The notes below the pieces were generated by a model. The model was given only the letters and a program-made list of their open reading frames with translations. It was not told the origin of the DNA and searched no databases. Below are positions 1 to 49,681 of a stretch of 49,681 nt of DNA, piece after piece; within the stretch, counting starts at the first letter, position 1; each line of letters begins with the position of its first letter. The position numbers and the translations under genes are program-made. The DNA comes from Craspedostauros australis (taxonomy: Eukaryota): contig JALAGF010006047.1 in the NCBI GenBank assembly GCA_030167865.1, positions 1 to 49,681 of the forward strand, read 5' to 3'.

Positions 1-321
1 GTATGGATTCATTGTTGTTGAACTTGCTGGGATCAAGGTAGCTGAATGACATCTCGTGAGCTTGCATGTTGAGCATGTCCAGACTCTTCGCACGTGATGG
101 TTTCACAGCTGAAGCTTTCGCATCTTTCGCTGTACTTCTATTGGCACTGCTTGGTGTATCTGTGCTGACACTGGCACGACAACCTGATTTTGCAGCTGCT
201 TTGGCCTCTTTTGCAACGCTGGTGGGCTTGCTCGCCTTCGATTTCGTGTCGGCCTGTTGCGGTTGCTTGGTCTCCGTTTGTTTCTCTGCTATCAGTCTGA
301 CACCGTCCTCTTCCAGCAACT
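1..321 (-). CDS. Possible low-complexity coding exon running off the window start
   Basis: A minus frame is open from about 321 to 1 (LLEEDGVRLIAEKQTETKQPQQADTKSKASKP...YLDPSKFNNNESI). It has no in-frame start and no recognisable domain, so it would need an upstream exon. Confidence 0.25.
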
Positions 322-898
322 TCGATCGTCATGATCACATGACCGCACGGGCTGGACGAAGGTTCGAACAGAGTATCTATAAGGCTGGACGCTTTGCTGT
401 GACAACTCCCAGAGTAGATCGTACTCATGGAAGGTTCCATAGTAATACTCATAGTCGTACGACGAGTGGATCAAGGTGCGGAGCAACTGGCGAGCCTTCC
501 CACAGTTCCTCTTGGATGTCGATGACTCATCATCTTGTCTGATTGTTTGTGTTGGTGTTTGCGTCGGTGGTACCAATTGTGAAGGGATACGGCACTGTTG
601 GAGGGGTTGCCATCGCCATCATCATCGTCAAACAGAGTTGCATTGCGCGAAGACAACAGCGAGGTGATGTTCGTTGTGAGTGTTTGTGTGCGTCACTGGT
701 TGAATGAACAACGGATGGCAGACAGACGAGTACTCAACAAACGCGCCAAAAATTCTTGACACCATCCAAACCAACGAATCTTCGATTTTGCGCCCATGAT
801 CCATCAAACAACATCAACACAAAGAGAGCAAGAGAGATGAAATGGTATGAATGTGTTTATATTGATGGAGATATCAGCCAACACTGAGACATTGTCTG

Positions 899-3806
899 TC
901 ACGCGACAAAGAAACGAAGCAATGAAGTAATCAAGCAAGTGGCAGCTGCGCAAAGTATGGCACGCCAACCAGCATCGATGAAGGCGACCATGGCAAGAGA
1001 CGATGATGATGCTGATGATGCCAATGATGATGCCAATGATGATGCCAATGATGGATGACGAGCGGTGACGAACAGCGATCTCAAATGTGGCGCATCGCTC
1101 AGCGACATAAGAAAGGAAGATATCAAACCGACTGCTCCGGAGTAGAGAAGATCTTGGGGCATGGGCAATCGCAGTGCCAACAACAGAACCAACAGCCATG
1201 GCAAGAATGTCATGGCTGTGGCACGGTCTGGGTTCAAGTCTTCAGTGGCAGCGTCATCCATCTCAATCACTTTGGATGATTTGATATTCAAAGAGCGGAC
1301 GAAGTCCACCAATGTCACCTGATCCATGTATGAATCCACTTGTGCTGTACCCTCATCCTCATTGACAACCTTGTACAGCTCCATCATGGACATGCGACTG
1401 TACTCATCATCAATACCATCACTCTCCGCTCCCCCACTGCAAAGGAAATGAATGTCTCCCATCAGTTGCTGGTGTGGAAATAGTTTCTTGAAATCTGGAT
1501 GAGTGAACAGTGTATTCTCATGTTCACCTGCCATTCTCATTGCTGCATCCTTCAACACCAAGCAGTTGTGTTGATCGGCAAATATCAACACATCTATCAT
1601 GGTGTCCTCTGTGAGATGCTTGTGGGTCAATTCTGCTTCAAGAGCAAGCTTGAGTCGCCAAAAGCCGAACTCATTGGCCACAAAGACGAGCTGTTGCAGA
1701 TCGTCCTGTCCATTGAGGGTGTGAGTTGGCTGGTGAGAGGCATCTGCATTGGCGTTGCCATTATGAGTGTTGTCGTCGAAGGATATCTCACCGGTGTAGA
1801 TGCATTGGAGGACATATCGGACGTGTTTTGGTTGAAGGTTGGGGAGAGGGATGGTTGTTTCGATGGGGACCGCGCCGTCTTCGGTGCCATCATTCGCGTG
1901 CTGGTGTTGGATTCCTTTGTTGATCAGTGTCTGAATGGATGGAACAGTGACCGTGAGGACTTCGGAGTTTGCCTTGATTGCTTGTTGGTCGTCCCCTTGT
2001 CCACACAGGAAGGTAATGTCTGCGATGGCCTCAGCACGAATAGCAACGAGACGATCTTGGTCGATGCTGATCTTGAGATGTTGTTTCAGCTGCTGTTTCA
2101 GTTGTTTGTTCTCTTGTTGACTATTCGAGAGCGTGTGCTGCATTTCTTCCTTCTGCTGTTTCAGTTGTTTGTTCTCCTGCTCATTCTCTTTCAACTGCTG
2201 CTGCAGTTGTGAGTTGCAGCGACTCAGATGTGTGAGACGGTTTATCTTGATTTGAAGTGTTGCATCGATCATATCGAGGGGGGTTTTGTTGTCTTTGTTT
2301 TTAATGTAGGTATCGGCATTGGCTGATGCAACGAGGTACGCAACACACTCCAGGTGGCCTTTGGAGCATGCCCAATGAAGGGGAGTCCAACCATTGTTGT
2401 CTTTGCAGTTGATGTCCGCCTCACATGATTTGATGAGGTACTTGGCACACTCCAGGTGGCCGTTGCAGCATGCCAGATGAAGGGGAGTGGAACCATACTT
2501 GTTTTTGCAGTTGATGTCCGCCTCACATGATTCGATGAGGTACTTGACACACTCCAGCTGGCCGTTCCAGCATGCATCATGAAGGGGAGTGTCACCATCG
2601 TTGTCTTTGCGGCTGATGTCCGCCTCACATGATTCGATGAGGTACTTGACACACTCTAGGTGGCCGTTGTAGCATGCCCGATGAAGGGGAGTGGAACCAT
2701 CGTTGTTTTTGCAGTTGATGTCCGCCTCACATGATTCGATGAGGTACTTGACACACTCCAGGTGGCCGTTCCAGCATGCATCATGAAGGGGAGTCCAACC
2801 ATTGTTGTTTTTGCAGCTGATGTCCGCCTCACATGATTCGATGAGGTACTTGACACACTCCAGGTGGCCGTTGTAGCATGCCAGATGAAGGGGAGTGGAA
2901 CCATACTTGTTTTTGCAGTTGATGTCCGCCTCACATGATTCGATGAGGTACTTGACACACTCCAGGTGGCCGTTCCAGCATGCATCATGAAGGGGAGTGT
3001 CACCAGAGTTGTCTTTGCAGCTGATGTCCGCCTCACATGATTCGATGAGGTACTTGACACACTCCAGCTGGCCGTTGTAGCATGCCCGATGAAGGGGAGT
3101 CCTGTCGCGACATGGGTTATAAGCGTTAATTTCTTGTGTTCATGCAGGGCGTGGACTGGCTCCGTGGTTCGATTCCGCAGCGCGCTATTTTAACATGGTA
3201 GCGTGGCCTAAGGTTCGATTCCGTCGGCTGGTACCCACCCCTGCNNNNNNNNNNNNNNNNNNNNNNNNNNNNNNNNNNNNNNNNNNNNNNNNNNNNNNNN
3301 NNNNNNNNNNNNNNNNNNNNNNNNNNNNNNNNNNNNNNNNNNNNNNNNNNNNNNNNNNNNNNNNNNNNNNNNNNNNATGGGTTATAAGCGTTAATTTCTT
3401 GTGTTCATGCAGGGCGTGGACTGGCTCCGTGGTTCGATTCCGCAGCGCGCTATTTTAACAGAGTCCAACCATCGTTGTTTTTGCAGTTGATGTCCGCCTC
3501 ACATGATTCGATGAGGTACTTGACACACTCCAGCTGGCCATTGTAGCATGCCCGATGAAGGGGAGTGGAACCATCGTTGTCTTTGCAGTTGATGTCCGCC
3601 TCACATGATTCGATGAGGTACTTGACACACTCCAGGTGGCCGTTGTAGCATGCCAGATGAAGGGGAGTCATACCAATCCTGTCTGTAACCTTGTTGACAT
3701 CAACTCCTTCGTTCTGTGCCTCGTTCTGCTTCTTCCATTCCTTCAACACCCACAAGTGACCTGCCCAGGTAGCATCAATGAGTTGTTTGTTTGTGACATT
3801 CGGCAT
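899..3806 (-). CDS. Ankyrin-repeat + coiled-coil + BTB/POZ(-BACK-like) protein, interrupted by an LTR-type insertion at 3103-3460
   Basis: ATG at 3806 (MPNVTNKQLIDA...). Ten TPLHxACxNGxLECVKYLIESCEADI ankyrin units. The frame is open from 3102 through ...KNKDNKTPLDMIDATLQ into ORF 899..2272. That ORF has a QLKQQ coiled coil and BTB hallmarks (ADITFLC, HVRYVLQCIYTGEI, LVFVANEFGFWRLK, VLIFADQHNCLVLKDAAM). Confidence 0.88.
3103..3460 (+). mobile_element. Short-LTR retroelement (TRIM-like) with 93-bp TG...CA LTRs, a PBS and a 6-bp TSD; interior partly in an N gap
   Basis: LTR1 is 3103-3195 (TGTCGCGACA...TTTTAACA). The visible part of LTR2 (3377-3460) is identical. PBS-like TGGTAGCG follows LTR1 directly at 3196. 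GAGTCC is duplicated at 3097-3102 and 3461-3466, and sister repeats show the empty site GAAGGG-GAGTCC-AACC. Ns at 3245-3376 leave the true length unknown. Confidence 0.88.
3146..3191 (+). ncRNA. Putative Pol III tRNA-like minihelix (acceptor stem + T arm) inside the LTR
   Basis: TATAA at 3118-3122. AGGGCGT (3146-3152) can pair with GCGCGCT (3180-3186) with one mismatch. T arm CGTGG-TTCGATT-CCGCA contains a perfect B box GGTTCGATTCC (3166-3176). Discriminator-like A3187 is followed by TTTT. The structure is inferred and expression is unknown. Confidence 0.4.
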
Positions 3807-4451
3807 TTTGAGAGGATGGTCGGTGGTTGGTGGTCTTTTGGCGTTGGATTGACTGTCGAGGAAGTGTTTCGTCTGAGCTATCTATGGCAGAGATATCGAT
3901 GGTGATGTCTTCACTGGCTTGTATTAGTATGAGTACCATGCACTGTGTGATGAATATGAGTGGCAATTCGATGTCTGTTGTCGATGTGCTCGAGTATGGG
4001 GTTGAATGGTGTTTGTTGTTGTTTTGAGGTTTTGTTCGGATGGTCCTCCGGTTTCTCTCCTCGTCTCTCTCTCTCTTTCCTTGTGCGCGGGTATCTTTGT
4101 GTTCGTCTGTGTTTGCTTCCTTCTCTTGATCGCACCCTTCTGGTTCGTGTGGGATCTTCACGTTTCTCCAATCCAACACGATTGACGGCAAGACCATTGT
4201 TTGGATTGATAGTTCGGAGACAACTTGCGGCATCTTGTGCTGTGCTGGATCCAAAACAGCGAGAGAGCGATGCGGGCATCACATCACCTTGTTCGCAGGT
4301 CATGACATCACACATCACATCTCGCGTTGCTGCACCATTGTTGCATCGCTGCTGCATTCCATACCATCATACTCACAGAGAGATGGCATTGTGATCAGGA
4401 AAGACATTTCAGAGTGCTACAACCCAGAACAATCAGAAGGACGGATCGACG

Positions 4452-6262
4452 ATGAGAGAATCGAAGGAGACGATGAAGATGCCGTTGTTGGTGGGTCTTT
4501 TTGCAGCGGCCTCTTTGGCTGCTACAGCGGATGCGTTCGTCGTGCCTCCATCTGGTGGTCGGACAGCGTTCACAGCACAGCAAAACAGGGAGTCGAGCAG
4601 CTCTCGTCTGTTTGCCGACAAGATGAGCAAGGAGGAGATCAAGGCGCAGCTGCAGGAGTATCTCAAGAAGCGCAAAGAGCTCAACGCCGATGAGGAGGCC
4701 AAAAAGTGAGCATCCGCTTGTGTTCTTGCTTCATCATGACTTTGCTTCGCTTGGCTTAGCTCGGCATGGCATGGTATTCCTGCATGCATTTGCCTGCATT
4801 ATATTTATTAGATGCACCATTGTATGCAATTGCATGCAATGCAGCTCGAAGCTCCAACATGGACATCTCACAAAGTTTCGTTTCGTGTCTTGCTGCGATG
4901 TCAATATGGACTGTCCTATTCTATTCCACAATGCTCTGTCCATACATGCAAACATACATATGCACCACAATTCTCATCAATTGCAATGCTTGCATGTCAG
5001 GGAGAAAGGCAAGGTTGTGGGCGGTACGCAAGGCAACAAGGTGCTGGAGTACGTCTCCGGTGCACCTGTCAAAGAGCTTGTGATTGATCGCGTTCCCAAC
5101 ATCTTCGATTATGATCAACTCTCCAAGTATGGGTACTCGGTACGTCCATTCATTGGATGTATTCATGTGTGCATGTGGTTCCGAAAGTTGTTGGGCTGCA
5201 CAGCATTCGTGCCAATGTGGGTGTCGCAGGGAGGAGCAATGGAAGCACATGATGCACTGTCATCGGAATTGCTGCTGCCGTATGCAACGCACTTCTTGTG
5301 CTGACTTGAAACTGTGCGGAAGCATGATGCGAGTTCGCTCACTCACTCAACGAAACCGAACCAAATCAAACCAAATGACTGTGATTATATTTTCGTTGCA
5401 ACCTCGGTATGGAACTTGTACCATGCCACGCATATCGCACCACATGCAACGTACAACGCACAACGTGCGACAGTCCCTCGTCACCCCCATCATGAACATG
5501 GGCGGACGCCCGGCGGTATACGAGCTGATGGAGATGGACGCACCAGCGGTGCCACCACCGCCACCGCCCAAGAAGTTTACCAAGCTCGTCATTGACCGCA
5601 AGGGCGAGAACGATCCCGCGCGATACTCCGGACTCAAGATGGGACAGGTGATGGATGACGACGTCATGGCAGAAGCCTTGGCCAATGCCAACGCCAAAGT
5701 CAAGCTGGGCGAACGCTTGCGTCCCGTCCTGGAGGAGGAAAAGTACGTCGCGCCCTTCGCTGACAAACGCAATACGAGCCCCGCGCAGACGCCCAACTGG
5801 ACGCCGGAATCGCTCGACGAGTACGGCAGGCAGATGGGCAAGGCGCAGGACTGGGCGCGCAAGGCCAAGATGGGACGCTTCGTGTCGGACCCGTACGAAA
5901 CGATGGACTTGAGCGCCTCGTTCCGCGCCTATTTCCTCAGCGTCATGTTCCTGTTCGCTTTTGCGTTTGGCCGATCGACGCCAACATTGCTGGGCGATTT
6001 CCTGCACATGTCGGACACGACCTCATTGCCGCAGGCGTTGCAGGCGCCCGCATTGGTGTTGACATTGGCGAGCATCGGGTCGTCCGTGGTGTGCGGTGCG
6101 CTGTTTGCCTCCGACCTCAATCGCAGCAAGTGGGTGTGGGGCATGAAAGGTCTCATCGGCGGTCCATTGGCCATCTCTCAAATACGCGGACTGGATAAGT
6201 TGGTGACCTACGCGGAGCAGGAAGAGGACGACAAACAGCAACGACAGCAGGCATCACAGTAA
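4452..6262 (+). CDS. Plastid-targeted membrane protein of unknown function (3 exons)
   Basis: Exons are 4452(or 4473)-4705, 5001-5139 and 5474-6262, joined in frame by GTGAG..CAG and GTACGT..CAG introns (…EEAKK-EKGKVVGG…KYGYS-SLVTPIM…). The N-terminus LLVGLFAAASLAATADA-FVVP is a diatom bipartite plastid signal. C-terminal TM segments are present. Confidence 0.8.
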
Positions 6263-6570
6263 CAGATGCGATTGCGGTAAGCTATCTCGCTGCATGCATG
6301 TCCTCGTACACCATTGAACATGATTGCACGTAACGATGTGCCAGAACAACAACAAGACAAACATTAGGAAAGCCTTAATACATTCTTTGCATTTCACGAC
6401 ATTGCGCTTGACTCTACTCTATCGTGCCGAAGTGCAAAGTGGAGCGCCATACTCGACTTGTTCTTGTATGCAAACAATGCGCAATGATGTAATTGTGAAA
6501 TTGTATTCTATCGTTATGCACCTGTGCGGTGATCGAAGTATAGTACTGTTGAAGTGAAATATTCTTTTGA

Positions 6571-6596
6571 ATGGATGGATGGATGGATGGATGGAT
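6571..6596. repeat. (ATGG)n microsatellite
   Basis: Six ATGG units between two convergent genes. Confidence 0.9.
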
Positions 6597-6611
6597 TGGA
6601 AATTGAGCCGA

Positions 6612-8768
6612 TTACGGCGCGACGGGTGCCTTGACCCCATTCTTGATTTGCACGTTGGCTGCAGTGATATTGTTGCTGACTTCGTCATCGCTGCTCATGT
6701 CGAGGTAAATGTTGGCGGAATGTATCGTGGAGGTGGACTCGAGCATGGTCTTGAGATCGTCCGTCTTGCGTTTGGCTTGCGCGATGGTGATGTATTGCGA
6801 TGGCGAAAGGCGCAAAGTGACATCGACGTGGATGTTGATAGTGTGGTGGTAGTTGACGACGACGTTCTGCACTGAGACATGATCATCCGAGGCGAGTTGG
6901 TTCGTGACGATCTGCTGGACTTCGAGGGAGGACGGCACCGATGATGCGTCACGTTCCAATAGCAGCGGGCAAATGACGCCGGCCGCCGTGGTCTGGTCAT
7001 CGAGCGGTTTTCCATCGGCGCCTAGTTCCTGATCGTACATGAGAGGCTGCGCACGCACATCGGCATCCATGAGTCCCGAAACTCGTCGAAAGAGCTTCGA
7101 TTTGATGCGCTCCTCGACGGTGCGGACGGCGGAACCGGAGAGTCCCTTGGTGGTGGCGAGCTGGACGTCGATGATGGCCGAGGATCCGACCTGTCTGGCG
7201 CGGACGCGGTTGATGGCCGCGACGTCGTCCTCCGGGTCGTTGACGGACTCCTGTAGGACCTTGTGCACGTGATGCGTGAGCTCCTCGTTGGTGCTGTCGG
7301 ACAGCTGCTTGATGGATTCGCCTAGGATTTCGATGCCGGTGAGTGAGATCATGCCGGCCACAAGGAGTCCCGCTGCGGCGTCGGCCCACACGAGGGAGGG
7401 AACGGCGATGGCAAAGCCGATGCTGATGAGTGCGAGGACGCTGGAGTACGCGTCGGATCTATGGTGCCAGGCGTTGGCGATGACGACCTGTGAGTTGATG
7501 CGCTCCCCTACCTTCCTGGTGATGCGGAAGAGCCATTCCTTGGAGAGGATGGAGAGACCCGCCATGAGCAGCGCCGGTGGTTTGGGGACGCGCAAGAGCT
7601 TGGATGCGGCAGCGGTGGTGGTTGCGGCAGCGGTCCCGCGCTGCAGCTGGAGGATGGAGTAGAGCTCCTTGTTCGCCAATGCGCCGACGGAAACGCCAGT
7701 GCCGAGAAGGGTGAGCGCCAGGAAGAGACTGCCGATGGCCTCGAACTTTCCGTGGCCGTATGGATGATCATCGTCAGGTGGGAGACGCGCGATCTGCACG
7801 CTGTAGAGGGTGACGAAGTCTGAAAAGAGGTCGCTGAGGGAGTGACCAGCATCGGCGATGAGCGCGGATGAATGACACGTGATGCCCACGGCGAATTTCC
7901 CAGCACTGAGGAGGAGGTTGATGAAGACGCCGATCCACGTGACCTGATCGGCCGCGTTGTTGGTTCGGAAGATGCGGCTCCAGACGTTGGAATCGGTGTT
8001 GCCTGCGGCCATGGCGTTGCCGGATGACTGTTGCGATGGCGTTGCTGCCGCAGCTGCAGCTGTTGCAGATTGGCCATGATTGTGACTATGACTGTGGGTG
8101 TGCATCTGCTGCTGCATTGGGGAATGCTTGACGAGACCATCCCTCCAGAGCTTCATCTTGTCCATGCCCGACTTGACGCTCGCTTTGATGGTGCCCATGG
8201 CGGCAAGGAGAGTGGAGGTGAGGACGAAGGCACCCCAGTTGGCGCTGGTGAGCGACCGATTTCTGAGCACAGCAGCAGGTCCCAGGGTGCAGAGAGCCGA
8301 GAAAAGCACGAGGGCCGCTTGGAACCGGCGCTTGCGAGCCACTGCGGTGGGGTCCTTGATTGCTGCTGCGCTGGCTCCGCCATGACCGTCAGTTTGGCTA
8401 TGGCCGTGACTTTGGCTGTGGCCATGCTCGTGGTGATGGTGGCTGTGGCTGTGGCCAAAGTGCATGTTGAGGGAGCTTCTGCTTCCACTGTTGTTGCCGC
8501 TGTTGTTGTCACTGTTGTTGCCGTGTGGGCGCCAGGCACACGCCTTTGCTTGATTTCGATTGCAGAAGGAGCTGTGCGATAGCCGAGGCGCGAGGGATGC
8601 CTGCGACCACGATTGCGTATTCATCTGCATCCGCATTTGTGGTTGCCTCTGAGATGGCAGTTGAGATGGCATTTGAGTGGAAGAGAGCGACAGAGCAGCG
8701 GCTGTGTCCATGGAGACAAGCACGGTGCACGCCACCATGGCGATCGTTGCAGGTCGTCGCGTAATCAT
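6612..8768 (-). CDS. Cation diffusion facilitator (CDF; FieF/MTP6-like Fe/Zn transporter) with His-rich N-terminal extension
   Basis: CDF signatures SSALIADAGHSLSD, PPDDDHPYGHGKFEA and ANAWHHRSDAYSS; C-terminal dimerisation domain (RVRARQVGSSAIIDV); likely start MITRRPAT at 8768 followed by a signal peptide. Confidence 0.93.
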   Translation of the reverse strand: MITRRPATIAMVACTVLVSMDTAAALSLSSTQMPSQLPSQRQPQMRMQMNTQSWSQASLAPRLSHSSFCNRNQAKACAWRPHGNNSDNNSGNNSGSRSSLNMHFGHSHSHHHHEHGHSQSHGHSQTDGHGGASAAAIKDPTAVARKRRFQAALVLFSALCTLGPAAVLRNRSLTSANWGAFVLTSTLLAAMGTIKASVKSGMDKMKLWRDGLVKHSPMQQQMHTHSHSHNHGQSATAAAAAATPSQQSSGNAMAAGNTDSNVWSRIFRTNNAADQVTWIGVFINLLLSAGKFAVGITCHSSALIADAGHSLSDLFSDFVTLYSVQIARLPPDDDHPYGHGKFEAIGSLFLALTLLGTGVSVGALANKELYSILQLQRGTAAATTTAAASKLLRVPKPPALLMAGLSILSKEWLFRITRKVGERINSQVVIANAWHHRSDAYSSVLALISIGFAIAVPSLVWADAAAGLLVAGMISLTGIEILGESIKQLSDSTNEELTHHVHKVLQESVNDPEDDVAAINRVRARQVGSSAIIDVQLATTKGLSGSAVRTVEERIKSKLFRRVSGLMDADVRAQPLMYDQELGADGKPLDDQTTAAGVICPLLLERDASSVPSSLEVQQIVTNQLASDDHVSVQNVVVNYHHTINIHVDVTLRLSPSQYITIAQAKRKTDDLKTMLESTSTIHSANIYLDMSSDDEVSNNITAANVQIKNGVKAPVAP

Positions 8769-8920
8769 CTTTTTCGTTTGAGTTTTAATTTGTGTGAATA
8801 CTCGTATTGATGACGCAAGCAGAGCTCCAAACTCCAATTGAATTGAATCGAATAGTAGAACCGAATCCAATGCAAATGAGTCAGACTGAGTTGGATGGGA
8901 TTGAGCTGCAGACGGGGCTG

Positions 8921-8953
8921 TATGGTATGGTATGGTATGGTATGGTATGGTAT
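8921..8953. repeat. (TATGG)n microsatellite
   Basis: About 6.5 TATGG units upstream of the CDF gene. Confidence 0.9.
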
Positions 8954-10111
8954 TACACCTCTATGACAGCAATAGAGCCGCAGTATCGTGCGCGTAGAGA
9001 AGTAGCGAGTGCTGGTGCGAGTATGGTATGGTGATGTGGGCCTGATTGTTGTCTCTTGGTTGGCCGGGGTTTCTCGTTTCTTCTTCTGCAAGTAGCTCGC
9101 TTTTGCTGTGCTTCAAGAGGCAGACTCAATCCGTGTGTTGACGTCCTGGCGTCCTTGATGTCCTTGATGTCTTGTGCGGTGTCACCAATCTCCTGTGGAT
9201 TCCTTCGCTCCTTTTCTGTCACTTTCTGTGGTGTGTTGTTGTTGTGATGGAATGAAGTCCTGTGATGATGTCACCAACTGCGCTGCTCCGCGTCGCCTTC
9301 AGTATCGTGGTGCGCCTGATCGTTGTTGTTACAGCTGCTATCGTCTTCTTGACTGCTCTGTCCTCTGTATCGCTATGAACTTCGTTGATGTTGCGCCAAG
9401 CTGCACCAACAGTTGCTTCACAACAGAGTACCGATGGAGTTGAGTTGAGTTGGGTGGTCTCGTCTCGTTTGATTTTGTGGATGTCAGCTTCGGCGTAGTT
9501 TTTCACTCTCTTGTGTCTGTTGTGCCTTGTTTTGTGCGCAGCCATGATGTCTTTGTTTCTGTTCTCTCTGTTCCCCCTTGTTGAATGTGATCTGTGCTTG
9601 ATGGTCGAGGAATCTTCTTCGCTTTTCTTTGCGCAATCTGGTTGGCGCCAAACGGAATCTTCTTCACCTTGGCGAACTGGAATTCCATTTCAGCGTGATA
9701 CGAAGCACACAAAAAGGGAATTTCGATGTCCGCGCGTGCGTTGCGCGTGATGTGCGCGTGTCTGCAGCGCAAGCGCATGGGCGCGATGCAAGGGCGCATG
9801 CTGCGAACAACACGCCGCTTCGCTTCTCGTTTCTTGTCATCGGATGGTGCTGTCTGTTGTTCTCTTTGGTCATCTCTTCTGGTTCGGCTTTGCGATTGTA
9901 TCCAGTGTTCCAGTTGCAAACATGGAAGTGCAAGAGCTTTGGCTGCCTCTCTCCAGAGAGAAAGATTGTTGTAGAGTGTGGGAGAAGTGATCCAACTGTC
10001 TCAAACACACACATACATGCATACGCAGATCGCACACGACACAAGCAGAACCACTTTTGCACGGCAAGCCTCAACCACAACTCCAATAACATCGACTAAT
10101 TACGCTACATT

Positions 10112-11212
10112 CTACGCGCTGGTGTTTGGCGGCTGATAAGTTGCGCCGACCTCGTTGGTGTCATTCATCGCATCAGGTCCGGCCTTCTTCGTTCCTTTCT
10201 TCTTCTTCTTCGATGATGACTTCTTCCTTCCTCTCAGGAATGGCCGAATTGCTCTGAAAAGGATGCTCTTCTTTTTCTTCTTCTTCTTCTTGTGTCCGCC
10301 CTGCTGCTGTTGGTATTGTGTCGATGATGATCCGACTGCAGAAGATCTCTCACCAGTCCTTCCACCCTCATCATCTCCATCCATTTGATGGTAACCGGCG
10401 CCATTGCTTTCAACGTCATTATCATCCGCATCAGCACCACCGACATCACCTGCAACTCCAACTTCACCATTGGTCAGCAACAGCTGATATTCCTGCCACT
10501 CCGACTGAAAGGCCTCCACCTCATCCGCCACCCACTGCTGGATGCCCGCGATGCCGTGCTTGACCTGCCGCTGGATGGGTCGCAATTTCGCATCCTGCTC
10601 ATTCATCACGCCGTGCAACGTCAGGCCCACGACCGCCACGACAACGACCATCACGCCCAACCCCACGAAGGCCACGAGCCCGTACCGCGCGATCGCCACC
10701 AATGCGAGCAGGATGCTCAGCATCACGAGTCCGAACAGCATCAGCATCGCCACGTGCACGATCTGCGCCGTTTGGGCCTTGTTGCGGTGTTCGAATTCAT
10801 CACGGAAGTCGTCTTGTTGCTGCTGTTTGCGCAGACCGTCTTGGCTGTCCGTCGATGGCACTGTCTCCACCTGCAGAGGTTGCAACTGGCTGGGTTGGTC
10901 GTTGTGTTCTGGTGCCTGTGGTTGTGCCTGTGGTTGTGCCTGTGGTAGGATCGATGCAACCGCAGTATCTGTGGCTGTGGCTGTCGTTGGTGCAGCGACG
11001 TGCGTTTCGGAGTTGCCTGTTTCGCCAATGCCCGACAACGCGGTTTGCTCTGTTGCAGTGACCGTACTGCCCGTCGACATCGATGTTGGTGGCTGCTGCG
11101 TAGTAGTAGTAATTGGGCCTCCGTCCTCGTCTGAAATAGCAGTGCTGCTTCCTTGGTTCGCCGCTTGCGCTTGTGGCGATGACGGCGTCATTGTCTGTGC
11201 ATTCTCCGCCAT
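10112..11212 (-). CDS. Hypothetical membrane protein (2 TM helices, basic C-terminus)
   Basis: Long ORF, likely start MAENAQT at 11212. Hydrophobic hairpin VAMLMLFGLVMLSILLALVAIA / GLVAFVGLGVMVVVVAVVGL. Poly-K tracts near the C-terminus. Confidence 0.7.
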   Translation of the reverse strand: MAENAQTMTPSSPQAQAANQGSSTAISDEDGGPITTTTQQPPTSMSTGSTVTATEQTALSGIGETGNSETHVAAPTTATATDTAVASILPQAQPQAQPQAPEHNDQPSQLQPLQVETVPSTDSQDGLRKQQQQDDFRDEFEHRNKAQTAQIVHVAMLMLFGLVMLSILLALVAIARYGLVAFVGLGVMVVVVAVVGLTLHGVMNEQDAKLRPIQRQVKHGIAGIQQWVADEVEAFQSEWQEYQLLLTNGEVGVAGDVGGADADDNDVESNGAGYHQMDGDDEGGRTGERSSAVGSSSTQYQQQQGGHKKKKKKKKSILFRAIRPFLRGRKKSSSKKKKKGTKKAGPDAMNDTNEVGATYQPPNTSA

Positions 11213-12159
11213 CTTGATGCAATCGCGTCGATGGGCAAATGGCGTCAGTTCGCGAACAACGGGAGCAGCAGTGGTGTCGTATGTGCAGGACAGGAACGAA
11301 GTGCCTGGCCCGTTGCTGCTGACACGGTGACTCGGTCTCTTCTGCCGCACTCTACGAGTATGTAGGTTGCGCTGTCAGTGTATCCTCGAAGAAGTTCTAT
11401 GCTCGACGAGTGCGTTTTCGTGGTGCTGTTGTGATGTTATGGCGCGAGGATGGCAATGCGATGTGGTTTGGTGTGGTGTCATGCACAAACATCTCCAGAG
11501 CGGCGATCATTGAGAGGCGCGAAAAGTGTGACCAATGATCCACCAACTGCAACACCAACAACGGCAAAGAATTCTGGTGTTCGCGTTGTCGCGTCGATTT
11601 GAATTTGTTGTGCCCATTTTTCGTGACTGAGCGTCATTTGTTGTTCACGAGTTTGTGACACTATTTCTTTCACGAGTAGTGTTGAATCACGTGAAATAGT
11701 CCAACGAATCGTTGACACCCGATGTGGATACCGCATTCAACACGGTTGTTCGGATCTTCCACACGCAAGTCGGCATCGCGAGCCATCAACGTTTCCCGTC
11801 ATGTGATGTCCAGATCGCTCATTCCCACACAATCTGAGGCCGAGAGCCATCCATCATCTGCCATCCATCCATGCTCTAGTACTCATCCTTACCCATCGTG
11901 CCCATCCATCTTCTGCCAAAGCAACAACGTTGGTTGTATCCACTTCGAAGTGAAGCAGAGGGAACTGAAAGAATACAATCTAAAGACGAAAAGAGGACCG
12001 AACCAACAGAGTGCTCGTACTTCGACGCAAGCAAAGCAGAAAGAAAGAGAGAGACGAACCAACACAGAGCCATCATCCAATAATCCCGCTTTTCCACTCC
12101 CCTGTTTGCGCTACTCAAGCATACCTCCGTGGACCATACGACAGCACCGAGCCGACAAC

Positions 12160-14089
12160 ATGACAGCCACAAACCTCCACCGCAACGGAGCCCTTGCCGT
12201 CGTGATCCTCGTCTCCCACCGGCTCTTCCTCTCGTGCCCTGCATCCATTGTCAGCGCGGCTGCATCTGCTACGGTGGCAGCAACGGCATCCGACCGATCG
12301 CGGTCCTTGCCTCGCATTCATTCGCGCGCATCATCGAGAATGCTGGAACTCGCATCTCTGCGTCATGATCGTGAACGCACTGCGGCATCCGATGCATCCG
12401 ACAACCAAGAGTTCGTCTCCTTGCTGCAGGACCACAGCGATGCCAGCAGCATCGGCTCACCGGCGATCCGCCGCAAGGTTTTGGGGCTGCGTGCCGGAGC
12501 CCAAGTGAAGTTCGGTCGCGCACCGGCTTCTGAAACAACAACAACGACAATAGCACCAGAGCCAGCTGCTCCTGTCACAACCGTGAGCGACGAGGACCAC
12601 TCCGCCAACGGCGGTTCCTCGATGGCGGCCGCGGTCTTCAATCTCGTCAACAACATTGCCGGCGCGGGATTGCTGACCTTGTCAGCAGGGATGGCGTCGG
12701 GCACGGGGTTCCTTCCGGCCATTCTCATCTGCTCGATTCTAGGATTGCTCAGCTCCCACACCTTCTGTCTCATCGGGGAGGCCTGCGAGATCACGGGCGA
12801 ACAAGATTTTAAGGTGCGTCAGAGGCTGTGTGAAGGGAGGAGAGACGAGGAGTTGCAGCTGTTGTAGCTGTTGCGGCTGTTGGATGTACATCATGTTTGC
12901 AGATGCGTGCGTTTCATTGCGGTGCACAACATTGGACAGCATTGAAGTGGAATACGTCGAGACTCGACGATTTTCATTCATTTTCGCTGCACATACATTC
13001 TCACGCTTTGTCCCCGTCTCTCCATCGACCTTATTTTTCGATTTGCAGGGTCTCTGGGCCAAGAGTATCGGCGAGAAGTCCAAGTGGGTCGTCGATGTCA
13101 TGATCGCTATCATGTGCTTGGCGTGTTCTGTCATCTACAGCGGCATCCTCGGCGATGTCTTCACCCCGTTGCTCGCAGAAGCCGGTCTCCCCGCCAAGTG
13201 GAACGGCCGAACCTCCAACATCCTCGCCATCACGTCCGTCCTTCTTCTCCCGCTCTGCCTTATCAAGGACCTCTCCGCACTCGCCTTCACCTCCACCTTG
13301 GGATTTGCCGCCATCATGTACAGTGTCGTCTTCATCGTCTTGCGCCAATTGGACGGCACCTACGCCCTGGGCACGGGCAAGTTCGTCGTCGGCGATGCCC
13401 TCCTCGCCAACAAACCGTCCTTCAAGATGAGGTCGCTCTGGGGCATCAACTTCACCTCCCTCGTCCTCGCATCCAATCTCGGATTGGCGTACCTGGCGCA
13501 CTACAACGCACCGGCCTTCTACCGCAGCCTCACGAAACCCAGCAGCAAGAAGTTCCGCAAGATGGTCCGCATCTCCTTCTCCGTCCTCGTCTCCCTCTAC
13601 GTCGTCGCCATGGTGGCCGGTTACAACACCTTCGGAGACGTCTGCGTCGGAAACATCCTCCTCAATTACCATCCCAAGGATTTCCTCTCCACCATGGCAC
13701 GTCTGGCCACTGGTTTCAGCATCCTCTTCGGCTTCCCCCTCGTCGCCTGCGCAGCACGCGAATCCATCGTCGGCATGGCGTCCGACCTCGGCATGGACTG
13801 GATCGCCAAGGACTCCAGCCACTTCTGGGTCGTCTCTGCCATCCTCGCCTTGGTCACGGCCGTCTCCTGCACCGTCGAGGACATCTCGCTCGTCGTCGGG
13901 CTCACGGGCGCTGCCCTCGGTTCCAACCTCGTCTACATCTGCCCCAGCATCATCTACACCAAAATAATCAAGATGACCAAGGGTGAGGACAGCGCGGAAT
14001 ACCGCAAGGCACGGTGGAACCTCGCCTTTGTGCCCTTGGGCGCCTTCATCGGCGCGCTCGGCGTGTACATGACGCTGAAGGAGGCTTGA
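12160..14089 (+). CDS. Amino-acid transporter (Aa_trans / SLC38-like), 2 exons
   Basis: Exons 12160-12813 and 13049-14089 (intron GTGCGT...TTGCAG; QDFK-GLWAKS in frame). Motifs AVFNLVNNIAGAGLLTL, LLPLCLIKDLSALAFTS, LAYLAHYNAP and GYNTFG; about 11 TM segments. Confidence 0.92.
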
Positions 14090-14654
14090 GGTGGATAGTA
14101 TATTACTCCACACATGATATTGACAAACGATTCTCCTTTTGTAACGTACTACGCAAGGAGCATTGGGGGACGAAGCTATCGCAACTTATACATCACACAA
14201 TATCCTAAATTTACAACAATACTCTTGATACTTCATCTTGAAACACTCTGCTTGTACTGAGCTATGCTCATCGTACCATGGTGGTTGCTCGGTGGATCTA
14301 TCGCTCCAAGCACCATCCTCGAACGCGCAATACCATACCTACCTCCAAGGGCATGTGATTTGGGCAAACTTCCTCCACACACGAGATGTCCACAAACTTC
14401 ATCTAAGTTGAGTCCAGTTAGTCGTCTAGCTCACATTTTTGTTCTTCGGCACGCCACACCTCGCGACTTCCCCGCCAAATTGTGGCCACCCACCACAGGT
14501 TCCCCTCCTCCTTTTGACCATGGCATGAGAGAGCATGCGACTTGATTGTATGCGTGCATATTAGTGCAACGACCAGTGACCAATGATCAATGATTGGTTG
14601 ACTCATTCATTCATTCATGCATCGTGCAAAAGGACGGCCGCAGTTTGATTTGCA

Positions 14655-15074
14655 ATGGCGGAAGCCGCAACAGCGTTGGCGACCAACGCCGAAGATGCCA
14701 ACAGCAGCAAAGATGCCGATGACGACGACTTCGTGTGGGACGCCGTCACGGTGACGCAGGCCATCCTGTTATTCTTCGTGACAGGCGCCGCTGAGATTGG
14801 TGGCGGATGGCTCGTCTGGAAGGCCATGCGGGAACGCAAGCCGTGGTGGTGGGCGGCTGTCGGCAGCATCGTGCTGGTGATCTACGGTTTCCTCCCTACC
14901 CTGCAACCCACCGACAGCTTCGGGCGCATCTACGCGGCCTACGGTGGCTTCTTCATCATGCTGTCCTTCCTCGCGGCATGGGGGTTGGACGGGGATCGGC
15001 CGGATTTGGGGGACATCGTGGGGGGATGCATTTCTTTGGTCGGCGTGTTGGTGTTGTTGTTTTGGCCGAGATGA
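14655..15074 (+). CDS. ynfA: YnfA/UPF0060 family (SMR-like) small membrane protein
   Basis: Family motifs AEIGGGWLVW, YGFLPTLQP, FGRIYAAYGGFFI and DGDRPDLGDIVG, ending WPR; intronless; short acidic N-terminal extension. Confidence 0.9.
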   Translation: MAEAATALATNAEDANSSKDADDDDFVWDAVTVTQAILLFFVTGAAEIGGGWLVWKAMRERKPWWWAAVGSIVLVIYGFLPTLQPTDSFGRIYAAYGGFFIMLSFLAAWGLDGDRPDLGDIVGGCISLVGVLVLLFWPR

Positions 15075-15603
15075 AAGTCGGTCGTCAAGGCGCAGGATGG
15101 TAACGTCAGGCAAAGCAAGGCATGCAGACATGGTGGGGCAGGATAGATGTGACGGGATCACGGAGCTTGGTTCGATGAGGATGATGATCTGGAGCAAAAG
15201 ACAGTGACCGTACGTAGTCTCTCACAAGAGAGACAGAAAGAGTAGAGTACTCTCAATACGACGACTCGTAAGCTTGCTTTGGAATTGTCTATCGCCGTTG
15301 TAGATTGAAAGAGTATGCAGAAGTTCAAAACACGCTGCGCCTCCCCGTACTTGTGCCATGCGATAAACTACGCCTACATCTCTGGAGAGAGAGAAGAGAT
15401 GATAATAGAGAATACCATATGCATTCGATTGCAACCCTGTGACCCAAATATTTAGTCGTCACGTTTAAGAGGCGATCTTCTTCGTTGAGGTCACAGTTGA
15501 AGTCACCGTTGAAGCCCATCATTGTCGCTTGCCGTGTTGCTTGCGTTGGTGTTTGTCTTCAACCAATCCACCAGCACTCAACGCGTAAGTCTCAATGAAC
15601 GAA

Positions 15604-17046
15604 TCAGTCACTTTGCTGCGCTGCGTCATCCTTTGTGGATACCAGCGCCGCCAACAGTATCAGTGCTCCGCCAAAAGTCTCCGGCATCGACAGCGTTTCT
15701 CCCAGCAGCGACCATGCACACAGTGCGGCGAAGACCGGTTCCAAACTCAGCAGGATGTTTGCCTCGGTCGCCGATGGTACCTTCTTCTGCCCTTGTTGTT
15801 GCAGGACATCCGCCACAGTTCCTGGACCGAGCGCGGAATACAGCAGCACCAACCAAACCATGGGGTTGGTCGCCCATCCACCCAGCATGGCGATACCGGA
15901 GGATAGCTGCATCGCGTCACCACTGCCAGATGTCATCAATGGGAATATCGCCCAGACGCTGTACAGAACTGCCAGGATGCTTGTCTTGCCAGCCTGGAGC
16001 GACAATTCGTCACCCTCCTTGAAGTTCGACGCAAGCTGCGTCAGGCGGAACAAGTATAGCGACCAGCACAGAGCACCGCCCAGAACGAATCCATCTCCCA
16101 CGGACATGCTCATTGCCATGCCACCTGCACTGTCCATTCCGTCCATGCTCCCAATACTGCTCATGCCGCCAATACCGCCAATGCCACTCATGATGTTCGA
16201 AATGTCACCCACACCGGATAGGAGCACCAAGCCAATCAATGCGAGGAAGCAGCCAACCCACACGGTGCCGGGAACCGACTGCCCCGATGCCATGGACAGC
16301 AACGGTGTCATGACGACGGACGTTTGCGTGAGGAAGGCCGCTCTTGCGCTCTCCGTGCTCAGCAGGCCAATGCTCAGCAGACCTTGCGCGCCGAAGTTCC
16401 ACACCGCCAATTCCAACGCTGCCTTCCACACGCCCGACGATGTCTGCGTTGCCGTTTCTGTCGTTGGGGTTTCCACCGCTGTTGTTTCGACCTGCCCTGC
16501 GGTATTGGCATCTTTGCGAGACAGCAACAACGGCGGGATGAAGCAGAATGCGGCCAGCCAACCCCTCGTCGCGGATAGCATCGATGCGGATGGCGGATCC
16601 GGCGCGCCGTACACCGAACGCATCGAGACGGTCAACGTTCCGTAGAGCAACGCCACGACCAGGAGCAGAATGCGCCCTTGTGCGACTGACGAAGTCGCTG
16701 CGTCCTGCTTCGTGTTCTCGTTGTCTTTCGACATGCTGTCAGTTGCATCGAGCGCCATCCTTGCTGTCAGATCACCGTTCTGCTCAGGCGACTTTAGTAT
16801 CGTCCTGGGATTGCTGCCAACGTGCACATCAGCGTGGATGCCGGAAGCGATGTCGGCATTCATCGCCGTGTCAACTGGAGTCCTGCTGCTGGCGATGGTG
16901 GTTGGCGATGATGGGCCGATGACTCGTCTCCTTGACATGCTGCTGAATGCCTCTGACGACGAGCATTGTGACGCCAGCAACAGAATGCCAATCAACGCCC
17001 CACGGGCCGCCCGAGCTGCTGGTGCAGCATCTGAGGGTGGCTTCAT
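15604..17046 (-). CDS. EamA/DMT family transporter, probably plastid-targeted
   Basis: Two EamA halves (LLVVALLYGT, GLLSTESARAAFLTQTSVVMTPLL, GDGFVLGGALCWSLY, ATEANILLSLEPVFAAL). Presequence MKPP...LIGILLLASQCSSSEA-FSS. Confidence 0.9.
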   Translation of the reverse strand: MKPPSDAAPAARAARGALIGILLLASQCSSSEAFSSMSRRRVIGPSSPTTIASSRTPVDTAMNADIASGIHADVHVGSNPRTILKSPEQNGDLTARMALDATDSMSKDNENTKQDAATSSVAQGRILLLVVALLYGTLTVSMRSVYGAPDPPSASMLSATRGWLAAFCFIPPLLLSRKDANTAGQVETTAVETPTTETATQTSSGVWKAALELAVWNFGAQGLLSIGLLSTESARAAFLTQTSVVMTPLLSMASGQSVPGTVWVGCFLALIGLVLLSGVGDISNIMSGIGGIGGMSSIGSMDGMDSAGGMAMSMSVGDGFVLGGALCWSLYLFRLTQLASNFKEGDELSLQAGKTSILAVLYSVWAIFPLMTSGSGDAMQLSSGIAMLGGWATNPMVWLVLLYSALGPGTVADVLQQQGQKKVPSATEANILLSLEPVFAALCAWSLLGETLSMPETFGGALILLAALVSTKDDAAQQSD

Positions 17047-17849
17047 TCTCTGTGCGAGTATGATGGGTGCGGCTGGTTGTCCTTGTCCTTCTTTTGCTTC
17101 GAGCGGAGACTGAATGGAGTTTATGGAATCTGTGGCGTCTTTGTGAGGCACGACACCATGCTCGTACTCTCGTATGCAAGCTTGACAGAGATCGTGACTT
17201 TGGAAATGTTGATGTGCGGTGTCGGCGTTGGTGGCATCAGGGTCTTTTGTTCTGTGGCATCCGTTTTCTCCTTCCCGAAAATGCACTTGACGCCTTTCGC
17301 GTCACATGTTCGCCTCTTCAACCCATCAGCACATTTTGGCGAATATGTCCGTACGACGTCCGCCAATTGCATTACTTGCGTGGCTGAGAGCCAACCAAAT
17401 CACCCAAAAAGTGGGCGTCACAGCGAACGCGAACGCGTCGTCATCTCCTTCTGTTTCGTGAATCGATCCGACACGATACCAAAAGAAAGCTAGATTGGAA
17501 TTGAAGCGACGAAGAGAAGAAGGGAGAGGACGAAAAGCACTCTGGACACACGATGGGTCGACAAACACGGCACGATTTCATGCATGGCAAGGCATCCCAA
17601 CAGAGTTGTCTCCAGCTGGGGGCGCAGGATCGTGTCCCTCAACGTTCTGGAATACGTACAGTGCTGTATCGTATGCACTGTACACTGCACAATGCTTAAA
17701 CAAGTATTTATCGGTTCATACATTTCTCGTTGTTGAAGCATTGCACGGCAGAGTATGTGGAGCGGTCTCTCGGTCAGAATGGAGCACGGCGCATCTCTTT
17801 TCTCTCTCACACACACTCTCGCTCTGGCTTTCGCTGTGGTTAACTCTTT

Positions 17850-19031
17850 CTAGTATTCGATGCTCCAGTAGGAAGTCTCGTCGTGTCGGGCCTTCTCGCA
17901 TGCCTGCAACTCAACGTCTTCGTCTGGTTTGGGGTGGTGGTGCTGAGTCACGCAGCTCGGCTTATTGGTCAACTGGCTTAGCTCGAAGCGCTTGCCGGTG
18001 AAGGACCCGTTGGGTGCGTACCACAGCTGCTCCGGCTTGGTCACGTCGCACGTGCGCAGGAAGATGTGATTGCCGTCCCGTTCGAAGCATAGAGCGATGG
18101 GCAGGACCTGGATTTGAATCTCCTCCGAGTTGATGGCGAAGAATCGGAAGCGCTGCGGTTCGTAGAGGTACTCCTCCGGATCGCAGAAGTCGATCCACAT
18201 CATGGCGTTGTATTGGCAGTCGCCCCACTCGCAGACCATGCACCAGCGGCGTTCTGTGATTTCGTCTTGCCACGTGTAGCCCTCCTCCCAGTACAGCTTC
18301 ATCTTGAAATATGGCTGCGGGACAGCGACAGGGGGAGGCACGTTGCCTGCGGGCTGCGGTGGGGCGCAGTAGTCGTAAGGACTCGTGTCGTATCCTGTGC
18401 ATCCAACGATGGGGTCGTTACTTCCGCGGAAGTGGCACACCAGCCCGTCCATGCAATCGGAATCGGCATCGCAATCTCCCTGGCAACGTCCAAGCGTGTG
18501 CGTTGGATTCGCACCGACGAGATCGAACTGCCGTGGACCGGACTGTTCATCCTCCTGCAGCAACACGTCTGATATCGGACTCAAAGTGGGCTCAATTGTC
18601 GGAGTTGAAGTTGGGATCGGCGTTGGGGATGACGTTGGAGATGCCGTTGGGAACGACGTCGGTGCTGGCTGAACCCCACCACCAGTGGCGAGCTGAGTCG
18701 TGGAGCCTCCAAAGTTCTTCGACACCAGCAGATTTCTGTCCCGAAGCTGAGCTTTTGATGGTTGAGCTTCCAGTTCTGCGGATTGCAATTGTACTTGCAG
18801 TTGCAATAGCGTTGAAAATGATTCTGATGTTGACGACGATGGTGATAGATCGGGCGATTCATTGCTGACGACGTCTGTGCCGAACAGTGCAGTCGCAGAA
18901 GCACTTGCATCTTTTGCTTCTGTTCTGTCATGTATGTGTGAGGGTGTTGCTCCTCGCAGCGCCGCATGTGTCGATTCAGTGATGAGGGGCACCAGCGTGA
19001 CCCAGGCCATGGCTTTCATCGGTTTCATCAT
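17850..19031 (-). CDS. Frustulin-like secreted cell-wall protein
   Basis: Signal peptide; RNL propeptide-like site; PTxxPT linker; acidic Cys-rich domain LGRCQGDCDADSDCMDGLVCHFR...YDYC; C-terminal Trp/Cys-rich domain (KLYWEEGYTWQDE..RRWCM). Confidence 0.8.
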   Translation of the reverse strand: MMKPMKAMAWVTLVPLITESTHAALRGATPSHIHDRTEAKDASASATALFGTDVVSNESPDLSPSSSTSESFSTLLQLQVQLQSAELEAQPSKAQLRDRNLLVSKNFGGSTTQLATGGGVQPAPTSFPTASPTSSPTPIPTSTPTIEPTLSPISDVLLQEDEQSGPRQFDLVGANPTHTLGRCQGDCDADSDCMDGLVCHFRGSNDPIVGCTGYDTSPYDYCAPPQPAGNVPPPVAVPQPYFKMKLYWEEGYTWQDEITERRWCMVCEWGDCQYNAMMWIDFCDPEEYLYEPQRFRFFAINSEEIQIQVLPIALCFERDGNHIFLRTCDVTKPEQLWYAPNGSFTGKRFELSQLTNKPSCVTQHHHPKPDEDVELQACEKARHDETSYWSIEY

Positions 19032-19198
19032 GACGATGCCGCAATGGATGCAATCGGTGTAGAGTAGTTGATTCGATCTCTTTCAGTGCGCTTCAATGTG
19101 CTTCGCTGTCGTCGTTGTCGTTTTGTTCTGATGCAGAGAGTAGATAGTATCGACTCTTGAGATTTCTGCTGTTATGTCGGTGTTTGGGAATGACTCCT

Positions 19199-19250
19199 AT
19201 TGTTGTTGTTGTTGCTGTTGTTGCTGTCGTTGTCGTCGTTGTCGTCGTTG
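19199..19250. repeat. (GTT/GTC/GCT)n trinucleotide tract
   Basis: Imperfect triplet run upstream of the frustulin-like gene. Confidence 0.8.
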
Positions 19251-22200
19251 CCATTGTTTTGTGGCTCGGTAAGGGTTGCTGGCGTGTGGTATTGTATGTA
19301 GTACGATCAATCCCCGTCTCCAATTGACTCGTATGTATACTACTTTGGGGAAGGTCTCTGATCTGTTCTGATCCTTTTGTACCACCTCGTGACACTCTGC
19401 CAGTCTCACTCGATGCTCTGCCGTCAGCATGTGGCGCCGCCTCCACTTTTGTACTATTCTGTACGAGTAGGTGAAGCACAGGGGGGATTGCCTCCTCAAA
19501 TCGTCGATGGAGCCATGCATGCACGCATACAGTACTCCTGTGTACCATACCCGTGCCATACTCTAGTCTTTCCGCATTTGCGACGATTGGTTGATGCCGA
19601 CCGTTGGTGACGAAATTTTGTTGTTTCGCGTTTTGGCGGGTTGTGGCCCAAATCGTGGATCAAGAGTTTGCAACTCGCGCCAAAAGACGTTATTTCTCAA
19701 AGAAAAATGTTAGTGCCGGGATTCGTTCTCCGAATGAAACATGAATTCAATTTGTCCGAGAAGATAATCGATCACAATTGTTCGTCTGGTGGCGTCTCGA
19801 ACGGACATATGTGGCTCAAGTGGGACAGACTTGTTGATCGAAGAAAAGTGAGGCCAGCAGAACGGCGCTGCACAAGGGAACAATGCAGGCGCTATTGTTG
19901 TGGCAACAGGGACAGGACTCTCGGAATCATGTCCGCATGTATGCATGTATGCATTCTTGACATGTCCCCCTCATCTTCGACCTTTCTCGTTGTGAAATGA
20001 GCCGGTGAACGTGCTCCCGCTTGAAGTGTGTACGCTGCTCTAATAGTGTGTGCATAGAACATGGAACAAGGAACATGAAGAGTCACCGTTTCTCAGTTTC
20101 TCGTTGCTTTGGCGTGAGCAGGTTTGCCGCAGAGCCTCGTATCGTGGACTTCAGGATGCAGGATTGGTGGCGCTGCTCTGCTGGGAAACAGCGGAGTTGC
20201 CAAAGAGGGCCTCCATTCGTGGACCTACTGCCCCAACCCTGATGACGGTGGCGATGGTTGCACGTCGACCTTGGTGAACGAACCGTCTTGTTGGTCCACT
20301 CTCTTGCTCTTCCTCTCCCTTTGGATAGATAGATAGATAGAAGAGGAGGCACGCTCGTTAGTCCCACATTGGTCGGGGTGGCTTTTTGCATCTTTGGTCA
20401 CGTTTGCAACGTGAACATCTCAGCCGCTGCGCAGTCGTGCTATGGGTGTGGGACAATGCGACAAGGAAAGTCTTCTGTCCTGAGAAATGAGTGCGAAGTT
20501 GCCACGGTTTGGGTGTCCAAAGTTGCAGTTCCAGAAACATTTGGAATGTGCTCAGTCAAACATGGTCGCCGTCATAAGTGATCATCGCAAAAGAACGTTC
20601 CGAGGAACAGGTTCATTGCCAACGATGGCGGCTGCGAGGATTTTTGATCGCTTCTCGTGTGTTGTCCCATTGGTTCTGCCGCTTCACAAAGATGCTGTTG
20701 CTGGGATTGCATGGGGAGTAGAACCAGCTCTGCCATGAACAGTCTTCGACTTGCACACCCCTGGCACTCTCGACGATCTCATTTACTCTGCTACTCTCTT
20801 CGTTGACTTCTCTACAGACATTGTGCACGGTTAAGCTCTAGATTGTTGTCACACACATCTTGCACTGCCGGTTGATTCCTCACGCAGCATGGTTCTCTGC
20901 TCCTGATCTTCGTGGGACGCGCTGAATACTGTGTGTCTTCCGCCATACTCGTACTTGAGCATGACGTACCGAAAAAGGAGGGCGGTTTCGATAAGTGCAG
21001 GCGATCGGAAGAGAAGGAAGACGAGGATGATAGCGAGAGATGGAGATGAAGAGACTGACTGATCGCCGGTTGTGACAAACGTGATTCTCTGTGCCGTGAT
21101 GTGGTGCTGCTGCTCCCGGCATCGTGATCGTGGGAGCTTTCCTCCCACGTTGAGCGTACCCACGCTGACGTCTTGTCGTGGTTGTGTACGAACTACGGGC
21201 TATGGTGCTCATGCGCGTTCCCGCAAGGATGGCACAGGACAATGAATACCCTGCTCGTGGAATAAAATGAATAGACAACGCCAGCCCAGACCAAGAGTAG
21301 AACATTGTTAGAATAGACTAATCTCTACTCGCAGAGCAGTTTAAAACAACCCCGCTCTCCCACGAAGACGGAGCGGTCGCGAGGGAGAGAATCAACCCGT
21401 CAACCCATCCAAATGACCTTTGCCAACTGTTCCCGGCGGGATCAGGTCGATCCGCCAATAGGGCGCTCGTGGGAGATGGAGCAAGGAGACAAGGGTGCTC
21501 CTGCTTACGTATTCGTATCAAGCCACCGGAAGGTACGAAAGCATCTTTGCGAGAGGCGGGGTTGGCGGCTGCGAGTAGACATAGGACGGGGGTGGAGTTG
21601 AGGACGAGATGTCCCTTGTGTCGACGTCATCGATGCATCATGGCGATACGAAGATAATCCTCTCACAGTGTGCCAGTAGTCGTACTACACTAAAGTCGAG
21701 CTTTCGCCGACCCAGGAGAGCTTCTCCTCACCAACAGTGCGCTGACCACAAGAGCACTGACAATGAGAGTCCTCAGCAGCGGAATCTGCCCCCGCTAACA
21801 GCCAAGGTGCATAGAAAGACGGGATATCCACCAACTGACCCGTGTTTCCCAGATCAAGACGGAAGAGCCATCATCTCGACTATAATAGATCGTACAACAA
21901 CGGCCATCTGGATGAAAAGATCACGAGGGTGATCCCATCCCAGCCTCTTGTTGGCAAGTCAGAAAAGCAGCTTTGGAGAACTGAGGCAACTTGCGCGGGC
22001 TGGTGGTCACATAACGAGTAGGAGTTAGAATGTGTGATCTTTGCCAACGACCCATCTTCCTGCCTATTGATATCCTTGCGATCGTATCTCTCGATGTCAA
22101 GACACGTTGCGGTGCTCCTCTGTCTCTCTGGATGCGGTCATCACGTGATCTCATTGTCACACTGGGCAGGGCTTCCACGAATGCCGAACAGTGGTGAGAA

Positions 22201-23166
22201 TGATTTGCGGTGTGCCGATGGCTTGGCGACAACCACGGTGGACATCGTCTTGTTGCCTTGTTGGCTGGATAGTTCATTGATCCTGTTGACTTGTTGACTT
22301 GTTGCTTTGTTGCTTTGTTGACTTCATGGGTGGCGTGCTTTGTTTGAGCTGACGCAATTGTTCCTCGCGCCATTTCTGCTCCACTCTTTTGAGGATGCTC
22401 ATGCGTGCCACGCACCTGTGACTGTGACGGTGAAGGAGGTTTTGTCGCGCAGCTTTTTGTTCTGCCAGAAGCGGACCTGCTTCGCGTCAGGGGTTCTGTT
22501 CGTGTTGGTTTTGGCGTGTTTGGGGCTGTAGTCGAATTCTGGAGTTTTTCCGCCTCAGAAACAAACGATCTTTTTGCGGCTAGCTCCGAGTGATAATTGA
22601 TTGGGTGCGGAAAAATATAGCGTGGGCATGTTTCTGTCCGCGATGAACCCGCCTCCCTTCTCCGGGTCCCACGTAGACGGCCACTGCGACAAAACATGAC
22701 TGCCCGGAACCACGGAATGGCTGTCTTGCTTCTCGATTATGCGCCGCACAGACGAATACTGCACACAATCCCGTAAAAAACTCATTCACTGCGACCCGCT
22801 GTAGACTTCCCTACTGCGCCCACTGTTGTTCTTCGTGATACACGAGGGCGATGTGCAACCCAAACAACAATCCAACACACGCGCAATTTGAGCCATCAAA
22901 GATCGCTGTTGCGTGATGTCGTCGCGGAGAATGTGTAACAATTCGTTGCCGCCACGACGAGATCCACTTTCTGCGAATCTGTCACCATCAGCTTCATCCT
23001 CTCACAAAACTCAAAATCACAAAAAGCAGAAGCCAAAACAAAACCACACCAATAACACCAACACGCAACACACAATACACACAACCGAACCAAAGCTTTA
23101 CAGTTCCAGAACTCCACAAAACACAAACACACACCAACACGAACACACATCAACCAACAATCAACC

Positions 23167-24000
23167 ATGGTGTCCCCAAACAACAACCAGAACGTGCCAG
23201 CCCACTTCATCTGCCCTCTGACGAAGAAGGTCATGGAGGAGCCCATGATGAGCCGACACGGCGTCCACTTCGAGCGCGCTGCCATCCTCGACTGGCTCAG
23301 CGAGGGACGCATGTATTGCCCCGTCACGCACAAGCCGCTGCGCCCGTCCAACCTCATCTCCGACAAGTCGCTGCGCTTCATCATCCAGAACTGGCAGAGA
23401 GGCCAGGATTCTCCAGATCAGGAAGAGCAGGCTCAGCCGCAACCACGCGGCAGCAGCATGAGCGAGGCCGAGATGTCGCACATCATCTCCAGCGCGCAAA
23501 TCGCACTCCCCCCTGCCCACTTCATCTGCCCGCTCACGAAGAAGCCAATGAAGGACCCAGTCATGACGAAGACCGGCCAGAACTTCGAGCGCTCCGCCAT
23601 CCTCAAATGCCTGCAGGAGGAAGGGTACAGATGCCCAATCACCCGCAAGGAACTCAAGCCGAGCTCCGTCATCACCAACTCCAAGCTTTCCTGGGAGATC
23701 CAGCAATGGACCGTCAACCACGGCAACCCACTCGTCATGGATGCCAAGGAGGCAAAGAGCTCATCGTCCACACACAAGAAGACAACGCTCACATCGGCGG
23801 CAGTGTCAGGTTGCGGTGGCAAGATGCACATGAGTGCCCGAACCAACACAGCCCCATTGTATCACATCCTCAAATCCAAGACACCAGGCCACCTCGAGAG
23901 GGCCGGACTGCAGAAGCCAAACAAAGGAGAAGCGGCAGCGCTCGACAGCAACGATCTTTCCGACATCCTGGACGATGTCATGGCGGCCTTGGCCGTCTAG
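23167..24000 (+). CDS. Tandem U-box domain protein (putative E3 ligase), paralog 1
   Basis: Two U-boxes: PAHFICPLTKKVMEEPMMSRHGVHFERAAILDWL..CPVTHKPL and PAHFICPLTKKPMKDPVMTKTGQNFERSAI..CPITRKEL. CA-rich leader and ACCATGG start context. Confidence 0.92.
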   Translation: MVSPNNNQNVPAHFICPLTKKVMEEPMMSRHGVHFERAAILDWLSEGRMYCPVTHKPLRPSNLISDKSLRFIIQNWQRGQDSPDQEEQAQPQPRGSSMSEAEMSHIISSAQIALPPAHFICPLTKKPMKDPVMTKTGQNFERSAILKCLQEEGYRCPITRKELKPSSVITNSKLSWEIQQWTVNHGNPLVMDAKEAKSSSSTHKKTTLTSAAVSGCGGKMHMSARTNTAPLYHILKSKTPGHLERAGLQKPNKGEAAALDSNDLSDILDDVMAALAV

Positions 24001-27000
24001 AGAGTAAGACAAAGACAGCCCCACAATGCCCAGCCGCAGCACTGCTGTGTTTGTTTTGATGAGACACATAGACACTGATAGAACGAGAGAGAGGGAGGAA
24101 GGGAGAGAGAGCTGTACCATACGATATTATGCATTAAACATACACTAGAGACACCCACATACACACTTACCCAAAGCATGCCCTAGTTGAGTAGAGGCCT
24201 TCTGGAAAGGTACTTCTCTGCGCCACTGTATTGTTGCATTCTATCCACGCTGCTCTATTGCTTGCTCCATGGTTTCCCGCTCACGCACAGCTCGTGCCAA
24301 CGGGCACCATACACACAAATAGTTGGATCGATACAGGCAGGAAGAAGACTGGGATGACATCCCTGACACCTAAAGGGTCCGAAGAACGGCTCTTCTGATG
24401 CGCGGTGAAATCCTGGATGCAGATAGATACAGCGCAGATTCGCAGATGGGCGAAGCAGTTGACACCATGACACCAAAACGTTCCATGGTAATCTTCTTTC
24501 GTCACCCCATCCCGCATCATTTCACCTCACCTCTGGATGTTGACCGCGAGACGAACCATCCCTTGACGACAACGAGAAGCTCAAGTTCGTTGGGATGTTA
24601 AAGCTGCGCACAGCACTCGCACGAGCTATGGTACCAGACGAGGACTCGCACGTATAATAGTTGTATCCAAGGCTGCAAATGCGCGGCAACCACCATCATC
24701 GCTACCATCACGCAACAACGATCAGAAGGCCAACGAGAAGGCTGACAAAGGGATGATGGGAGGCCTTGGACGTCGGCATGTCAGGACACATCGGAACAGA
24801 ACGCTTTCCTCGTCCGCTCAGTGGTCGTGATCTGTGTTTCTCTGTTTCCTCTCTCTCCCTCACTGGCTCTCCTCCAATGGATGGCCGACATGTTCGCACA
24901 TTCATCCACCAACGACTTGGTCCTGTTGTCGCAATGATGAAATGCACGAACGAGAACACGATGCGGTAGGTTTCCCATTCGGATTAGGACAAGTGCATGT
25001 CATGTACCAGCGCCAAACAAGTGGAGGATCGCATTGCGGAACAGTCGATCCCTTCACTGGATGATAGACAAACAAACCTCATGGGGTTCTGGAAAAGAGG
25101 AACAGTGCCCGCTTGGCGCAGGGACAACACACGTAGTTGATGGAACACAGATCACGTCGCAATTCTGCAGGCTCTGTCTAGACAAAAAAGCCATAGCGAA
25201 GGCGACCGAATGGAGGCTTGTCGTCATTGTGGATCATTCATCCTGCACCTTGTGCGCCACCAGCCACGACAAGTACTAGCTGCGGATGCAGAAATTGTTC
25301 CGTATCCTTCGGGTATCATGTCCCTGTGGGACAACTTTTCTACGACCGATGCGATAGCATGGTCCTTTGTTCGTAGCCTGAAAAGATACGAAATGGATGA
25401 GAAAGGTTGGCGATTCGGCAGCAACGGAACAAGTTGATCGCCAGCCACGCGGGTGCCCGTATCTCGAGCAGAAATGGAACAGTCGGAATCATCTGAATGG
25501 GATAGATTGGATTCGAGCACAACCATTCGTACGTATTCTACCCCCGGATGAGAGGCCGAGCAGAGTATGGAAGAGAGAGTGAGAGAGTGGGATCAAGTTG
25601 ATGCAAGAGGGTGACATCGAAGCCTTGCTCTGCTCGTATCGAACTTCTCGTGTCATGAATGTGTGTGCTGATGATTGTACCAAACTTTGGTGGTGAGGTA
25701 ACGGAGCACTCTGCGCACAAGGCTCCTGAAACGCGTTACAATCCCAACATCGTGTTGGAATTCGTCTTCCTGGCTGCTTGTGCTCCATTGCTCTTGCGTC
25801 CCAGTGTGGAGGCTTTCTTGTGTTGTGCCGAGCCTCGCGAGATGTCAACAATGTGAAGGTGTTTGGATCCCGAGACCAAAGCCAACGTCACGAGGATGTG
25901 GCTTCACGAATACCGCAAGTAAATGTTGCTGTGCCACGCAACGAGGAACAACGCGTGAGGCTGTAATCTTGATCTTGATCCGCTTTCGCCAGGTACGGAA
26001 CCGTGGATGCTTTTGCAGTGTGGGGCAATGGTGTTGGTCGAATGTCATGGATCTTCGCCGTTCCGTACCTCGAACAATCATGGACAGTTCATAGAACCCG
26101 AGTATAGTGCCATACGTTACGGTATGTATGCACCCGCATGAGTACAGAGAGAGAAGGATTGTACTGCATGAGGGTAGCATGATACCCAGTGTGTGGGCAT
26201 GTACTCGTAGCTTGTAAGCCACCAACACGGACAACAACACTGACTCCACTCATGCCATCCGCTGGCGGAGTGCGCAAAAGTCGTGGAGTACCTACACATA
26301 CTCGTACGAGTACCAATGGAATGAGTTCAACACGTTGAGGTCATCTCAACAAAGAATGCCGGTTTGGGAACCAAGGAACATGTCGGTGTATGTGCATGCA
26401 GAGTAAAGTGGCGAGGGTGGTGGTTCCTCCATACAGGATTGTGTTGGAACCGGTGCAACTATCGAGACCGTTGTGAGCTTTTCTATTGCATGAGGCAGCA
26501 ACTTGTCTGTTCTTCTCCACACTTTCAGATCCGACGGCACCAACGGCAGCACGGTTAAGATGATGCAAGAAGGAACAGAATGCACCCCTTCTTCGAGAAT
26601 GCAGTATCGTGATCAGAGAATCGCTCCGCGCGTTGGCAGGATCGGTGATGGCACACAAGAGGGAAGAGGAAGGAAGGAAAGTTTCATCCATTTCTGTCCC
26701 AAGTTCCTTTCCTTGGTTACGGATACGTGCCCGCGCGCCCTGGGACGGTTTGGTCCGCAATTCCACCAGCCAACGTTCTTCGCAGAGGTCAGATAACTGT
26801 GCGGTGCGTCGGTGAGGATAAGCAGTCGTATAGTGCATACTCTAACTCGTACTATTGCAAACCAATCAAACAACAATAGGACGGACGATGTTGGAGGAAG
26901 AAGGCTGCGATGTTGGTGTTGATGATGACCAAGGGAGGCATCGGCACAAAATGTGCGGTGTGGCACGCTACGATACGCCATCGCATCTTCGGTTCGGGTT

Positions 27001-28134
27001 ACCGCGTCTTCTCTTGCTCCACGAACTACTCCCTCCACTCGCAAGTGCTCGTCCGGATCCAAGAACTAGAGAAATAATGGCACCTGAGTGAACTATCCAC
27101 ATCTGCTCTACTGCTACTACATGCAAGATCATCTTATCCAGCTGCAGACGAGCTACTTGTTGACAGCATTCTGCAGGCTCTACCAAGCTCGACCTCGAAC
27201 GTGCTCCAGGCCTTTCCAATTCAATGTTGGACTTGAAGTAATCTGCTTATCTTGGCCACATTCCTACACGCTCTTCATAATTTGCTCTTCGGGAGGGGCC
27301 TTCCTTGCGGTCCCGAGAATGCCAGACACGTGATCCATCATTGAATCTTCAAAATGCGCAACGCGAGCCAAGGTACTTGTACCGCGGTAGCTCGTGGCTC
27401 TCTGGAGTGCGGCACTCTACTCGCGCTGTCTCCGCCACGGGAGTGCATGGAAAATGTACGCGCAACACTGTACGTCTTTGCAATTGGTATGGTGGAGGCG
27501 TTGTGTCCGACTCCAGAGGAATAGAACGCTCCCCTTGGCAGAGGCAGATTCTTCACCCGTACTTGCCGGCGGATAATCGTACGGATGAGCAGAGGCGACG
27601 AACTCCCGGAAGTGGAAGGATATTTCCTCCTTGGCGCCAGCGTTGAAAATGTGAGCACTTGAATGTCGGAGAATTCATGGATGTGTTCAATGACTCCGGC
27701 AATTCGAGGACTTTTCACTTCCCCGAACGATAAAGTCTCACCTCTCGCCTGTTCTGCGCGAATGCTTCGCAATACCGCGAAGGGGCTGCTGCGCGTGATG
27801 TCGACGTCGCGGGCCATCCACGCACCAACCAAACCAGCGCACAGCGTGACAGACTTGTTCCACCAACAACAAAAAGGGCGGAGTTCGTTCAAACGAAGTC
27901 CCTTGGGTTTCCGCCACTGCGCGCAGACAACCGCGTTGCCGCGAGGGGCTGCGCCCTTCTTGCGCTTGTCGTCAGCAACAAAACCGCTCGATTCTGAAAC
28001 AGACTCCTTCCTCACACAAAATTGCAACTGCGACAATCAAAACCAAACACACACACAAACACACAAAAAGCAAACCTCACACTTCGACAACGAACAAGAA
28101 CAACAGCATACCCTGCACACACCACACTCTCACC

Positions 28135-29202
28135 ATGCCATCCTCCATCAAGCAAACGCAAACACAGACGCCAAGCCAGTTCATCTGCGCTCTGACCAAC
28201 AAGATCATGAAGGAGCCCATGCTGAGCCGCTACGGACACCACTACGAGCGAACTGCCATCGTGGAATACCTGAATGAGGGCAACACCATCTGCCCCATGA
28301 CCCAGCAGCCGCTTCGTCCATCGCAGCTCATCACAGACAAGAACCTCAAGACCCGCATCCAGACATGGCGCAAGCTGCAGAAGGAACCGTCGCAAGCAGC
28401 GCAGGCTGAGAACCCGGCCGTCAGCGAGGAAGAGAAGGACGGCGAGAACGACAGCCTGCCTGCATCCAACATCCAGGTGATCGCTCACTGCGCCATTCCT
28501 CCAGCCCACTTCATCTGCCCGCTCACCGGACAGGTGATGAAGGACCCCGTCATGGCCAAGACCGGCGTCAACTACGAACGCGCTGCCATCCTGAACCACC
28601 TCCGAAAGAACCAGGAGTACAAGTGCCCCATCACCGGCCGCAACCTCACGCCATCCAACCTCGTTGCCAACGTCTGCCTGCATTACGAGATCCAGCAGTG
28701 GCACATGGCACCCGAGGAGGACCTCTCCCCCGTCTCGCACGAGCAGCCGCTCGAGATCGTGACCAAGAACTCAAGCAAGGAGCAGGTGGACAGCTTGGCC
28801 TGGGGGTACTTCTCCGTCGGCGACCTGCTCGAGGAGGACAGACTCGACAACGACGAGAATGTCGACGAAGATGTCAGCAGAAGCGAAGACGTTGTGGGCG
28901 CTGTGGTTGTCACCACCAAGGCGCAAAAGGAGCCTCTGGCACCAGGCGCCATTCCAACCCTCATGTTCAAGTCGCTCAAGACGGACGCCACCAACTACAT
29001 GGCATCCTACCACAAGACGAGCGGCACCGCGCGCGACCTCATGCCGGAGATGACTATCACCATGGACAACGTGGCATCCGCAGCTGCAGCTGCAACAACC
29101 AGATCATCATCCGCCACATCCAACAAGGGCGTGGGCCAGGCGCAGAACAAGGAGCAGCTGGTCGACGTCCTCGACAACGTTATCGGCATCCTGGGCTGCT
29201 GA
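28135..29202 (+). CDS. Tandem U-box domain protein, paralog 2
   Basis: Two U-boxes: PSQFICALTNKIMKEPMLSRYGHHYERTAI..CPMTQQPL and PAHFICPLTGQVMKDPVMAKTGVNYERAAI..CPITGRNL. Confidence 0.92.
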   Translation: MPSSIKQTQTQTPSQFICALTNKIMKEPMLSRYGHHYERTAIVEYLNEGNTICPMTQQPLRPSQLITDKNLKTRIQTWRKLQKEPSQAAQAENPAVSEEEKDGENDSLPASNIQVIAHCAIPPAHFICPLTGQVMKDPVMAKTGVNYERAAILNHLRKNQEYKCPITGRNLTPSNLVANVCLHYEIQQWHMAPEEDLSPVSHEQPLEIVTKNSSKEQVDSLAWGYFSVGDLLEEDRLDNDENVDEDVSRSEDVVGAVVVTTKAQKEPLAPGAIPTLMFKSLKTDATNYMASYHKTSGTARDLMPEMTITMDNVASAAAAATTRSSSATSNKGVGQAQNKEQLVDVLDNVIGILGC

Positions 29203-30460
29203 GCGTCACTTGGATGCAACGCGGCACAACACGCGCGGAACCACACCGACAACAATGATAGAAGAGTACATAGGAAAGTTTCCGAATAGAGAGACAACAT
29301 GCATCCAACGGGGAACGGAAGCTGCGACAGAAACCTCAGCAGGGTCGCGAGCGTTGTACCCAGCGTAACCGTATGCATCGCATATAGAATGATTAACAGT
29401 TAAGCCACAATCACCATTGATCTTCTGTCTGTAGTGGCGCCAAGTGAGTGGAGTGCCTCGTTCTGCTTTCCTCTATCGCATCAACTTTCGCATTCGATGC
29501 TCACTGCTTCACGACAGAGACGACATCTATCAGCGGGAGAAGCGTGCGTCCCCAGTTCTTTCTGTCTTCTCTCTCATGCGCTTGTGTTAGCACTTGCGCT
29601 TGTACCTGTGCCCAGAGGTTTGTGTACTTGCGCATACGCTCTGCATTCTGTGCTTCCAGAAGCGCGTGACGTTTTTCTTCTGGAGGAGATGTGTCCGTTA
29701 ATTTTGTTGTCTCTTGTATGCGGGACCGAGACTACACGATTTAGAATAGATGAATCGCATGCCGCCAAACGCGATCGCGCTGTGTCCATTCTGAGAACAA
29801 AAACAGCGTCAGCCCCCTTGGTGAAAAACCACGATCTGTTGGCGAATAGAATTATTGCCTCCAACCACTCGCGAAGAATTTGGTGTCAGCATCCAGCGCA
29901 GCGAATTGCACGACCAACTCCACGATCGTGGAAGGGTCACAACATCAGATGCGAGCAGCTCGTATTGGTAGTTGGGAGCATTACCACCAAGGCCATCATC
30001 GTCGTCGTCATCGTCATCGTTATCATCGTCGCTATCCTCCTGAGCTTGGTTCGGTCAGACCCGCAAACAAGGAGAAGCCAAGCGGACAGAGAAAGGCGCC
30101 ACTCGCAGGCATACCATACTTCCGACCTGCGATACATCACATCACAGGAGAAGCGCTTTGCCCTTTCAACTCGCTTCTTGTGTCGATTGATGGATGGATC
30201 AGAACAACGTGAGCGAACAGCATCGGTCTCCCACCAACTCAGTCAGTCGGCATCCATTCAACGCAGCTGCTCGACGCTGTCTCTCTGGAGAGAGAGAGAG
30301 AACTCTGTATCCTCGTACATTGCGCATATCAGGTACATTGCACACATCATATACATCATATACATCACAGCCAGTAGAGTATATTGTATTACATATGACA
30401 GAATAGTATTCTAGTCTATAATAGTATCACACACAGCTCCAGGGAAAAGCAGAGACAACC

Positions 30461-31993
30461 ATGAAGAGATCCTGCTGGAACGAGATCAAATGCATGGGCG
30501 ATGACAGAAACATCGACAATCGCAATGGCATGATGGGGCCAATGAGCACCGTGTCTGCGGACCCCGTCGGATCATCGATTATGCCCGACGGCGCTTCCGC
30601 TCTCAGCGTCCCGTACAAGCCGCTCAAGGTCGACAGCGGTCTCGATCGTGCCAGGGTTGCTGGTGCCGATGGTGTTCCCAATACGAGTACAAAGGCCACC
30701 GTGTCTCCGGAAGACATCATCGCTGGCGAATTCAACCTCCTCACCTTGAACGAACGAGAGGATGTGTACGAGGAGATCCACGGCGTCAGGAAGCAGCAGG
30801 AGGAGTCCTCCGCCTTCATCCAGGAATGCCTCGCGAAGATGGACCGCGAGCTCAAGAAGCTGGCCAAGACCCACATGGCGTACAGCCGCGCGCTCTTCCT
30901 CAACCGACGCTACGTCAAGGACGTGGCCTTCGAGCTCATGTTCCTGCGCAGCGATTCCTACGATGCCGTCAAGGCGGCCAAGCGCATGGTCTTGCACTTC
31001 GACAAGAAGCTCGAGCTCTTCGGTCACGAGAAGCTCACCAAGGACATCCGATGGAGCGACCTGGACGAGGAGACCGTCCATTCGTTGCAATCCGGCCTGC
31101 ACTGTTTCTACAGCCCCATCAAGGATTCGGTCGGCAGGATCCTCAGCGTCCAATCCTACACAGCCAAGGCCACGAACCCGCTCAGCATCAGCCACGCCAA
31201 GTCCGCATGGTACCGTTTCATGGCGGCCTTGACGGGCGATGAGCAAACGCAGAAGAATGGGGTCGTGGCGGTGGCCTTCTCGCACGGTGCCAGCGTCCAG
31301 GATATCATCGAGGGCCTCAAGTTCCACGGCCAGAAGCTGTGGATCAGCGAGGCGCTGCCGTTCCGCGTAGAAGGCATCCACGTCTGCATGCAGAGCGAGG
31401 TCCTGCGTCCCTTCTTCTCCACTGCCATGAGCTTCAGCCCCACCGAGTTCCGCCTGCGCACCAAGCTGCATTACGGATCGCATTTGGAATGCATGTACGA
31501 GCTGGCCACGTTCGGCATACCCATCGCCAAGATACCCGTCTCGTCGGATGGTTCCTTCCGCCTCAACGTCCTCAACGCGTGCCTGCAGCAGCTGTACGCC
31601 GAGCACGATCGGTTGGACAGCGTCGACAGCATCCTCACGAAAGATAAGGTCACGGAAATTAGCGAGCGCGACGTCCTCCTGGGCCGGGGTCTGCCATTCC
31701 AGTCCTTCCCCGGCACGGTCGCCATGACGCAGATCATCAAAGAGCTCAAGGCAGCGCATGATGGATGCGACCGCGCGGAGAAGTACGGCATTTCCGAGCA
31801 GGTCGTGCAACGCGTGCGCGGATCGGGTGGTCGATTCCTCACGCGCTGCAACACGACGCATCGGTGGACGCAGGTCTCGGACCATCAGGCGCGAGAGCGC
31901 GTCGCCATGGGCTTTCGCAATCTGACGCGTCGGCGCAAGGCGAAGAAAATGAAAGCGGGTGCGGATTCGGATTCCAACGATGGCGGTGGGTGA
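30461..31993 (+). CDS. Diatom-type protein with CRAL-TRIO-like region and C-terminal DUF6824-like domain
   Basis: EREDVYEEIHGV, FELMFLRSDSYDAVKAAKRM, KLELFG, TQKNGVV, LPFRVEGIHVC, HYGSHLECMYELATFGIP. The C-terminus has DVLLGRG...GGRFL...W..VSD..ARERVAMGFR. Confidence 0.8.
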   Translation: MKRSCWNEIKCMGDDRNIDNRNGMMGPMSTVSADPVGSSIMPDGASALSVPYKPLKVDSGLDRARVAGADGVPNTSTKATVSPEDIIAGEFNLLTLNEREDVYEEIHGVRKQQEESSAFIQECLAKMDRELKKLAKTHMAYSRALFLNRRYVKDVAFELMFLRSDSYDAVKAAKRMVLHFDKKLELFGHEKLTKDIRWSDLDEETVHSLQSGLHCFYSPIKDSVGRILSVQSYTAKATNPLSISHAKSAWYRFMAALTGDEQTQKNGVVAVAFSHGASVQDIIEGLKFHGQKLWISEALPFRVEGIHVCMQSEVLRPFFSTAMSFSPTEFRLRTKLHYGSHLECMYELATFGIPIAKIPVSSDGSFRLNVLNACLQQLYAEHDRLDSVDSILTKDKVTEISERDVLLGRGLPFQSFPGTVAMTQIIKELKAAHDGCDRAEKYGISEQVVQRVRGSGGRFLTRCNTTHRWTQVSDHQARERVAMGFRNLTRRRKAKKMKAGADSDSNDGGG

Positions 31994-32401
31994 ATTGGGG
32001 GATGTTTTATGTGATGGGTGCATGTAATTCGCAAGGCCGTTGGCGTATGGCACAGCGGCGATCAATGGAGAAGCAACGCGGGTCCAACAAGCATGGTGCT
32101 CTACTGATCAGGGTCATTGCCATTGCCATTGGTTCCAGCAAGCACAACCGAGAATTCCAGGCGCTGTGGCACGACTGTGAGTACTCGTTAGAAGCCGTCA
32201 GCAGTCGTCAGAAGAAGCATCACGATGGACGTGAATTGCCCACGGTGGCGCATGGTACGAAGGCGTGCACCATGATACTCTCAAGTATTCTATTTTCACT
32301 ACTACCGTCAATCTTTCTCATTGAGAAAAGTAGTAAACGCTCGTTTGCAGTCCTCATGCAGCTATACAGCAGCCCAACGCACTGCCATGCCATGCTGAGT
32401 T

Positions 32402-33466
32402 CTACTTTAGTTGTTGCTGCTGCTGTGCTGCATCAATAGTTTCGTTTCCTTCCACTTCCACATCCGCTAATTCGTCTGCAGCCTCTTGCTCCAAAACCGC
32501 CTGCACGTACGGATTGCGATCCGGCCGCTGGATCGTGATGAAGTCCATCTTAGACCTCGCCTTGAGATGCGTCCGTCGCAGCACCTGATCATCGCGCGAC
32601 AGGAGGATGTCGACGTCCTTCTGCGTGCGCGGGTTGGCGTCGTAGTAGATGGAGAAGAAGCGGCCCTTGTCGAAGGCGCGCTGTCCCGTCACGAAATCCG
32701 GGTACTTGGCCTTGTACTTTTGCGGGAATTGCCGGATGCCATGATTCTGGACGCTGCGCACGATCCCGCCACCCTCAACCACCGTGTGGGCCACTTGCTT
32801 GACGAGCGACGTCAGGGCATTGAAATCTGCGGTCATGAATGGGATGGGATGAGATGGTCGTGACGCGGTTTGGTGCGTTGTGTCGTGTCGATTGTGGCAT
32901 CGGTCGCATTTGATCATGTATGCGAGTTCGATTGTTTCATTGATTGGATTGCGCCACAGGATCCACAGAGCAGATGGATGTTGCAATGGATACGCGCAGA
33001 TATGCATAGTATTATAGAATATGATAATATGCCATCACAGCTCATCCATGCGATCATTGTGCACAGAGCAGTGAGGATGGTTGATGTGAACGGCCAAGAA
33101 TGCGTACCGTCCAAATACCAATCAGCGTGGACATTGATTGGAATACAAGATGTTGTGAGTTGCATAAGATGATGCTACATTGGCCTGATGGCGAGAAACA
33201 CGGTACAGATATCACATGGGAACAATATCCCCTTGCAATGAATCGCGCTCTTCCACGCCTGTGAATCGATGAAACCTGCGATGGTGGCTGCTTGCAGCTA
33301 TCGCAGATGGATTCTTGCAGGTGGGTGTACGCGTACGCAAAGCACAGCTCTACTCTTCGGCTCGTCCCCCAGGCAACCAATCCCTGCATTTGGCCCAAAA
33401 CAAGACGCAGCAACTTCACGTACGTGCCGTATTCTTCGTTGTGATCAGGCACTCGTAGAACACCAT
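32402..33466 (-). CDS. rps6: Ribosomal protein bS6, probably mitochondrial (2 exons)
   Basis: Exon 1 is 33466-33424 (MVFYECLITTKNTA). Intron GTACGT...GCAG spans 33423-32827. Exon 2 is 32826-32402 (HFNALTSLVKQVAHTVVEGGGIVRSVQNHGIR...GRFFSIYYDANP...DDQVLR), a typical bS6 pattern. Confidence 0.85.
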
Positions 33467-33961
33467 GTTGGAAAGGGAGATCTGTTGCGAAAGGTGGAGG
33501 GCTGGGTGGTATTGTACGACCTACGAGTATGATCAGCCGATGTCGATGACTGCTGGTGAAGATGATGGCGATGGAAGGTTGTGATGCGTGATGTGTGCGA
33601 TGTGCGACGGCAACGCAGAATCCCATTGTCGTGCAGAAAAAGGCAAGACGAGAACTGCCGTTCTGTGTTGTGGTTTGATGCGATCCGTACAAAGGCCAGA
33701 CGGAGGCGCAAAACATCACCTCGTTACTTGTTCTCTAGCTCCATTGGGCATACTACTGTCAGGGTGGCGTGGTGCCTCGTACGTAGGCGAGATGCCATGC
33801 GGTCTGTTTGCGGAGTGATGCCACGGGCAGTGCCGAAATGAGCTACCTATTCTCTCCAGAGGGTTCTTGTATCTCTACTAGAATAGTATTCCTATTCATC
33901 GTGTTCCTCTGTTTGGTTACCATTCCACCGCGCTGTATTGTACGACGCTGTTAGCCATGCT

Positions 33962-35908
33962 CTACCAATTCTGGATGGTTGCCTCCGCGTACCTTGATTT
34001 GGACGAATTCACCTTGTTGTCCACCCAATCCTTGTCCTTGTAAAAGTGATGCACCAACAGTTGCGGCGGCTGCTGCGACGTTGCAGATGGAGACCCATCG
34101 GCGCAATTCACGTTGATCAGAACGTACTCGTCACCTGCGTGGTGCTGATACTCTTCGCAGGATTTGGGCACGGGATTGACGAACTTGCTGATGATGCCAA
34201 CGACGACATCTTGGTTCAACGCGAAGCTGCGTTCATCCCATCGGTTGGCTGGCTTCCTGTAGCACTGTAGGAGCCTCAACCCCGTTCCCGTGCAATTCAG
34301 ATGCCTTGAGCTGTATTCCCTCAACGGATAGACAATGTGGTTCAGATCCGATTCGAAGAACATCTCGCCGACTGGTGTTGGATGATGTGCTATGTTCGTC
34401 CACCGGCCCTGCATCAGTCCTTCCAACACCCATGGCAAGAACTCGACCACCAGAGACCCCGGCGGCATGAAGAGGGCCTCCGTCAGCTGCGCGCCATGGA
34501 TTCCGATCAGACCATCCAGCGCGGCATGCGCCACCAGATGCTTCACAGGACTCGCCATACTGCCGTCCTCGAGGTTGACCTCAACGCAACGCACCTTGGC
34601 ATCCTTGAAGACCAGGTTGCAATAGTTCTCGGATGATCGCAGACGAAGCCAGCGACGACGAGTGTTGCGCTGCGCCAATCCGATGATCTTGTAGTCTTTC
34701 GTGTTCTTGATGTCCTTCTCTTTTACGCCTTTGGAGATCAGGTACTGCCTCCGCTTGGCTTCGACGGCGTCCTTCACGAAAGGGTCATCTTCCACGAACG
34801 CCTTGCGCAGGAAGCGCCGTGCTATTTCCAGCCTGAGAGGCACATTGCGTTGCTTTCCCACCAGCTTCACCGTTCCAACACCCCCGTCCTCTTCCAGCAG
34901 GTCTTTGTCTTTATCGTCTTTTCTGAAACCACAGAAGAACATACGCTGCACGCACTGGCATTTGGTGTTGTCGAAGAGTATGGATAAAGGAGCAATCGGG
35001 TTGGACGAAAAGGATTCCAGGAGCAACCGATGGCTTTCCAGCAGCTTCATGCGATTGCTGTCTTCACCAAGACCCAGACCCAAATACAGCTGAGTTTGCC
35101 ACCTGAATGTTTCCAGGAATGCAAACAGCTTGTCTTCAGCTGCTGCCGTCGCTCCATCTGCACTTGCATCTGTTTGTGGCATTGTCACATCAGCGATGGC
35201 CTTCAGCAACATTAGGGTTGGGAAGAAGACGCGAACGTAGAATTCACCGAGCATGCTCGTGAACGAACCTTGCAGGATCATGTGGTTGGGCACGGGGGAG
35301 TAGTTGCATCGCCTCATGGCCTGCTGCAAAGTCGCGTTCGAAGCTGGGGTGAGCGGCATGGACGGTTTGATCTCGAAATTCCTTTGGTACGGATTGAAGC
35401 TGTTTCGGCTCAGGTTGTTCTCGAAGTGGATCTTGCTCTTTGGTTGGTGCGGGTTAGGTATCGGCGCCAATCCGTGCTGCTCGGTGGCAACGTGGTGCAT
35501 GGTGGTGTCGTAGAACCAGTTCTGTTGCTGGAAGCAGACGTGCTCGACGTGGTGGCATGACTTCGCCAGTTCCGCGTTGGCGCTCCAGCTGGCGATGTCA
35601 AACCAATCCGCCTTCTGCCATCGTTCGTTCTTGGATTGCGTTCCATTCGGATGCTGCTTCCCAAGCAAGGAACGATTCATCTCCTCTTCCGTCATCTGCG
35701 ACGATGATGTCGGCGCGACCTGTTCATCATCTTCAACCCTGGAGATGGCGCGTTGATCCAGTATTGCGCTTGTCGTTCGCCATGAATTGCACAGCTGCAC
35801 GGCGCAGAAAACGGCAAAGAGCACCATCCACGCACCGCGCCACGGAAAGGGTCTAGCGTTGCTGTCATTGTCCATGGATCTCGATCGAATCGGTGCGTTG
35901 TTCGGCAT
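33962..35908 (-). CDS. Glycosyltransferase family 61-like type II membrane protein, copy 1
   Basis: N-terminal TM (AWMVLFAVFCAVQL); GLAQR..RRRW; LIGIHGAQLTEALFMPPGSLVVEFLP matches the GT61 HGA motif. Start uncertain (35908 or 35876). Confidence 0.8.
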   Translation of the reverse strand: MPNNAPIRSRSMDNDSNARPFPWRGAWMVLFAVFCAVQLCNSWRTTSAILDQRAISRVEDDEQVAPTSSSQMTEEEMNRSLLGKQHPNGTQSKNERWQKADWFDIASWSANAELAKSCHHVEHVCFQQQNWFYDTTMHHVATEQHGLAPIPNPHQPKSKIHFENNLSRNSFNPYQRNFEIKPSMPLTPASNATLQQAMRRCNYSPVPNHMILQGSFTSMLGEFYVRVFFPTLMLLKAIADVTMPQTDASADGATAAAEDKLFAFLETFRWQTQLYLGLGLGEDSNRMKLLESHRLLLESFSSNPIAPLSILFDNTKCQCVQRMFFCGFRKDDKDKDLLEEDGGVGTVKLVGKQRNVPLRLEIARRFLRKAFVEDDPFVKDAVEAKRRQYLISKGVKEKDIKNTKDYKIIGLAQRNTRRRWLRLRSSENYCNLVFKDAKVRCVEVNLEDGSMASPVKHLVAHAALDGLIGIHGAQLTEALFMPPGSLVVEFLPWVLEGLMQGRWTNIAHHPTPVGEMFFESDLNHIVYPLREYSSRHLNCTGTGLRLLQCYRKPANRWDERSFALNQDVVVGIISKFVNPVPKSCEEYQHHAGDEYVLINVNCADGSPSATSQQPPQLLVHHFYKDKDWVDNKVNSSKSRYAEATIQNW

Positions 35909-36504
35909 ATTTGATGGTTTGGCTTGCAGCTTGGCTGCTTGTACATACAAGTACTCGTGCAGCAACGTAGGCAACGAGTGAAGTGGAGACTGAAGCGGAG
36001 CTTCCCTGAGCCGCCACATCCTCTTCGATGACCTCTCTCCTTGGGACATCATTTCAGGGAGTTTGTTCATGTCTTTCTGCCGACCAATCCCTCCTCGTTT
36101 TTTGGCGCCTTTTGTTCTCCTTTCATTTTCTCCATTTGGCGTCAGTCGATTGCGTCAATTATCGTCCTATGTCTTTTTTGTGGACCAACTCGAACACGAC
36201 AGAATCGAAACGAACGTGTCCGAACAGTCTCATTTCACGAACAACTACGTTCGAGGGTATCAACGACTCAGATGAGAAAAGGGAGCTAGGGTAAATATAC
36301 AATACGTATATTTCCATTGTTGACCGTCGCTTCCATCACAGCAAAGCAACAGATCAACCACCTCCAATGGGTGACGAAGCATCTACGAGTGGGGAATACT
36401 AGTGGGGGGCCGGCTACCGAGCATACTATTTTCCTGCAGTCTCCAACACACCATTGCATCAGGACGCGGCCATACCATTGAGTATCGACGATGGATCCGC
36501 CTCT

Positions 36505-38577
36505 TCACTTGCCTTCGCTCTTCATCTCCTCGTACCTCGACTTGGACGAGTTCACCTTGTTGTCCACCCAATTCTTGTCCCTGTAGAAGTGATGCACCAA
36601 CAGTTGCGGCGGCTGCTGCTGCTGTTGGGAAATTGCAGATGGATCCTCAGGAGATTTATCGGCGCAATTCACGTTGGCCAGAACATACTCGTCGCCTGCT
36701 AGGCTCTGATACTCTTCACATGATCTGGGCACGGGATTGACGAACTTGCTGATGATGTCAGCGACCACATTTTCGTTGATTGAGAAAGCTCGATTATCCC
36801 ATCGATTGGCTGGCTTCTTGTAGCACGTAAAAAAGCCCCTTCCAGTCCCTTTGCAGCCAATGTGCGATGCGCTTTCCTCTCTCAGCGGATACGCGATGTG
36901 GTTCAGATCTGTGTTGGAGAACATTTCCCCGACTGGCGTTGGTCCATGGGCCACGTTAGTCCACCGGCCCTGCATCAGTCCTTCCAACACCCATGGCAAG
37001 AATTCGACCACCAGAGACCCCGGAGGCATGAAGAGGGCTTCCGTTAACTGTGCACCATGGATTCCGATCAGGCCATCCAGCGCGGCATGTGCCACCAGGT
37101 GCTTCACCGGACTTGCCATGCTTGTCTTCTCGATGTTTATCACCACGCAATAGACCTTGTCGTTCTTGAAGACTTCGTTGCACTTGTCGACGGATGATTC
37201 CACGTTCAGCCATCTACGACGAGTGTCACGCTGAGCCAACCCGATGATCTTGTATTCCTTCGTGTCCTTGATATCCTCCTCTCTTACGCCCTTGGGTATC
37301 AGGTACTCTCTGCGCTTGGCTTCGACGGCATCGTTCACGATAGAATCATCCTCCACGAAGACCTTGCGCAGGAATCGCCGCGCCAGCTCGAAGTTGAGCC
37401 CCACGCCCGGTACCTTCCCAAGCAATTTTCTTGTTGCAACACTCGCATCTTCAATGAGCAGGTTCTCATCGTCGTCGTTGTTGTTCGTCTTCTTGAATCC
37501 GCAGAAGAACAGACGCTGGACGCACTGGCACTTGGCATTGTCAAAGAGAATAGGCAGAGGGGAAATCGGGTTCGATGAAAGGGATTCCAAGAACAATCGA
37601 TGGCTTTCCAGCAGCTTCAGACGATTCGTATCTTCGCCGAGACCCAAACCCAAGTACAGCTGGGTCTGCCACCTGAATGTTTCCAGGAATGCAAACAGCT
37701 TGGCTTCAGCTACTCGCATCGATCTATTGCCTCTTGCCTTTACTGTTGGCATTGTCACATCAGCAATGGCCTTCAGCAGCTGGAGGGTTGGGAAGAAGAT
37801 TCGAACGTAGAATTCACCGAGCATGCTGGAGTATGTTCCTTGGAGGATCATGTGGTTGGGAATGGGGGAGTAGTTGCATCCCTCCATAGCCTGTTGCAAA
37901 GTTCGCTTCGAATCTGGATTCAGCGGCATAGTCGGCTGAATCTCAAACTGCATGAAGTATGGGTTGATGTGGTGTCTTGACAAGTAAGAGTTGAATTGCA
38001 CGCTCGTCTTTGGTTGATGCGGATTGGATATCGGTGCCAACCCATGCTGTTCCGTGGCAGTGTGATGCATCGTGGTATCGTAGAACCATTGCTGGTGCTG
38101 GAAGCAGACGTGTTCAATATGACGGCACGACTTCTCCAGTTCTGGGTTGGTGTTCCACTTGGCGATATCAAACCAATCGGCCTTGTGCCATCGCTCGTTC
38201 TTGGATTGCGTACCGTTTGATGGTTGCTGCTGTTGTTGTTGCTGTTGTTCTCCAAGCAATGGATGATCGCTCCCATCGACTGTCGTCTCATTCGATGATG
38301 GCGGCTGCATTTGTGGCAATGGCAGCGCGACTTTTGCGTCCGCATTGCTCACTGGCATGGCATTTTGATCAATCACCCGTATGTCGTTGGTTGTCCTCCA
38401 TGATTTGGAAATTTGTGCCACGCAGAAAACGACGAGCAGAGTCACCCACACCTCACGCCATGAGATAGGTTTGGCGCCTCCGTCATTGTTCTTGGACGTC
38501 GATTGGCCCTGCGCCTTGGATGATAGCTTCGATGCTCTTTTTCTTTGGGACGATTCCTTCGACAACTTTGACGGCAT
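36505..38577 (-). CDS. Glycosyltransferase family 61-like protein, copy 2
   Basis: Collinear paralog of copy 1 with the same HGAQLTEALFMPPG motif; TM VWVTLLVVFCVAQI. Confidence 0.8.
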   Translation of the reverse strand: MPSKLSKESSQRKRASKLSSKAQGQSTSKNNDGGAKPISWREVWVTLLVVFCVAQISKSWRTTNDIRVIDQNAMPVSNADAKVALPLPQMQPPSSNETTVDGSDHPLLGEQQQQQQQQPSNGTQSKNERWHKADWFDIAKWNTNPELEKSCRHIEHVCFQHQQWFYDTTMHHTATEQHGLAPISNPHQPKTSVQFNSYLSRHHINPYFMQFEIQPTMPLNPDSKRTLQQAMEGCNYSPIPNHMILQGTYSSMLGEFYVRIFFPTLQLLKAIADVTMPTVKARGNRSMRVAEAKLFAFLETFRWQTQLYLGLGLGEDTNRLKLLESHRLFLESLSSNPISPLPILFDNAKCQCVQRLFFCGFKKTNNNDDDENLLIEDASVATRKLLGKVPGVGLNFELARRFLRKVFVEDDSIVNDAVEAKRREYLIPKGVREEDIKDTKEYKIIGLAQRDTRRRWLNVESSVDKCNEVFKNDKVYCVVINIEKTSMASPVKHLVAHAALDGLIGIHGAQLTEALFMPPGSLVVEFLPWVLEGLMQGRWTNVAHGPTPVGEMFSNTDLNHIAYPLREESASHIGCKGTGRGFFTCYKKPANRWDNRAFSINENVVADIISKFVNPVPRSCEEYQSLAGDEYVLANVNCADKSPEDPSAISQQQQQPPQLLVHHFYRDKNWVDNKVNSSKSRYEEMKSEGK

Positions 38578-39322
38578 GATTATGGCTTTGCTTGCAGCTT
38601 GGCTGCTTGCACAATGAGATGGATATCGAACGAGTGAACAAGCAAGCAAGGAGACGAGCGAAGCGGGGAGCTGCTGTCGCAGTCGCTGTCGCTATTGCCG
38701 TTGCTGTGGATGCCTCAATGCCCAAGCGCTCTTTTTGCTTGCCACTTTTCGTGCTGCGAGTAGTATGGATGCCTCCCCGTTGCGGTCGTCCAGATGAACC
38801 GAGCGGCTTTGCGAATGTCCTTCCTCTTCCCAGAGGCGTGCACTGATGGATGCAAGTGGATGACAGTACGAGTATGGTATGGCAGGGATGTACGCAACGA
38901 TGAGCATTGGGGTGTGTCACCATTCATTCACCAACAAGTCATCCAGCACGTTTCGTCCCTTCAGGTGACTTTGTGTCATCATTCTGGCGTGTGGGTGTTC
39001 TCGTTGTCTCCTGCGTTTTTGGCGCGTGCAGTTCCGTTTCGTTTTCTCGTCCGTTGGAGTCGCATGAATCGATGACGAACCACTGTCCGGCTTGAAGAAA
39101 TCGGTTGGCGCTGCGAACAAATGTCTCCGGACACTCGGGAGAATCGCGGCCTCACTCGGACACTATTTCAACCAAGCCGGACACCAGATTTCAGATTGAG
39201 AGAGGCAATTTGACTGAATTGGAACTATTCCTCAGTTTCGAACTTCCATTTTGACCAATTCGTTAAAAAAAGGTTGCTGGTCAAACAAGTGTCGATGACG
39301 GGTTGGTCGCTCCATTCCTCTC

Positions 39323-42300
39323 CATATCCAAAAAGAAAATTTCTGTCTGGGGAGACCAAAGATGGCCATTTTGGGCTCAGGAGACAAAGTTACCCGGAGG
39401 TTCGCCAAAATCCGGTCAGAGGAGACAATTTTCAGTTCTACGTGATAAATCTCCACGATAGGATTTTTCGGTCGAATACTTCGACTAAAATAAATTCTGC
39501 CAGCTTTTTGTTCTGACATCTCCTCCTCCAAGATTTTCTTCATCGTCATTGTTTCTTCGCTTTCCTCCAGTTGGCAACAACCCTCCCTCTCCAACCTCCT
39601 TGCCTGCTGTGGTTCATTTCATCCCATCATCAACCTNGCACCTCCTTGCTTATCATTCNCAGCATCCCCCATACTGCCTTCTTCTTCCAGCTTGCCTTCT
39701 TCNATACGTCACCTTCATCATGGCATCTTCTCTTCCACCTGATGCTCCCAATGCCAATGACAACTTGCCCACAGCTTCCACTCCACTTGCAACAACCGGC
39801 CATGGAAATGTCTCTCCATCCCAACAGCTTCATCCCTTTGGACACGTTTTGGATGATGGAATGGGTGATGCAGGCAAGCACACCCATGAAGAAGAAGGAG
39901 ATGGCATCTNNNNNNNNNNNNNNNNNNNNNNNNNNNNNNNNNNNNNNNNNNNNNNNNNNTCATTCGCAGCATCCCCCATACTGCCTTCTTCTTCCAGCTT
40001 GCCTTCTTCGATACGTCACCTTCATCATGGCATCTTCTCTTCCACCTGATGCTCCCAATGCCAATGACAACTTGCCCACAGCTTCCACTCCACTTGCAAC
40101 AACCGGCCATGGAAATGTCTCTCCATCCCAACAGCTTCATCCCTTTGGACACGTTTTGGATGATGGAATGGGTGATGCAGGCAAGCACACCCATGAAGAA
40201 GAAGGAGATGGCATCTGTGTCAACAGTGATGACAAGGGCGCGGTGCCAACATTGGCGCCTCCAAATCCTGTTGGCGATTTTGGAGTCCAACCGTGCTCGC
40301 TTCCTGGCTACAGCCATCGCATCGTCCTCCCTCCGAAGAAAGGGAGTCGGGAGATCTCTGTGGAGTGGAAGGTGCTCTCAGCCTACGACCATGCAACAAA
40401 AGTGACTGTTGGAGAAGCGCACAAGCTTGCTCTCCTCCATGCAAAGGAAGAGATTTGTTCACTGCGAACAGTTGTCTTGCAACGCTTCCCCAAGAGTCCT
40501 CCTGGGTCTCTACCATACGTGCCAACACCCCATGACTTGATCCACAATGTGCTGGGTCCCACATCTCCCATTTTCATCCGTGCATTTGGCCCAAGTGGGC
40601 TGGGTTTCTCATATGCTGAGTACATGGAGTTCCTCTATGCCATCACATCACAGATGGTGGAAGGCTGCACCGTTCATCGGCTCTACAATGGCGGCAACGC
40701 TTCCACGCTTCCCAGCTTTCCTGCCAGACAGCACTGCGTCAATCTCTGGGATCGTATTTGACGCAATGGAAACCCTGTCTCTCGGAATGGCCATCGCTTT
40801 GTTTGGACCGAATTGGAAAGTGCTTTCAACTTGACGCTTGAGATTCTTTGTCTTCGNNNNNNNNNNNNNNNNNNNNNNGTCACATTGGATGATGACAAGG
40901 TCCATTGCAGCAGCCGTGCGGAGAGCAGCTATCTGCTTGGCATGAGACATACTCATGCAAATCGCAATGGGTAAGTGACGAACAGCATTGTGTCTTTTGT
41001 TGCAGAGGGGTGGCATCTCCATTTCATATTTCAATTCCTCACCCCAGGTCTCTGTCTTGTTTCCGTCTTCTGCATTCCTTCAGATTAACCCTGAACACTC
41101 TTGTCCAGTCTGCTTCTGGACTTGTTGTGGGGTTGGCTGCGTGCTAAGATGGGTTGGATGACGACACCTATTGGTTGTTCACCCAACTAAAAGAACCAGA
41201 TGGTTCTTTTCGAAATCTAACCCTCATGACAGATCGAGGATACAACTGCCGCAGCACCACCGTCTTCCTCACTCCCAGGGGTGCCAATCTGGAGGGTACA
41301 CACATGCGAGCTGGATACCTACCATTCACCTTCGGCCCATCCATTGGCAAGGGTACACTCCAGATGAATATTGGGAGGAAGGGGCCAAGGATGGTGCATA
41401 GTGCTGTCACCAACAGCATCGGCAAACGACAATTGACATGCTATGGATACCATCTCAACGAACAAACCGTACTTGCACTCTCCACAAGATCAAGTGGCTT
41501 CGAGTGGGACCTCACCCTCACCAATGCCAGTGACCAACAAAAGTACCAAGACATGGTGGAGGACAAGCATGGGAGCAATCCAAGATCTCCACACTACCCA
41601 CATTTCTTCCAAACATGCACTGTCAATCCAACACGATCGTCGGCAGTCAGAGCTGCCATATCCCAAACTCCCCTTGGCACAACTGGTGTTGTGGCTGCCG
41701 CATCCAAGAATGTGAAACAGCGTTGGGCAGATATGGTGTGGGATCTGCCTGTGGGTGGACTCACCTGTGGCCAGGGTGACCATCTGTGGTTCGTCCACTG
41801 CCGCTTCGCGTTCACAAGCACCTCCACCTACAGCATGATACAGAAGGTGCTTGAAAGTGGAGAGTGGTGCAACGCCGACAACGCTACCATATTCAATCAA
41901 CCTGCATGGGAGTGCATTGGCCGCTACTTGGGATATGATGTGCTTGGTCGGAAGGAGAAGTACCACAATGCGTTGCAAGTAGAAAAGGCGAGATTGCGCA
42001 CACTTAATTTATACTCCAAACTCACATCTCCCACCTTCGATTCCCATCATGTTGAAATTGCACTTCTCTCCTCTCTCCGCAACGATGCCCCTGAATAGGA
42101 TGCCTTCCCTGACAAAGACTTCATCGAACTCATGGTAATGTTCTACTGCAGCAAGGCCCAGCAAACCAGAGCCACACAATGCAAAATGCTCCGCACCATC
42201 CTCGCTGATGACGACAAGGTTCGACGGCGATTCGTGGCTGTCAGCGACGCCTCCCTCAAGAAAGACCTCAAAGCTCGTCTCCCCAACACCAACACAACGA

Positions 42301-43202
42301 AAATGCCACGAGAGAAGGTTGTGGAGAGACTGGTTGCCCTGGGCATGAAGGAGATCGAGCAGGAGCCCGACCATCCATCCGGTTTCCAGGCAGGAAGCAC
42401 CACTTCACAGTGGATGCACAAGCTTGACCACGACCTCACGACTCTCATGTTACAATTGTGGTTCATGAAGTCGGTTCGGGGCAAGGCTGGAAAGCTTGCC
42501 AAGGTGGGCCACAAAAACAAAGCTCCCCTCATGAAGCAGGCCCTCCACTGTGTTGGAGTGGGTGGCAAGGGAAGATAGATGAAGGTGATGTACCAAGTGG
42601 GGGTGGTGCAAAACACCGATGCACCAGCTCCACAGAGACGGCGGACGCGCTCGGAGACAACTCCACAACGACCGCGGACGCGCGCAGCAGCTCAACAAGG
42701 AAAGTACAGCCATGGGAATGGGTCAAGATGTAACATATAGCAAACGAATAACACACAAACGTCCATCAATATGGGGTGGTGTATTGTTCCTGTGAAGAGG
42801 CGCGGCCACAAATCATTGTGATGGAAGAGGAAGAACGCTGCAGAACGATCATGTCCTGTGAAGAGTGTGGAGGACGTGGATAAGCATGCAATGAACGTAT
42901 GTATACGAAGAACTGTGATGAGATGCAAGTGGCTCAATGCATCCAGGAGAAGCATTGAGCCATAGTAAATAGGAGGGCATACCAGGATATTGTGAGAAAT
43001 CGGAAAACACGATATGAGGGGGGGGAAAAGTGAGCGCGAACAAATAGTTTTAGTCGAGGTGGTCGAAGAAAATGCCATCGCGATAAAACGTCGCGTTGCT
43101 TGATTTTGGTCTGAGGAGACCAATTTTGGCACTCCTCAAATTCACTTTGTCTCCTGAGACAATTTTGGACTTTTATCGTGGACGAATTTCCTCATGGATA
43201 TG
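39323..43202 (+). mobile_element. Decayed DNA transposon with imperfect terminal inverted repeats
   Basis: Ends are CATATCCA (39323) and TGGATATG (43202). CTCAGGAGACAAAGT...GAGG...GCCAAAAT..GGTC occurs inverted at both ends, with repeated GGAGAC and CCACGATA subterminal motifs. It encloses a broken transposase-like ORF. No TSD is evident, so the exact ends are uncertain. Confidence 0.7.
40027..42958 (+). pseudogene. Transposase-like pseudogene (DDD-type core, YqaJ-like and SAP-like segments, C-terminal Cys/His cluster)
   Basis: One frame runs from MASSLPP (40027) through TLDDDK, an intron at 40971-41083 (GTAAGT..TTCAG), LMTDRGY and EGTHMRAGYLPFTFG. In-frame stops lie at 40759, 41145, 42096 and 42576. 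A frameshifted tail reads YCSC...TIMSCEECG..AC...QCIQEKH. Confidence 0.65.
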
Positions 43203-43338
43203 CAACTTCGCTCAACAATGGTGCGATCTGCATTCCGACTCCTTCAAGAGCATGGTGGAATGCTCTCCACTGGTGAGCCCGCTGTGGGTGACATGGCAGA
43301 ATACTATACTCTCCGGTGCCGCTGCGGCGTAATTTTAT

Positions 43339-45348
43339 CTACTGGTACCTTGATTTCGACGAGTTCACCTTGTTGTCCACCCAATCCTTGTCCCTGTAGA
43401 AGTGATGCACCAACAGTTGCGGCGGCTGCTGCTGCTGTTGGGAAATTGCAGATGGATCCTCAGGAGACTTATCGGCGCAATTCACGTTGGCCAGAACATA
43501 CTCGTCGCCTGCTAGGCGCTGATACTCTTCACAGGATCTGGGCACGGGATTGACGAACTTGCTGATGATGTCAGCGACCACATCTTCGTTGATTGAGAAA
43601 GCTCGATTATCCCATCGATTGGCCATGGCTCTGTAACACGTTAAAAAGTCCATTCCAGTCCCATTGCAGCCAATGTGCGATGCGCTTTCCTCTCTCAGCG
43701 GATACGCGATGTGGTTCAGATCTGTGTTGGAGAACATTTCTCCGACTGGCGTTGGTCCATGGGCTATGTTCGTCCACCGGCCCTGCATCAGTCCTTCCAA
43801 CACCCACGGCAAGAATTCGACCACCAGAGACCCCGGAGGCATGAAGAGGGCCTCCGTCAACTGTGCACCATGGATTCCGATCAGGCCATCCAGCGCCGCA
43901 TGTGCCACCAGATGCTTCACCGGACTTGCCATGTCTCTCTTCTCGATGTTTATCACCACGCAATAGACCTTGTCGTTCTTGAAGACTTCGTTGCACTTGT
44001 CGACGGATGATCCCACGTACAGCCAACGGCGACGACTTTCACGCTGGGCCAACCCGATGATCTTGTATTCCTTCGTGTCCTTGATATCCTCCTCTCTTAC
44101 GCCCTTGGACATCAGGTACTCTCTGCGCTTGGCTTCGACGGCATCGTTCACGATGGGATCGTCCTCCACGAAGACCTTGCGCAGGAATCGCCGTGCTATA
44201 TCTATCTTGATAGGCACCCTGTGTTGCTTTCCCACCAGTACCGGCACCCGAACACGTTCGTCCTCAATGAGCAGGTTCTCATCGTTGGCGTGGTTGTTGT
44301 TGTTCGTCTTCTTGAATCCGCAGAAGAAGAGACGCTGGACACACTGGCACTTGGCGTTGTCAAAGAGTACATGCAGAGGGGAAATCGGGTTCGATGAAAG
44401 GGATTCCAGGAACAATCGGTGGCTTTCCAGCAGCTTCAGACGATTCGTATCTTCGCCGAGACCCAAACCCAAGTACAGCTGGGTCTGCCACCTGAATGTT
44501 TCCAGGAATGCAAACAGCTTGGCTTCAGCTGCTCGCATCGATCTATTGCCTCTTGCCTTTACTGTTGGCATTGTCACATCAGCGATGGCCTTCAGCAGCT
44601 GGAGGGTTGGGAAGAAGATGCGAACATAGAATTCACCGAGCATGTTGGTGTATGTTCCTTGGAGGATCATGTGGTTGGGAATGGGGGAGTAGTTACATCC
44701 CTCCATAGCCTGTTGCAAGGTCATATTCGAATCTGGATTCAGCGGTATAGCCGGCTTCACCTCGAAATCCCTGAGGTAAGGGTTGGTGCGTTTTTTCCTC
44801 ACGTAGTTTGTGAAATGCACGCTCGTCTTTGGTTGATGCGGATTGGATATCGGAGCCAACCCATGCTGTTCCGTGGCAGTGTGATGCATCGTGGTATCGT
44901 AGAACCATTGCTGGTGCTGGAAGCAGACGTGCTCAATATGACGGCATGACTTCTCCAATTCTGGGTTGGCGTTCCACTTGGCGGCATCAAACCAATCGGC
45001 CTTGTGCCATCGCTCGTTCTTGGATTGCGTACCGTTTGATTGCTGCTGCTGCTGTTGTTCTCCAAGCAATGGATGATCGCTCTCATCGACTGTCGTCTCA
45101 TTCGATGATGACAGCGTGACTTCTGTATTTGCATTGATCGTGGGCATGTCGTTTTGACGAATCGCCTGTATGTCGTTGATTGTCGTCCATGGCTTGCAGA
45201 TTCGTGCGGCCCAGAAAATAATGAGCGGAGCAGTCCACACAACATGCCGTGGAAAGGATTTGACACTTCTGTCATTGTTCTTGGACGTCGATCGATCCGG
45301 TACCTTTGATGATCCCGCAGATGATGCCTTCAGAATGGTGGACGGCAT
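43339..45348 (-). CDS. Glycosyltransferase family 61-like protein, copy 3
   Basis: Very close paralog of copy 2 with the same GT61 motif, a weaker TM segment and a shorter C-terminus (SRYQ*). Confidence 0.8.
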   Translation of the reverse strand: MPSTILKASSAGSSKVPDRSTSKNNDRSVKSFPRHVVWTAPLIIFWAARICKPWTTINDIQAIRQNDMPTINANTEVTLSSSNETTVDESDHPLLGEQQQQQQSNGTQSKNERWHKADWFDAAKWNANPELEKSCRHIEHVCFQHQQWFYDTTMHHTATEQHGLAPISNPHQPKTSVHFTNYVRKKRTNPYLRDFEVKPAIPLNPDSNMTLQQAMEGCNYSPIPNHMILQGTYTNMLGEFYVRIFFPTLQLLKAIADVTMPTVKARGNRSMRAAEAKLFAFLETFRWQTQLYLGLGLGEDTNRLKLLESHRLFLESLSSNPISPLHVLFDNAKCQCVQRLFFCGFKKTNNNNHANDENLLIEDERVRVPVLVGKQHRVPIKIDIARRFLRKVFVEDDPIVNDAVEAKRREYLMSKGVREEDIKDTKEYKIIGLAQRESRRRWLYVGSSVDKCNEVFKNDKVYCVVINIEKRDMASPVKHLVAHAALDGLIGIHGAQLTEALFMPPGSLVVEFLPWVLEGLMQGRWTNIAHGPTPVGEMFSNTDLNHIAYPLREESASHIGCNGTGMDFLTCYRAMANRWDNRAFSINEDVVADIISKFVNPVPRSCEEYQRLAGDEYVLANVNCADKSPEDPSAISQQQQQPPQLLVHHFYRDKDWVDNKVNSSKSRYQ

Positions 45349-47532
45349 GTTTGATGACGCGCCTGACGATTGGTAGCTCTTACTTGGCCAATGGATTGGG
45401 TATGGGACTCGTAGAGTAGCACGTCAACTGTTGCGATGGAGATTGGCCAAGCCCCAAAGACCAAGGCGAAGAGACACGAGGAGAGTAAAGTGGAAGCTTC
45501 TGTCTTGGTCGATGCTTCAAGCCCCTGTTGCATCTCGGCAGGCAGCGATTTCTTCCTTCATTTTCTCTGCAACGAAGCAAAGGGCGTTCCCTCCCAAAAG
45601 AGACAGATCTGCAAGGGTAAGACGTACCTACGAACGTACAACGAGCGTTGGGTCCTGATGAGGTGTGGGGGCCGTGTGTACTATTATGATTGCACGCCGC
45701 TAGTTTGAAAGCGCGACCAATGAAGCGAGACGTGATGCTCGTCTGGAATGACATACGCGACATGATCGGACATGTCTGAAACAGCAAACACGAGGTTTGA
45801 TTTGCTCCTAGCTCGCATCAGTCCCTGAGATGTTCCACCTTGTCAGAATAACTGCGTTTCACGTTCCGGCGAATAACAGGAAGACGAGGATGCGCCGAGG
45901 GTCTGAGCGGGAACAGGAGCGGATAGATCAGACACGCACATTGTGTACTGAACTAGGCACAGATCGCGGACGAAAGCCACTATGATTCGAAGTAGTCGGT
46001 TGTCGACAGCACCACAAAAAAGAACAGAACAAAACTGCCCGTTACGAAACAACACGACCGTGGCGATCTCGTGCAAACTGTCCGTGTGTTGCGCGTTGTC
46101 GAGAAACATCTTTGTCACGAACACGTCCAAAAGAACCACGCAGAGGCCTTGCGCGTTGATGTGCTCTGCGCTGCGCTTGTTTTGGGATCCACAGAAAGGC
46201 GCAACCGTGGGATGAGGTGGCTTTATTCATTGAAGCTGTGGCTGTCCACGAAGTTCGTCCACTTCTATCCCAATGAACCACAGGCGACTTCAGCTTCCTT
46301 CGGCCTCCCATTCCATCGAAGCCAAGCCAAGTCAAGTCAAGCGTATGAGTGCTCGTGCTCTGGTCGCTCATGGGTACGATCTATTACAATAACACCATGT
46401 AGTATTGGTACTCGGACGGCAGAGGAGAGAAGCTCGAGCTGGATTATGGCGCGACATGGCAGAACAGCGCAGTGGAAGCGGAAATGGCACACCGAAGGCT
46501 CAGGAAGAAGACACGCCACACTTGGCGCGGGCCTTGTGTCACCTTTGGCTGTTGCGGCCGAGTGACAGCGTGAAGCAGGTGCCTTTCGCGTGCGACACCC
46601 GACTCTGTCTCCCCCAAACACGCTCCCGCGCATCGCGCTTTGGATAGTTGCCAGCAACATGTCTGGCACGCCGTATTAGCCTGGACAAGGATCACCGACA
46701 GGAAAGCCCCTCACAACGGATGTTCGTGCGTTCCATGACAACAGAGTTTGGGTCAGAAACTGCAACTGGGGATACTTCGCCCACAAGAACCACAGACGCG
46801 CGCAAAGCCGCGACGTATCACCAAGGACAGCGTCTTCCTGTCATTCTCATTCACTTCTGGAAACCACTTCTCTATGTGATCCGGCTCGTTTCTGATTGAT
46901 GCAAGATACTCGTACGACCTATCTGTCTGGAAGAAGATCTGTCCGGAAGAAGTTCTGTCTTCCACACACCATGCGAGAGTGTCAGATCTGCTGTCCCAGC
47001 ATCCCTATTCATGTGCATGTTCCAGCATGGATGGTATCCATGGATGCGCCCACGAAGTGCCACACAAACCAAACATGCGCTGTGGGTGAACAATCTCACG
47101 TCTGCGCTGCCACGTTTCTGATGAATCTGGAGACAGAGACCAAGACCAGGAAACATCGCGAGAGACTATGATCCCGGTGCCTCGATGCATGTTCACCTCT
47201 GCCATAGGTACATCTCCCTCATGCGGACAGGAGCCGTGCAGCAAACACATCATCGCCTGCGGTTGCTGCCTTTCGGACTCGTAACCAATCCTATCAAACC
47301 AACTATCGTCCAGTCTCGACGCTTCTGCTCCCATAAATCATGGCTGCATACCAATACAAAGCAAAAGACAACACAGACTCCCATCAACGCACGAATCATA
47401 CGAGGTATAGATCATCCTGATCGGCCAGCACCGTCGAACTAGAATACTCTTATCCTTCGCCAAAGTAACACACAAACCACAACAGGAGCAACAGCAACAA
47501 CAACGTGAGTCAGTAAGATTCAACGCATCAAC

Positions 47533-47988
47533 ATGCCCATCCACTCCAACACGGACGTTTGCTGCAGCCCGCGCCAGCGCCGATCCTCCGCCACCAAGTA
47601 TTGCGCAGACGAAGATACCGTCGGTGCATCGTCATCATCTCAAGACGAACCGCTGAAAGATTCGCCGGCTCCTGTCCCAGAGAGCGAACCAGGTCGTGAC
47701 CGTGCTGGTCTCCTGAGGAGACACCAATTCATCGAGGTCTCCTTCGGGAGTATGGAGGTCGACGCCGTCCTCGGCGCCCAGATCAGCACGCAGCGCAGAC
47801 AAGCCGCTCATTCCGAGAAGGCAACGCCATCAACCAACGCCGACTGCGCCGCAGGGATGGATGGAGCGCGCGGCAGCAAGCAACGAAGTCACAAGCAGTC
47901 GTACCACGGAACCAGATACCACCAGAGGGCTCCTGTCACTGTTACCGAAGACTCAATAGAGTACTTGGACTACATGGAGCGTCTATGA
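47533..47988 (+). CDS. Hypothetical protein (151 aa)
   Basis: ATG in a CAACATG context after a CA-rich leader, like other genes here; coding-like codon use; no domain recognised. Confidence 0.4.
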   Translation: MPIHSNTDVCCSPRQRRSSATKYCADEDTVGASSSSQDEPLKDSPAPVPESEPGRDRAGLLRRHQFIEVSFGSMEVDAVLGAQISTQRRQAAHSEKATPSTNADCAAGMDGARGSKQRSHKQSYHGTRYHQRAPVTVTEDSIEYLDYMERL

Positions 47989-49205
47989 GTGGGTACCATA
48001 CTCAAGATGTCGTAATACAATTTTGTCATGGTGGGACCACAGCCAATCACACTCCTTGGCACTCCGCGCTGCCGCTAAATGGAACGACAGAGCTGAGAGA
48101 AGATCTCGCTGGCCGACCTTCTCTCGATTTCGCGTTTCCGCCAACCTGAAAAGCGATCCAACATCTGCTCCATTCGTACCTGCAAATCCCAAGCCCACGT
48201 GGCGGCATCATGTGATGCCTTGCGCTTGGCGACGTGGTGGTAGTCACATGCCTCGGCACCGAAGATGAAGGTTAGACCTCGTCGTCTTCGCGATTCCAAC
48301 GCATGCGTGGCGCGGCCTCCATTGCCCCCCTGTTCTCTTCCGCAGGGCCGTGACAGTACCATGCACCAGACGATCAGGATGCGGCCTTCTATCGAACAAG
48401 CAAACATTCATTCTAGCTCCTATAATCGTGTTAGCACCAGCAGTGTGCCATATGCACCAATTTTGCGATACGAAAATGACATTCTGCTCTCTCTCTCTCT
48501 CGACGCGTGGTAGGGTACGGAAAGGTATGAGCTGTATTGATAGATCGTATTCGATAGTATTATATTTGTACAAGCATCTTATTCTTTCTGGAGCGCGAGT
48601 GCGAGCTGCCCCTTCGTGTACTGGGTATTGATGGCGGCAACAGTGGTGGCATTGTTGGACTCCAAAGACTGTTGTGAAGGTATGGCGATCGCACTCGTAC
48701 GGAGCACGTTTCAGATGCTGACGATGAGCCTGTTGGCGGCGGCGACAGAGTGAAGATGGTCGCGTTTGCGAGGGTAGTTTTACTCCATTGGTACGATGCT
48801 GTATGAGTATTGGAAAGTGGATGGTCGTTGCATCGTTGGTCATGATGAGGTTCTGCATGGTGCGCTGAGAAGGTTGACGTCGGTGGCTTGCACAAGGCGA
48901 ACTGCAAAACAGAACAAGGCCAACACGTCTGGTCTGTGCGTGCATTGGCAGTATCGTGCCAGTGCAGTAGAGTACGACCTGCACCAAATGCAGAATGGGG
49001 TCACGATAGCACTAGTTGTAGAGTTTTGGCCCCTTGTTGCCACTGGTTTGCTTGCTTTTGGGAGAAACGGCGATTGGATATTTAGAGCTATTTCGTGTTG
49101 TTCCTCCATGATCCGTCTTCTACGTCACAGGATGGATTCGACGTCATGCGAAACCACTCACAACACAAGATGTGGGTGCGTCTCGCAGCACGTGGCCCTT
49201 GCTTC

Positions 49206-49336
49206 GCAACACAACATGATGGCTGCGCAGCACACACCAATCGTGCCGCAACACACGCGGACCGTGCCACAACACAACGTGACGGCTCCGCGACACAACA
49301 CACGCGGACCGTGCTGCAACACAAAAATAACGGTCC
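49206..49336. repeat. Degenerate ~21-bp minisatellite
   Basis: Units such as GCAACACACGCGGACCGTGCC, ACAACACAACGTGACGGCTCC and ACAACACACGCGGACCGTGCT; about 6 copies. Confidence 0.65.
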
Positions 49337-49495
49337 TCGTCACAAAAATCACATCACTCATCACAAAACACAAAAACACACCCCACACCACACATCACAC
49401 CACAATCCTCCATGCCATCAAGCAGACGATGCGCACACAACCATTCGAACCACAGGTGTACCTCCAACATATAGTACTAATACTTCGACTTGCAG

Positions 49496-49605
49496 TTACA
49501 TCTCTGCTGTGTTGCTGTCCTGCTCTGCTTTGCTGTGATGCTCGGTCTTGCCAACGAAAATGGCCACTTCGAATGTGTTCATGGTGGGTGCTGCCTCGGT
49601 GTTGC

Positions 49606-49681
<76 letters not shown>
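49496..49681 (-). CDS. Possible 3' end of a gene with a poly-Asn tract
   Basis: The minus frame is open from the window end: (N)n-SNTEAAPTMNTFEVAIFVGKTEHHSKAEQDSNTAEM*. Confidence 0.3.
49606..49681. repeat. (TTG)n microsatellite
   Basis: About 25 perfect triplets running to the window end. Confidence 0.95.

Follow-up and report, generated by a model that had tools for sequence, protein, structure and literature searches.

The 49,681-nt stretch of Craspedostauros australis DNA analysed here (the window) probably carries a recent and very small LTR retrotransposon, most likely a non-autonomous, Helenus-like TRIM of a few hundred bases that is primed by the initiator tRNA-Met of its host. The left terminal repeat (5' LTR) occupies positions 3103-3195 of the forward strand; it is 93 nt long, runs from TGT to ACA with TG..CA ends, and its first 10 nt, TGTCGCGACA, form a perfect palindrome. 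The right terminal repeat (3' LTR), on the same strand, is visible over 3377-3460 only, and repeat comparison and blastn-short showed that all of these 84 nt are identical to 3112-3195. Its first 9 nt fall within an assembly gap of 132 N (3245-3376), which also covers the remaining interior and any polypurine tract. A repeat pair of this kind is above chance, the expected number of matches in the 49.7-kb window being 0. The repeat length of 93 nt was deduced from the TG start, from the 6-bp duplication and from the fact that a contig of an independent public run, X1, ends exactly at 3103. The duplication itself, GAGTCC, flanks the element at 3097-3102 and 3461-3466 (forward strand), and a target-site duplication of 6 bp is unusual, being reported for 0.4% of plant LTR elements in the figures cited from PMC6317226. 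The scaffold implies an element of about 358 bp (93 + 172 + 93), a value that includes a gap length estimated by the scaffolder in an assembly that misjudges gaps. Inside the left repeat, TATAA at 3118-3122, a putative promoter element on the forward strand, stands 24-28 nt upstream of position 3146, and a TTTT run at 3188-3191 (forward strand), within U5, may serve as a weak Pol III stop. The first-pass annotation of this DNA had described an LTR-type insertion with a primer-binding site (PBS) adjoining the left repeat, a description borne out by the repeats, their ends, the duplication and the abutting PBS; the letters that it listed, from TATAA at 3118-3122 through TGGTAGCGTG at 3196-3205, are all in place.

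The insertion site is most likely a coding exon of a diatom gene for an ankyrin-repeat and BTB protein, which the element interrupts. As judged from open frames, Pfam matches and a tandem repeat, this gene lies on the reverse strand, from its start ATG at 3806 to its end at 899. The encoded protein matches Ank (E 3.1e-90) and BTB (E 8.7e-06), and the ankyrin repeat is a 102-nt tandem with units between 3771 and about 2190. On either side of the insertion the frame stays open, and the gene is otherwise intact; excising 3103-3466 restores both the ankyrin repeat unit and the reading frame, which supports the assignment of GAGTCC as a target-site duplication. Further evidence came from X1, the sole public run listed as holding this DNA (no RNA run is listed). 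The run consists of contigs, with the molecule type not given, and has no bearing on expression, RNA ends or small RNAs. One X1 contig, which ends exactly at 3103, spans 3103-3244 with 0 differences and extends 58 nt past 3244, and the junction of repeat, PBS and leader is independently confirmed by it. The same run holds an empty-site form, in which 3096 is joined to 3461 in three contigs, with six letters fitting either side; one contig follows 3040-3102 at 0 differences and then continues without the element. Identical repeats, a host frame that is otherwise undamaged and the empty-site form in a second data set all make the insertion look very recent, so the family may still be active and could be used as a marker or mutagen in the host diatom.

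Directly after the left repeat stands the PBS, TGGTAGCGTGG (3196-3206, forward strand), which would be complementary to a tRNA 3' end of the form ...CCACGCUACCA. Its first 8 nt, TGGTAGCG, are the complement of the 3' end of the yeast initiator tRNA, as in the Ty1 type. U72 opposite A1 marks eukaryotic and archaeal initiator tRNAs. Judged from the PBS alone, the host primer would be tRNA-iMet, and the reading in which a host tRNA primes the element expects a tRNA that ends in ...CCACGCUA, with CCA added. The same TGGTAGCG also starts an antisense probe for yeast tRNAiMet, as quoted in PMC11791190, and is common to a Ty1-H3 primer starting at nt 335, as quoted in PMC7055915; tRNA-Met is the commonest PBS type of plant LTR elements, with 39% in the figures taken from PMC6317226. 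A pattern search for tRNA-Met(cat), built for the purpose of finding the acceptor AGCGTGG/CCACGCTA, returned two genes that carry it, one in an archaeal MAG and one in a viral contig; matches obtained in this way show that such a tRNA exists and say nothing about the host. Within the window, the only near-match to the PBS lies at 41879-41889 (1 mismatch), in ordinary coding-like sequence without a repeat, and a literature search for the PBS string and its complement retrieved unrelated primers only.

The region around the PBS is predicted to fold into an imperfect hairpin of 101 nt (3144-3244, forward strand), in which R-U5 (3144-3190) pairs with the PBS and the leader (3197-3244) over about 45 imperfect pairs, the tip being the pairing of 3181-3187 with 3199-3205. 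The energy of this hairpin, -45.3 kcal/mol, is equalled by 0.2% of 4892 stretches of this sequence and by 0.5% of 956 GC-matched ones, and it is marginal against the hairpin's own shuffles (z -1.85, 9/200). When the tip is left out, the basal duplex has an energy of -34.4 versus -22.8 (sd 3.6) in shuffles, and only 4 of 1000 equal it. The tip provides 7 templated pairs, including one G.U. Of 5000 shuffled R-U5 sequences, 691 (14%) contain a 7-mer that could pair with the PBS, and the energy of the apical duplex is equalled by 101 of 1000 shuffles; taken alone, the templated complementarity between U5 and the PBS is at chance level and not significant. Of the 10 pairs counted earlier between a trimmed, CCA-tailed RNA and the PBS, three come from a hypothetical, non-templated CCA. 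The statistics favour the alternative that had been mentioned, a U5-leader hairpin, here with a length of 101 nt. On the best reading, U5 3181-3187 would resemble the 3' end of a primer because U5 must pair with the PBS in the hairpin. Stems between U5 and the leader, or between U5 and the PBS, are found in the 5' RNAs of retroviruses and retrotransposons, such as those of an avian retrovirus and HIV-1. The likeness is that U5 pairs across the PBS, which thus lies within a structured domain; the difference is that here the whole of R-U5 pairs, and that the two arms share a direct repeat with a T-loop motif.

The repeat also contains a tRNA-like module (3146-3187, forward strand), made of acceptor-like strands, a T-arm-like hairpin, a B-box, an A-box-like match and A3187. 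The acceptor-like strands, AGGGCGT at 3146-3152 (followed by 10 nt) and GCGCGCT at 3180-3186 (followed by the A at 3187), form 6 of 7 pairs, with one G.G mismatch and one terminal G.U, whereas the T-like stem of the hairpin at 3163-3179 (CGTGG/TTCGATT/CCGCA) forms 4 of 5, with one C.A mismatch and one G.U. The first-pass annotation had seen here an acceptor stem and T arm with a perfect B-box. The B-box is indeed perfect, as the exact T-loop/B-box 11-mer GGTTCGATTCC stands at 3166-3176. The letters of the stem and arm are likewise present over 3146-3187, but the stems are imperfect, the minihelix folds at shuffle level (-12.2 kcal/mol, z +0.88; equalled or bettered by 167 of 200 shuffles) and no tRNA model recognises it: ARAGORN found 0 tRNA genes in the sequence and did not call the module, and the Rfam tRNA model gave no match to it even at E up to 10. 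The acceptor/T-arm minihelix is, then, not detectably tRNA-like. The A-box-like match, TGGCTCCGTGG at 3157-3167, overlaps the B-box, and such matches occur at chance frequency (17 found, 18.18 expected).

The B-box itself is repeated. A second exact copy of GGTTCGATTCC is found 46 nt on, in the leader (3212-3222, forward strand), with GCGTGG before it as in the repeat. Allowing at most 1 mismatch, the 49.7 kb contain three matches, at 3166, 3212 and 3431, all within the element, where 1.02 would be expected; a direct local alignment of 3144-3195 with 3196-3244 reaches a score of 25, equalled by 30 of 2000 shuffles. Hairpin pairing alone leaves this exact repetition, in the sense orientation, unexplained. 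The tRNA invariants G53:C61 and U55/C56 were used to judge the orientation of the leader. A reading of the leader as the read-through antisense of the primer tRNA was rejected, as it breaks the invariant G53:C61 as well as U55/C56, while the sense strand gives the exact B-box.

Taken together, a model can be proposed in which transcription would start near 3146, downstream of TATAA, and the 5' end of the RNA would fold into the long R-U5/leader hairpin. The host's initiator tRNA-Met, with the ending predicted from the PBS, would open the tip of the hairpin with its 3' end, anneal to 3196-3206 and prime minus-strand synthesis, and reverse transcriptase and integrase would presumably be provided in trans by a putative autonomous element. 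The tRNA-like motifs may be what remains of a module of tRNA or SINE origin, as in Helenus or TRIMp3, and could have kept the capacity to bind TFIIIC or to drive Pol III. The design would be a compact one, with a repeat of 93 nt, overlapping A-like and B boxes, a T-loop motif on both sides of the boundary between repeat and leader, and a PBS within a 101-nt hairpin.

When compared with known systems, the element resembles Ty1 in that the PBS adjoins the LTR and begins with TGGTAGCG, here next to a repeat with TG..CA ends; it differs in that Ty1 is autonomous, whereas no coding capacity is visible here. The LTRs of Ty1 measure roughly 330 bp and its duplication is of 5 bp. The closest likeness is to Helenus, a group known from fungi, animals and plants, with elements of 311-1263 bp and duplications of 4 or 5 bp, according to the account given in PMC10886601. 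In that account, as here, a short LTR element contains a tRNA-type motif in its LTRs, the 5' one of which adjoins the PBS; the box B motif GGTTC is present, and the counterpart here of TRGCY...YGG in box A is the A-box-like TGGCT...TGG, itself at chance frequency. The T-loop/B-box motif inside the repeat puts the element close to Helenus-type TRIMs (PMC10886601). Several features set the two apart: the host is a diatom and the duplication has 6 bp; the A-like and B boxes overlap instead of being spaced as in a tRNA, in a module that neither ARAGORN nor Rfam calls; and the TTTT run lies within U5 and the B-box recurs in the leader. Cassandra is also a TRIM with a module derived from a Pol III gene in its LTRs, but as described in PMC10886601 that module comes from 5S rRNA, and the elements are from plants and measure 565-860 bp. 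With respect to diatoms, the copia elements named CoDi have LTRs of 153-844 bp, and the main text of the paper on them contains 0 mentions of 'tRNA' or 'primer binding' (PMC2806351). If the ordinary reading, a host-primed TRIM, is true, LTR elements with tRNA-derived repeats would extend to diatoms.

The search for other copies brought no second one to light. In the 49.7-kb window, blastn-short found no additional copy of the element. Pairs of B-box 12-mers with a spacing of 24-44 nt were sought in metagenomes; the 102 loci obtained have at most 17 nt in common with the element and include partially duplicated tRNAs, tandem arrays and similar sequences. Viral contigs scanned for CATGGTAGCGTGGC gave 50 loci, none of which continues like the element among the matches listed, and scans of viral contigs for two 20-mers of the element gave 0 loci each.

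Among the alternatives, the one that survives best concerns the locus and not the family. It could be that the locus holds a 93-bp solo LTR, that at 3196-3244 the left contig was extended along a wrong branch, into a different family member, and that the gap of 132 N takes the place of a true contig overlap; this keeps the element family and the junction between repeat and PBS as real, and we regard it as unlikely. The overlap that it predicts, 133 nt, is near the 132 N written, and the assembly does contain an unmerged contig overlap of 257 nt elsewhere (39653-40216, around the gap at 39910-39959). It also fits that, among the 8 X1 pieces listed, a contig bridging flank and repeat is absent on both sides; 3380-3447 is uncovered in these pieces, but contigs show presence, not absence. 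The agreement between 133 and 132 likewise carries the reservation that a gap length is a scaffolder's estimate. In addition, the two contig ends differ past the shared 84 nt, one going on into the PBS and the other into the flank, as they would around a real two-repeat element and unlike what is seen at 39653-40216.

A different proposal concerns the primer. The first-pass annotation had suggested that the element may make its own primer: the repeat would be a mini-gene for Pol III, with TATA, B-box and T run, and its 42-nt acceptor/T-arm RNA, trimmed after A3187 and given a CCA tail, would prime the element's own PBS. Several details speak for it: the B-box is exact, TATAA stands at -28, A3146 is opposite T3186, and A3187 is followed by TTTT. 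The seven pairs between 3181-3187 and 3199-3205 (one G.U) are in the register that puts CCA on TGG, a pairing 7-mer at that pre-specified position has a frequency of about 0.0026 per position in the window, and the boundary at 3195/3196 calls for a primer that ends in CCA and so pairs with TGG at its 3' end. Nevertheless, we consider this proposal very unlikely. The minihelix, with its G.G and C.A mismatches, is no more stable than its shuffles (167/200) and is detected neither by ARAGORN nor by the Rfam tRNA model, and there is no separate A-box, as the A-box-like match, of a kind no commoner than chance, shares letters with the B-box. When its position is left free, the complementarity is not significant (691/5000), and it forms the tip of a hairpin whose remainder is significant by itself (4/1000). 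The PBS is of the standard initiator-tRNA type, and a host tRNA ending in CCACGCUACCA would give 11 perfect pairs, compared with 10 including one G.U. Finally, in an RNA with both arms the minihelix (-12.2 kcal/mol) loses out to the long hairpin (-40 to -45). The suggestion hence gained no support, given a minihelix at shuffle level that no tRNA model matches, a complementarity at chance and an initiator-type PBS. The wider version, in which the element's own PBS is primed either by the mini-gene RNA or by the full-length RNA through an identical tRNA-like tag at its 3' end, is, if anything, a shade less credible. Should it hold, it would add a novel mode of initiating reverse transcription and would bear on old ideas about tRNA-like genomic tags and retroelements. 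It would also be a first with respect to Helenus, in which Kojima sought complementarity of the LTR's tRNA-like sequence to the PBS and found none, as stated in PMC10886601, whereas 7 templated pairs are present here.

Self-priming of the Tf1/Tj1 type, in which the element's own transcript folds onto the PBS and is cleaved into a primer with the involvement of neither tRNA nor CCA, is more improbable still. It is established for Tf1 and proposed for many elements in the accounts of PMC4600332 and PMC6317226, and the folding of R-U5 back onto the PBS region is a shared trait. However, in these systems the PBS complements the 5' end of the mRNA, as described in PMC4600332, and here it does not. 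The PBS starts with TGG, which suits a CCA-ended primer, and the putative 5' end (3146-3156) pairs with 3233-3242, which begins 37 nt past the end of the repeat. Within the repeat, the PBS has a single templated partner, 3181-3187 at the 3' end of U5, which reaches T3199 and not T3196; with such a primer U5 would end in TGG, yet the right repeat ends in ...AACA before the flank. As for the notion that there is no mobile element at all, and that the structure as a whole arose in assembly through duplication of contig ends at a gap, a gap-flanking duplication does occur in this assembly at 39653-40216, but the idea has next to no probability in view of the 6-bp duplication, the exact restoration of host repeat unit and frame upon removal of the element, the TG..CA ends with an abutting PBS, the different sequences downstream of the two repeat copies, and the independent X1 contig that carries repeat, PBS and leader.

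The element lies in a region of 102-nt tandem repeats that encode ankyrin repeats on the minus strand, and the ankyrin sequence is broken at 3103 by TGTCGCGAC... A left repeat of 93 nt (3103-3195) ends in ...TTTTAACA and is followed by TGGTAGCGTGG; 49 nt of the interior are sequenced after it (to 3244), then comes an assembly gap of 132 N (3245-3376), and the visible part of the right repeat, 84 nt from 3377 onward, is identical to 3112-3195. The ankyrin repeat resumes at 3461, and the target-site duplication GAGTCC flanks the element on both sides (3097-3102 and 3461-3466). The in silico deletion of 3103-3466 yielded ...NNDGWTPLHRACYNG..., a normal ankyrin repeat unit, and joined two open reading frames, 3806-3462 (beginning with an ATG) and 3100-902. 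Because removal restores both the unit and the frames, the insertion is genuine. It has TG..CA ends on its direct terminal repeats, 6 bp of duplicated target and a primer-binding site (PBS) adjoining the left repeat. Its anatomy is that of an LTR retrotransposon, as the first-pass annotation had claimed. The start of the terminal repeat (3103-3112, TGTCGCGACA) is a perfect palindrome containing TG and CA, seen as a blastn self-match, and folding of 3103-3244 predicts a second small hairpin, enclosing TATAA, in the U3 part (3109-3140).

The interrupted gene (899-3806, minus strand) has an intact frame except for the insertion. The joined frames encode a protein with ankyrin (Pfam E 3.1e-90) and BTB (E 8.7e-06) matches. 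It contains about 10 ankyrin repeats of 34 residues, nearly identical to each other and encoded by 102-nt units with 82-90% identity; a coiled-coil-like Q/K-rich stretch, the BTB domain and a hydrophobic tail come after them.

X1, the only public run found to match DNA of the window, consists of contigs, which were compared with 3040-3520. Among the matches listed, a contig of 200 nt and depth 147.4 agrees with 3103-3244 at every position; one edge lies exactly at 3103 and the other end 58 nt beyond 3244, in the gap. Thus, the repeat/PBS/leader junction is real, and the boundary at 3103 is a natural one. The extra depth at 3108-3141 (300.7 in one bin and 219.5 in the next, compared with 147.4 beyond) fits a neighbouring contig that shares 30 nt with the start of the repeat. 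In addition, 3096 is joined directly to 3461 in three contigs, six letters fitting either side, and one contig, among the matches listed, follows 3040-3102 with 0 differences and then continues in other letters that are not those of the element. An empty-site form is thus present, which is taken as suggestive of a polymorphic or heterozygous insertion and not as proof of one, since paralogous ankyrin units resemble each other.

The gap itself calls for caution. At 39653-40216, two 257-nt copies, 99% identical and with single N letters in the left one, flank an N run (39910-39959), the left contig closing with the sequence that opens the right one. A biological repeat was rejected here in favor of an unmerged 257-nt contig overlap, an assembly artefact, which makes gap lengths and gap-flanking sequence unreliable in this assembly. 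A rival reading of the insertion puts a solo repeat alone at the locus, with 3196-3244 coming from another copy of the family; it predicts a contig overlap of 133 nt, near the 132 N written. The family anatomy confirmed by the X1 contig is unchanged under that reading, and only the content of the ankyrin-BTB gene would differ.

The motifs reported by the first-pass annotation all lie where it had placed them, and its tRNA-type motif is supported by an exact B-box 11-mer, GGTTCGATTCC, found at 3166 and 3431 in the repeat and at 3212 in the leader, with no further site in the 49.7 kb when up to one mismatch is allowed. Three matches compare with 1.02 expected (at least three in 6/100 shuffles), and the recurrence of this 11-mer is a real feature. 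As for the claimed acceptor stem and T arm, the strands are present, but they pair imperfectly: 6/7 in the acceptor-like stem, with a G.G mismatch and one G.U, and 4/5 in the T-like one. The 42-nt minihelix reaches -12.2 kcal/mol against a shuffle mean of -14.4 (z +0.88), and 167/200 shuffles fold at least as well. ARAGORN called zero tRNAs in the window and Rfam gave no match at gathering thresholds; on 3080-3244, with E up to 10, a tRNA match was absent and the sole match was of the T-arm to a tmRNA model (13.6 bits). An A-box-like TGGCTCCGTGG (3157-3167), one mismatch from the A-box consensus, overlaps the B box, and such matches occur in the window at chance level (17 found against 18.18 expected). 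Tandem arrays with the T-loop motif GGTTCGATTCCG in each unit were also observed elsewhere, with units of 36 nt (metagenome loci L009, L023 and L094) or 19 nt (L043).

The first-pass annotation had proposed that a CCA-tailed transcript of the repeat pairs over 10 nt with the PBS of the element. Seven of these pairs are templated (3181-3187 with 3199-3205, one G.U) and the other three are not. Heptamers that could pair with 3199-3205 have a frequency of 0.0026 per position in the window, and 691 of 5000 dinucleotide-shuffled versions of R-U5 (the repeat from about 3144 on) contain one; the duplex of 3176-3195 with 3196-3210 (-12.6 kcal/mol) is matched or bettered by 101/1000 shuffles. Being so frequent in shuffles, the complementarity on its own is no evidence. 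When 3146-3244 or 3103-3244 is folded, these 7-9 pairs come to lie at the tip of a single long, imperfectly paired hairpin, whose arms are GCAGGGCGTGGACTGGCT... (from 3144) and ...GGCTGGTACCCACCCCTGC (to 3244). Its energy over 101 nt, -45.3 kcal/mol, is equalled by 0.2% of 4892 same-length windows and by 0.5% of 956 GC-matched ones (mean -30.9, sd 5.9); compared with its own shuffles, the hairpin stands out only marginally (99-nt version: z -1.85, with 9/200 shuffles reaching its energy). The basal hairpin (3144-3179 with 3207-3244), which excludes the acceptor/PBS stem, has -34.4 kcal/mol against -22.8 in shuffles (sd 3.6), a value reached in 4/1000. Since the long fold is an outlier in the window and its basal part beats shuffles without the PBS stem, the U5-leader hairpin, offered initially as a fallback, is the better description, and it extends far beyond what had been noticed. 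The arms also resemble each other when read in the same direction (GCGTGG, then a spacer, then GGTTCGATTCCG; local alignment score 25, reached by 30/2000 shuffles), which the hairpin alone does not explain and which suggests a duplicated tRNA-derived unit spanning the repeat/leader boundary.

Both repeat copies end at the position equivalent to 3195, so that the last base of the primer pairs with T3196 and the primer ends in CCA. From the PBS, its 3' end is predicted to be ...CCACGCUACCA. The A at 3200 implies U72 in the primer, and U72 marks the initiator tRNAs of eukaryotes and archaea. The first eight PBS nucleotides, TGGTAGCG, are the start of a published yeast tRNAiMet antisense probe (PMC11791190) and of a Ty1-H3 primer beginning at nt 335 (PMC7055915), and among plant LTR elements one survey found tRNA-Met to be the commonest PBS type, at 39% (PMC6317226). 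A purpose-built pattern retrieved two tRNA-Met(cat) genes with exactly the predicted acceptor, in an archaeal MAG and a viral contig, which shows only that such tRNAs exist. On one viral contig (L154, 108-373), genes for tRNA-Tyr, tRNA-Met(cat) and tRNA-Pro lie close together, and the Met tRNA has an A1:U72-type acceptor (AGCGTGG/CCACGCT). With such a host primer, the resemblance of U5 3181-3187 to the primer 3' end would follow simply from both being complementary to the PBS. A self-encoded primer found no support in any test run, and the PBS type and hairpin statistics speak against it, making it very improbable. Templated self-priming of the Tf1/Tj1 type, in which the PBS is complementary to the mRNA 5' end (PMC4600332), is likewise very improbable: the CCA end counts against it, the only templated PBS partner extends to T3199, and the partner of the putative 5' end lies 37 nt further on.

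Given what the sequence establishes (insertion, repeats, duplication, PBS position, B-box motifs and hairpin-forming potential), the element might work as follows. The RNA would start near 3146, downstream of TATAA, and R-U5 would fold onto the PBS and leader; a host tRNA-iMet would then open the hairpin tip and prime at 3196, while an autonomous element would presumably provide the proteins in trans. The T-loop motifs may be what remains of a module derived from a tRNA or SINE, as proposed for Helenus, and possibly still act as a Pol III B box. A Pol III origin of the full-length RNA is not straightforward, because the TTTT run in U5 would halt the polymerase before the PBS unless read through.

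Helenus elements are reported from fungi, animals and plants, with lengths of 311-1263 bp and 4- or 5-bp duplications, and their tRNA-like LTR sequence was found to have no complementarity to the PBS, from which it was concluded that this sequence is not the primer (Kojima 2024, PMC10886601). The present element works alike and its box B is exact, but it is only a possible member of the class: its box A is doubtful and overlaps box B, its module is called by no tRNA finder, its duplication has 6 bp and its total length is hidden by the gap. The host is a diatom, as indicated by a DUF6824 protein in the window with 60 homologues, the best named match being a diatom transcriptome protein (45% identity) and further ones carrying the labels Nitzschia, Pseudo-nitzschia and Fragilariopsis. 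The diatom LTR elements described to date, CoDi, belong to copia, are autonomous and have LTRs of 153-844 bp, and the main text of that paper holds no discussion of PBS or tRNA (PMC2806351). A literature search brought up no paper that treats diatom TRIMs or diatom LTRs of tRNA-like sequence; this compact, probably active, Helenus-like element belongs to a lineage without an example in the papers found. Elsewhere in the window, three paralogous minus-strand genes of about 670-700 codons (33962-36070, 36505-38577 and 43339-45348), with long stretches 80-96% identical, are a local gene family expansion; one matches Glyco_transf_61 weakly (E 1.1e-05), its 26.1 bits falling slightly short of the cut-off, 27.
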